Assembly (NCBI GenBank): GCA_047495785.1
Contig: JBLDXI010000025.1
Location: 1,488,001 to 1,552,000 of the forward strand
Reading direction: 5' to 3'
From: Lepidodermella squamata
Taxonomy: Eukaryota; Animalia; Gastrotricha
Length of the DNA: 64,000 nucleotides
The notes below the pieces were generated by a model. It had not been told where the DNA came from. It saw only the letters and a program-made list of their open reading frames with translations, and did no database searches. Position 1 is the first letter of the stretch. Each line of letters starts with the position of its first letter. A program made the position numbers and the translations under genes. Positions 1 through 64,000 of the stretch are shown here, piece by piece.

Positions 1-165
1 GTCTCACTAAACTGGAATCTGGGTTTTATGTCAACTAAAATTCGGTACGATCAAGACTTCCGATTTCCGATGGACTTTTCTCATTTAAAACATAGCTTGG
101 TCATTCATCGTTTAGCTCTCGCATCTATGCTCATTGCTTATTCTCTGTGATAGGCTTAATTTAAA

Positions 166-1881
166 ATGGCAACGCGAGGTCGTCGGCCATTTGCCAACAA
201 AGGCGCTTCGTCGAACACCCAAGAAAAATCTTTTCAAATGACTCTGACGCAAGCTCGAACCACTGGAACCCTCAATTTAGCTAATCGCGAGCTGCAGGCG
301 ATCCCACCTATTTTCTTGGGTGACGAGTCTGCTTCAGGCGACGCATCTTTCGACGCCAATTCTCCTCGCTGGTGGGAAACCGTGGATATAAGAAAGGTTT
401 TCATCCAGTGCAACAAGCTGACACAAATTCCACCTGAACTGTTTGCAAAACTAGTGTCTTCGCTGTCTGTTATCGATGCTTCTGACAACTTGCTGAAGGA
501 ACTGCCTATAATTATCGGAGATTTAGAAAATCTGCAAACGCTGAACCTGAGCCATAATAAGTTGACACTGCTTCCCGAAACATTCGTCAATTTATTGAAT
601 TTAGCTGATTTGAACATGACTCACAACGAATTGGGCGCCTTACCTCCGAAATGGAATAATCTATCGTCATTGGTCATACTTAATTTATCGCATAACAAAT
701 TGTCGAAACTACCGGACAACTTCGGCCTATGCCCTAGTCTGACTTCACTCGATCTATCCAACAATCAGTTGAATAATTTACCGCCAAGTTTTGGCCGTTT
801 GCAAAAGCTACAGAACCTTGACCTTTCTTTCAACAAGTTATCGGCTACGAGTGATTTCTCATCGTTGGTCAATCTGAAAGTGCTGAAATTGGATAACAAC
901 TCCTTGACTTCGATGCCTGATATTAACAAATGCCGTCAATTGAAGGAATTATCCTTGTGCGATAACGCTTTAACGGCTTTTGCGGTGAAAGACCTCGAGT
1001 GTTTGAGGGCGATTACGATTCTCAACCTACGAGGCAATAAAATATCGGAGATTTCGGATGAAATTGCTTCGGCATTACATTCCATTGAAAGATTGGATTT
1101 GGCTAATAACAATTTATCCACTGTACCGCCTTATCTCGGCCTAATCGACAACCTAAAATGCATCGTCTTGGACGGAAATCCTTTACGGGCTTTACGACGC
1201 GATGTCGTGAATAGAGGCACTGTTTTTATCAAGCAATGGCTTGTTTCTCGACTACCCGAGGCAGTTTTAGCGGCCAAAGGTCAACAATCAGGATCAGGAC
1301 CGACAATACCTGAGAATTCGAAAGATCAGAACGTGAATAAATCTGGCGAAAAATTGGATTTATCAAACCGTGGCTCGGAAAATTTGGCGAATCTACTGAA
1401 TCAATCTAACGCTAATTGCAAGGAATTGATTTTGAGCAAAAACAAGCTTCAAAACTTGGATGGATCGATTTTCCAAAATTTTCGATCTCTTGTTTTCCTG
1501 GACGTTTCATGTAATATGCTGCGATCTTTGCCAGACGAATTGGCTGAATTGGCGAATTTACGTCAATTGAACATTTCTAATAACCGTTTTAGCGGACCGT
1601 TGCCGAAAGTTGTTTACAATTTCAAAAATTTGGAGGTTTTAATCGTGTCTGATAATTCGTTTGATACAATTGATACTAGTCAGCTGGTTCTTATGAGCCA
1701 GCTATCAGTTCTCGACATTCGGAACAACAATTTTTCACAATTGGCGCCGGAAATTGCCAACTGCCCGGCGTTGAAACACTTGGAAGTTACGGGCAATTGC
1801 TTCAAAGTGCCACGGCCTGAAATTATTCGAAAGGGCAGCTTGGCGATTCTCGAGTATTTACGCACAAAAATTGTCGCCTGA
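166..1881 (+). CDS. LRRC40: Leucine-rich repeat protein 40-like, single exon, 571 aa
   Basis: Tandem LxxLxLxxNxL repeats; N-terminal ARTTGTLNLANREL and RWWETVD; internal GNPLRALRRDVV and C-terminal GNCFKVPR...ILEYLRTKI match the LRRC40 layout; AATAAA at about 1962. Confidence 0.88.
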   Translation: MATRGRRPFANKGASSNTQEKSFQMTLTQARTTGTLNLANRELQAIPPIFLGDESASGDASFDANSPRWWETVDIRKVFIQCNKLTQIPPELFAKLVSSLSVIDASDNLLKELPIIIGDLENLQTLNLSHNKLTLLPETFVNLLNLADLNMTHNELGALPPKWNNLSSLVILNLSHNKLSKLPDNFGLCPSLTSLDLSNNQLNNLPPSFGRLQKLQNLDLSFNKLSATSDFSSLVNLKVLKLDNNSLTSMPDINKCRQLKELSLCDNALTAFAVKDLECLRAITILNLRGNKISEISDEIASALHSIERLDLANNNLSTVPPYLGLIDNLKCIVLDGNPLRALRRDVVNRGTVFIKQWLVSRLPEAVLAAKGQQSGSGPTIPENSKDQNVNKSGEKLDLSNRGSENLANLLNQSNANCKELILSKNKLQNLDGSIFQNFRSLVFLDVSCNMLRSLPDELAELANLRQLNISNNRFSGPLPKVVYNFKNLEVLIVSDNSFDTIDTSQLVLMSQLSVLDIRNNNFSQLAPEIANCPALKHLEVTGNCFKVPRPEIIRKGSLAILEYLRTKIVA

Positions 1882-2062
1882 ACTTGAAATTTTAACTTGA
1901 TGTGACTATGGCTTCTTTCTCGTTATAGCATGTGATACAATTATTGAAAAATCAAACCTCGAATAAAGGAAATGTTGCTTTCAAAAACATTCTATTTTTT
2001 ATCATAATGGTTTGAAATTTCAAAATTTATCTCAGTTGATATTTTTTACTTGTTTTTTTAGA

Positions 2063-5000
2063 ATGCTGACTCAATTATGTAGAAAATTTTACGCAGCAGT
2101 AAAAAATCTTATAAATTATATTTCGATCAAAATCGGCGAGATAAGTACCGATAAATTAGCCGCGAATGTCATTGGCCCATTTTCGTTGATTTTCATCTCG
2201 CTAATGACCTTGGACGGCTGTATCGCAATATACCTGTGCCTCGTGAAATGGAAAGCTAACGAATGGCCGTTCTGGCGGTTTGCGATGCACTATGCGATAG
2301 CTCACATTGCCGGTGCGAATATTTTCTATCATTACTACAAATGCGCCTTCAGCGACCCGGGCCTCCCAACGGCAGATGACGAGCGCAGTTTTCCTTCCAG
2401 CGGCTGGTGTCGAAAATGTTCAGGTATGTTGAATTGGAGTTTTTCTGTTTAAGAAACCAAATTTTGCGATGTGAAAAAAATAAACATCGATATCGATCTT
2501 AAAACTTTTCGCGTAATTGAAACCAGCAATCCATTCTTACCGAATCTAATCCATTGAAAAAGAAGGACGACGCAACACAAGTATTGCAGCTTCGAGTCAT
2601 TTATTTCACAAAGGTTCCTCGGTAGATATTAAATCGTGTGACTTTTCGGCCACTAAGTGGCCATCGTCAGGCACGAATCGATCACAAGAAATAGGCAATG
2701 GTCATCACGAATCAAGTGTGAAGCAATTGATAGGTGAAGCATTGAACATTTCTTCGGGTATCGAAGTTCGAACTCAGCCTCGATTGAAGTACATGACGTA
2801 ATGTCGTCCGTTCACGTCACCGCGCGCCACGACTTGATTTTGGGCGTTCAGAATAAGGCAGTCGTCTTTCCTCAACAGGGTTATGATACATTTGTAGCCA
2901 TTTTGAGCCGCTCGGCGGCTACTGAACAGGTTCCAGGACAGATCATTTTCAACACATGAGGATGAAAGAAAAAAAAATTGGGAAGCGTAAGAACGAGAGA
3001 TCGGGTTCGAACCGGCGACCCTCTTTTCGAAAATTTCAAAAATTCATGTAAAAACTGAACAGGGTTGAATGTAATGGCAAAGAAATACCGCGAACGAATA
3101 TATGATGCCGAAAGAAACAATTAGAAACGCGAAAGCGAGAAGTCGGATGGAACCCATGATCTTCTTATGAAATTTCAAAAATACATTGTAGTCCGGTGTT
3201 GCAGGGTCAAAGTCCGTTTTTACTGCTATCGTTATTTGTATGTCGTGTGGTGGTGCGGTCATGTGGTCGCGAAACTGTCAAATAATATTTATAAAAAATG
3301 GCTGTACTTAAATCACTGAAGACCCTCCTTTATTACTTTATAGCGCGACACGAACGAAGATATTTGCAAGTGAAGATGGGCAATTGAAAAATGCAAGCCA
3401 CCACGTACAATGTGCCAATATTTCTTGATTGCTGTATTTCGACAGCTACTGCGATTATTGCTAAGAAAAATACGCGCGACCTCACCACCGCACCACCAGC
3501 CCCACCACCCAAACAGGAAAGTACTGCTCACATAAAACTTAGCAATAATAACCAGATGATGATTCATCTGGGTCACTCTGCAAAACCCGGACTACAATGT
3601 AAATGAAATCGGATGATGAGTCAGTGCTGAAAATGCTGAATATGTCATCACGGGTCATCCTAGACACTAGACAGTGGTTCACCCAACACTCGCAGATGGA
3701 CAAGGTGAAGCTTAGTAAAAGTAGCAATGTCCCCCTTGTCAGCGGCTACTGGTTTCGACCAGAATGTTCCTTCAAACCCCCCGGCATGATTCCTGAAAGC
3801 ATCCAAAATGTGATCCTCCATTTCGATTAGGTTCCCGCGAACGCGTCGTTTTAGTAGGTTTTCGCTAAAAAGCATGCTTGCAAGGCGTACTGAGCAGAAG
3901 GGCTCCTCTGAGATGAAATGCATCTAAATTATTGATATTTTGAGATTTTGTTGGTGGAAAAATGCAAAAAATGTCAAAATATAGATTATGACTCATGTAA
4001 TGACTCGGAACAATTTCTCGAAAGATACGAAATTTATGAGCTTGTTTATTTTCTTTAATTGACTTCGTTATTTAATTGACTTAATTTTCTTTTCAAATTC
4101 TAGCTGTTAAACCTCCGCTGACTCACCACTGTTCGGTGTGCAAGCGTTGCGTTATTCGAATGGACCACCATTGCACGTGGATGAACAATTGCGTCGGCCT
4201 GAACAACCACCGCCATTTTTTCCTATTCTGCCTGTTCATGTGCGGCGCTACGTTATACGCTTACACTTCAGCTAGTGAACTCTACTACCAGCACACGCAA
4301 TACGGATTCGGCTACGCCGAGACCCATGCCACAGAAAATCAAGAAACAGGCGCTGTTATCGCGTCGTTGGGCCGGTTTAAATTCGACTGTGCCAGTCAGA
4401 CACTGATAAAAATTTCTGGGCCGGGCTTAAAATCCGGCGAAGTGGTAGTTCGGCAGAGCGTTCACCCGTACCGGCCGGGCAACCGCAATCACCGATTCGT
4501 TGTTGTTGCGCTGTATCTGTGCCTGCTATTTGCGATTCTACTCGCGTTTCTCGTTCTTTGGCATGCGTGGCTCATCAGCATTGCGCACACGAGTATCGAC
4601 AATATGGGCGGAGCTTCTCGGGTGAGCTTACATTTTTTTCATCGACTTGATTTAAATTAAAGTCGTTTTTTGATGTTATACAAGCTTGTTTTCAAGCTTC
4701 AAATCTGTTCAAAATTTCCATGATCTCAACTTTCATGAGAGTATGTGTCATCCTAAGTACAGTGCTCCCTCGATTAGTGCTCGGGGTCGGGGCTGTGGGT
4801 CGCGCACTTATCTAGGGTTGCAGCTAAAGAGGGCTGTTGAAGAGCTAGCGATGAATCATAAGTGCGTAGCTACGTTTTTTTCTTAGTTGCTAAGGAGACG
4901 TTGTTTTTAGTGGTTAGCCATATCTAACCAAGCCCGAATTCATTTGGATCCGAAGGATCATTAGATCGAATAAACAACATAACATAACATAACATCATCT

Positions 5001-7006
5001 TTATTCCGTTCTTCTTGAGAGAAAGAAAAAACAACAAAACTTTATACAGTAAGAGAAAGAGGCGACAGGGAATAGACTTCACTCCCGTGTACCTGCCATG
5101 CTAGGATCAGATGGGCGATCTTTGTGGGAGGAGAACCAGCCTTTGCTGCCGATTCCAGAGTCTGGCCAATATCCAAGTCAATTTGATAATTCACATAACT
5201 TTCAAAAAGGAATTCATTTAATTTCGAAATCGACATATTGGTTATGATGGTAGCAAGCTACTCATCCTTAATGTTTCGAATAAAGTTGTAGGCAATAATT
5301 TGAAGCAATATGTAGAGAGCATCCAACCCGTCTGACCAGAACTCGGCGTCGGCCGCGGCTTGATCGGATTCATGGGAACGTGGTGGGTCTTCAAGCGGCA
5401 CATTTTGCATCCCGGGAAACATGACTGTATGATCTTTTGGCTTGACGGGTTCCGGCATTTCTCTTTTAGCTACAAGTGACTTATTAGAGGATCCGAATAT
5501 TATCATATTCTTTATTAGAGAGCATAAATTATTCGGAGGATCAAATTGACAGCTGAAATTGCACCGTGTCTAGTCGTGAATATTTTGCCCAGCCGCTTAC
5601 AATCGTTGACAGTGAAATAACGGACATGGGCCGAGTCCAGATCGATCTTTAGCCCAAATAGTTTCCCGCCAACGTACAGGTCCGTTTGTGGTAAATAATG
5701 TGGTAAAAAATGTGGTAAATGTGGTAAATGTTCCAAATTTTGAAAAAACCTAATTACTGCCAAAAAGCGGACTTTATCCAATTTTGGCTTACTAAGAGAA
5801 CGTTAAGCTAAATCGGAGTGGACGGTTAATGTGACATTGCAAACGAAATTGGTCCCGATCCTACGCGGATTTTCACGCCAAAATACGATGAAGACTTTTT
5901 TAGTGAAGGCCTTCAGCTTCCGTTTGCGGTGTCCAAGAGCGTGGGAACGAATGAAAGCGTTGGAGTAGTTGGACTTCCGTAGCATTTGAGCTCCTACCGA
6001 AGTGTCTTTTGAGGGCTAACCAGATCTCTGCCATCCGGTCTTCACATGTAATCACATATGATAATCCAACAGATTCCGCCATTCTTTCGGTGCGACTTGG
6101 TGGACGACCGCGACCTCGACCTCGAGCTGGCTGAGATTCAGCTTTAGCACTTGATTCGGCCGAAACTTCTCCAAGAGAGATGGCAGAGCCGCCCCTTGGT
6201 GGGCGACCACGAATCGGGGCGGTAACAACGGTGCAAAAAAAAAATTGAATGACCAGAATAATGTTTTCCTTGACATTTCTGGTCATTCATGCCGCGGCTA
6301 GTTTCGCGCAGATACCCGTTATAGGGAATGACGACTGCTTCAGTGACGTGCAAGTAGACGCCGCTCTCAAGGCTGTCAAAAACGACTTGATAAAAGTGCT
6401 CGTCGATCCAGATGTAGTCGTCAGCCTTGTAAACTACAGAAAGTTCTTCGGTAATCGCAAGCCGAACTTTAGCCCACGAAGCTATTTTTACCGACGAGAA
6501 TAATTTCAGGCGAGCCTTAAGGAACGTCCACCAGGCGGACTCGGCCGAATAAAACTGCCCTTCGGTTGTTGAAACTGACGATCTTGGATGTTACAGACGA
6601 GTCTTCCAACCTGGAATTGGGTTTAATTTGATTTGCGGAAACTTCCGAATTGATAGTTAGTTTTGCGTCCAAATAAGTGTATAGGATTTTATGAAGAAAT
6701 TGTATGACGATCTTTCTTTTATTTTATAATTTTTTCCCCATTCCAGTCTATCTTGAAAATGCCCGTCCACGAAATTGTTCAGAATTGGAAGCTATTTCTC
6801 GGCCTCAATCAGCCAAATGCGTGAGTTATATCGATTGTTGAACCCACAATTATCAACCTAAAATTGCTAATTTTTTTCACAGGTCCTTGCTCAATCGATT
6901 GGTTCTTCCATCAAGTGGTTCTCCTACTTCCAAAATTGCCAAGAATAGCGGAGAGTCACAGCCTACCGGTCTCCTGAAAATCGCCTCAAAACCTGCTCAA
7001 GTTTAA
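2063..7006 (+). CDS. ZDHHC16: DHHC palmitoyltransferase, ZDHHC16-like; exons 2063-2423, 4104-4621, 6747-6820, 6883-7006 (358 aa)
   Basis: Spliced product reads [57 protein letters not shown] and NWKLFLG...RLVLPSS resemble ZDHHC16. All junctions are GT-AG and phase-consistent. Confidence 0.85.
2774..2955 (-). mobile_element. Ty1/copia pol fragment (beta-barrel region after the protease) in ZDHHC16 intron 1
   Basis: Manual translation NDLSWNLFSSRRAAQNGYKCIITLLRKDDCLILNAQNQVVARGDVNGRHYVM resembles the copia pol pattern L.xNLLSV.....GY.V.F....C.I......VA.G.....LY. Confidence 0.6.
5945..6045 (-). mobile_element. Ty1/copia gag (UBN2-like) fragment in ZDHHC16 intron 2
   Basis: CEDRMAEIWLALKRHFGRSSNATEVQLLQRFHSF resembles the copia gag motif A.E.W..L...F...S......L...F. 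Confidence 0.55.
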
Positions 7007-7110
7007 CGGTTCTCAATTTTTTTACCTCAAAATCGGATCTCATATGTGAGTATTGCTTAAAAGCTTTTCTAGTCGCCGTTGTTGCTCAGTATTATATTAT
7101 TACTATACAT

Positions 7111-7287
7111 CGTTAGCGGCGCGCCAAAACAACCACTTTACTATTTATAGATTTTATATGGATAGTACGATCGAGAGTAGAAAAAAATCAGTGCTCAAAT
7201 GGCCTATCGTACTTTAACATTACGTTCGGCGACTTCAAGTACGATCGAATGAATCATCTAAGTGGTTGTTTTGGCGCGCCGCTAACG
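7111..7287. mobile_element. 177-bp MITE with 28-bp terminal inverted repeats and a 4-bp ACAT target-site duplication
   Basis: CGTTAGCGGCGCGCCAAAACAACCACTT ... AAGTGGTTGTTTTGGCGCGCCGCTAACG; ACAT at 7107-7110 and 7288-7291. Confidence 0.8.
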
Positions 7288-7526
7288 ACATTTTCCATTC
7301 GTGTCTTTATTGTGATTTTCGTTGTCGAGAAATATTGGAAATAAAACCGCTTTAACGATGTATTTTCTGCGTCTTTGCGTCTGACCATAATTTTGGCGTC
7401 TAAACCGATATCGCTGAATCTTCGAAAGTTCGTTCTATTGAATTCCCAAAATCCTCGAAAACGAAGTATTGTCCTTGAACTTTAAAAAAAGTTTCAAAAT
7501 GTAGTAATTTATTTTTTCTCGCAGTA

Positions 7527-9374
7527 TTACGAAATCCTTCGAATGTCGACCGGCCGGTTGAGGGCCATAAGTGTGTAAAAGCTACAAACTAACAAAAAAG
7601 CTGCGAAAATAAACGTCCTGTGGTCAAGCGGATTTCCGTTCGCACTGGAAGACGTAATTTTTACATTGCCAGCTGCGAAATTCCTAATAGGGTTGCCGTT
7701 TTGATCGCAGTTTGAATCGGGGTGATAAGGACAATCCGGCACGACCTCGGAACACTTTTGAGCGAGGCAATATTTACGACCGGAATCGCACAAATTTCCA
7801 TCCCGGACGTGTCCGAAGTCGGGCATCTACGAACGCAAAAATCTAAAATAATATAGAAGCCGGTGATGCATCAAGACAAACCATTTTCCCAGAAACGGAA
7901 GCGCAACCTTTTTCATTCGAAAAGGAATATCGATGCTGTAGATTTTTGGAAAAGTTCAGAGAGCTGCACATCAGATTCCCGCATTCCACGTCCATCAGCA
8001 GGCATGGTTGCACAAACTGTCGATCTGCGAGACGATTTTTCGCAAACGGAGCGTGCCCGCCTATAATAAGAAATAAGCCTTTTGCTAACGGAAATGTTCA
8101 AACTTACAATTTCGATCGAGGCCTGCTTTAAGTCTATTCAAGCCGTAGCAGACTGCTCTTCGATCAGGTGGAACGTGAGGTGCACCCATCAGGCTTAAAC
8201 AGTCCTCATTTCTGCTTAAACATAACCCCTTGTAACAAGTTCCATCCAACTCAGGACCACATTTCGTGCCAACTTGTAGATAACGATCAGCAGGGCAGAA
8301 TGGGGAAGATCCGTCGCATGATTCCGAAAGATCGCAAGAATCAGATTTCGCTTCCCGGCAAATCGTTCGTTTTGCGGCAGGAATGATGGAGCAAGTCGAC
8401 GTCACGCAACAAGGTCCTTGGGCGCACTGTGCACCCTTTAAAAGGGTGCAAGTTGAATAATCGCAACACAGAGGATTCGGGCAGATCTGAGTTTCAAACG
8501 TGTGCAGTTCATCAATGCCCCAATTTCGAAAATCTAAACCGCAGTCACATTCCTCACCATGTTCTACGATGCCGTTTCCGCAAAATGAGTTATGATTCGG
8601 CGTTGGAATAGTTTCAAGACACAAAGGAGGTTTAGCTGTCTTAATCCATTGAGCGAGATATCTTTCGGAACAATTTGACCAGCTAATCCTATCGAATTTC
8701 TGCGATGGTTGCATGATTCCGTGAGTGGTTCTGCCATCTGCAGTCATGCACGGCTTACCATCCTCGAACCTTTCTGTATCATGCTTCATCCCTAAAGTGT
8801 GACCTATTTCATGCGCCAAAGTTTGAGCAGTGAACAAAACGTAGTGCTCGAAAGATGGCTGCTGATGAGATGAGATAGCGATGATGTTGGCTCCGTTCGT
8901 TCCAGTACACATTGAAGCAAACTGCGAGACGCCAACTTCACGACTAGAGTGATCAAAGTTTCTCACAACCACTAACACATCGGCGTTATTCCCGATTTTA
9001 GGCCAAAATCTTCCGGCAATGTTTTCGTTCAAATGTTGCTGAATACCGCGAACATTATCCCAATCCCTGTCTGGCATAGGTACAACTATAGACCTATCGG
9101 TTTCATTCGTCCAAACGGTAACATGTGTTGCATGGATGTGAATGTTCACCTCGTGGAGTAAAGCATTCGCCACGCTCAGCAGATGATTCATAAAGTTCCC
9201 AACCTTCGTTCGATTGCTCGCGAACAAATTGTGGGATGAGACTTCCCTTGTGATGATAAAACCGGATCGGATGTGAAGCCATTTCGGCGGAGGCTTGATG
9301 TCCTCAATTAGCTGCGGCTGTATCTTATCGAATGATTTTACGAAAAATAACAATAAAAGGATACAACTGAACAT
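7527..9374 (-). CDS. ADAM-family metalloprotease (reprolysin, disintegrin, Cys-rich, TM); exons 9374-8108, 8060-7882, 7826-7527 (581 aa)
   Basis: Signal peptide; zinc motif HEIGHTLGMKHD with Met-turn GIM; CGNGIVEHGEECDCG; disintegrin CDLSESCDG; spliced Cys-rich region DVECGNLMC and VRDGNLC; C-terminal TM helix. Introns of 47 and 55 bp. Confidence 0.88.
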
Positions 9375-9693
9375 TTCTTTGAATATCGATAAAAAATAGA
9401 TGCCATGAATGGATAATCTTTTTCTCCTTTGTAATAATCATATCGCGTGCTTTCCATTTCGCTGATGATTTCTTGTGTGCATACTCGCACTGACCGCTAC
9501 ATCGGCGGCGGAAATGATTTTGATGCGAACACATGGCCTTCATACTAAAGATTAATAGCCTCCATCGGAATAAACAGATGTTTTATGCTCATTGCTTATT
9601 ATCTATGTTATCTTAAGCTTTTATACCTATCCATGCAAGATAGAAATGAGATTTTTAGGAGAGAAGAATAAGAGTTTTAACGGTCGTGTTACT

Positions 9694-12474
9694 TCACCAG
9701 ACTTCACACTTGTTGACCGGGTTCATGGCACTTCGGCTGGGGCAATTGAAAGCAGCCGTCCATGGGCGAAAATTTTGCATCATTCCTCGAACTCGCACCG
9801 CACCTAGGGAGTGTTCATCCTCCCCGATTTGTTCGGCCAAGACAGAAGGTTTTTTTGCCTCGCAGTAGCTCTGAGCTATCGATACAAAAAACAGTTGTTC
9901 ATTGGTCAAAGTCAATCCAGGCACGACGATCTTCTTCAGCTCCGCATCTGAACCGATGGCTTTCTTATAAGCCTATAATAAAAGGAATATGATTGAGGGA
10001 TTGAGAAATCTGACAGAGATTACCGAATAAGCCAATTTGAGTCCTCCATTGTCAGAAATATTTTCGTCGATTGAACGCGTTGCACTATCCTCGGCGTCTT
10101 CCTTAGATATCAGCTCAAGATTTGCTGGTACCGCGTGGAAGGTCAAATTTGTAAACTGCCCAAGCATGCATTCAGACCGACGTTTGTACTCCTTTTTAGT
10201 CGCATTCGACCACCAATCACCACCCATCTGACCATTTGAATCGTATAAAGCTCCATATCCATCGAAGGAATGCGTGAATTCGTGGCCAATTGTATACCCA
10301 GTTGAGCCGTAACTCCAAGCAAGCGGATAATCAGGGCGATAGAATGGCTCCCAGGCGGTGCTAGCAGTGACATGCATAGCGTTTTGGTTGAAGTCATACT
10401 CAGCGTTATTCTCGTAGGCCTGCATACCCCAGTCACTTTTCTCCGGAAGTTTATCCATCGCGGTTATTCTACGCTTAGCAGTGTAAGCCGCGATGGCAAC
10501 AAGATTTTCAAGATGATTATTCGTTGGCTTTATGTCTATGAGTTTCGCTTCATTGTCCAACCAGCTGTTCGCGCCTTGCTCCATCAGTTTGGCCGGATAA
10601 CCGATTTCGATCAACATCTTCTCAGTTTTTTGCTTGGCGTTCTGCCGAGTTTTGGCGTCCATCCAACTTGTGTCTAAGCTTTCTTTAGAAGGTGTTCCTG
10701 TCGCGAACGCTGAGACAAGTTGCTGTCGTATGTTTTCAGCCATTTTTTCGACCTCTTTCTTCGCCTGCTGCGTGAAATACCGCTCGACGTAACGGCGCGA
10801 GATGGCAAGACTGAAGAACTCTTTGGCCATTATGCGGCATCTTAGAGGCGACGGCTTCATACCGAGAGATTCCGGCATGCTATCGGATTGGTGAGATATC
10901 AACGTCCGAACATTCAACCCAGCACCTTTTAGTGGTTGGAAAAATTTCGCTTTCTTACGAATTTCCTCGCCCTCACTAGCTTCGCCAAGCAAACCAACCA
11001 AATCATCAATAAACTGCAAGTAAGGCCCTTGAAACAGCTCCTCATCAAGATCCAACATGTACGGGTAAAGAGCTGTTAACGACAGGTAGTTTTGGATGAT
11101 TGAAGGACCGTCGCCATTTTTACGAGCCAGGGTTGTTTTGATTAATTTGCATAGACTTGTAATGTACTCAGGTTCGTTGGTGTAAATCGAAACTTTATCA
11201 AGCAATGGCATGTTGGCGTCGAATCGCTGATCTCTAGTCACCTTCAAAGACTGAACGTTGTACATGACGCCGATTTTGTTAATCAATCGCAGCCAATCCA
11301 TGCTTGGGCAGATTTTGTTCAAATAAGTTGAATTGAGGCGGTGAGAGGTATCAACTGGGCCGTCGCCACTCAAAATGCTTCCAAGGGAAGAGCTCTGGTT
11401 CGACTGATCAGACTCGCCAATTATTACTGATAGACTGGACTCGAAATCAACAATCGATCTAATAGCATTGTCATCAATTCTGACGTTAGAAGCTACTGCG
11501 GACTGTCTTATGATCGTCGTGCTGATATTTTTCAAGAAAGACACGTAGAGATTCTTGACACTATCCATCACACCAGCATCACGTGTTCCAAACGGTGAGT
11601 TTAGCAGCTTGGTTTTTGGCGGCTCAGGCTCTTGAACATTCTTAATTTTTGAAGGAATCATTGAGGCCACAATTCCAAACGGCGTCAGGTTGGGAGAGCC
11701 CAGAACCAAGCGATGCCTCGATGCATTGTAGTCGTCTCGAACGACATCCAAACTCATCAAGCCAAGGTGATTTGTGTAGGGCAGTAGGCGAGTCATCGCA
11801 TCTTCGACAGACCAAGCTACATTAGGCGACGACGTAGTCGGCTTTTGTGTTGGGCTTCCTATGATTACCGGAGGTCTCGTAACGCTGAAACCACCGGTAT
11901 CGCCGAAAATCTTCTTTATCAATTGCATGGACTCTTTTGCCCCAACTTCTATTGAAGCAGACGAACATGCCTTGTAGAATGCTGCCGCTTTCGAATCAGC
12001 GATTGCTCTGCTATTTTTGCTGTTATTGAATCGGCCATTCCAGTTGCTGCCCGTTAGAACCTGGTCTACAACATTTTCGACCCTAAGAGCGTAGGCGTCA
12101 TAAACTCCTGCTGAATCCCCATCCCCAGCACTGCTCGGCTTGGTCCGTTCGTTCTTGGTCGTGGATGGTTTTGGTTTCATTACTTCCAACTTAGATTCAA
12201 TGCTGCCTATATTGTTGGCGGTTTCAGCTGGCAGCCATTGGTTGTCCATAAATTTTCCACAAGCGTATTCATAGAAATCTTGGCATGGGCTAGCGTCAGG
12301 GTTAAGATTTGCCAGTACAAACCCTGCGACGCTAGCACAACCTTCGGTGTTACAACTGCCCAGACCGGAAGAGGCCTGACGACGGATCCTCTCGTACAAG
12401 ATATTCCGTTTTATCGAAGCTATTGCGAAAGTAGCTAGTGTGAGTTGGGTTAAAATTAGCCTCAAAATATACAT
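9694..12474 (-). CDS. Neprilysin/ECE-like M13 metallopeptidase, probably secreted; exons 12474-10024, 9972-9694 (909 aa)
   Basis: PCQDFYEYACG, GHEFTHSFD, ENISDNGG, EQLFF and C-terminal CEVW. Signal-like N-terminus MYILRLILTQLTLATFAIA, then a furin-like RIRR site. One 51-bp intron. Confidence 0.9.
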
Positions 12475-12910
12475 TTTAATCCTTAAATTCAGGAAGTCAC
12501 ACGGAAAAAAAATCAGGCCACTAAAATATGTCAAGGCTTGACAGGTATCACTCGCAATGTTTACTCGTACTTGTTGCAGCAAAAGACGATTACATTGTTT
12601 GCCCGGCGAAAAAAACGAAACGCAAATCCGGCGTTTTTTGCGAGTCGCTACAGGATGAGACATGTTTGCATTGCATGATGCGTCTGCAAACATACCAGGT
12701 ATATCAGCGGAATGTAACGTGTTATCTCACCTTAACACTCCTATAAACCTACGCAGAAATTTAGGGAGTAGCTGATATATGAGCTTTCAATTTTACTAGA
12801 ACACGAACTCGGCACGAATTACAACACCTTTTAAAATTACACTATGATTAATAGAATGATGACGAGATGAAGAAGCTGAGGAATGTCAGAATTCGCCAAC
12901 AAATAAATAT

Positions 12911-15900
12911 CTATTTGAACTCATGTTCTTCAATTGAAGCAGCCAGGCGAAGGTCTGGCATTGGCTTGTTGAAACCATCCTTCCCAACCAAGTGATAGGT
13001 TTCAACGCATCCCTTCCCCTTCATCGAAACAAGACCACGTTTCTCAAAGTGAAATCCGCCGATTTTTTCCAATAAGACTTTGCTCTCAGGGCTAACATGA
13101 ATTCTCAGAGCTAGACCGCTGCTTTCCATTCGAGAGGCGTAATTCACGGTGTCTCCAAATAGACAATAGCGAGGCATTCGCAAGCCGATGATTCCGGCTA
13201 CAACAGAGCCACTATGCATTCCGATACGAAGCTGAAGCTGCAAACCAGGTCGATGTCGGATTTTGAAGTTAGCAACGCATGATAGAATTTCCAAGGATAG
13301 GGTGGCAATTTCTGAGACGTGGCGTATTCCATTTCGAACAGGTAAACCACTGCCCACCATGTACGCATCGCCTATAGTCTCCACTTTGTATACATCAAAA
13401 TTATCGATGATATTATCGAACTGAGAGTAAAGATCATTCAGGAAATCGACAATTTCCAAAGGAGATGAACTGGAAGCCAATTTCGTGAAGCCAACAACAT
13501 CGCTGAAGTAGACAGTTACTGATTCGTACGTCTCTGGGTGAACAACTCTGCCAGCTTTCAACTCTTCGATAACAGTTTTGGGCAGCATTCGGGAAAGAAG
13601 CTCTTCAGAACGACGGCGTTCGTTGTCCAACTCTGCGGTTCTGGCGATAACTTCGCTTTCGAGATTATTCGCGTAGTTTTCCAACATGGCCATCATTTGA
13701 TCGATAAGATTCGTCTCCTTACCCTTATTACCTTTGCATAGCATTTTGTTGATAGCAGCATAATCTGGGCGGAAAGCTGACACCTCATCCCAGCACATTC
13801 GAGCAATCTCCGCTAAATCGATGAGGGTGTGGTCGACGATACCTAAATGGGGTCGGAACGCGGGGTATTCGCCGTCTAGTATTCGCCGAAATATAGTGGC
13901 AGGGGCTAGCTGATACCACTCGTATGGCTTTTCGCGGGTGATAATCTCATACAAAACTACTCCAAACGAGTATACATCGCCCTTTTGGGTTCCTCGAGGA
14001 GGCGGGTCTTCATAGCGCAACAACTCGGGAGCTGTCCAAAATTTTTCCGCAATGTTGTTATGCTCCTGATTGCTTGGATTGTTGTCGCCATAAGGATCAA
14101 AGTTATCCCGCATAACATCTCTATTTCGGTTTCCTCCTAGGCTTATGAGACCCCTGGCGGTACCCCGCGAGTTGCCAACAAGTTGGGGCTTGAAGTAGGC
14201 GTCGCTCATCTCGAACTTCGGCAAAGGAATGTTTGCAATTTTACAGAACCATCTTGAGTCGACGAAGATGTTACTTGACGTCAAGCGACCATGAGATCCT
14301 ATCGGCGACTGGTGAAGGTATAACATGCCCTGAAAAAGCCATTAGGTCTACAAAAGAATCCCTCACATTCTTATAAACTTACGGCAGCAATGTCACTAGC
14401 GAAGGATAGTTTGAAAAGACGATCCAGCTGAATCTTCTTTCGGGCTAATACATTGGCCAATGTTCCTTTTGAGCAGTACTCTTGGATTATGCAAATGTGG
14501 TAGGGTTCGCTTGTGACAGCTACAAACTGATTGATATTGACGTGGTGCAAAGATCGGGTCTCTCGAAGTTCTGCTACCACGCTTTCGTCCAGTTGGCATG
14601 TCGATTTCTTGAGAAGAGTGACAAATGCGTCTTGAGTTCGAAACTTCGCATACATCAGCTGGCCAGGTACTTGATGTTGCTGCTGTTGCTGCAAGACCTG
14701 TTGATTTTTCGGAACCTTACCGAAAGTTCCTACCAAGATCGAAGGATGGCTGGAGCCATTTTGTAGCGATGGCTTCCTAACTTGAATTTGCTTTTGAGGA
14801 CCAGATAAGCTGTTATTCTTCGGTGGAGGAGGCTCGGCTATGACTCCGAAAATTCCACTGCCGGCGAATGAGCTGCCATGTTGCAGATCTGAGGTGCTGA
14901 TCGAAGACGATCTCGATGGGTCATCCAGGTCAGGCACGGCGCTGTCTTTGCCGCCCAACTGGCCGCCTATATCACTCGCGCCGACACTTGACGCCTGATC
15001 GCCATCCTGACCTTGGACAAAACGAATTTCATCAAATTTGGCTACAATCTCAGCCATGAAAGATTCGTTCTTCTTGCGCCGCTGTCGTTTGCTCTTAACA
15101 ATTAAAAGAATAACTGTGATTAAAATCACGAGGAACGCTGCGAGAGATCCCGCAGAAGCTTCGATAATAATGTTAATGTCTAGCTGGTAATGCTTCGCCC
15201 TCTCTATGGCTTCCAACTGGCGACAGTAGGCTGAATCAATCTTTTGAACTCGAAGCTGTTTTCTGGCTTCATCAACGTAAGACTTGTAGTAATAGTAGAA
15301 ACAAGACTCCTCAATTGGTGGTCTCGGCTGGCTACCAAGCCAATAAATTGTCGTATCATTCGAGGCCAAATTTGACACTCGAGAATTAATCACATCGTAT
15401 GCCGGAACCAAAACTTTGCGAGTGGAATTCTTCCCGTAAATTTGGTTGAAATAGCTGTTTAGATCATCTTTCTGACTGACGATCATACTAACAGTAGCAA
15501 CCATAGGAAGTTCTGTGTTAGTCAAAGCCGGATTTATGGTGTCATCATCGACGTCATCCTGATCAACGAAATTGTAAATTCTGAACTCGCTATCGACTCG
15601 ACCACATTTCTCAGAATCGAACGCTACGTAGTTGGTGGTGTAGCTAACATTTCCTCCACAATAGAATCTAGCGATAGGGACCGCAAGAGGGAAATCGTTG
15701 ATCAAAACATTAGGGGAGCTGATCTTGACCTCCAGAGCTCTGGCTATCAAATCAGATTGTCGTATGATATAGTTTTGATGGATCTGAACTACTCGAGTGA
15801 AAATTCGGACTTTGTTGTAGAGCATATTACCGACCCCATACATTTGAAGAGAAGACTGAAGATGGGCCTTGAAATCTGCAACCGGATCGGTTATCTTCTT

Positions 15901-17610
15901 CTTTCTGTATAGGGTGGCGTTTTTCTTGCCAGCATGAACTTGCCCATCTTCTTTGCTATCAATTGCCGAAAGCCATTCATTTGATGGAACATCCAGATCG
16001 ACAATGCGAAGTCTGCTCGGTCTGCTGCGGGTTAGATCAAATGTGTGCTTCAGAGTAACGAGCATCAAGCCCTCTGGTGCGATTTTTCGCAGATTATTCA
16101 ATGATTCTGGTGTCAGGTACCCAGTAACCGGTAGCACGAAAAAAGCTTTACGCTTCAGCGTGTATCTTAGAGCGCTTTGAGATTTATCCTCCAAACTTAT
16201 CGCGATCTTCTCGATGAATTGCGGCAAGTCGTTGACATGCTCGAGCAGTACGAAAAATGCTGTGGCTTTATCGTTGACAATAGAGCCGCGGAACCATCTG
16301 TTGAAGTCGCATAAATCACCCATAGAAAAACGCTTTGTACAGAAAATGGTTCGATCAACTGTGAATAGCGGTTTGTTGGCGCCGGATGTGGCGTCGTAGT
16401 CTGAGGTCACGTCGTCATCAAGCAGCATTTCTTGATCGATTTCGATTTGCTTATCGAGATCTCCGTACTCGGTATCTGGCTCTGGATTGTCGCTATCCAG
16501 CTGATCCTTGCCCTTAGTCCTGAGTTGGTCACTTCTGAGCAGCATGTCTCGTTTTGCTAAGGTGTCATTCACCGCATTGAAGATCGAATCAGTCGCGGCG
16601 GTGTAAGGCGACAGGACAAAGTTGAAGCGAAGCCATCTGAAACGATACGAGAGTCCCAGAAGCAACTCCGATATACTTTGCCCATCCATTGTATCTGATA
16701 CTACAACCTGGAATAGGTCATCGATCGTGGGAGGCCGAGAGTTGTTAGTAGCCACAGAAAATGACGCAATGCGAGGTGGGGGAGTCACGCGCTTCTTGCT
16801 AGGATCATCATTCATATCAGCATTCCTTCGATTGACCTCAGCAGTAACGCCCGTGGGGCAAGTTGAAAGAATCGTAACTCTGGGCGATTCCTCAAGGATC
16901 TATTGAAATGTCGAGTCAAATCTAGCTATGGTCTAGCTTTTCACTTACCTCTCTTAGGTGGAATCCTCGGGTTTGGCTGCACACTGAGCTAAGATCCATC
17001 ACGATCCAAACATCCCCATTCTTCTCTGTGGCAGTCGAGTATCCGGATGAACTCAGCGAGCTATACTTGGCATGTTGACGCTTCAGCGTGCGGAACAGCT
17101 TTATGAAATCATCTTCATCCTTTATGAACAGAGGTGTGATAGCGAGGGGGAGGACTTGAAAACTGAGAATGTCGGATCGCGCCGTGTTTCCTATCAGAGA
17201 TTTGTGGTCAAAAACCCTGCGATTGCCCCTACGCAGCTCTCCGGCTATGTGCGCTAGCTCGTCAGTTGTAGCTTGCCTGAAAATCTGCGTCAACTGAAAA
17301 GGGTTCAAAGCTTTCGTTAACTATCAATTGAAATTATAGATGTAATTACGAGGTAGATAGCGTCAAGATTGAAATTGACGGCTGAAGCGTTGCGGAACTG
17401 AGGCGGTAGCCCGGGACTCGGGATGTAGCCGAATGAGTCCAAGTTGAACTCTGGATTCGGATCCGAAAATGGCCCGTCATCGATGAACCCTTCGGAGTGA
17501 TCCTCCTCAAAACCTGGTAACAAAATTGCTACCTGAAGCTTAGTCTGCAGCTCAACGTTGCAGAACAACGCCTGTAGAAGAAGCAACAGCCTGATTGCGT
17601 GAGATAACAT
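12911..17610 (-). CDS. Receptor (transmembrane) guanylyl cyclase; exons 17610-17350, 17293-16949, 16899-14383, 14329-12911 (about 1513 aa)
   Basis: Signal peptide, long ectodomain, one TM helix, kinase-homology domain (HGRLTSSN, WTAPELL), coiled coil, and cyclase motifs FSDVVGFT, KVETIGDAYM, MPRYCLFGDTVN. Confidence 0.9.
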
Positions 17611-19039
17611 CTTTCCAAGTTGTGTAGCTGCAAATTTGCGACTGATATCAAGCGACTGGCGGCATTTTGCGGCTTCCATCGATTGTTTTTCGAGCGCTGT
17701 GATTTAAAATTAGCCTTAATTGCATCCCGGTGCGATGTGAACGTGATTTTTCAGCGATATAACCACTCTCCCACAAGCTTTGACTACCTTCGCTACATGC
17801 AGCTCAACTTTCACGTAAATTTTAAAAAAGGACGAAAACCTGGAAAATGGCGATAAATCTTGAGCTGTTTGCCAGCTTCCTCAATCTGTTTCAATCTCCG
17901 ATCTTCTAGCAGGTGTACATGAAACACTTCCGCAGCGTAATCGCCAAACTAGGGCTATTTGAGGCTTTAGCGTAGAAATGCGACACTTCAATTGTCTTCG
18001 AAACACGTTTGACTTCCTGCAATGTCGAAATGACAAACCCAAAATGTACGTCACACATTGCAAATTTTTTACTGAAGGCTTTTTACATATCAATATCAAC
18101 CAAAATTAATATTATTATTATTAAATGCAGACTGGAAATAATAGGTCATAGCAATTGTTATAAAGATGTGAAGAATAATTAGAATATTCGCAGTATTATC
18201 CATCATAATAATATCGCCAGTTTTTGCTGTTTCTTCTCACAAAGTTCGTCGTCGTATTTTTCGATATTTTTCGATAGGTATAAACAATAATAAATGGACA
18301 CTGAAGGCAGACGGCTAAATCCGGCCAGTTTTGCAATATTAGCCCGGCAAAGAAAAAACAGACTGAAATAGAAAAAAGAACCACCACGAAAGAAAGAAAG
18401 AATCAAGAAACAAAAAACGAAAGAGGCGAGAGTAATAAATTTCGTAGAGCCATTTTTATAATCGATTTCAGGTCAAATTTGCAAACACGCAGCACACAGT
18501 GAAAAACGAGCAATGATTTGTCCTATTCTCAACAATTTTTATTTTTCCGGCATTTCGAGCCACCTTAAGTATGTTTGCATAATTTAAAACCCGTGATTTT
18601 TTCGGATATGAAAAGATTCCATCATAACAAGGCGTTAATTATGTAAAGCCGCAAGAACTAGAAGCAAGGCGGGAGCTTTCAGCTAAACCTGGCACCTGGC
18701 GGCGATAATTGCGAGCAGGCAACAATGTAAGCACCTGATTTATACACGCGCGTGTTTTCTCGGATCGTTATCTTCCTGAAAGCCTAGCACGTGGCCACGT
18801 GTTAGTGTGCGTTATCTAGCTATTACAATCAGATCAAGGAAAATTTATTAGCCGACTACAAATTGAGCGATGATGAAGAAGAAGACGGAATTGTCAGGAA
18901 TTTTTAAATTAATATATTGGTCATATAATAATAGAATATATTTTTTCGAAAATTTTTGATGGAAAAAAAACAGAAAAAATAGGAGAGAAAAAGGCAACAA
19001 ATTTTTTTGCAATAATTTGATTATTTTTTTCTTTCGATT

Positions 19040-22000
19040 TCAGCACAACAAGCCGGCAGGTATCGGTTGTTTGGAATCGTTACTCTCGCTGGAATTATTA
19101 TTCGCATTACTCGTGGCTTGGTTATTCGATGATGAAGACATTGAAGAAGAAGCATTGCTAGTGGACGAATTCGAAAGGCTCGATGAAGAATTGGTAAGCA
19201 GAGACGGCGGTGGGATGAGGCTCAGCACGCCGTTGATTTGAGCAGGTGTTATCGGAAGCGCGTCTTTCGCGCTGCGAATGGAAATGACCAACTGGCGGAC
19301 CTGGAAGCGGCTGCGCGGCGGCAACGAGTCCGCCAGCGAGTCCAGCGCCGCGCCCAGGTCGATGAGATGCGGCGATGCGAGTGACGGCTGCGCGGCCGGG
19401 GGCAGGCGGCCCATCGTCGACATGGTCATCGATGGCGGCGGTGCGGCTTGTTCTTCACTCAGGCTTGAAATAGCGCTTTGACACAGCCGATGCACGTCGT
19501 CCCATGTCCAATTAACTACAAAAATAAACAGAAAAAGTGTGATTAAAATAGCGGAAACAGTCGCAACAAATTTTTGGGAATTTTGATGAGCCAAACAAAC
19601 AAAACATAGGATTCCTAATAAGTCTTCATTTTCAATTTTTCGATCGGTATATTTGTCTTCTTTTCCGGGAACTTGAGAAATGAATATGCGGACTTCTCTT
19701 CTCAAAACGCTGGGCATTGCTTGCAGTATTAGGAATCATGTAAATTTCGACTGTATCGGTAAAATAAATGGAACTTCGCAATTTTGAGAAGGATTAAACC
19801 TAAGGGTCGCAAAAATTTGTGAAAAACCCTTATCCCAAATGCCATGAGAATGGCGAAATCACGTGTTACTTATCAATAGGATAAAAAATTCGGAGAAATT
19901 TGGTCCAACCGGGTATAATACCAAAAATTACCGAATCTGTTACCATCGGGGTTTCCCGGGTTTTAATTCCTATTGTAATAAATCGCGGATTATTGATGGG
20001 AGATGTTTAGTTTTTTCAAATTCCTTGCAAAAAATGCAAAATTTGAAAATTATTAATTGTTGATTCCGGAATCCGGAATCCGCATCGGAAATCAGAAAGC
20101 ACCCGTATTCAACTGTATCCTTGTGTTTTCCATTTATTTTTAGCAAAATTACACTTATTGAATTATATTTCTTGCGTTATGATTAAGGGCAAAAATTTAG
20201 CGATCTGAATGGATTTCATGTGAAAATTCAATACTTATATACTCAAAAAATTCAACCAATCAATTTCTTCAATTTCAACTCACCATTTGCATTAGCAGAT
20301 CCATTAGATGATGATGAAAGCACAGGCGGCGAAACCACAGTCGAAGAAGAATTACCGTTAGTATTATTACCCCCATTTTGATGATTCACGGCAGTCGCAG
20401 GCGATGGCCCGCGTAGCAACACCGCAGTCGGCAGTCTCGGCTGCGGTTGTTGCTGCTGCAGCGCCTGGTTCGTCCCAACTATACCACTGGTTGGCGAGTA
20501 CTCAACCGCGCCGGCCGGATTCTGCAGCCGCCGCAAACACGGCTTGACAGGCGCAACCGGCCGCCCGTCGCCACTCACCAGCGTCGCGGCAGTCACCTGT
20601 CGCTGTAGCGTTGACGAGGCCCCGTTGCTAACACCAGCCGGTTTCGGCGCGACCGGGTCTGTACCGTGGCGTTGCAGCGTGGAGGACGATTCTTTGCCGT
20701 TGGCCTTTTCCGGGCTGCTGCTGCTGGCGGTGGGAGTAACAACAGCCGGGTCTTGGTCGGCCAACGCGCGCCGCCTTCGCATTTGCTCGGCCAACTCAGC
20801 TGTCACGCGATTTGACATGTCAACCGGTTTATTTTGATGATGATTAGGCGCTAGACTGCCGTAACCACTCGGCTTTGGGTGGCCGTTACTTTCCGTCGTG
20901 CCGCGCCGCAGCACGTAAGAATTAGCTGGCGGTTGTTCTGATAGCAGTGAATCGCCGCTGCAACTCCGGGGTGGCACGGGTATGGCTGTTTGAGGCTGAG
21001 ATTGCTGCGTGCTTGAGGTCGTCGTTGTCGAGGCTGAGAGGGCGTGGGCTGCTGGCGGGTCTGGCACGGGCGGCTTGCCGGGTGAGCCATTCGGGCGGAA
21101 TGAGAAATTGTGGGGTCGGCACCGGGCGATGTTGCCGGATTTCGTTGGCGAGGGCGAAGATAATGATCCAGATCTAGGTCTGTAATAAAAAGTTCAAAAA
21201 ATTATGAAGTTTCAGGGAAATTTAATATAAATCAGCTAAAAATTCGCGACATTATTCCAAATGAATTACCCAAAAAAATATATATGAACAAATACGAAAA
21301 ACACCCAAAAGCGCAAATATACGAAGTAAGACATAAAATTAACAGAGCCCAAGCCGAAAAACAGCTTTAGAAAAGACTTACTCCATCCATAAAATATGGT
21401 CTTCAATGCTGCAGAAGTAAAACGGTATCAAAGTAAAAATGTATCCAAAATTAATCAAAATTACGATAAATAAATTAAATCTTTGAATCCCCAAACCAAA
21501 TTACCAATAATAGACTGAAATAAATCTGAAATTTTCCAGGAATGTTAGTAAAATTTGTAGATTGTAGAAAAGCTCTCAAGTTTACCAGAATTTGTGTGCT
21601 TAAAATAATTCAGGAATTAAATGTCTCAAGTCCCATTTATTCGCGAGGTGGCAAAATTTAAGAGTTCAGTAATCGGTTCTAGGCTATTTCCGCAACCAAC
21701 ACTAAGCAATGTTGAATTAAGCGCAACGGCAATAAAAAAGCGTTTAATATTCATTAAAGCATTGAAACTGAAAAAAGTCTCGTTCCAGTCATTGTTCTCA
21801 TCAACCAACGCCATAGCAGTTACTAAGTTTCGTGATATCATTTCAAATTTCAATTTCATTTAAATATATTTTGAAATAAATTGATTGATATTTCCCTCTT
21901 GTTTGTTGCTCTTTTTCTGCTTAATTGGCCAATAATTTGGCATATTATTTTACCTATCAGAATCCGCTAGTGTGAAAGGCTGGCCGAAAGTCGAGGTCAC

Positions 22001-24705
22001 TGGAACAGCAGCAGGCTGTGGCGGCGGCTGCTGAGGCGGTTGGTTTTGAGGCGGCGCTGCTTGCGGCAACGACGACAATTGCTCATAAAACCGATCATCA
22101 ATACCCGCGCCCTTGGCCGGCACAGTTTGATCCTCACCCGTCTGCAACACCGAACTGAGCCGTTTCTGAATGTCAGCAAACGAAGGCCGTTCAAACGGCT
22201 CCCAGCGCCAGCAATCACGCATAATTTGATAGACATCATGCGGGCAATCAGCCGGCTGTTCCATGCGATAGCCCCGCTCTAGCAGCGCATAAACCCCGGA
22301 TAACTCAACGCTAGGGTATGGGGACGCGCCATATGTCACGATTTCCCACAGCAAAATGCCATACGCCCAGACGTCGGATTTCGTCGAGAAACGCTGATAG
22401 GCCAAGCCCTCCGGGGCGGTCCATTTAATCGGGAATTGGCCGGTTGCATTCGCGGTGTAGGCGGCATCAGCCGGCGCGCCTTTGCCGCTCGGCCCGCCAA
22501 CAAGCCGCGCGAGGCCAAAATCGCCCACCTTAACGATCAAATGATCCGGAACGCCGCTAGCCGCAAAGCTAGCCTGGCCCGGCGGCACTTCTTCGGTGAC
22601 TAAGCAGTTACGAGCCGCTAAATCGCGGTGGATAAAATGGCGAGATTCGAGATACTCCATCGCCGAGGCAACATCAACGGCAAATCTCAACAAAGTCGGC
22701 ACGATCGGCAGTAGATTAACGCCATCAGGCCGCGTTAGTCGCGAGCGTAAAAAATCCTGTAAATTTCCGTAGGACATAAATTCGGTTACTATGTAGAAAG
22801 GCCGTTCGCGGGAGACAACTCCGAGTAATTTAACGAGATTCGGGTGGCGCAGGGCAGTCATAACCCGCGCCTCTTGCAGGAACTCCCTCTCGCCCATCGC
22901 GCAGTCGAGTCGCAACGTTTTAACAGCGACTTTTGAGTTTCGACTCAGCCAAATCGCCTCGTAGACCTCGCCGTACTGCCCACCGCCCAACCGCTTCATA
23001 ACGCGTAAATCAGTCCTATCCAACTCCCAACACTCGCCTGAAGTAATGACAGGCGGGGTGTGGGGTCTCAGGGAAAGACGAGGCGCTGGGTAGAGTAAGG
23101 GACAGGCTAGTCCATCAGGGTGTCTCGAGTGGTGCCTGACTAAATGCGGCACGGTTCTAAATCTCCATTCCGGCGATAGAAACCACAATCGTTCGTCGAT
23201 TGTTAGCCGGTAATGATGAACGCGTTGCCCGGATCGGAGTGAGACGGACAGCTGGCCAGGTGATGACTCGGACTCGCGGACTAGGAAAGTTCCGTCGATT
23301 CCGCTGGATAGCAAGCGTTCGGCGTCGGCGCGAGACACGCGTCCGTGGTACCACGGGAATGCGTCGAGGCTACGGCACTTCATGACAACGTTTTGCGGCA
23401 CGAGGAACGTGGAATTCGAGTCTGGCATAGCGTCGGGTAGGCAAACTTCGTAAGACGTACCGGTTCGGTCCGAAGAAATTAAATGCAGAGCATCACCTAA
23501 ATGTTCAGGAAAAAAAATAAAATTATACAAAATCCCTTGAAATAACGCGAATTCGCAAGATTTTTCCGGACTCTCGAGTACCTATCTCTTACTTAGAATT
23601 TTCGATTTTTTTTATATTTTCAATGCAAAATTGAGAAAATAATGACAACTTATTAGAAAATTGGATAAGCAAGTAACAACCAAAAGCCATCTTAACCTGA
23701 TTTTTCGCGGATTTTTTCCCAATTTTCAATATCAGCATGGTTAGAAAAATTTAAATCACAATTTTATCGCATTTTTTGTTTTCTAGCATTTTTCAGCTTC
23801 AATTGTCTTCATATTTCTGTTTTTTAATAATTCATCTTTCAAAATTTCGTTTGAACTTGAAATTCCTCAGATTCCCCAAAAAATTATTTTCTACAACAAT
23901 TTGCACTGATTTTTCTTTACAAAATGTCAAGCATCGCAAGTGCACATAGTCTCAAAAGGCAAAAACATAACAAATAAATAAAATTGATTTGTCACAGGGG
24001 AAATCAAGGCGGAAATATTTGCACTTGAATCGCTTTCCTCAAATAATCCAGTACATTTTTTTGCAATAGAAAACAAATCGAAAAAATCGAACCTTGTCTG
24101 AGTGAAATCAGGTTTCGAGTATCGCCAGCTTCGTAATCCTGGAGTACGACCAGCGTGTTCGCATCGACTCCGAATTCGCCACTAGCGATGTTATGAATCG
24201 TATTACCATTCGTATTTCGTGGCAAAGAATCTCTAGGATCGGCTAGAAGCGGCTTCAAAGGCGTCGCGGCGGCAAAAGACGACGGCATCGGCAATTTCTG
24301 AGCCGTAGAAAGCGTTTGAGTTGGCGGTGGGTATTGAGTATATCGCCCGAGAAACGACGGCGGGCCGCGAGTTGTCGACGACTCGCTCAACGAATCACTA
24401 GGCGCGACAATTTGCGGCTGAAACGAGCCGAAATGCGACAAATCACTCGCAGTCGCAATGCCAGAGTCGCTGGTGAGTAAATCAGCGGTCGAAACGCTGG
24501 GCGTTGCGCTTGATGTGCCTTGTAAACGCGACAGGGCATCATCTAGCGGCGATTCAGACTGCTGAGCTTGGCCTTTCGATCGTTTTTGCCGTTTCAGCGA
24601 GTGTTTACCCTTGCCATTTTGCGTCGCTTCTTCGCCATTGTTATCGCCGTTCAAATTATGTTGATTGTTGCCATCTTCATCTAACGTACTCCCATTTGCG
24701 CCCAT
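19040..24705 (-). CDS. Abl: Abl non-receptor tyrosine kinase; exons 24705-24093, 23496-21954, 21179-20284, 19515-19040 (about 1175 aa)
   Basis: N-terminal MG (myristoylation); SH3-like segment; SH2 WYHGRVSR...FLVRESESSPGQ; kinase LGGGQYGEVY, HRDLAARN, FPIKWTAPE; Pro/Ser-rich tail; C-terminal F-actin-binding-like DSLPPRSRFQVRQLV. Confidence 0.92.
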
Positions 24706-25852
24706 TAAAAATCGCCCATAAATTATAGTTTGAATAAATTAAACAAAAATTCCTAAAAAATAAATAGTCAAAAACTCAAAATTTGTCCAGAAAACGTCTC
24801 ATATTTTTCAAATAAAAAAATTCTCAGATTTTCGAAGAACAAAGACAGATTCAGAACCAATATCATTCAGTACCTGCTCTAATAATGACCACCTCAAATT
24901 ACAGTGGATAAAGCAGGCTCATCTATAACGAAAAGATCTCATTCATTGAAAATTCTAGGTCATGATCGAAAAAACGACAATAATATAGCATTTTTCCTAG
25001 AAACAACTCTTCGATTTGAAGCTATATCACTAAAATCGGGACTAAACCAAAGAAACACAACATAGTCTTACATAGAGAGATAGAGAGAGAAGCACTCGAA
25101 AAACCAGGAAAGATTTGAGTAAAAATTGCCGCGTGAAAGAAGCGCAAAGATATATTATTATCGAATCGATGTCGATTTTTGTGCTTTTTTCCTCTCAGGA
25201 AAATTCAATAATAATAATAATGGTAGTAGTAGTAGTAAAACTCACTAGCTGCAGCAGTTCTCAAAAATTACATGTTTCGCATAGCCGCGCCGGGTTTCTG
25301 GACTAGCAATCGGTCAGTTTTAAAACCCGGCGCGCGCGCCGAAATAAGCTAATAACGACGACAAAAATAGAAGACGCGATAATAACAACAACAACAAGTT
25401 TGGCCGGCATGATTATCTCCGCATTGCTATGTTCTATAACACGTAATTAGCCGCTAAGTAGAGGTTACTAGACTGTTATATAGAATATTAATACAACGAT
25501 TTAAACACAACAAAAACGATTGCTTTTTTTGGCGACACGTCGGACAAAGAGAAAAATCGAGTGAAATAATTTTCGAAATTTTCGAAGTGCTTTTTTACAA
25601 CAAAACGTGGTAAGATGACGGGCAGAAAATATCGATCACTAAACACAGGGTAATTTGGCTAGATAAAAATATAGAACGATAACTACGCATATGATTATTA
25701 TGAATCAAATATTATTATGATAATTTCTTGAGAATATTTTTCACAAAAGATCGAGAACGGATTGAACACAAAACCTATCGTTTTCTTCTTAGAGAAGGCA
25801 CCGCGAATATTTAAATATTATTATGAAAACCAAAACGAGAACGTTCAGATCT

Positions 25853-28140
25853 TTACACAGCAACAGTCTCGTCGTTGCTGTTGCCGCTTTGAGCAGTCGC
25901 ATTTCCGTTCTCGTTTTGAATAGCTGCCAATGAAGATGACCTTAAATTGAAATTAAATTGAAATTATTCCAATTTTTGCCGATTAAAACAACTTACTTTT
26001 CACTCAATTTTGATTGTTCATTAACCGGGGCTGGTGTTTCTGACGCAGCGCTGTGTTTCCCATTTCCAGGGTGCAAACATGGCGGGGTAACATCGTGAAC
26101 TTTCCCAGCAGTTACTATAACCGAATCTTCAGGCACTACAGCGCTCTGATCAGGTCCGTTGCTTCTAAATGAGCTCAGCAACGGCGCTTGAGACACCTCG
26201 AATTCGTCATCAGCGTCTGGATTGTCGAGATCTGCTTCACAGGCCACGCTTGACATAGGCGTTCGACCTGTTCCGTGATGCGGACCGGGTGGTTGATTGA
26301 AAACTAGCTGAGACGGCCGAGGTGGGGCGAATAATCGGGAAGTAGCTGTAGTAGCCGGAACTGCGACAGGGTTTACAACATACTGCTCCGGGGGAGCAAC
26401 AGCCTGATTTTCGGTTAAATCACTTCTAGCATCTCGAGGGAAGGAGTTCCGACGAACTATACTAGGCACACGAGTAGGTACCGCGCCATTATTGCTTCCG
26501 TCCATTCCTAATAAAGGAACGCCGGCTCTACCACGTTTCTGCTCGCCTCGAACTAACGGTCGAAGGCGACAGTGAAATCTTCCGATCATCATAATTAAAC
26601 ACAAGAAGAAAATCCCAGAAACACAGCTAAGAACTATTAAAGCAGTTGTCATTGATTGAACGACCAAATCTCGATTCGGAGCTGAATTTGCGCTTTCCCT
26701 GTGAGACAAAATCGATTACAAAAATTTCATAAGTGAGATTACTAAACTGACCCAAGCGGTACAAAAGCAACTAATTCAGTGAGAAGACTTGTTACATTCG
26801 TGTCCACTGAAATATTTTTGCACAGAGGAACTGGTCGCCGAGGTCTGGGCAGCGGTTCACTGCATATCGATGTAGAAGGGTCCATATCAGAAAACCAGAC
26901 TCGACACAAATGATGCCCGTTGCTAAAACAAATTCATCATAAAACGGCCTGTTCAATATTCATTTGCAACTTACTGATACAAAGATTCGTTGAGCAGAAT
27001 GAACTGGTGATCTAAACCGTGGCGTTTGCCCACGTAACTTGCAGCTCTTGGATCAAAGAAGTAAGATTCCCACACTATGCGAACTAACTGTGGAGCAACT
27101 GAGTCGAATGAGCATCTCAATCTGTATATTGTTGACAATGGCATCATTGAAGGAGGCGGTATTGGCAATGCCCCGAGCAATTCGATAGGGGCCAGCTTTT
27201 CCATGCCCACGTGAATATTACTTGGCATCTGCATCAAGGATTCAAGAACGAACGGTAATAAGCGTTGTGTGAATTTCTTCCCCAACATATCAACAATTTG
27301 ACAGTGGAAGGTCACAGATGCTACTGGAATGCGAGATGTTGGTAAAACAGCTGTTAGTGTGGCACTCATTAGCCCAGGCTCAGGTTTGTCGTTAGCATAA
27401 ACTACATTGGACCACTCGTGTAAGCGATGACTATTGCCAGCAGGACTGACAATTAGCAGCTCCCAGACATAGATTGATGAAAAAATCGATGACATTACAC
27501 CAGAACATCTGACTGTGACTTCTTTGGTTGCCTCGTCAATCGATGCAACTAACTCGTTCAAAGTTGGCAGAGTATTTACAAATACCATTAGAGGACGGCG
27601 AGGACCACTTGCCGCAGAGCACATAAACATCGATGCATCAGAAGAACCAATGGAAAATCGCGCACTAAATACTGTAGTTCCATATGCGCTATCGGCGCTG
27701 TCTAATGAATTGTTGAGCAGGGATGATGAGACTACTCGACAGTTGGCTATCAACGGCTGACTGCAAACAAACTGTTGTTTCTTGCGATCAAATGACATAA
27801 CGGTAGACAATGATGACTCGTGGTTCTCATCCGCAAAATAAGTCATAATTTTATCCACAAATTTTTTCGATTGTCCTTGAGATGAAAGATACAAGCCTCG
27901 AAAATGAGCTTTCATCGACGATAACGTGGTAAAATTGAGTTTGGCCGCAAACATGGTCGGGAGAGAAACGCGAAGAACTTGAATGCAAGCTCCAGACAAT
28001 TGCACATGCTGCTTTTGAGGATAATATAGTTCGATGAAATCCGGATCTGCAACAAGTTCTCCTGATCCAAGCGCCATCTGCTCAGCACTCGATGCCCATA
28101 TTGGAAGAAATAATGTCATATACAACAGTTTCTCCCTCAT
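25853..28140 (-). CDS. Orphan type I membrane protein with possible Ig-like folds; exons 28140-26975, 26922-26752, 26698-25997, 25940-25853 (about 708 aa)
   Basis: Signal peptide MREKLLYMTLFLPIWASS; beta-rich Cys/Trp patterns (VRCSG..YVW..FHCQI; LRCSF..IVW..NGHHLCRV); TM LIVLSCVSGIFFLCLIMMIG; C-terminus ETVAV. Three phase-consistent introns of about 50 bp. Confidence 0.72.
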
Positions 28141-28913
28141 TCTAGAGAAAATAGAAGACACGTTATTCATCACTTGTTTGGGTGCCAGGAAAATTCCACG
28201 ACAACAATCAAGCCAGGCATTCTTTATTAATAGCCGCTGTAAGCCTCGGTATATCGTCAAATATCATAAACAAGACTAGAGATAAGAACGCCAAGAAATT
28301 CTCACCAATAGAAGCGACGTCGGACGCAGACTACGTGCAATTGGCACTACGAGTTTCCTGGCAAGTCCGATCAACAGACCAAAATGTCAAGCTTCTTGGA
28401 TTTTGTATGTTTTTTAGTTATCACGGATAATTTATAATTTTTCATACAGTAAATTTTCAATTTAATTAAAAGATTAAAAATATCGAGTGGAAGTAATCTT
28501 TTTGAAAATTGAAATGTAGTCACCTTGAGAAAGGGTAGGAGAAGTGGCGCTAACGGGTCTTAGGCTGAGGATCAAATCTCGAGTTTTGCAGGTTTTTGTA
28601 GACTTTTCGCTCTTTGTTTTCCGTGGAAAGTGTTTCGACATCTCTCTGCGATTCTGCGATTTTCAATTATTTGGTCTCTTTCTATCGCGTTCTCTTTGTC
28701 GTTTTATTGTGCTCAATAAGGCAGACGATAAGTGATGAGTGATAAGTGATCAAACCAATCTGTTGATCATAAGTCGACGTAATCTGATTTTAGTTTCAAA
28801 CGGGAAAGTTGATTAGAATTTAGAATGTCAAGTATATTGCTCTATTGGCATCTCCTGCCTCGTGTTAGCTCAACTTTTTAACCTGTTACCATAAATAATG
28901 CATGTTTACTTAG

Positions 28914-30348
28914 ATGCTTCCATTCCGAGTTCTTACAAAATTTTCACGCGGATTGTCAACGGGAGCGTCCCTTCTGCGGAAGACTCCATCAATCTCCGCT
29001 CTTTCTAAGCGGTCATTATCGGGGAAAGCCGAGATTGAGGATGAGCTGGACAAAGATAGGCCTCTTTTCACTGGTTGTCGTGCTGATTACACCGACAAAT
29101 TGTCTTTCATCAACCCTGATGAGGTTCCTGGTATCCCAGTTTACAGAATTTTGAGCCGCTCTGGCCAGCCTGTAGCTGGTGGCCGTGACGATCCCAACTT
29201 GGATAAAGACACTCTTTTAAAAATGTACAAAAATATGACACAGGTAAATCATAACAAAATCATTATTACATATATATAAGTTTTTCTCCTAGCTGAACGT
29301 CATGGACCGCCTCTTGTATCAATCTCAACGTCAAGGAAGAATTTCGTTCTATATGACTCATTTCGGCGAAGAAGGAATTTTGTTTGGGTCTGCTGCAGCC
29401 CTGCACAACAACGATCCAGTCTGGGCGCAATATCGTGAGGCTGGCATTCTAATGTGGCGTGGATTTACCCTCGATCAGTTCCTTAACCAGTGCTATGGTA
29501 GTTTGGCTGATCAAGGCAAAGGTCGCCAAATGCCAGTGCATTACGGCAGTGAAAAGCTGAGCTTTTTCACTATATCATCTCCGCTGGCAACTCAGATTTG
29601 TCAGGCTAGTGGCAGTGCTTACAAGCTCAAGCTCGACAATCATAATCTCAAAGAAGAAGATAAAAGGATTGCTGTTTGTTTCTTCGGCGACGGTGCTGCT
29701 AGCGAGGGTGATTTCCATGCTGGAATGAACTTCGCTGCAACCTTGTCATGCCCTGTGCTATTCATCTGTCGCAACAACGGTTATGCGATTTCAACCCCAG
29801 TTCAAGACCAATATCGCGGAGATGGCATCGCATCTCGCGGGCCTGGTTACGGCATGCTAACGGCTCGAGTTGACGGAAATGATCCGCTCGCAGTATACGT
29901 CGCTGTCAAGGCTGCTAGGAAGGCTATCCTCGAGCATGGCAGACCTGTCTTGCTCGAAACGATGAGTTATCGAGTCGGTCACCACTCTACCTCAGATGAC
30001 TCAACAACCTATCGCTCGACTGATGAAGTCAATCGCTGGGAGAAGAGTGACAGCCCGATCGGCCGCCTTCGTGCCTACCTCATTGCTAAGAACTGGTGGA
30101 CCCCGGAGGACGACCTTGTGTGGGCTAAAGACGCGCGTAAAAACGTTTTAGAGGCAATGACTCGCGCGGAACGTGTTCAAAAACACAGCCCATTCGAAAT
30201 GTTCACCGACGTTTATTACGACGGCGCTGACGGTTCTGAAACGCCGAAGATCATCATCGATCAACGCGAGGAGTTGCGCGAGCATCTGCATAGATATGGG
30301 CAACACTACCCGTTGCAGCAGTACGCTCCGATCCCGCCAAAAGATTGA
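28914..30348 (+). CDS. BCKDHA: Branched-chain 2-oxoacid dehydrogenase E1 alpha; exons 28914-29243, 29293-30348 (461 aa)
   Basis: Mitochondrial presequence; [12 protein letters not shown]; TPP-binding [11 protein letters not shown]...NNGYAIS; phosphorylation loop [12 protein letters not shown]. Confidence 0.96.
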
Positions 30349-30578
30349 AATCTTCCTTAAAAATTAACTACTAATAAACTAACCCGGCATTACTGTAACT
30401 GCCATTGTGAGCTCTCTGAGAGATACGCCATAATATTAAGATATTTTTATTTGAAAATCTGTGTTATAGTAGATGACACCCTGTGCTTGTTGCTGGTTGT
30501 TCTCGGTGAAAGTGTAGGAATCTTAATGAAAAGATCTGAAATTTGAATTCTTTTTTAGGGTTTTACGTTTTGGAGAGA

Positions 30579-33500
30579 ATGCAGAGTCTCGCGTCTTCCC
30601 ATCGCGTGCCCGTGTTCGCGCTAACTTTGGCGTTCATTTTCTACTACAATCCAATAAGCGCGCTGTGGTTGTTAGCCGCCGCTTTCGCAATCTACGTTGC
30701 AACTGGCGGCCATCGATTCCTGCGCGTTGTCTACTTAACTTTCCACCGCGATCTTCGCGGCCTCGCGTTCATCATTAAAGTATTCCGCGCGATGCGAAAA
30801 TACACGAGACAATGCGCTACCATTCCCTCGCTGTTCGATCAAACCGTCGAAAAGTTCCACGATAAAGTCGCTTTCGTCTGCGAAGATCAACAATGGACCT
30901 TCTGCGACGTTTCACGATATTCCAATGCAATCGCTTATTTCCTCTCATCACCTCGCCGAAGCTATGTTTTCAAAAAGAACGACGTGATAGCGTTATTTAT
31001 GGATACAAGGCCTGAATACGTCGCCTCTTGGCTTGGCGTTGGCAAAATCGGTGGAATTACTGCTCTAATCAACTTCAATCAACGCAACGAAGCCCTGTTA
31101 CATTCAATCAAAGTCGCGGATTCTAAGGCTGTTATCGTCGGCGAAGAATTGCTGCCAGCTCTTGCTGAAGTCGCCGATCGTCTGGATAAAAATCTGCCGA
31201 TTTACGTTGTTCCGAAATGCGAAGGACCGCCGTCGAAACCGATTGCCCGCGTCGCCGATGACAGCTTCATGAAGGCTGGCCAAGTTTTTGCTCATTGTGA
31301 GGGCATGAATGTCGCCGTTTTGGAGAAGTATTTCGATGAAGGGGTCTATAAATCGCCTCCCGCTGCTTTCACGGACATTATCTGCTACATTTACACATCT
31401 GGAACTACTGGTGAGTGCAATATCGAGCTTTAATGAAATCAAATAATTAGACTGAAAATATAGGTGAAATATTAGATAGCATAGAGGCTTATTATTTACA
31501 CTTGAGCAGTTACAGATTTTAATTTTCTATTCAAACAAACACGACTATGAATTACCGATATCAAGTATACGTGAAATCGAGAACTTTGTCGATCTGATCT
31601 CTTAAGCTCTGATTTCACGCTCTTGAAATTTTTATATTTGAGCTCAGTCCTCCTATTTTTTTCTTGACTGAAAAGTGTCTTCCACTGAAAATTTTTTCCG
31701 AAAAATTGTACGCGAATTTGAAAAAATTGTGACTTTCCGATTTTTTCGATTCGTTTAGCGGTTGTATTGGTCAGTGCTCCGGCTAGGCCCAGCTCCTTGA
31801 TACATGAAAAGCTTCAATTTTGCGGTAGGTGGGAAATTCTTTTGCTATTCGCAGCTAAAATTGGTTCTTCCAGTTGGTAGAATCTTCGTTTTCCAGCCTA
31901 TAGCTCAATAGGAATCTGATTTGATCTCTCAAGGTGTGTACTAGATAGAGAGTATCATCGCTCTAATCTCAAAGATCAATCGTACAGGCTTTAACTAATG
32001 GAAATCTTGAAATTCCGTATTTTAGAAAATTGAGCCTGAATACCTAATTTAGGATTTAAAACATATCAGAAGCCTGAAATTTAGGTCTCCGGAACCTATT
32101 TTGGCTGGGAAACAGTTACTTAACTAGCCCTTGAATCCTTTTCACAATTTTTGGGGAATACAGGGTAATTTTTGGAGAATCCAAATCAAGGTCGGTGCAA
32201 TCCTGTGTAATTCCTTGTTTAAGTCCTATTCGTAATCTTAGGACATGACATTTTCACGATTTAAAAAAATGGGAAAACTCACGCTTATCGTGTTTTCTGC
32301 AAAGTTTTGAAACATTCTTGTTTTAATTTTTTCATATTTTTCTTAGGATTGCCAAAAGCTGCGAAAATTCCTCACTGCCGCTTCTGGTACATGACCTCAG
32401 CCCCTCATTTGACAACAAAAATGACCGATAAAGAGATTTTCTACATCTGCCTGCCCGTGTACCACGCGAACGGCGGCGTGCTCGGTGTTGGCCAGACGCT
32501 GCTCTACGGCAACACTTGCGTGCTTCGCAAACGCTTCTCCGCCTCTCAGTTCTGGGAAGACTGTGCCAAGTACAAATGCACGGCGTTTTTCTACATTGGC
32601 GAGATTTGCCGGTACCTACTCGCTCAGCCTCACAAGCCGTCTGATACTCAACACTGCGTGAAATGGGCCATTGGCAATGGTCTACGCGAAAATATCTGGG
32701 TCGAATTTCAGAAACGCTTCAACCTGCATCAAATCGTTGAGTTTTACGGATCGACCGAGGGTAATGCTAATGCGATAAATTATTGGAACAAAGTTGGCGC
32801 TGTTGGTTTCACGACGCGAATCATCCCTCGCGCCTACCCGATTTTCTTGATCAAAGTCGACGAAGCGACAAATCAACCGATTCGCGATCCAGCGACTGGT
32901 CTGTGTATCGAATGCGAACCAGGTGAGCCGGGCGAATTGATTGGCAAAATCAATACGACCAATCACTTGCGGCGATTTGACGGCTATGCGACGAAGGCTG
33001 ATTCTGAGAAGAAAATTGTGCGTGATGTGTTTTTCAAGGGTGATCAATATTTCCGCTCGGGTGATATTCTGGTCATGGACGAGTTGGGCTACTTGTATTT
33101 CAAGGATCGAACTGGCGATACGTTCAGGTGGCGCGGTGAGAATGTGTCTACTCAGGAGGTTGAGGCGGTTGTGTCGCGAGTTGCCGGCCTGAAAGATGCG
33201 GCGGTTTATGGTGTTGAGGTATGCATTTTTGCGATAATTCGATATTTTCGGCGAAAATAGATGTTAAGGTGTAGAATCTATATTATTTGGTTCAATGGGG
33301 AGATTTCGACCCAGAAAATTGCCGGGAAAGTAAGGATTAGGTATTAGGGCAGACCGTCATAACAGCAAATACCCAAAACAGCAAACGCGACAAAACAGCA
33401 AATGTTTCAACTTTCGACATAACAGCAGAAGCAAGATACATCTTTTACATAGTAAGTTCTTGCTGTTTTGTCGCGGAATGAAAAATTTGCTGTTTCGTCG

Positions 33501-35344
33501 CATTTGCTGTTCTGCGAAGTTGCTATTTTGTCGCCGTACCGGTATTAGTTGAGGTAGACTAGAGGAACTACGAGAAAAAAGTCGAATTTAGAGGTTTCAC
33601 TTTTCTCGCTTCCAATTTATTCAATACGAATATTTTGTTGAAATTGGTTCAAATGACCTACAAATTTAGATTTAGAATTAGAATTTTCGAATTAAAAGTC
33701 ATTCCCCTCAACTTAAAGGTTAAGTTGAGGACGAAGGTACCTCTCCATTCCGGTTACGGATATCAAGGTAGATTTAGATTTAGAATTTTCGCACATTCAC
33801 CTGACAAAAATCATCAGTAGGAAAAAATAACCGAGTTATCCTCAGATCAAATCATCAGAAAAAGCAGCCAAGTTATATTACAACACTCACAACACACAAC
33901 ACAGCTATATTACCAATTTGTACGACACTAAATTTCAACGAACAACACAGCTACTGCACTACCAACACGGAAAAATTAATGCCATCGATAGCGTACCAGA
34001 AGTGTTACGGTAATTCAGCCTCGACATTCGCGTTAGAAGTGACCCATTTTGCCACATCTGAAGCACTTGCCGGCGCTCGCGTTCTTGGGGCAATTGTTGG
34101 AAATGTGCCCGGGCTCGCCGCACCCTCCGCATGTCTTCTTCGGACAATGGCAGCTGAAATGCCCCTTCTCCTGACAGAAATCGCATAAGGTGATCTTGGC
34201 GGCGACGCTGCAGAACATCGGGCGGTGCCACCTTGCCCCGCAGTAGCGGCACATACTTGCTCGATCCTGGACGACTTGACGGTTCGACCCTTGTTTCGGT
34301 CCGAGTCGCTTAATTGCTGCTTTCCTTTTGTCACTTTCTATCCTCGGGCGCTCGACCTTAATTGGATAGATCACAGACGCAACCTCCGGCTTCGCGGCTC
34401 TCTTTCCCTCCACCTTGCTCTGGATTAACTTGGCTTTCGCCGCGAGTTTTGCTGAGAGATTTTTAAAAACCTCACGAAGGTCAAACGCCGATACTTCGCC
34501 TATGTTGTCGGCGATAACGTTCGTTAGTTACTCGGTGAGCCGGCCAACATCCGCGTTCATTGCTGGGGCAGCAGTTAATTCTGATGAGTAGCAATTGCCA
34601 ATTACCTGACATTTGCTGAGGCACGCGATTGGGTAGATTTTCCAGCGCTTAATTTCGTGAAAAGTGAAAAATGCCGGAAAAAAACGATGCTCGGCCAGCT
34701 CAGATCGAACCCGGGAAATTTAGGATTTGCATTCTTTCCAAGAATTAACCTGCTAAGATGCTAGAAAATCTGATCTTCAAAAATTTTTAGTCCATCGAAT
34801 TTGTGGATTCCGTGGTTCCATTATGAATTCGAAACCTGTAGCAATCGACAATCAATTACTCATATGGAGAGGAATCGTTCGATACCGAATTTTGTCTGAA
34901 ATTCTTAAAATTCAAATTTATTCAAAATATTTTTTAAACAGTTGGAGATATCAACTTGCATTAGTCCATGGATGGAATTGTTTCGTAAATTCAAATCGGT
35001 TGTTTTTATTTGGCTATTAGGTCCCCGGCGTCGAAGGCCGTGCTGGCATGGCTGCAATCGCCGATCCTAACCACGAATTGGACATCACGAACGGCCTAGC
35101 CACATCCCTACTCAAATCGCTCCCAGCCTACGGCGTTCCGATGTTCATCCGCGTTATGCCCGAAGTCCCGGCTACCGGCACTCACAAGTACGTGAAAGGC
35201 CCCCTGCAAAAGGCGGCTTTCAACCCGGACGCGATTGGCAGCGACAAGCTCTACTACCTCGACATGAGCGCCAATCCTCGCCGATACGCTCCACTAACTC
35301 GCGACGTCTATCAGAAGATCGTTTCAGGCGAAATTCGACTATAG
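30579..35344 (+). CDS. FATP: Long-chain fatty acid transport protein / very-long-chain acyl-CoA synthetase (SLC27A1/4-like); exons 30579-31410, 32347-33218, 35021-35344 (675 aa)
   Basis: AMP-binding YIYTSGTTG|LPKAA across a splice junction; YIGEICRY, GNGLR, EFYGSTEGN, DRTGDTFRWRGENVST, EGRAGMAAI. Confidence 0.94.
33348..33540. mobile_element. 193-bp MITE with GG...CC ends and an 8-bp TSD (Merlin-like, family uncertain)
   Basis: GGTATTAG at 33340-33347 and 33541-33548; AACAGCAAA sub-repeats on the left mirrored by TTTGCTGTT on the right. Confidence 0.7.
34015..34413 (-). pseudogene. Degenerate multi-zinc-knuckle (CCHC) gag-like fragment in FATP intron 2
   Basis: Knuckles CRYCGARWHRPMFC, CDFCQEKGHFSCHC, CGGCGEPGHISNNC and CFRCGKMGHF*REC; an in-frame stop interrupts the fourth knuckle. 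Confidence 0.65.
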
Positions 35345-37184
35345 CGAGGCTGTATTAGTCTATAGATTTAATGCCGAGACTTGGATAAAATGATAATTTG
35401 TTGATAGAATACGAATACGAATCACGATTTGCGTGTAATCATTCACAATGAGAGACTCATCATCATTAATTGTTGTGTAGCAGCTCAGTAAGACGAAGTC
35501 ATTTCGAAACGAAATCACCGTCATTTTAAATGTGAGTAGGCAATATAATTAATTCAATTTTACTGGTGGTTTAGGCCTAAATTATGTGTTGTGTTGTAGA
35601 TTATGTAAACCTGAAATTTTCTTTCGATAGTTCTTGATCATATTCACCTGTATATTTCCTCACTTGAATTCAGGCGTTGTGCCGCAAGTCTCGGTAATTT
35701 GTAGAGTGAGATGGTTTTTATATTAGAATCTATCAAGTGTGTTCATCTCGTGTTAACTCTTGTAAATAATATGGATAAACATTATCCGCAGCTTGCTTAA
35801 ATCGAATTATGAATTGTGCAGTTATATTTTTCAATAATATCCGAAAAGCTAAAACTTGATTCGCGTCTTCCTCAATCACAATTTCATAGAATGCTGTTCT
35901 AAATGTTGCCATGGCGATGAGTTGCTATACGATTCCGGCCAACAACAATTGCTTCTCCATCGCCCTGTGTAATCTATCATTTTTATGCACGCTGTTCTTT
36001 TGTGTCGAGACATTTTTCGAATACACCTTAATACGCTATCAAAACTAAACCCATTGACTGCTTGCTATACCTTTCACAGCTGCTCGTTTTTTCTGTCAAT
36101 TTTTGAAATTATCCTTAGATGTAAACTTGCTTGGTAAACGCTTAATCGGTGCAATCGTGAAAAATCATATTTATTTTGATTTTTTCCTCTATTCCTAATA
36201 TATAGCTTGATAGATCTTTTGATCGCTTGAACCAAGCTCGAAAAATCATATTATTTATTGAATGCGCGAATGAGAGAATAAATGACCGAAAAAATGGAGC
36301 TTTATTACAAATTGAGACTATCGGTTATTTTGTTGCGATGGAATGCTTTGCTGCGAATGATTCTCCTAAGTCTCGTTGTCTGAAACAATATTACGATTAT
36401 CTACACCAAATATTGCAATTATTACGCTTCGAGTCATCTACATTTATCTGATCATGCGTGTTTTGAATTTTCAAGATGAAAAAAAAACGAATAAAAATGA
36501 AACTTTTTCAGATACCACCAGTTTTGCTGTAGCAGAAGAGAGCGTCATTTTTTGAATGTAGGCCGTAAAGTAGTAAACGTCTGGTTCGAAAACTGCCAAA
36601 AAGGTCGAATAGCGGCATTTTCGATTCACGATCACGATCGAAGGAAAACTGACGAGTGCCGACTAACCAACTATGCTACCGGTTTCGCTGTAGCACAGTG
36701 CGCCATTTTTTACTAGTTAACCTGGTAAATAACCCTCAACGTAGACATTCAACTAATGACTTCAACTGTACCCATTTTGACGCCATATTCACCGTCACCT
36801 GGGGTGACTTTGACTTATAAAAATCGAAGGTAGTAGTGGGGTACCGTTGGATAGCCTGAAAGACGGGCTCTGAAGGAAAAGGGATATGATTTATATTGTT
36901 AAGAGGCGGATTCGGTTGAGCAGCCGCGGAAGTTCTACCGATAGTAAACAATTTCGAAGTCGCCTCATTTTCGCATGGCAAAGTTAAATTTACAACTAAC
37001 CGCTACTAGAACCCCTTAACAGTACGAATAGACAAAAAATCATAGGTAATTATTGAAGTGCAAGTATCTACTCCGTTTTATTAAATACCTATACAAGCTT
37101 CAACAAACGCAAACACATCAATAACCAATAATCGGTAGAGAATCTGCATTACAAAACAAGAACAAAGATGTCAATAAATGATGA

Positions 37185-37780
37185 TCACCGTGATGAATTT
37201 GATGAATCTTGATTGGTAGCACGCCCGACTCGCAAGAAAGTCGGCAAATGGTGATGAATCAGGAATATAGACCTATCGATTAGTTCCAGTACGTCAGCAA
37301 CGCGTTCTAGGATAAATAAAGCAATTAGCTTATTCCAATTAGTTAATCGACTTCTGAAGCTGGTATACAATTATTTGCATTTTGAAATAAAGAGACATGG
37401 ATTAGCTCAGAGCTCAGAGCTACCATGTTTAAAGCAACGTGTGAAAAATATTTGAACCAACAGCTGACCTGGAAAAGGTAGAGGACGAGGATGTAATGCT
37501 GGCTTTGAATGGAATACGACAGTGTAGTGCTGCTCGGCTGTCACTGTAAACCATCCGTCTTCGAAGTGCACGCAATATTTATCACCATCTTCTTCATACT
37601 GTAAGCCAATTGCCTTGGCCCCATAAAAAGACTGAAACACTGATCATAAGGTTCAACAAATTAAATCCATGTATGAGAACTAACCTGTAACATTTCAATC
37701 GCGAACTTTGTCCTTTCGTCTCGGTAGTGAACGCGAATGCTTTGCTGGCCATCGGTAACATAAAAATAAGTTTCAGACAT
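37185..37780 (-). CDS. 126-aa protein resembling the TDP-43 N-terminal domain, paralogue A; exons 37780-37685, 37631-37469, 37306-37185
   Basis: Spliced MSETYFYVTDGQQSIRVHYRDERTKFAIEMLQSFYGAKAIGLQYEEDGDKYCVHFEDGWFTVTAEQHYTVVF...; canonical introns at the same positions as in paralogue B. Confidence 0.75.
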
Positions 37781-38103
37781 TGATTTGGGCAATTACTCTC
37801 TAGACAAAGACGTCACAATTAGACATTAGAAAAACTACCATCGACAAAGATTTTGTCGAGCAGCCTTTTTACAGAAATTTAATAAAAAAGAACGAAACAT
37901 TAAGTAAATATAAGACAGTTTTCAGTCCAAGGAAGGTTAGTTAGCTGTTCATTTGGATTTTAGAAATCGCGCTTCGAAAGTCCAAAATCATCTGCTTAAA
38001 TTAATAAATACGAACAAACATGAACAAATACATTAAACAGGATTGTCTCCAAAGAACAACTGATTTACAAAACGAGAGCAAAAGTGTCAGTAAATCTTTG
38101 CGT

Positions 38104-38891
38104 TCAACGAGATTGGGATGAGGCCACGGGATCGTAATAGGAAATACGCCCACCGCCCAAAGCTATGTTCAACTGGCGATTAATTCTGGCGAGATTCTCA
38201 TGTATACTGGACAGTAGTGTAGCGACGTGCTCTGAAAAACAGCAGAATTTAGTTAGAAACCTATTAAATAAAAAAGGAATCAACATCTAAATGTTGCATA
38301 GAATTATTACGAATCAAATGACTAAGATCGGCACAAAATTGCCACATTCATCCGACAACCAATATTTCAACTGAAATCAATCTTGAGGCCAAATTTACTG
38401 CAAGACTACACACCGTATTTTACGATTACCTATTAGTCAGAACCTGAATGAAGTTAAATTCACAAAGGCAAAAAGGCAAATTGATTCATATATTGGTTCA
38501 TCCAATGACGAATAAACCGAGAAAAAAGTCGGAGGAAAAACCTTTCCCCAGCCCGCTAGTTATATACAGTTCGACAATGAACAGACCTGTAAGGGGATGA
38601 GGCGGTGCTGTTAGTCCTGAATTGAATAACACTGTGTAGTGCTGCTCAGCTGTCACTGTAAACCACCCGTCTTCAAAGTGAACGCAATATTTATCACCAT
38701 CTTCTTCATACTGCAAGCCAGTTGCCTTGGGTCCATATTGAGACTGAAATACTGATCATTAGATTCAACAAATTAAATCTGTGCCGAGAACTGACCTGTA
38801 ATGTTTGAAGATTCAATGTTGTTCTCTCGTCAATGAATCGGCAGATAACACTTCGTTTGCCGTCGGTAAGGTAAACCTTGGGTTTAGACAT
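38104..38891 (-). CDS. 126-aa protein resembling the TDP-43 N-terminal domain, paralogue B; exons 38891-38796, 38743-38587, 38231-38104
   Basis: Spliced MSKPKVYLTDGKRSVICRFIDERTTLNLQTLQSQYGPKATGLQYEEDGDKYCVHFEDGWFTVTAEQHYTVLF...; the 30-aa core is identical to paralogue A, differing only at synonymous sites. Confidence 0.75.
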
Positions 38892-40080
38892 TAATTTGGT
38901 AAGTAATCAAGAAGTCTCTAGGAGAGAATGTCAGAATGTCCAAGTTATCAGAGGTGACAGCTATCTCAAACGGCTATCTGAACGGCGAAGGTCCTCCACG
39001 GCTGAATTTGAGATTTCCTTTGTATTTGGCAGATGGATGGATTAATAAGCCCAACCGCTAGTTGCCCGACGATTATGCTTGGGCTTCAGTTTGAGAATTT
39101 AGAACCCGAGTGACCGCTGTGGCAACGTTTTACACGGGCCAAGTGGCAAAAAGCAGTAGAAAAATAATTTAGAAAAATAGATTACGGATCTAATAAAATG
39201 ATGTCTTTTGGTTTTTCTTTAGCGAATTCGACGACGTAGGCAGCTTGACGCGTGCTTTCTGACGAGTTCCGAGTTCATTTGCCGGATGAAGTCAGTTGCG
39301 CTGCTGTGCCACGGTAAAGAATTCGTTCACTAGTGGCGCTTCTGTGGTCAACAGGAAGACATCCTTGGGCTTTTTGACGAGCTTCCATCGCGGCTTCTCT
39401 CTTTGTGATGGCGCGGTATGCCAAAACAAAAAAATGACAAAAAAGTGGGGGTAGGGAAATTTACAAAAATCCAAAAAGAGCGCTTTGAGATTTTCAACGT
39501 GTTTTATGTCAACATTCAAATTTTTTTGAACACTAATGTCATTAACACACCAAATTACAAGCATTTAAATTTATTTTTTTTCCATGGCGACGCGTTTGCG
39601 GGCGATTCAAGAGGCGAATTCAAACTCAGGTCGCTGGGCGCCGTGCGTCGCCTGACGCCTGACCGCTGTGGTTCCAGTATCTTAATCAAGAACACGGGTC
39701 GAGGTATTTTAATATCGTGATAAGCATCGTGGAATTGATTAGTAGCATGAGAGAGAAGAGAGAAATAGCGTGGTTATAGCGTCGCTGAAAAAAATCGGGT
39801 TTGCTTTGCCGATTCAGCCATAAGTGGCACGTGGCAAGGAAATGATGGTGTTTCATCTAAGTAAGTTAAAACAGAGTAAATATGATCCGCTTCCGGTAAT
39901 CACTTAGAATCCGAGTGTGTTGTGTAACAACGCGATGTCCCCTTTTTCCCTGGGAAGTTTGATTTACACCGTTAGAAAGGTTTTTATTCAGCAACATTTC
40001 TCAGTATAATTTAACGCTGTTGGCATGAAACTAGTTTCGAACCATCCTCCTTATGCAGTAATATGCAGTAAAATACATTT

Positions 40081-42448
40081 TCAGACATATACAGGATTAA
40101 TGACGAGATGCAGGTCGAAATCACAGGCGACTTCGTTGAAGACGCCCTTTTCGAGCATTTCATTGGCGTAGACTGGCGCTACGCCTTGAGCGCAGCCTAT
40201 TGTGATGTGCGGTTTAGATTTTTCGCAGATTTCAGCCAACCTGCCCTCGGAATCGCTTACTCGAAGCGCAGCACATTTGTCATCGTAGACCAGCGCGAAA
40301 ACCTTGACTTTCAATTGCACATTTTCCAGCAGCTCATCTGCCTCTTTTTCAGTCAGCTTCTTGTCGTAAAACAGGGTAACGTGATACTCCTCCGCCGGTT
40401 TGAAGTTGTTCTCATCCTCCTGTACGAAGTTCCATTTGTACTTAATCGACCGATCATCTGGGACGATTGGCTTTACTTTCTCATGAATTTCTTCGATATC
40501 AGCACTTGCCCGCCAGTATTTTAGCTTCTTCAGAGCCCTCTTCTTGATTGACGTTTCGTAGTCCTTTTCGACCTTTTCGACCAATTTAGCCAGTTCTCCT
40601 AATTCAGTTGAGATGAAACTCTTTCCACCCTCAGGAGTTGTTACCAGTTTGTTGTTTTCTAAGTAGCATAGTACACGCTTCAGGTTAACCTCGGGCCGTG
40701 CGGTTACGTCGAGTTTAAGGTGGTCATTCGTAAGCTTCTCATCGTCAGATACAGGCTCGTAAACTTCTAAGCATTTCTCAACGACGAATTTCGTTTGGCT
40801 AGAAAACGGCAATGTCAGATGGCTAACACCTCGCCTTTTGATGCGCTGTTCGCATAGGCTAGCGTACTGATCTGGATTGGGGTGGGTGAACTCGCATATT
40901 AGCACTTTGCTAAAGCTGGTATAGACATCGTCGCGAAGTCGATACGTGTGGTTGCACTTGTCGACGATCATTACCTTTCCGCGTGATTTGTTTACATCTC
41001 GAAGTTCGCGTAAAAATGCCTTGCGTTCACCGCCCAGTTCATCCTGATTTACGTAGGTTGCCTGAGATTGCCCCAATACTTCCATGAGTAAATTTCGCAG
41101 CAGAGTCTTTCCGGAGCCTGGGAAAGAATAAGGTTACCAAATGTGAACGTATTTGAAAGAATTACTTACCTTGTAAGCCGACTAAAAGGACCGCAAAACT
41201 GGCTTCTTCTTTGTTCCCATCGAGGCCTGTGAGAGCAGTCGAAGCTTTCGAAACCAGCTCTTCTATTTCATCATCGTCGTTTTGGTATTTCGCAAGAAAC
41301 TGCTCGAACCACGCTTTGAAGTTCTGCTGCACTAATTCGGACCAACCTTGGGGGTTGTTCATGGCAGATTTACGAGTTCGGCACGTGAAAACGTAAAAAG
41401 CCAGGAGTAACTTGGCCTCCTGCCCTAACGCTCCAGTTATTTCAAGATGGCTATTTCTGAAACGGCGTTGCCAAGCGCCGAAATTAGCTTTCCGTTTGAT
41501 CAGCTCTCGAGCCATCCTTCGGACAACGTAGATGTGGTTTTTGTGCTTGTAAATCCGGCCCACAATTTCCTGGCCTGTCTTTACATTCTTGAAAACTTCG
41601 TAGACAACGGCCCCCTCAATATTTGGCAGTTGTTCGTATTTTTGATCACAATTGGCAAATTCTTCCGCGGAATGAACCACGTCGTAAATCGGAACTCGAA
41701 ATCCCCAGCGACTCATGCTTTCAAGAGATACATCGGGAAGATCGGCTAGACCTTGAATTTGAACAGGCTCGAATTGTGGTTTGGATAAAGCGAATGCAAT
41801 TGCTGCTTCCTCGCCGTACTTCACAATATGATTATCGAAAATAGCCTCGAAAACCAAGGTAGAGTTATTGCTGACTAGAAATTCGCGAAATTCGTTGTTA
41901 GAGAACAGAAGTTTCGAGTAAAAACGCATAAGCAGACGAGCGTTAGCCAATGCACCGGCAAGTCGTGGCAATTTCAACCCAGAAAGATACGCAAGATCAG
42001 CTGTAGCTTCGTTAACACTTCGTAGGCTGATCGCAATATGAACATTTTTGGACCCAACCACCCCATAGCAGTTTCGATTGTATTCGAAAAACGCCAAGTG
42101 ACCAGCTTCGCCGTTTTCCTTCACTGTGTAAATTCGTCGCTTGAGTTCAAAATCTGAGGCATCGAGAGGTGGAGTGAAAACATCATCGGGATTTCCAAAC
42201 TTTGGCAGACCAGCCAAGAGAAATTTCGGCTGGTTTTTCTTGTCACCAGGGCAGTAAATGGCGGCGACCCCGCGACGCAGCAAGAGGCTTTTTGTTCTTT
42301 GATAGTAAGGGTCATCGAAGTGACTGCGAGTTCGATAGTCGACTATGCGGATTTTCAAGCCGCTAGGCAGGTCATACTCAGCAGATACGCTTTTAACATC
42401 GCGGTCTGCTTCCAGTTGCTTCAAGATGGATTCAGTTTTTAACAGCAT
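40081..42448 (-). CDS. Trl1/Rlg1-like trifunctional RNA repair enzyme (ATP-dependent RNA ligase, polynucleotide kinase, 2H cyclic phosphodiesterase); exons 42448-41170, 41117-40081 (771 aa)
   Basis: Ligase: GLPKFGN, motif I KENG, GSKNVH, FEAIFDNHIVKY, motif IV IEGAVV, motif V YKHKN...RRMARE. Kinase: P-loop GLQG|SGKT formed by splicing a 52-bp intron, NQDELGG, DKCNH, RIKRRGVSHLTL. CPDase: HVTL and HITI, then APVYANEML. Confidence 0.87.
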
Positions 42449-43217
42449 TTTACCGCAAACTTAAAGCAACCTGGATTGAAAGATACCTATAAGATATGAG
42501 GAAAATGTCTGGTTTCACGTAATTATTCGACGCTATTGAAGTTGCGTATTTAAAATAAACAGCAATTGTTTTAATAACTAGCTGAGGTGCGATTGCCGAG
42601 GCACATGACTGCTTGTTTATGATGCAACCTTGCGAGGCGCCGCTGCAATATTGCCTCTTCCCCTTCGCTCTAATAACTGAATAGCCCAAGTTTGTGTCGA
42701 CGAAGTACAGCCGTCTACTAGGTACGCATGTGTGGTAAAGGCTTGTATAGATTATGTAGACTGGTTTTTTTTTATCGCTCGGTGTGTAAATAGTATACGC
42801 ATTGACAAAAAATTACGTGCACTCTGTGATGACTGTGTGGCGCTTCGTTATTTATTGATGAATCATAGGTACGACATTAGAGTCAAATTCAAAAGTTTTT
42901 AACGCTGCAGCTTCGATTTCTTCAACCGTAAACAGCCTGTTACACTGGAATGAAGTGAAGTTGCAGGAGAATATATTAAGACTCTCATAATTATACCCAG
43001 TTGCGCAAAGGAATTTGTATTCTCGCAGAGACAAGTCGATTAAATCGACCGAAATAGCAATAAACTATGACTGACAAGCAACGAAAAAGCAAGCAGCTTT
43101 TGAGAAATACCCGAATATAAGAAGTATGCACATGACGTTCACAGCAATCTGCATGCCAGTAGAGCGATGGGTAAGCGGCAGGAAGAGGAACTGAACCTGA
43201 CGTTGACGCGAAACGCA

Positions 43218-44653
43218 TTATAAAGGCCTCGTTAAAATCAACGATGACTCGATTGATTTCGGATCTCTAACGAGATAAACGTCGCTGGAGCTTTTTAAAC
43301 CTCGAGAAGGGCAACATAGAGAAGCCAAACGTCTTCTAAATGCTGGACTTATTGAACATGCAAATGGCAACGTTAAACTGTACTCTATCATGCTCAACGA
43401 TACAACGCTCTGAGCGAGAAACGATTGAATCCGTGGGGAGAACGCTTCACTGTCAAATTTCGACCATAAGACTTTGACTGGAATTGGGCCAAGGAACAGT
43501 AAAATCAACTCCATGGCCAAATAAAACATGATGAAGATTGTCAGAGTTATGGCCTGGTTACGTTGTTGATCCTCAGCTTTCCTTAACTTCGAGATGCTGG
43601 GCCGCTTAGACCATGTTAAGAGTTTGATGATGGTCAGAATCTCAGCTGTGGCTGTTATCGCTAGAAAACCTGGAAAAATATAAATCGTATAATCAACATG
43701 AGTGAGATTTGGGCAGTATGGTTAGGATTTGATTGATTTTTTTTAGCAATTTTCGGCGATTTAGCATGTGTTAGTTTTATTTATAATAGGCCCTCCGCCG
43801 GGCGGCGCTATAGGCGATTTGATTTGGATTTTTTGTTATTTTTTGAGCAAAGGTTTGATTTCGGAAATTTACCGAAGATTTAGCTTGCAATAATGGCTTC
43901 TCGAAATGGCAGAAATATCGAGAAGTTTTCTTGTAGAGTGGAGTTTGAATTTGGTTCACAGCAATTTGATTCCCTATCCCAGAGAGGCCGAAAACCCAAA
44001 ATCAAAATAAATCCCAAAAACTTGATGTGGGAGAACATACCGTACGAGATGAGAATCATGCCGATCGAGTAGATAGTGAACCAGTTCCATCCGTCAACTG
44101 GCCATCTATATAGCACGCAAATCTCCGCATTCATGAGGCTATCTTCGGGTGTAACCACGTCGAAAGCAGCCATCCGTGGAAAATTGATTATAGCCATCAC
44201 AATGCAGCTTAAAATCACCACGATGCGAACTCGTTTCTGACGACCGGGGTCAAGCATCGAATGCATCGATGGAGTTTTAGTTTTTAGATACAAGTGCTCC
44301 TCAACAGCCATCTGAGCTACGAGAAACGTCAGCAGTGAAGATGAATACAGAAAAATTGAAATTGATGTAACTATGATGACCCCAGTTGTGAAGGTGTATT
44401 GGAAATAATACATCATTGAGGAGGCAATTACTGAGGAGGCGACTGCGATGCTTTGAATTATACACATTGTCCTGATGATGAAGAATGTGGGTGCAGAAAA
44501 CGTGGCCTTGTCGCAAAAGATCCAAAAAGTAAACATGTTTCCGATAATGCCTAATATGCTGATAATTGGCCGCACGACACCGAATAGAGCGCTGTCCCAC
44601 GTTTGATCGCGATTTGCTATCAAAACTTGACATGTCAGATTACTGATATTCAT
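43218..44653 (-). CDS. Divergent rhodopsin-like 7TM GPCR, copy 1; exons 44653-44041, 43669-43218 (354 aa)
   Basis: TM1 ISILGIIGN, seven hydrophobic segments, helix-8 SPAFRRRL; paralogous to copies 2-4 with a shared phase-1 intron in TM5. Confidence 0.85.
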
Positions 44654-46140
44654 CGCACATAAGCTTCTTAAATTTTATAAAATTTCTGAAATACGATAAA
44701 TAGTAGACTGTAACTTTTATTACTTGCAATATTTAGCTTGTCGACTTATATAGCCTAATCGAACGCTGTAATTCAATTCGTTTCTCCGGGCATAACAAAT
44801 CGCGCTCATATATATAAAATGTAAGAGATGCTATTCCGTAGCTAGTATTTACTAGGTCTAGGCGAGTAGGGAAAACAGGAGCGCCAGAGTAAATTGCGAT
44901 ATAATGTAAAGCTTTTATATAATGACAAGCAAGTCTCACTCTCTCCATTATACAAAACAATCGATTAATAGCTGCTGAGGTAGTAGTCCGCAATAACGCG
45001 GAAGTGCTTAGGCTAACAGTTACTCGTGCCTGAGCTTAGAGCCCCCGAAAACTGATCGAATAATGAATCGAACGAACGAGAGATGGTTCCGAGTAACTAA
45101 CTTCTATCAGACTCCCGCTTTGCATGACGAATAAATTTTAGCGATCGGAGATTTAAAGCCAACGCTGGGTACCTAATTATGTTGGTGCCAACAATCAGCC
45201 GTCATCGCTTTGAGAACCCCAATATGAACTTCATAATCTTTAAGGATCAGAGACGAGCGGACCTGTTAAAAATTGTCCTTAGTCTGACATAATAGTTTCA
45301 GTTTCGTCTACAATTTCCTCCTAGCTATCAAACACTGTTTGACAAATCGGGATATAACACTAAGATCTTTATCGCTAAGCAAGCATAAAACTGCTCGAAA
45401 CAAATACATGTCTCTACATGCTTGTTAATGTTTTTATTCCCTGTGGGTTTGGGCTCATGCGACGGAAAAACCACGGCATTGTACTGCTATATGACACAAT
45501 TCATATAATGCCATAGACATTGCTGATCATGTCTATGAATGCTGCAGAAGAAGTTCACACAATCCTATTTTGCCGTAGTCTAGAAAGCGATTCGCTTTTC
45601 CCTAGCGGCATTCAAAGATGCAGTATTTGTGTGGTTGAATGAATCAATATTTCATTAGGCCCAATATAATTTCCTGCTGAAACCTTTCTGTGAGTTTCGG
45701 AACAGTAATTTCAGTTAATATGCCGCGCGGACCGTCTAAACTGATATGGATCTGGCTGATACTCAATTTTATGGGCAGTAATTCCACGGACAAACACAGT
45801 AATACTCCCGCTGAATTTGGCGCTGATCAAAGTACTGTGAGCGACCTATAAGCATTGACTTGAGAAGACGACTAACTGAAACAGATCGATCTAATCTCGT
45901 ATGACGACTCTACTATTCAACTGTGAATGAGTTGGTAAGATTGAATCCGGTTAAATTCTCCGCGATGAAGGGATGGGATTGGAACTTTGGTGTCAATCTG
46001 AGCCAGAGACTCCTGAACCCGAGGGGGCGTGAATAGTGGCAGCTGGTAACAGTTGCTGCTACTCGAGGCATACGTTCTTGACTCTTGACTGTCAGCGGCA
46101 GGCCCAAACCCCTCGGCTTGCTGCTGGGCTGTCTCGGACC

Positions 46141-46422
46141 CTAAAACTTAGAGGATTGCGGATCTATTTTCGGCTTCGTGTTTACTCCAGGCATCCCATA
46201 CTGTCTTACAGCCGAACCAACCAGACGATTCTTACATTCTTTTGCAGTTTGCACATTTTCGGAAGGCTTCCTTGCCAACCTTCTTACACTAATGAGTGCG
46301 CACCAGCCGCATTTGGCATCCTTCGCCTTGCACGCTGTCGCGAGACGCTCGAAGAATTGACAGCAATTGCACCTGGGCGGGTTGAACTTGGCTTTCATTT
46401 CTCTGTTTTGCATGAAAGTCAA
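46141..46422 (-). mobile_element. Degenerate non-LTR retrotransposon ORF1 (gag-like zinc knuckles) fragment
   Basis: FNPPRCNCCQFFERLATACKAKDAKCGWCA resembles the LINE ORF1 pattern P.RC..CQ.FGH....C....C..CA; the His residues are lost. Confidence 0.6.
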
Positions 46423-46784
46423 AGGAATCTATCTACACGAAGACAATAAGCACATCTGTCTACCATGCTGGCATCTGTGGAATGCCCTGACTGTTTCTTT
46501 TATCGCTCGGTGTGTGAGTATACTCATTGAAAAAACCTTCGCTCTGTGATGACTAGGTGGCACTTCGTTATTTATTAGTGAATCATCGGTACAGCGTTAG
46601 TATCAAATGCACAAATTCTTAAATATGATAATTATGCAATCCCAAACTAGTATCGAAATAGCAAGAAGAGCTTTTGAGGATTGCCAGAATATAATATGCC
46701 AATGGCATTCCTAGGTATCCACAGGCCGTACCATGATAGGTAAGCGGCAGTAAGAGAAATGGCGCAAAAACATTGAATTACAAA

Positions 46785-47906
46785 TTACAACGGCCTCGTC
46801 AAAATCACCGGCGACTCGACTGATTTCGGATTTCTGATGAGATAAACTTCTGAGTTGGAGCCTTTTAAACCCCGAGAACGGCAACAAAGAGAATTCAAAC
46901 GTCTTCTAAATGGCGGACTAATTAAATATGCAAATGGGAAAATTGTGCTGTGGCCAATTATGGTTAACCATACAAAGCTGTGAGCGAGAAATGACTGAAT
47001 CCGCGGGGAAAAAGCTTCACTATCGAAATTCGACCATATGGCTTTGACTGAAAATGGGCCAAGGAACACCAAAACTAGCTCGATCAACAAATAAAACATG
47101 GTGAAGATCGCTAGACTTATAGCCTGGTAGCGTTTTCGATCCTCATTTTTCTTTTGCTGCGAAAAGCTAGGTTTTCTCGACCAAGATAATAGTTTGATGA
47201 TGGTCACAATTTCAGCTGTGGCTGTTATCGCTAGTAAACCTAAATGAGAATAAATAAATATTTCGCATTCACACGAGATGTGGGAAAACATACCATACGC
47301 AACGAGAATAACCCCGATTGAGTAGAAAGTGAACCAGCCCCATCCATCAACTGGCCACCTATACAGCACGCAAATTTCCGAATTCAACTGGTTATATTCC
47401 GGGGCAACCACGTCAAAAACAGCCATGCGTGGAAAATTAACTATGACCATCGCGATGCAGCTTAACAGCACCACGATGCGGACCCGTTTCTGACGACCAC
47501 GGGCAAGCATCGAATGCATTGATGGCGTTTTAGTTTGTAGGTATAAGTGCTCCTCAACCGCCATCTGAGCTACGAGACACGTCATCAGTGAGGATGAAAA
47601 CAGATAAACTCCAATCGATGTGACCAAAATGACACCAACTGTGAAGGTGTATTGGAAGTAATAGATCACTGAAGATGCGATTAATGAGGAGGCGACTGCG
47701 ATACTTTGAATTAAACACATCGTCTTCACGATGAAGAACGTAGGAGCGGGAAAAGTGGCCTTGTCACAAAAAATCCAAAAAGAAACCAGGTTCCCGGTTA
47801 TGCCTAATATGCTGATGATTGGTCGCAAGAAGCCGCATAGAACGTTGTCCCACGGTTGATCGCGGCTTGCTACCAAAACTTGGCACGTCAGATTACTGAT
47901 ATTCAT
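46785..47906 (-). CDS. Divergent rhodopsin-like 7TM GPCR, copy 2; exons 47906-47294, 47239-46785 (355 aa)
   Basis: Paralogue of copy 1. The 54-bp GT-AG intron at 47240-47293 is in frame and stop-free, so the ORF track reads through it. Confidence 0.87.
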   Translation of the reverse strand: MNISNLTCQVLVASRDQPWDNVLCGFLRPIISILGITGNLVSFWIFCDKATFPAPTFFIVKTMCLIQSIAVASSLIASSVIYYFQYTFTVGVILVTSIGVYLFSSSLMTCLVAQMAVEEHLYLQTKTPSMHSMLARGRQKRVRIVVLLSCIAMVIVNFPRMAVFDVVAPEYNQLNSEICVLYRWPVDGWGWFTFYSIGVILVAYGMFSHISCECEIFIYSHLGLLAITATAEIVTIIKLLSWSRKPSFSQQKKNEDRKRYQAISLAIFTMFYLLIELVLVFLGPFSVKAIWSNFDSEAFSPRIQSFLAHSFVWLTIIGHSTIFPFAYLISPPFRRRLNSLCCRSRGLKGSNSEVYLIRNPKSVESPVILTRPL

Positions 47907-48049
47907 CGAATATATAAAACTCTGAAATGTCTAAACATGTGATCGATTATAAGATGTGACACCGGGGCTATATAGGTATTGTTATTATCAAAATTTGTCT
48001 ACACAGATGATGAAAATAAACAGCGGATATTGGTTTATTCAGACCTTCA

Positions 48050-48129
48050 GCACAACTCTCACCTCAAGAATTAAAGCGTTGCCTAACTCGCACAACTCTC
48101 ACCTCAAGAATTGAAGCGTTGCCTAACTC
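48050..48129. repeat. 40-bp tandem duplication upstream of GPCR copy 2
   Basis: GCACAACTCTCACCTCAAGAATT(A/G)AAGCGTTGCCTAACTC occurs twice in tandem. Confidence 0.85.
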
Positions 48130-49926
48130 AAGAATTTAATTTATATCAGCGAAAATCTTTCAATTATGTACTATTGAAAAAACCATTGCGCAGTTGGTAT
48201 TGGCTCAGCCAGCAGAGAATTTGTGACCGTCAGAGGACATTGCAATATATGGGCAGTTTCTGTATACCTAATGATAGGCATTCTCTCTACACTACACAAA
48301 AATCGATTAAAAGCAGCAGAGGAAATGCGATAACGGCGATAACGCGAAAGTGCTAGAAGCAAACAGGTATTCGTGGCTCGCGAGATTGAAACCTACCGAA
48401 AACTGAAAGGATATTGAATCGCCAGAAAAGGTGTTGGGTAAATTTGTGCGTTTCGCTCTGCTTTATAGGATGAATTGTGGTTATTAGCACTTTCTCTATG
48501 GTAGGGTGCATGAATCAAATTTCATCCGATCGAAGATTTCAAGCCATTGCGGGGTAATTTATTTTTGTGCGGTCTGAAGCCGAACAAATAACTCGATCAT
48601 TGTTGTGATGACAAAAATAAGAACTCGTAAATCCTTAAGGATTAGAGACCTATGATCAGATCTGTTAGAAAGCTCATTGCACCTAATAGATATCACCTGA
48701 TATCATATTGTTGTTTACGATTTGCTATTAGATACCAAAAACGGTACTGTAGAAACGGGATTTGCCCAAGGATTTGCCATACTGATCTTTATCGCGTAAC
48801 TAGCATATAGCATAAGATGCTGCTGTAAAATACATATCGATGCGGTTACATCCTTGCTCCTAGTTGTAATCCCATGCTGATTAGGGCTTATACAGCGGAA
48901 AAAGCGTAGCATTATGCCGCAATATGGTGTCACTAATATATTGAGCAAAAGATGTTTACTCAATCCCAATTAGCCGTAGCTGAAAGCCGCATCAAAGATC
49001 AAAATTAGAAATAGTCTGCAGAATATTTTGTCTTTGATGTCACGTCTATTTCCGATGAATCAATATTTCAGCAGGCTCAATACTTCCCGACTTGATCGAA
49101 GCATGAGGATTAGTACATCTCTTTATCCGAAGTTATAGGACAGTTCAAACTTTAACATGAGTCAGTTTTGGGATTTAATTTACACTTATTGCCAAAAAAT
49201 TAGCGCGTCCCTCAAAAACAAAGAAAATGTGTGTTTTAATCACCTGGTAACTGAAAGACAGTGCTAATAGAATCGCGCTAAACGTGGTAGAACCTCCTGG
49301 CGGTTTACACCAGTGAGGATCGTTCTCCTGCTGCAATCGCGGCCATATTGCTTGCTGCTGAGCACATCCAATCAGGCCAAATCGGCTGAGGTTGTTGAAA
49401 CTTGGGCTGCCGGTAATTATAGGCTGTTGAACCTGCTGTGGAAGAAACTGCGGCTGTTGTAAAGCTGTTGTATGTCCCAAGGCTCGGCCGGTTGCGGCGC
49501 ATCTCGTGTCGGAAATTTCCTCAAATCCATTTTTGCTCACGGAGCTTCCCACAACTTGAACTCTCCACCGCCCTCTAGACTGATCTTCCCATGAATCGTA
49601 TAGCATTAGGCGCAAGCTGTTATGTAAATATGCCAACCCCTTATATTTTACAGAACGACGCCGTAACATTATTCAACCCGATTACAATTTTCTACGAAAT
49701 TTATTTATTTATTCAAAGTTTTTACGTAATTCAATCAAAACTGTTACTATGATGTCACGCATGAAAAGATATCGAGAAGGAAACATTAATGAAGAGTTGG
49801 GATTTCTTAGCAAGGATCAGTAGGTACACCTCATTCAATCTTCACACTGGTTATTATGAGGTTGCATGCTAAAATGACTAATGAATTATAAGTCGAGATT
49901 AGAGGATCAAAAGTCGAAAGTCAAGG

Positions 49927-51059
49927 TCAAAAAGACTTAGTATTGGCAAGAGAGAGTTCAGCTTGACTCTGATCTTTAATGAGATAAATTTGAGAGTTTG
50001 CACTCTTGATATTGCGAAGGCGGCAGCAAATAGAATTCAGACGGCTTCTGAAAATCGGACTCATGAAGCATGCGAATGGCAACATCGCGCTGTATTGTAT
50101 TATCGTCATCGACACAACACTTTGCGCAAGGAACGATTGTATTCTAGCGGAAAAGGCACTGCTATCTAATTTGGACCAAAGTAGTCTGACAGGAAACGGG
50201 CCAAGAAATAGAAGCGTTAATTCGATGGACAAATAAAAAATGATATAGACTGTTAGACAAATTGCGTGTTGCCGTTTTCTCTGCTCAGTTTTTCTCATCT
50301 TATTCGGAATGATTGGCCGCCTTGAGCAAGACAACAGCTTCCCGATTAGTAGAATTTCAGCTGTAGCTGTTATCGTTAGAAATCCTTGATGAATAATGAG
50401 AGATCAAACATTCATAAGTCATAAGTGTCTAATTTGGAATGAAAGAGCTTACCATTAACCACGAGGATGTAACCGATCGAGTATATTGTGAACCAGCTCC
50501 AACCGTCAATTGCCCACCTGTATTGTACGCAAATTTCGACTTGTGTCTCTGCGGGGATAGCAACATCGAACGCAATCGTTCGAGGAGCATTAATGATACC
50601 CATCAAAACGCAACTTGCTACCACCAAACTTCGTATTCTTTTCCGACGAGCGTGAGCTAGCTTTGAATGCATTGACGGCGCTCTAGTCGTTAAGTACAAG
50701 TACTCTTCAACAGTCATGTGAGCTACAAGACATGTTATCACCGACGATGCGTATAGATAAATTGACATCGATGCGACCAAGATGACTGAAGTTTCGAACG
50801 TGTATCTCAGGTAATAGACCATTGAAGATGTGATTAATGATGAGGCGATCGCTAAGATTTGAAAGCAGCACATTGATTTGAGGATGAAGAATAGCGGCGC
50901 CGGAAATTTCGATTTGTCGCTCAATATCCAGAAAGTGATCACGTTCCCGATAATGCCTAATATGCTGATGATTGGCCGCAAGACGCCAAATAGAGCATTG
51001 TCCCACGGTTGATCGCGGCTGGCAATTAACACTTGGCATGTCAGATTACTATTATTCAT
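49927..51059 (-). CDS. Divergent rhodopsin-like 7TM GPCR, copy 3 (most diverged); exons 51059-50453, 50384-49927 (354 aa)
   Basis: MNNSNLTCQVL start, same TM pattern and intron position as the other copies, SPIFRSRL. Confidence 0.83.
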
Positions 51060-52367
51060 CACGGTTTCCAACTACTGAGAATAAAAGATTGAAGACCGAG
51101 GTTTGAAGGGTTATTTAGCAGGGGCTAAAGAGTGTCCACGCGCAAAACTCGAAAATGACGGACTCAATAAAAAATAATAATGATGAGCTATTAGCCCTAA
51201 TCTTTTTTGATCGAAAGTTCTATTGGAACAGATTGATGCTTGCTAAATTGAATTGGCTACCTATTCATTTTAGTTAATTGAAAAGTGAAAACGGAAATCG
51301 GTTTGAAGCTGCATTGAAAGTAACCTATAAGTATCCTATATTACAACAAAGCACCATTTACCACTAAAAATAGCTTCTTATGACTTGTGTTAGAGCGATG
51401 ACATAAAAACAACAAGACAATTTGACCGTGATTCAGCCTGCAAGATTAGTGAAAATGTCTACTTGCGGTCAACAATTGTAGTCCGTCAAAAATACAAATA
51501 ATATAACCGCGCTTTAATCTCCCCGGATCAAAGACATACGGAGCGGATAGCAGTCGTATAATTTTATTTAGCAAAATAGTTAATACATGAACGTGTATCT
51601 TTTTTCAAAACTGGATACCCTGTAGCCATATTCTATTCGTACATTTAATGATAAAACCGATTTCTCCGCCTCTGTTTTCGATGAAAGTCAGAGGAATCAA
51701 TTATCACGAAAAGTTGCTGAGAAAAACAAGACCTAGATACGCAAGTTTCGGAGGGCAACATCAGCCATATTACAGGCAGCTTGATTTTCCGCGTAGCTTG
51801 AATTCGAATTTATATAGCCCGACCAGATCGCGTTTATACGATTCAATCTTGTGAGGCGCCACTGCAATATTGCCTCTTACTTACCTAGTATAACCGAATA
51901 GCCCAAATTTGTGCCGATCTTACAGTAAGGTCCACCGTCGGAACTGGAGTCATAAACCGAAGTCAAAAATTGGGTCAAGACAATAAAAATGCCGAAAAAC
52001 GAGTGAATGTTGCGGGTAAATATCACTCCAAAGTCCAATGCTCATTACCGCGCGAAAATTGCTATCCTATATTCGCCGGTTCGACTAGTTTTGAACAGAA
52101 TTCGCCATTTCTCGCCTTTGACACTCGAAAAATAACCACCTGGCAGCGAGAGGCTGGGAGCCACCTTTACCTGACGATATTTCACCGTCTTTTCGAACCA
52201 GGGATATATTACAATTTCAACTTAGAACCGTTGAATCAATTCAGGCCCGGATCAGTTTAGGCTAAGTTTGAGATTCGTTTCAGAACACATTTGGCTCGGT
52301 AGTATCGGAGTCAAAAAGATGCTCAAAAGAGTCCAAGTGGCTCCAGAGTCAGCCCATGGACCACACA

Positions 52368-53363
52368 CATAGAGCTAGTTTTAAGATAGAGGTCCTACTC
52401 CTGACAAAGCCTGTAAACGCCATGGGCACCAGATGTTGTGATGAATCAGCATCGAGTGGTTGGAAAAGTAAACAAATCAGGTGATTTTCGATCGCTAATT
52501 ATTCTTGAACAATTAATCACAATCAATAATTTCCGGCAGTTCCGGATAGCTCTTGAAACAATGAACACATTGATTATTTTTCCGAAATTTTAACCATTTT
52601 TGAAACGGGGAAAATCGCATAAAAATAAAATTGATCAATTAATAAATTATGACAACTGCCAATAAGGCAGTGAAATTGAAGGGTATTTTTAATGGGCTAG
52701 GTAAATCTGATCAAGCTCTACATTTTGATGCTTGGAGCGAGCTTGGAAGATTTTTTTCTGATTTTCTGATTTTCTAAAATTTTTTATTCATTGCATGAAT
52801 GGTTTTTTACTACATTCGAACTCTGGTCCAGCTCCGGACTCAGTTCAGCCACGCCCTGTGCACATGGCGCACGTGCTGTCAACAAAGATTCTGGATAGAA
52901 TCCAACGGGCAACCTCCAGTTTTGTAATGTAAAAAACCAAGTGGAATAATTCATAAAATCATAGAAAATCAGGACAAAATCTTCCAAGCTCGCTACAAGC
53001 ATTAAAATGTAGACCTTGATCAGAATTACCCACCCTATTCGAAATATGCTTCAATTTCGATTTAATTATTAGTTAATGTCGATTTATTTGAAATCACGAA
53101 ATAGTTTTTTCCCGATTTCACTGCTTTACATTGCTCAGAAAATTTCGAAAAAATAATCACAGTGTTCACCATTTCAAGCACTATCTGGTACCACTAAACT
53201 GTTTACCAAGGAAATAACCATGGATGAGAAATCGGGAATCGAAAAATCACCTGATTTGTTGACTTTTCCAACCACTCGATGCTGATTCATCACAACATCT
53301 GGTGCCCATGGCGTTTACAGGCTTTGTCAGGAGTAGGACCTCTATCTTAAAACTAGCTCTATG
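52368..53363. mobile_element. 996-bp non-autonomous foldback DNA transposon, P-element/Galileo-like
   Basis: Termini CATAGAGCTAG...CTAGCTCTATG; about 125 bp of near-perfect TIR continuing as a degenerate inverted repeat for about 400 bp; 8-bp TSD ACCACACA at 52360-52367 and 53364-53371. Confidence 0.85.
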
Positions 53364-53765
53364 ACCACACACCACACTGACCTACGATGAGTAAAACTGT
53401 CCACAAAGGTCCACAAAGCGATGTATTTATTTATCTACTGTATGGTGACGAATTTGTTATTTATTGATGAATCATCGGAACAGCGTCATACCATCAAATG
53501 CGCAAACTTGGCAAAAAAGTAAAATCTTATATGCAATCACAAACACTGTTCACTGTTCTTTTAATGAAACAAAATATTTATATTTTAGACTAAACATTAA
53601 AAGTCGGCTGAATCGACTGAAACAGCAATGAATAATAAATGAAAAAATTGAGATAACAGCGGAGCTTTTACCGGAATATAACATGGCAATGACATTCCTC
53701 TCCTCAGGCCCTAGTATGACAGGTAAGAGGAAGTGTACCTGAGACGTAGGCGCACAAAACACAAG

Positions 53766-54900
53766 TCATAAAGGACTCGTCGAAATCAACGCCGATTCGG
53801 CTGATTTCGGATCTCTGATGAGATAGACTTTTGAGTTTGAGCTTTTTAAATAACGAGAAGGGCAAAAAAGGGAAGCCAAACGTCTTCTAAATGGCGGGCT
53901 GATTAAACACGCGAATGGAAAAATGGTGCTGTGACCTATTATGGTCATCCATACAAAGCTCCGAGTGAGAAATGATTGAAACTGCGGGGAGAAGGCTTCG
54001 TCATTGAATCTCGACCATAAGACTTTAACTGGGAGTGGGTCAAGGAAGAGCAAAATTAGCTCTATCATCAAATAAAGCATGGTGAAGACCGCCAGACTTA
54101 TAGCCTGATTGCGTTTTCGATCCTCGTTTTTGTTTTGCTGTGAAAAGCTGAGGTTTCTCGACCAAGAAAGAATTTTTATGATTGTTAGAATTTCAGCTGT
54201 GGCTGTTATTGCTAGAAAACCTGTATAAGAATACACGGCTAATAATTTGCATGATCGAGATGTAGGAAAATATACCATAAGAAACGAGAATTAGCCCGAT
54301 TGAGTAGAAAGTGAACCAGCTCAATCCATCAAGTGGCCACCGATGTAACACGCAAATATCAGAATTCCACAGGTTATCCTCGGGGGCAACCACATCGAAA
54401 ACAGCCATGCGGGGAAAATTGAGTATGACCATCGCAATGCAGCTCAACAGCACCACGATGCGAACTCGCTTCTCACGACCGCGAGCAAGCAGGGAATGCA
54501 TTGAGGGCGTTTTAGTCTGCAAGTACACATGCTCCTCAACCGCCATCTGAGCGACGAGACACATCATCAATGAAGACGAATACAGATAAATTGAAATCGA
54601 TGTAACCAGAATGACCCCAGCTGCGAAGGTGTATTGGAAGTAATACACCACTGAGGCATGCACTGAGGATGCGACTAACGATGAGGCAACTGCGATGCTC
54701 TGAATTAAACACATCGTCTTCACGATGAAGAACGTAGGAGCGGGAAAAGTGGCCTTGTCACAAAAAATCCAAAAAGAAACCAGGTTCCCGGTTATGCCTA
54801 ATATGCTGATGATTGGTCGCAAGAAGCCGCATAGAACGTTGTCCAACGGTTGATCGCGACTTGCTACCAAAACTTGGCAAGTCAGATTGCTGATATTCAT
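53766..54900 (-). CDS. Divergent rhodopsin-like 7TM GPCR, copy 4; exons 54900-54276, 54220-53766 (359 aa)
   Basis: Paralogue whose 5' part is nearly identical to copy 2; 55-bp intron at the shared position; 4-aa insertion (SSVHASVV). Confidence 0.85.
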
Positions 54901-55026
54901 CCCATTAATAACACTTTGAAATTCCTAAACATGCGATAGAAAAATTATATATAAAAGTATGAGAAGCCGTTCCGTAGTTAGTATTGACCCCGCCAAAAGA
55001 GAAATCATGACCGCCATTGGAAATAC

Positions 55027-55075
55027 CTCCCTCTCTCTCTGCCTCTCTCTCTGCCTCTCTCTCTCTCTCTCTCTG
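55027..55075. repeat. (CT)n-rich microsatellite
   Basis: ctccctctctctctgcctctctctctgcctctctctctctctctctctg. Confidence 0.9.
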
Positions 55076-55168
55076 CTCTACTCCACTTGACATAAAAATC
55101 AATTAATAGCTGCGGAGGAAGCAGTCAGCCATAACGCTTCACTGCTAGCATAGTAGTTAGCAGTGGTT

Positions 55169-55430
55169 TTAGCGTAGTCCCAAAGCGCGGATCACTGCTT
55201 TGCATCGTCGTCTCCGCTGCTTCTGGTACCTAGTCAGAAGATTGTAGTTGTAGTGGCGAATCATCTTCGCCTTGACTGCGGTTTCGCGTAGCCTCGCCGT
55301 CTTTGCCTGCAGGTGTTCGATGCGGGTCGTCAGCAGGGCCAGATCGTTGGCGAAATCGACGTCATGAAGCTGCGTCAACAACCACCTTAGGTCGTCCGTT
55401 TGGCCATCGCTGACCGCACGCATCACGAAG
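55169..55430 (-). mobile_element. Internally deleted RTE-clade LINE fragment (RT core joined to the 3' end)
   Basis: LRWLLTQLHDVDFANDLALLTTRIEHLQAKTARLRETA resembles RTE RT L.DLDFADDLALL...MQ.KT..L; RRRCKAVIRAL resembles the RTE C-terminus. Absent from the paralogous GPCR flanks. Confidence 0.7.
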
Positions 55431-55710
55431 TCGCTAGCAGCATAGCCGCAATAGTTATTCGTGGCTAACTAGTTTGAAAGCTGCGGAAAACTGAACGGAT
55501 ATTGAAGAGGAAACGGAATTGGGTAACCTGTTTCGCTTAGACTCCTGCTATGAAGAGCGGAGCTGAATCAAATTTGAATCGATCGGAGATGACATGCGGG
55601 GTAATTCACTTTGGCGCGGTCTGTTGCCAAAAATCGCAAGACGCATTATAGGTCGAGTGGTTTCCGAAGAAATAGCGAGCAAAAAAATTGCAAATATTCA
55701 CACATTTATA

Positions 55711-57271
55711 CACTGTAAAAAATAGGGTGCTGATTACCCTGGGTATTTACCCTTTTTCAATTTTTTGAGGAGTAAATGCTCCCGCCTATCTCTTTGTGGT
55801 AATTCGCTCCAAGGTAAAAGTGGGGTAAATACCCTTGGGTGGTAATTAACTGTGGCAATTCTTTTCTTGGATGGCAATCTAAGGGCAATCACCCTCGCGC
55901 AAATTTGTTAATTTTATTTCAATAAATAAATTATTTATTTGATTTTTAATTATGAAATATTAGTTTTATAAACCTCTAAACATGTTAGCATAAGTAAAAA
56001 AAGTTGAGGATAAACTCTGGTAAATATCTCATGGTCGAGGATGGTCAAAAACACAATGACATCCTAAGTCTGAATTTTACCGTATATGTACCTTCGTATT
56101 TGCAGCGCTGATATGATGCGCAGTAAGATCCTTTCAGAGAATTTGATATCGATTTTGCAGTCACCTAAGCCAGGCAAAAAAGGTCCCTGAATAAATTAGA
56201 AGTCCCTCCCTGATAATACGGTATATACGGTTTACCATAGCCGAGTTATTTCAGGGTTGGATTTTAAACATAAACACAAATAACCAATGATCGCAGCTAA
56301 TTGTCAAGATCTATGGGATGGCGCCAAATTTCAGCTAATTTTAGTGCCGGCAACGTGGCTGGCATCGCTAACTCTCCAAAATCGTTCTTCAATTGGATTC
56401 TAGATTATAGCTCTCAATTAGTAACAGGGTCCTCGCTAAATCTTAATAAAATAAATCTAAATGAAATGACTGGTTCAACTCAAATTAACTGCAATGCCTA
56501 AGCAATTAATCAAAGCAATTAAGAAGCTCCACCTAGTCAATATTCAAGTCAGTTTTTCACCTTTAAAATATCACCTCCACTCAATCAGCAGTGGCTTCCC
56601 AATTGAGCTAGCGCTATTCGGTGGTGCAACGTTGGAGTATTAACTTTATCGATTTGCTTTGCGAAATGCATTCAATCTCATAACTCAAATCAGCCGAATT
56701 CTAAATAATGGCTGAACTCAGCCATGTGCATATGCAAATTGTTCGACTCGCTCGCATTCGCTGCGGCACAGAAAGGCTTGTTTGCAAAAAACTAGCTCAA
56801 ATCATTCATTAACATTGTGCAATGAAAAGAAGAAAAAAATTTATAATCGCGCGTTGCAGGTAACAGTCGGGTTGCAGGTATCAGTTAGGTGCGTTTCAGG
56901 TTTAACGGTGTTCGGTGTTATCAAAGGTAACCTGGTGGCATGTGGTGCCATCCTGATACCTTGGGACCCTCCTTATTAATTCGAATAATTGATTTTTTAA
57001 TTGAATAATTAAAAATAATTTATTGCTTGAATATTTATTCAAAAATAATTCCTAACAATTTAATTGAAATAATTAGGAATAATTGCAGGGTAATTACCCC
57101 TCAGCAATGAAAGACATGCTGGAAGATAATTACCCTCTCTGTGGTAAATAATCCTTACGAAAAAAACTCTGAGGAGTAATTTCAATGCACCCCGTGTGCA
57201 TTTTACCCCCCAAGCGCCATACAATTGAATGGAGTAAATTCGGGGTAATCACCCCCCTATTTTTTACAGTG
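55711..57271. mobile_element. 1561-bp non-autonomous CACTG-terminus DNA transposon (CMC/EnSpm-like)
   Basis: TIR CACTGTAAAAAATAGGG ... CCCTATTTTTTACAGTG; TATA on both flanks (TA or TATA TSD); subterminal TTACCC/GGGTAA repeats; no transposase ORF. Confidence 0.82.
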
Positions 57272-57506
57272 TATAGCAAAGCAGAGCAAGATGGACTTTA
57301 CACCTCATTCCGGGTTGATTGGGGCTTACGCGCGGAAAAAGAGTGGAATCATGCCGCAATATGGCGCCATTCATATAGTGCAGTAGCACAAGAAATTTAT
57401 TCAATCCCAATTTGCCATAGTCCCAAGCCGCATCACATATTATTACAGTCACTGAAATTCTGCAGTGTATTTTGTTTTTCATCTTGCATCTATTCCACAT
57501 GAATCA

Positions 57507-58939
57507 ATATTTGTATGATATAACATGAGTAGGAATCTATATTTGAGTGAAGCACGAAATATAGATCGAGTAAAACGAATGAAACGAGTGAAATCGAGGC
57601 GGAACGAGCCGGTAGGCGAGTGGAGACGAGATTTCACGAGGTGAATGAGTTTAAAATATTACACGGTGTCTATATTTTTTGCAACGCAAAATAATAAATA
57701 ATAAAAAATCCAACTTAAAATTTCATCGAAAAATGGCTTTCTATTCATTCTCGCTCATTTTTCTCATTCGTTCGAATTTCGTCTCGATTTGAACGTCGAT
57801 TTTCTGTCCGACCGGAATTCTGCTCGAATTTCACGAACAAATGCTCCCAGAATTCTGCTGCGATTGGCAAAGCTGCCGCAATTGAAGCCGAATGGTTCGA
57901 TAACCCATCAACCCTGAAACCTGGTTCCTTCGAAATCAACGTTCGCGAAAACCATGCGCCTAAAAAATCCGAAGAAACTGGTTCGATTAGAACAACACGT
58001 TTGGTGGCGAAAGAACTTGAAAGAACAGCAGTCCGTCGGAATTTCATCTCTGGTTGTTGAACAAAATGGCTCAGTTTCGGACTAGCGCGTCGCAACGGTG
58101 TTTGGTACGCCGATGTTTTCAACGTGATCGAATCGGAACTGTCGCTGGCAGAGTGCTCCAAGTTCAATCAAGTTTCAAGGTGGTGATTTCTGCGAATTGG
58201 GGTCAAAATGCTGTCCGATTTTCTGGATTTTCTGCTCAGTGTTCCCGGCGCGTTCCATCGATCTATGGAGGCGACTTGCTGACCGTACCTGTTCGATGAT
58301 CTTCTGCGCGATCCGACCCACGAATCGCTGCGAATTCATGCACAGCGGGGACGAAATGCTGCCCGATTTTCCGGAGTCTTCTGAGAAATTCTGGTTCCTA
58401 CGGCCAATTTTTGCAGCCCGTCTGCAAAGCTGTCCCCGTCTAAATTATTCTCAAAATTGAATTTCTCCATGTTTTCTCATAATAAATTGCGTTGCGAAAA
58501 CTATATCCCTGTGTTTTTCCGTTAGAATTAGCTGTTTCAAGACCTGCTCGGAAGTATTTGGGCTTGGAAATGAGCATCTATATTCAAAATATAGATGTTC
58601 CAGGTCAAAAATATAGATACACCTGAATCTATATTTCAGATATACATCAGAAATATAGTTCATATTCAAATCTATATTTGAAATATGAAAAAATATAGAT
58701 TTGTGTTTCAAGGTTACTTATATAGACGCAGTTGGTATTTGTATGGTATGACATGAGTAAAACGTTTATATCTGTACGGAGCCGCCCGAGATTTACGAGT
58801 CGGAACGAGCCGGAGGCGAGTTGCGATGAGTAAATCGAGTGCGGCGAGTTCAGATATGAACGATTTACGAATGTTATACCGTAAAATATCGAATTGTCAA
58901 AGCTACTCGACCTATATTTTTGGCGACAATTCTATATTT
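57507..58939. mobile_element. Non-autonomous element with long imperfect direct repeats, Crypton-like
   Basis: Repeat units ATTTGTATG.TAT.ACATGAGTA...GGAACGAGCCGG(T)AGGCGAGT at about 57509-57660 and 58737-58890; ATATTT at both ends; interrupts the flank shared with GPCR copy 2. Confidence 0.55.
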
Positions 58940-59815
58940 CATGACTTATAACCGAAGCGAGAGAAGTCTCATAAACAGGAATAATATGCTATATAGTTAA
59001 AACATCTATATGAGTCAGTGATTGGGATTTGATTGATTTTGAGGCAATTTTTTAATGTTGGCCGTTTTGATTGCGATTTTCATCAAAAACGGTTTTTTGC
59101 AAAGGTTTCGAGTTTCGAGCCTTGCTCAGCCGTCAGTTAGATGCCTTCCCGACATAAGCAGCATAGTCGCAGAAATTTCGATCAGATTTCATGCGAATTC
59201 ATGTTTGCCCCACCTATGGCACGAGAGTAAACTCGCAGCGGTTGATAAGTCGGATATGACGCCTCAATTCGGTTATATAAAAATCTAACATAGAATTCAA
59301 TCTATAAAAAGAGTTAATCTTAATTAACGCCTATTCCTGTCTGCGTTTCAGCCAATTCAGCGGATCTGCACACGGGGTAGGCCTTGATCTTCTGGTTTTC
59401 AATACACATACCGAAAATTTGCGGAATGATAAATGTTCTGCAAGGTTCTGGACGGGTTGACCTACAAGATTCTCGTCTATTACATCTTAAACCATAAATG
59501 ATGGTGTTTTTCCTCAATATTGAAATTCAGCAGGATTTGCAAGCCGCCGTTTGCTGCTGCGAAGTTGGCCTGGACACGGCAGTTGATTGCTGATTTTTAC
59601 ACTTTTTCGTCCGAAGCAAGATTTATCAAAATGTACAATCTTAATTATTGAATTTCAAGGCACACATTCTCTAAGGCTAACGAAACTGTTGCTGACGACA
59701 GGCAACAATATTTACTTTGGGTACCGTATGTATCGAATCAGCAATGATTTGTATAGGTATATACTATAGTTTGCTCTTTTCTTTTTAATTTAATTGGCCG
59801 ATGCGGACATAAAAA

Positions 59816-60997
59816 ATGCAGATTATGATAGATTCAAACAAGAATATTTCTATTCAAATGCTTTTGACTTTCCAACTTCTGACGCTAAAAGTCAGCTTCC
59901 TCTGGGCTGGCAAGAGTGACGCCGAACTTCGTGAACCGGTCACTGTCGAAATGATAAACAAATGCCCCGCTCTTAACTCGCAGCGCTACTCGCCGAATTG
60001 CGAGACGTTCAAAGGAGAAAATTGCAATACCACGCTAGTTAACATTCACATGATTGTTCAAGCTTTCCATGACGTCGATGATGTTTCAGAAAGTTTCGAA
60101 GTCGCAGGCCAGCTGAAGGTATCTTGGATGGCACCATGTGACGCTTTCACGAATCGAAGTGTGACATTCTACTCTAACGCTGACTTGCTCTGGCAGCCAT
60201 TGATCGAACATTCCAACTCCTTCGAGGATGCGGCCATGAGAGATTTTGGCGGTCAGCTGTTTATAACGTCTGCGACCGAGTCCCCGGTAGTTGCCTTTGA
60301 ATACACATTTACTGGGGTCTTCAAATCCGTTTGTGACCTGGGGCTAGAAGCATTTCCATTTGACACTCAGGAATGCAAAATGATCTTTGTCGTATTGCAA
60401 TATGGCTATGGTGTCAAAATCGACTCATCATGGTTTGCAATCGCAATAATGGAGGAAGAGAATGGTGGTGAATGGACTATGATCAGCAATAACTCTTCCG
60501 TGGAGAATCACGGCCATCATTTAGACAGAAATAGCTTCGCGACGTTCAACTTCAATCTAGCGAGGAATCCAGAGTATTACATCAATACACTGATGATTCC
60601 TTGTTCTTTGCTGGCATTCTCCGTAATCGTAGCATTTGCCTTAGATCCTAACGAGCCTGATAGGTCCATTTTTGCTGTTACTGTTCTGTTAGCTCTGATT
60701 TTTCTCGAGGGTCAAGTTTTGACCCACGTTCCTGTCAAACCTATTCGAATTTTTCTGATGAACTTCACTGATCTCATGACATTGTTAGCTTACCTTTGTA
60801 CGCTGTACGACATGGCCATATGTTGCGTGGCTCGGTCTTACGACAAGTGGTTTTCTCGAAAGAGACACGCCTGCTGCATTCGTATTTGCAATGGACGAAT
60901 TGTGGACATACTTGTAGTCCTGATCTTCCTCGCTTTTTATTTTGGAATTATTTTCTACGCCGTAGGTTTCGCAAGGCAAGCGGGTAAATCTGACTAA
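59816..60997 (+). CDS. Divergent intronless Cys-loop (pentameric) ligand-gated ion channel subunit, nAChR-like non-alpha
   Basis: Signal peptide (the start may be M at 59858); LWQP; Cys-loop CDLGLEAFPFDTQEC; GEW; RNPEYYI before M1; four TM helices; no vicinal CC in loop C. Confidence 0.9.
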   Translation: MQIMIDSNKNISIQMLLTFQLLTLKVSFLWAGKSDAELREPVTVEMINKCPALNSQRYSPNCETFKGENCNTTLVNIHMIVQAFHDVDDVSESFEVAGQLKVSWMAPCDAFTNRSVTFYSNADLLWQPLIEHSNSFEDAAMRDFGGQLFITSATESPVVAFEYTFTGVFKSVCDLGLEAFPFDTQECKMIFVVLQYGYGVKIDSSWFAIAIMEEENGGEWTMISNNSSVENHGHHLDRNSFATFNFNLARNPEYYINTLMIPCSLLAFSVIVAFALDPNEPDRSIFAVTVLLALIFLEGQVLTHVPVKPIRIFLMNFTDLMTLLAYLCTLYDMAICCVARSYDKWFSRKRHACCIRICNGRIVDILVVLIFLAFYFGIIFYAVGFARQAGKSD

Positions 60998-62160
60998 GTT
61001 TGAAATAAGATTAATGAGATTGTGCGTAAGCGTTCAATATTTCTAGAAATATTCGCCATTAACAACATCATCATTAGCTCTTTTGAACTTCTGAATTCTG
61101 ATAACCTAAAATTTAAGTTTGAATGTTGTTTGATTTCAATTGTGAGCGATTTCTACTTTATATTTATCATAGATGAAAACTAAATTTCATGCTAAATCAA
61201 TATGTAGTTATGGGTTATGGTAACAATTCAAGTCATTCTTTAAGAATTCAAGAATAAAGTTTAATACATATGTGTTAATACATTTAATACACACCGTTTG
61301 GCAAGTCCTTTTGGAAACTATAACAGCATTCCCTCGATTTCGTGAGTTGGCAAATCGAACGATAACACAAACACCCTCAATCAAGTATCAAGGAATTACA
61401 CTGTCCGCCTCCTCAGCTGGGAGTCTCATAATATCTCCAATCTCCAACATATTCGCGAAATGCCGACAGTGTGCCGGCACTCTACGAGGCATTATGAAAC
61501 GTAAGATATTACCGCAGCGACTGGGACTCATGTTTTATAAATCGACAGCTTACAGCTCGCGTTCAGCTCGCCATTATGTCTATATCAACCCTAGTAATCC
61601 ACGAGTAATCTACATCAATCAATAGTACTTATCAGTAGATTATTCCAAATTCAGGCAAATGGACTTCGCGCTAATATCGGCCTGCATTGACGCCGATTCC
61701 TTTGACAATTTATTTCTCGCTGATATGCCACCAATGGAAGATGTATCATCAATGCACGCCAACACAATCGCTGCCTGGCAGCTGGCGATGTTACGGCTGA
61801 CTATATTTAATGCGCGTAGTAGAAAAGTGAAAAACTAGCCCAGTTTATGACCTTTCATTTTTTCTGTTAGGCAATATCGTCCCCAATAATCTGAAACTAC
61901 GGTAACGTGCGTTAAAAACTACTGCACCGTAATATATGCATGCTTTACCGTAGCTCTGCATCAAGTCTATGGTAGAACTATGGTAAATATAGTACGACTG
62001 TTCCATGGAGGCTAGATGATTCTTCAAATTACTGAGAGAGATACCGATTTATTGGTGGTCTGCGTTACATAATTATTAGTAACGTTGCCTTTAAGACACA
62101 GAGATACGAATCAATTAATTTCAGTATAGGTGATATTTCTTAATAATAAGTATTGGTTAG

Positions 62161-62345
62161 TTATCGTTGTTTGGAATATAGATGGTGGTGAAGAATTCGA
62201 ATACTGTCTTTGAGGGCCTGTGAAGCGATATCGATGGCTGTGCCGGCGTTGATTCCATAATCGCGCAGAAGTTTGACAGCTTCTGTTGTCAGGGATCCGC
62301 GGGCACCGATGTATAGTCCATGTACTTCTAATGCGCTTATTTCAA
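62161..62345 (-). mobile_element. 5'-truncated R2/NeSL-type (restriction-like endonuclease) LINE 3' end
   Basis: Manual translation ALEVHGLYIGARGSLTTEAVKLLRDYGINAGTAIDIASQALKDSIRILHHHLYSKQR* resembles the RLE LINE C-terminus EV.GL..GARG...IA..AL..SI.IL..HLY. Confidence 0.65.
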
Positions 62346-62419
62346 ATATTAAGCTAGCTCAGGTTAGCTGATGTGGAATATTGGCGTGGTATGAAGCGGC
62401 CCATAAAAAAGCTATAGTT

Positions 62420-64000
62420 TTATGATCTGTTAACAGCCCTCATCTCCGTCAATCTTCGCATAACGGCACGAGGTCTGATGTAATTAGATATCGACCAAAA
62501 GAACGAATTGAAGAATGACATGGCTAGTCCCGCAAAAGCAATGACAGCATGTTGAGTAATCGCCTTTCTATCGAGCACTAGTAAAGCCAAAGATAGACTA
62601 AATAAAAGCATGGGCTGGGTCGCTAAACCAGCAGCGATCATTCTGAACTCCGGACAACGACTCATGTTAGTTTTGCTTGACTTTATGCGGTAAATTCCGC
62701 GCAGACCAACCATAAAAACGGCGAGATTGACGAATAGCAATGCAACCATCACAGGTATCTGATTCGGAGCAGAACATATAACAGAAAACGGTTCGAAAAC
62801 TGTATCGGCCTCCACGACGTAGTAGCTACTCTCCAGTTGTATAAGAGAGCAAGACATTGAGTCGCTAACCATATAGATTACTGTGGTTAGCCCGCACAAC
62901 CCCCCAAAGACGGGTGCCAGACCTGCGGTTCGTTTATCTGCTGCTGTAAGGTGGCTTTTCCTCATCAGTCGCATCCCATTTTCGTAATCTGCGCGTGAAA
63001 TTGGGGCGCTCCGTGAAGAAATGTTACTTGCTCGACTTATGCGAGTTTCCGCCATGATCAATCCGATCTCGTATAGCTTCACTGCGAGGAAATGCGACCT
63101 AGCTGCGATCAGACTATTTACAGCCGATATTGCCACCACAAACAAGATGTAACGAGAATAAGTCAAACCCAGGTGGCTAAAATCATGTGGGTCCAAACCA
63201 TCTCCACCGTCATATACGAACATCACCGAGACTGCATTCATCAACAAGCAGAAGCACAGCCCCGCGATCTTCGTTCTTTGAAAGTTCCTGCCTATTTTCA
63301 AAGTTCCCCGAAGCTTTGTATAAACCACTCCAATGAGATGCATTAGTTGAAGACCTGAAAGGACTCCAGCTATACTGCTAACAGTGGGCATCAACCATGT
63401 AGGGATACGAGTAGGTATATTTTGAAATGACGTGACATCTTTCGGTCGCTTTCCACCCCAAGCTGCCCATGCAAAATCATTATGAATGTAATCATTTGCA
63501 GAATCCCAAACATTCACCAGAGCTTGTCCATTCCAGTATTTGAACAGGACATCAGGTTGAACCAAGCCATCTCTCGTATACTTTATTACGGCCGTGCGCA
63601 AACCCTTTAGCAAGAGGTTCCTATGAGCATCGTTCAGAACTTTCGTGAACAGCAACTTGTTCTGCGATGAAGAGTAGTTAACAAGCGATAGGTTATAATT
63701 CGCCTTCAGAATCTTCTCCGCACCGGCTAGAGTCCACAATGCTTTCACGGTCATGTCGTAGCAGGTGTATCGGAAAATGTAATCAGGAGGTTGATATTTG
63801 TTCAAATACTCAGGAGAAGCCAGGGCTTGGTCGAGCTCTGCTAGTGTGTAGCCAAGTTGAGATTTGAAATCTGGTGTCGGCTGTCCGCCTTGAAAATCCC
63901 AGAAAATGTAAGAGTACTGTCGTAGAATGATCTCTCGAGTGCACTGCGTTCCGGCTACAACCGTTGGCAAATTTGCAGGTTCGAAAAACCCGTTCGCGCC
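62420..64000 (-). CDS. Divergent class C-like 7TM GPCR; 5' end probably lies beyond the window
   Basis: About 190-aa extracellular segment followed by seven hydrophobic helices; ECL2 Cys (VICS); PEFRMIA at the TM6 start resembles the class C NE(S/A)K.I motif. Confidence 0.65.
   Translation of the reverse strand, partial: GANGFFEPANLPTVVAGTQCTREIILRQYSYIFWDFQGGQPTPDFKSQLGYTLAELDQALASPEYLNKYQPPDYIFRYTCYDMTVKALWTLAGAEKILKANYNLSLVNYSSSQNKLLFTKVLNDAHRNLLLKGLRTAVIKYTRDGLVQPDVLFKYWNGQALVNVWDSANDYIHNDFAWAAWGGKRPKDVTSFQNIPTRIPTWLMPTVSSIAGVLSGLQLMHLIGVVYTKLRGTLKIGRNFQRTKIAGLCFCLLMNAVSVMFVYDGGDGLDPHDFSHLGLTYSRYILFVVAISAVNSLIAARSHFLAVKLYEIGLIMAETRISRASNISSRSAPISRADYENGMRLMRKSHLTAADKRTAGLAPVFGGLCGLTTVIYMVSDSMSCSLIQLESSYYVVEADTVFEPFSVICSAPNQIPVMVALLFVNLAVFMVGLRGIYRIKSSKTNMSRCPEFRMIAAGLATQPMLLFSLSLALLVLDRKAITQHAVIAFAGLAMSFFNSFFWSISNYIRPRAVMRRLTEMRAVNRS

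Follow-up and report, generated by a model that had tools for sequence, protein, structure and literature searches.

Known systems of RNA healing and sealing

In fungi, the Trl1 enzymes (S. cerevisiae, Chaetomium thermophilum, Candida albicans; the Rnl6 clade) carry a ligase (LIG), a kinase (KIN) and a cyclic phosphodiesterase (CPD) domain in this order on one polypeptide, and serve tRNA and HAC1-type splicing. Trl1 has been promoted as an antifungal target on the ground that animals lack it. Phage T4 uses Rnl1 and Pnkp for tRNA repair against the anticodon nuclease PrrC; the system consists of two proteins, with a 3'-phosphatase in place of the 2H CPD, another C-terminal ligase domain and no 2'-phosphate at the junction. 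Among animals, the lancelet Branchiostoma floridae has an RNL plus a PNK/CPDase, as Englert et al. are said to have reported in 2010. According to the citing papers, these are 5'-phosphate heal-and-seal enzymes related to Trl1, and sealing and healing reside on separate proteins (PMC3400036, PMC10680797), as an earlier note on this DNA had also stated. Surveys and reviews hold that Metazoa rely on RtcB and have no Trl1/Rnl, the split enzymes of the lancelet being the sole oddity (PMC10598085, PMC3400036, PMC12440814). Bdelloid rotifers have horizontally acquired RNA ligases (PF13563, PF09414, PF09511), which are induced by fungal attack and radiation and are proposed to mend RNA that ribotoxins or radiation have damaged (PMC11258130, PMC10809525).

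At the locus described here, sealing and healing are fused in a single animal gene, unlike in the lancelet. With the phage T4 pair it shares a viral logic of RNA repair, and with the bdelloid ligases it would share the domestication of a non-metazoan RNA ligase gene in an invertebrate. The bdelloid papers make no mention of a LIG-KIN-CPD fusion or of an origin in giant viruses (PMC11258130, PMC10809525), and no Trl1 domain terms were found in the available part of the supplements of PMC11258130. The earlier note spoke of an unrecognised animal pathway. This is tempered by the RNA ligases that bdelloid rotifers are already known to have acquired horizontally (PMC11258130, PMC10809525), although we found no mention of the three-domain form in these papers. 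An intact fused Trl1-like gene, transcribed by RNA-like data, in an animal chromosome goes against the reviews that deny Metazoa Trl1. Animal Trl1 homologues, however rare, also bear on the argument for Trl1 as an antifungal target.

Gene structure, splicing and genomic setting

The window (the whole 64-kb stretch of DNA that was analysed) has two adjacent ORFs on its minus strand, which the earlier note had joined into one gene by a 52-bp intron at 41118-41169 that splits the P-loop. The elements of the gene are as follows.

41162..42448, minus strand: upstream ORF of the program-made ORF list
40081..41085, minus strand: downstream ORF of the program-made ORF list
41170..42448, minus strand: exon 1, with the ATG, LIG, a linker and the N-terminal half of the kinase P-loop (aa 1-426 and the first base of Gly427), from the ORF and the sequence
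41118..41169, minus strand: spliceosomal intron of 52 nt, GTAAGT...CCCAG, phase 1 in Gly427 (GLQG/SGKT), from the sequence and an X2 contig
40081..41117, minus strand: exon 2, with the rest of the P-loop, the kinase, the CPD and the stop codon (40081-40083), from the sequence and Pfam
39983..39988, minus strand: AATAAA, a possible polyadenylation signal (its use would follow from position, 92 nt past the stop codon), from the sequence

The two minus-strand ORFs are confirmed to be one two-exon gene. Read on the minus strand, the intron (52 nt, 41118-41169) runs GTAAGTAATT...TTTCCCAG and is flanked by ...GGC TTA CAA G on the exon 1 side and GC TCC GGA AAG ACT on the exon 2 side. The spliced coding sequence of 2316 nt gives 771 aa with no internal stops; GLQGSGKT occupies aa 424-431, and the split codon, in phase 1, is that of Gly427. 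Reading through without splicing meets a stop straight after LLVGLQGK. At the other end, a TAA lies directly 5' of the ATG at 42448, and the alignment of homologues to the protein begins at residue ~4.

Transcript data across the intron, which the earlier note had proposed as a check, come from X2, a data set presumed RNA. One X2 contig joins 41116 to 41169 and skips 52 nt with the ends CT..AC, that is, GT..AG on the minus strand; it lacks exactly the bases of the proposed intron. X2 depth is zero within 41118-41169, and the intron is retained in the DNA-like run X1. X2 has a second GT..AG joint in a neighbouring gene, and its contigs span the ligase gene from 40018 to 42483, leaving the intergenic stretches 39535-39908 and 42527-42713 uncovered. 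Splicing and expression of the ligase gene are thus supported by X2, presumed RNA, with one contig at the joint.

The neighbouring genes are of animal type: an ADAM, an M13 peptidase, a receptor guanylate cyclase, an SH2 tyrosine kinase, a Cys-loop channel and a FATP-like AMP-binding enzyme. The introns of the guanylate cyclase gene are of ~50 nt and of the form GTAAGT..AG, and the ligase gene has a GC3 of 0.50, within the range of 0.41-0.58 that neighbouring genes show. The earlier note had argued against contamination, and contamination is indeed very unlikely because the intron, the base composition and the neighbours are all host-like. A chimeric contig, which the note had allowed for, is spoken against by the finding of the locus with the same sequence in two data sets, each of a different study, and by an X1 contig that extends from within exon 1 to 43658.

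In its broadest form, the suspicion would be that the gene is an assembly artefact, a contaminant or an insert in decay that no longer functions. Taxonomically the gene does stand out, and on both sides it has repeats with a very high depth (38974-39721 and 43649-43835). Nevertheless, the host-type intron is removed in X2, GC as well as GC3 match the neighbours, the X1 contig and the second study agree on the sequence, the 771-codon frame is intact with all family-invariant residues kept, and the branch of the gene is not longer than those of its relatives. We therefore regard an artefact or a decaying insert as extremely improbable.

Domains and predicted active site

The domains and sites of the 771-aa product, all encoded by the minus strand, are listed below.

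41219..42448, minus strand: LIG domain, aa 1-~410, adenylyltransferase with a Trl1-type C-terminal helical domain (DUF7920, E 1.3e-12; fold)
42119..42121, minus strand: codon of Lys110 in motif I, TVKENG, predicted to accept the AMP (invariant in family alignments)
41504..41518, minus strand: R311-M-A-R314-E315, candidate RNA 2'-phosphate site (RxxRE spacing; R311, R314 and E315 invariant in alignment A2)
40546..41197, minus strand: polynucleotide 5'-OH kinase domain, aa ~418-617, with the intron inside; GLQGSGKT, DKCNH, RRGVSH (profile and fold)
40084..40536, minus strand: 2H cyclic phosphodiesterase domain, aa ~621-771 (tRNA_lig_CPD, 1.3e-11; fold)
40375-40383, minus strand: HVT of the 2H domain (invariant in alignment A3)
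40201-40209, minus strand: HIT of the 2H domain (invariant in alignment A3)

Every motif named in the earlier note could be located, and Pfam finds the domains in the predicted ligase-kinase-CPD order of Trl1. In the ligase, KENG is at 110-113, GSKNVH at 132-137, EGAVVY at 278-283 and YKHKN at 300-304; in the kinase, DKCNH is at 479-483 and RRGVSH at 521-526; in the CPD, HVTL is at 672-675 and HITI at 730-733. Of the profiles that the note had put forward for searching, tRNA_lig_kinase (27.2 bits, cut-off 22.7) and tRNA_lig_CPD (44.9 bits, cut-off 23) passed, but RNA_lig_T4_1 scored only 24.3 bits on the ligase part, under its cut-off of 28.3. The ligase part is recognised instead by DUF7920 (PF25536) at 47.9 bits (cut-off 27), residues 33-313 matching positions 37-314 of the 315 in the profile.

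The ligase residues invariant in A2 are RRG 58-60, KF 83-84, TVKENG 108-113, SK 133-134, E201, H207, EG 278-279 and KHK 301-303; the first two correspond to the N-terminal R and K-F contacts, the others to motifs I, Ia, III, IIIa, IV and V in turn. The active-site residues match those listed for C. thermophilum Trl1 (CthTrl1), namely, R58/R59, K83-F84, K110, S133-K134, E201, H207, E278-G279, K301/K303 and R311-x-x-R314-E315 (PMC6379707). In CthTrl1, motif I reads TLKENG, and R334, R337 and E338 form the 2'-phosphate (sulfate) site (PMC6379707). Pattern and fold, compared short of a residue-level superposition, suggest that R311, R314 and E315 are equivalent to these three. Motif IV reads EGAVVY, Tyr283 replacing throughout the clade the Arg of the fungal EGFVIR, which is an activity residue in CthTrl1 (PMC6379707). 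The kinase and 2H motifs, both HxT included, are invariant in A3. All three domains thus appear Trl1-like, and their catalytic motifs look intact.

Likeness to fungal Trl1

The fold of the ligase domain has been compared through an AlphaFold model (pLDDT 80.7). The model matches the fungal Trl1-LIG 6n0t with Z 23.5 and rmsd 3.8 over 322 aligned residues, model residues 1-390 lying on 37-398 of 6n0t. Against T4 Rnl1, Z is 18.4 over 236 aligned residues, and the alignments, of 236-240 residues, end at model residues 312-335. The earlier description of the ligase as Rnl1-type applies to its adenylyltransferase core, which is common with T4 Rnl1; as a whole the domain is predicted to be of the Trl1/Rnl6 type and not a plain Rnl1, because its C-terminal domain is covered by the alignment with Trl1-LIG but not by those with T4 Rnl1. 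For the kinase-CPD model, the match to Candida Trl1 KIN-CPD (6u05) has Z 15.7 over model residues 1-344; the kinase matches Trl1 KIN with Z 14.4-14.6, and the CPD matches CNPase with Z 12.7.

Sequence searches reach less far. With phmmer and with a 6-sequence profile, the ligase piece gave only chance matches in the PDB and no Trl1-LIG chain, and the kinase-CPD piece alone gave no match by phmmer. The profile A3 (11 kinase-CPD sequences) reaches Trl1 KIN and KIN-CPD structures; its matches include Trl1 LIG-KIN (9r3w, 5e-11) and the Mucorales RNA kinase (9d8a, 1.6e-10). The modelled ligase domain thus folds like Trl1-LIG yet is a separate sequence family, since RNA_lig_T4_1 stays below its cut-off and the PDB sequence searches miss Trl1-LIG.

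Fungal Trl1 has the same folds, the Trl1-specific C-terminal LIG domain included, and shares motifs I (T-x-K-E-N-G), Ia, III, IIIa, IV (EG) and V (KxK), RxxRE, the P-loop with RGxxH, and the two HxT. However, identity is only 14-20% in structural alignments, the ligase domain of the animal gene is filed under DUF7920 and not RNA_lig_T4_1, and motif IV has Tyr here but Arg in fungi. The splicing roles belong to the fungal enzymes. What remains of the earlier label "fungal Trl1-type" is therefore the three-domain architecture and the fold, but not a fungal lineage, the fungal ligase being out of reach of sequence searches.

Relatives on giant-virus-like contigs and the origin of the gene

Searches of protein collections of about 15 billion proteins, word-index searches included, gave relatives of at most 48% identity, none of them a named animal protein. 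Because genes on short eukaryotic contigs are poorly called, little weight attaches to the lack of matches from other animals. The protein is collinear, at 38-40.5% identity over aa 3-769, with intron-less ORFs on three contigs (L001, L002, L003), and each domain searched alone has its best matches in the same collinear proteins. DUF7920-KIN-CPD genes occur on giant-virus-like metagenomic contigs (P0001-P0011, P0173-P0176; L001, L002, L006-L010); they are 38-48% identical to the animal gene, collinear in the three domains and of the same clade, but lack the intron that the animal gene has. We found no paper mentioning DUF7920 and none tying giant viruses to Trl1/Tpt1.

In an IQ-TREE phylogeny, the animal gene lies within a clade of 19 rows (UFBoot 100 / SH-aLRT 97). 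Where the context of clade members is known, it consists of gene-dense contigs with PolB, Rpb2, MutS7 and YqaJ recombinase, eEF1A-like and Mimivirus-type DUF genes, and a weak match to minor-capsid P2, slightly short of its Pfam cut-off; from this gene content we infer that the contigs belong to giant viruses. A scan of IMG/VR with alignment A2 found one viral contig, which is among the clade contigs, and a scan with the single ligase protein found no match. In the next clade out, the sole member with its context read (L012) is also on a dense, Tpt1-linked contig. The nesting of the animal gene among viral rows is suggestive; in an AU test, its placement outside the other 18 rows was narrowly not rejected (p 0.054).

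The best explanation is probably that the locus is a real, expressed, two-exon host gene for a putative trifunctional Trl1-type enzyme, acquired horizontally from a branch found mainly in giant viruses and then domesticated. Its source would be the DUF7920-type branch of Trl1-like enzymes, which appears to be mainly giant-virus-borne and often paired with Tpt1, and it would have entered the animal lineage as a ready-made fusion. Horizontal acquisition is preferred to inheritance because the closest relatives are on giant-virus-like DNA, and domestication is proposed because the intron is of host type, the base composition is host-like and the gene is transcribed. The earlier note had left the choice among retention, re-fusion and horizontal acquisition; the last is the best supported and retention is unlikely. 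Re-fusion of separate animal genes was rejected, because each domain alone finds the same collinear relatives.

The size of the acquired segment was addressed by comparing all ORFs of six viral contigs with the window (tblastn). Only the ligase gene is shared, besides generic LRR matches, and a larger viral insertion was rejected on this result. Near the ligase gene, no flanking terminal repeats or RNA genes were found.

Vertical retention would mean that an ancestral eukaryotic or holozoan Trl1 was kept here and lost in nearly all other animals. The separate Trl1-like sealing and healing proteins of the lancelet, as described in the citing papers (PMC3400036, PMC10680797), are in line with it, as are two clusters in the structure-based Atlas. 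One, of stand-alone DUF7920, includes arthropod records, and the other, of 630 aa, includes a single rotifer record. Yet the relatives at 38-48% identity all come from virus-like or unnamed contexts, none was found in an animal in the protein collections searched, the fungal ligase domain is unreachable by sequence, the tree puts the gene within the virus-context clade, and very many independent losses would be required. Retention is on this evidence quite improbable.

A transfer between eukaryotes, or shared cellular ancestry, deserves more weight, although we still hold it to be unlikely. The donor would then be a protist or alga akin to the source of L004/L005, with the P-loop intron already present in the gene, and viruses would have taken copies from such hosts. 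L004/L005, an intron-rich pair from a GC-rich, eukaryote-like assembly (Logan run SRR30952582), is the nearest sister of the animal gene (UFBoot 94 / SH-aLRT 98). Its P-loop intron (GSG^KS) and that of the animal gene (QG^SGKT) are both in phase 1 and 6 nt apart, a nearness with an estimated chance of about 0.05, and the nesting among viral rows is unproven by the AU test. However, the intron positions are near and not identical, both being plausible proto-splice sites, and the animal gene lacks the other introns of L004/L005. In addition, rows of virus-like context both surround the sister pair and form its outgroup, and L004/L005 may in turn be viral genes that became endogenised; a Pfam search of the ORFs flanking them gave no match. 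As for direction and donor, a cellular donor or flow from cell to virus would fit the sister pair. Acquisition from the viral branch, the reading preferred above, would point to a route by which RNA repair genes pass from viruses to animals.

Proposed mechanism and role

By analogy with Trl1, the C-terminal 2H domain would convert a 2',3'-cyclic phosphate to a 3'-OH/2'-phosphate end, and the central P-loop kinase would phosphorylate the 5'-OH end. LIG, adenylylated on Lys110, would then pass AMP to the 5'-phosphate and seal the break, leaving a 2'-phosphate at the junction, whose removal would need the host Tpt1/TRPT1. The likely role, judged by the same analogy, would be repair of RNA cut by stress, ribotoxins or anticodon nucleases; possibly the enzyme would thereby also act alongside RtcB, as another way to ligate tRNA or XBP1-type RNA. 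More tentatively, the domesticated giant-virus enzyme and a host 2'-phosphotransferase may make up a full Trl1-type 5'-phosphate heal-and-seal pathway beside RtcB, mending tRNA, rRNA or mRNA after pathogen ribotoxins, desiccation or radiation. If true, Metazoa would have their first working example of a fused Trl1-like ligase. The proposal raises testable questions, namely, whether ligation that leaves a 2'-phosphate occurs in animal cells, which RNAs are mended, and whether TRPT1 is the partner.

The window itself has no Tpt1-like sequence by tblastn with the viral neighbours as queries. On the giant-virus-like contigs, a Tpt1 gene adjoins the ligase gene in four of the loci whose context was read (L001, L007, L008, L010), as well as in L012 of the sister clade. 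The animal gene is thus a lead to a large giant-virus family of Trl1-like enzymes tied to Tpt1, probably a viral RNA repair cassette. In P0010, the ligase is fused to Tpt1.

Gene model, splicing and host context

The earlier note read two adjacent open reading frames as one gene split by a 52-bp intron, and the sequence bears this out:

41162..42448, minus strand: ORF 1 of the gene (428 aa, ORF reading)
41118-41169, minus strand: intron, 52 nt, starts GTAAGTAATT, ends TTTCCCAG
40081..41085, minus strand: ORF 2 of the gene (334 aa, ORF reading)

Unspliced, the frame reaches a stop two codons inside the intron. Excision of the 52 nt joins exon 1 (...GGC TTA CAA G) to exon 2 (GC TCC GGA AAG ACT, minus strand) in one frame, 2316 nt or 771 codons long and free of internal stops. 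The intron is in phase 1, inside the Gly427 codon of the P-loop GLQGSGKT (aa 424-431). The start codon is sound: TAA lies immediately 5' of the ATG (42448), and alignments with relatives begin at residue ~4.

The stretch occurs in two public data sets, X1 and X2, from two studies. In X1, which is DNA-like, the intron is retained and two haplotypes are seen. In X2, guessed to be RNA, one contig links 41116 to 41169; the 52 nt left out are bounded by CT..AC, which reads GT..AG on the minus strand, and depth within the intron is zero. X2 spans 40018-42483 and leaves the flanking intergenic stretches on both sides uncovered, a pattern that would be expected of RNA and that is seen in assembled contigs, not reads.

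Contamination or a chimeric join at the ligase gene is very unlikely. The earlier note argued this from the host-sized intron and animal neighbours, and the observations here agree. An X1 contig extends from within exon 1 to 43658, the coding sequence (GC 0.46, GC3 0.50) falls in the GC3 range of eleven neighbouring ORFs (0.41-0.58), and the neighbours are animal-type genes. One of them, encoding a receptor guanylate cyclase (kinase-homology and cyclase domains, 12911-16815), is interrupted by ~50-nt GTAAGT..AG introns, which makes the length of the ligase intron typical for the host. The gene is thus intact and host-integrated, and on the evidence of X2, transcribed.

Several features of the surroundings may be recorded. 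X1 depth rises from about 100 over the ligase gene to 300-1500 at 38974-39721 and 43649-43835, indicating that high-copy repeats flank it on either side; the two flanks were not found to be linked by terminal repeats, direct or inverted. Around the intron (41065-41366), the X1 haplotypes show 20 differences and a 1-nt gap in 301 nt, and a 110-nt indel (43498-43609) is present in X1 and X2, so the sequenced material is markedly heterozygous or has diverged copies. In the region 43668-44653, a neighbouring minus-strand ORF (43880-44653, 257 aa) looks multi-pass hydrophobic and has no Pfam match; its gene has a 371-nt GT..AG intron (43668-44038, CT..AC on the plus strand) that is excised in X2.

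Domains, fold and catalytic residues

The profile matches anticipated for the spliced protein were obtained for the kinase and the cyclic phosphodiesterase (Pfam tRNA_lig_kinase, 27.2 bits, cut-off 22.7; tRNA_lig_CPD, 44.9 bits, cut-off 23) but not for RNA_lig_T4_1, which stayed below its cut-off (24.3 vs 28.3 bits). The ligase half matches DUF7920 instead (47.9 bits, cut-off 27). Searched against the PDB, the N-terminal half matched no RNA ligase, either as a single sequence or as a small profile. The C-terminal-half profile matched Trl1 LIG-KIN (9r3w, 5e-11), a Mucorales RNA 5'-OH kinase (9d8a, 1.6e-10) and Candida Trl1 KIN-CPD (6tzo, 2e-6).

AlphaFold models of the ligase and kinase-CPD halves are confident (pLDDT 80.7 and 85.9). 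The top match of the ligase model is fungal Trl1-LIG (Foldseek E about 1e-11; VIA Z 23.5, with 322 residues aligned at rmsd 3.8, model 1-390 against chain 37-398), whereas T4 Rnl1 aligns over 236 residues only (Z 18.4), in ranges ending at model residue 312-335. A helical C-terminal domain defines the Trl1 'Rnl6' clade (PMC6379707), and because Trl1-LIG, unlike T4 Rnl1, aligns as far as residue 390, the modelled window ligase has this domain in common with Trl1. The kinase-CPD model matches Candida Trl1 KIN-CPD over its full length (6u05, Z 15.7). The matches next in rank are the kinase domains of Trl1 (Z 14.4-14.6), then CNPase (Z 12.7).

The motifs quoted in the earlier note are all found, in the order claimed. 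Comparison with the residue list for Chaetomium thermophilum Trl1-LIG (CthTrl1; PMC6379707) gave the following correspondence.

Ligase residues of CthTrl1 and their counterparts in the window protein
R99: RRG 58-60
K120-F121: K83-F84
TLKENG: TVKENG, K110
motif Ia SK: SK 133-134
motif III E: E201
motif IIIa H: H207
motif IV EG: EG 278-279
motif V KxK: K301/K303
R334-x-x-R337-E338, proposed 2'-PO4 site: R311-x-x-R314-E315

Motif IV is EGAVVY (aa 278-283, 41600-41617) in the window gene and all close relatives. Unlike fungal Trl1 (EGFVIR), whose Arg touches adenine N1 in CthTrl1, the window's clade has Tyr throughout (Tyr283 in the window gene). The kinase P-loop, DKCN, RRGxxH and both HxT motifs do not vary across the family alignment. 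The catalytic set is complete, and the protein is Trl1-like in all features readable from sequence and fold, from which activity would be expected.

Relatives and origin

With the ligase half as query, HMMER was run exhaustively over 1.84 billion representatives and returned 156 proteins; the best shows 48% identity, and most are 650-800 aa long. Word-index searches with a family profile and with each half returned no closer relatives and no named animal proteins. In tblastn, single intron-less ORFs match window aa 3-769 at 38-40.5% identity. Taken domain by domain, the best matches of every domain are the same proteins, which rules out re-fusion from separate parts and indicates that the fusion was inherited whole.

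Readable contigs of relatives are gene-dense, without introns and ORFan-rich, with giant-virus marks.

Genes on contigs bearing relatives
L002: 1235-aa PolB adjoining the ligase gene
P0007 contigs: MutS_V-only MutS, P11_C, PARG, DUF5871, DUF5679
L006: DUF5872, RTC cyclase, HMG box
L007: eEF1A-like GTPase, SbcC-like protein; Tpt1/KptA beside the ligase gene, 9267-9803
L009 (IMG/VR viral contig): Rpb2, YqaJ recombinase, DUF5764
L001: Tpt1/KptA beside the ligase gene, 9033-9569
L008: the same, 9277-9780
L010: the same, 497-1045
L012: the same, 8407-8931

L009 also has a weak minor capsid P2 match (DUF5899, 24.9 bits, below the cut-off of 25). In the protein P0010 (949 aa) Tpt1 is fused to ligase-kinase-CPD, and in L006 the RNA 3'-phosphate cyclase (RTC) lies ~8 kb from the ligase gene. 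Given this pairing with Tpt1, the viral DUF7920-type ligase-kinase-CPD looks like part of a complete, self-contained RNA repair cassette. T4 Rnl1 and Pnkp reverse damage by a host anticodon nuclease, and the viral cassette would be their analogue in RNA repair. The ligase ORF beside Tpt1 in L010 (1239-2297, 46.5% identity to window aa 8-352) has an in-frame stop, so that it is a pseudogene unless the stop is an error of sequencing. The ligase gene is the only one common to the window and the viral contigs; Tpt1 was not found in the 64-kb window.

In IQ-TREE the window gene falls within a 19-row clade with virus-context sequences (UFBoot 100 / SH-aLRT 97), and the next clade out includes one member with a gene-dense, Tpt1-linked context. 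Nesting among the other 18 rows is suggested rather than proven, the AU test giving p 0.054 for the window outside them. The sister of the window gene is a pair of multi-intron paralogues from one Logan run (L004 4794-8344, of which L011 is the complete contig, and L005 1813-5390; SH-aLRT 98, second tree UFBoot 94 / SH-aLRT 98), whose tree rows were joined from HSPs. Their assembly is eukaryote-like (GC 65-68%), and the source organism might carry endogenised viral genes. The P-loop intron of L004 (GSG^KS, phase 1) lies 6 nt from that of the window (QG^SGKT), in the same phase. This proximity could reflect a cellular ancestor common to both cellular copies, intron sliding, or coincidence at proto-splice sites. 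Splicing of L005 at its sole GT would give GSGGKS, with an additional Gly.

The description as fungal Trl1-type therefore holds for a Trl1-like, spliced gene in an animal, but the lineage is virus-type. Among the origins offered (retained, re-fused or horizontally acquired), horizontal acquisition is well supported and the most likely, and retention is disfavoured. A giant-virus donor would be the most parsimonious source, short of proof.

Novelty and likely role

Metazoa are reported to lack Trl1/Rnl and to rely on RtcB, the stated exception being lancelet, where sealing and healing proteins are separate (PMC10598085, PMC3400036, PMC10680797, PMC12440814), in agreement with the background given in the earlier note. 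In the literature searched, with incomplete coverage, neither DUF7920 nor a giant-virus cassette of Trl1 and Tpt1 is described, and no fused LIG-KIN-CPD gene is reported from any animal. The kind of enzyme is already known; the novelty lies in the window member, in the host that carries it and in the kinship of this member with viral genes. Among ESM Atlas structure rows, a 381-aa stand-alone DUF7920 cluster with arthropod records and a 630-aa cluster with one Rotifera record resemble the ligase model (TM 0.64-0.72). Other invertebrates may have ligases of this type, and these records could reduce the novelty of the window gene.

In bdelloid rotifers RNA ligases (PF13563, PF09414, PF09511), horizontally acquired as the window gene most likely was, rank with the genes that respond most strongly, by induction, to a fungal pathogen and to irradiation, and have been proposed to repair ribotoxin or stress damage (PMC11258130, PMC10809525). 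By analogy, the most plausible role of the window ligase would be repair of RNA damaged by ribotoxins or stress; a back-up function in tRNA or XBP1-type splicing is also conceivable.
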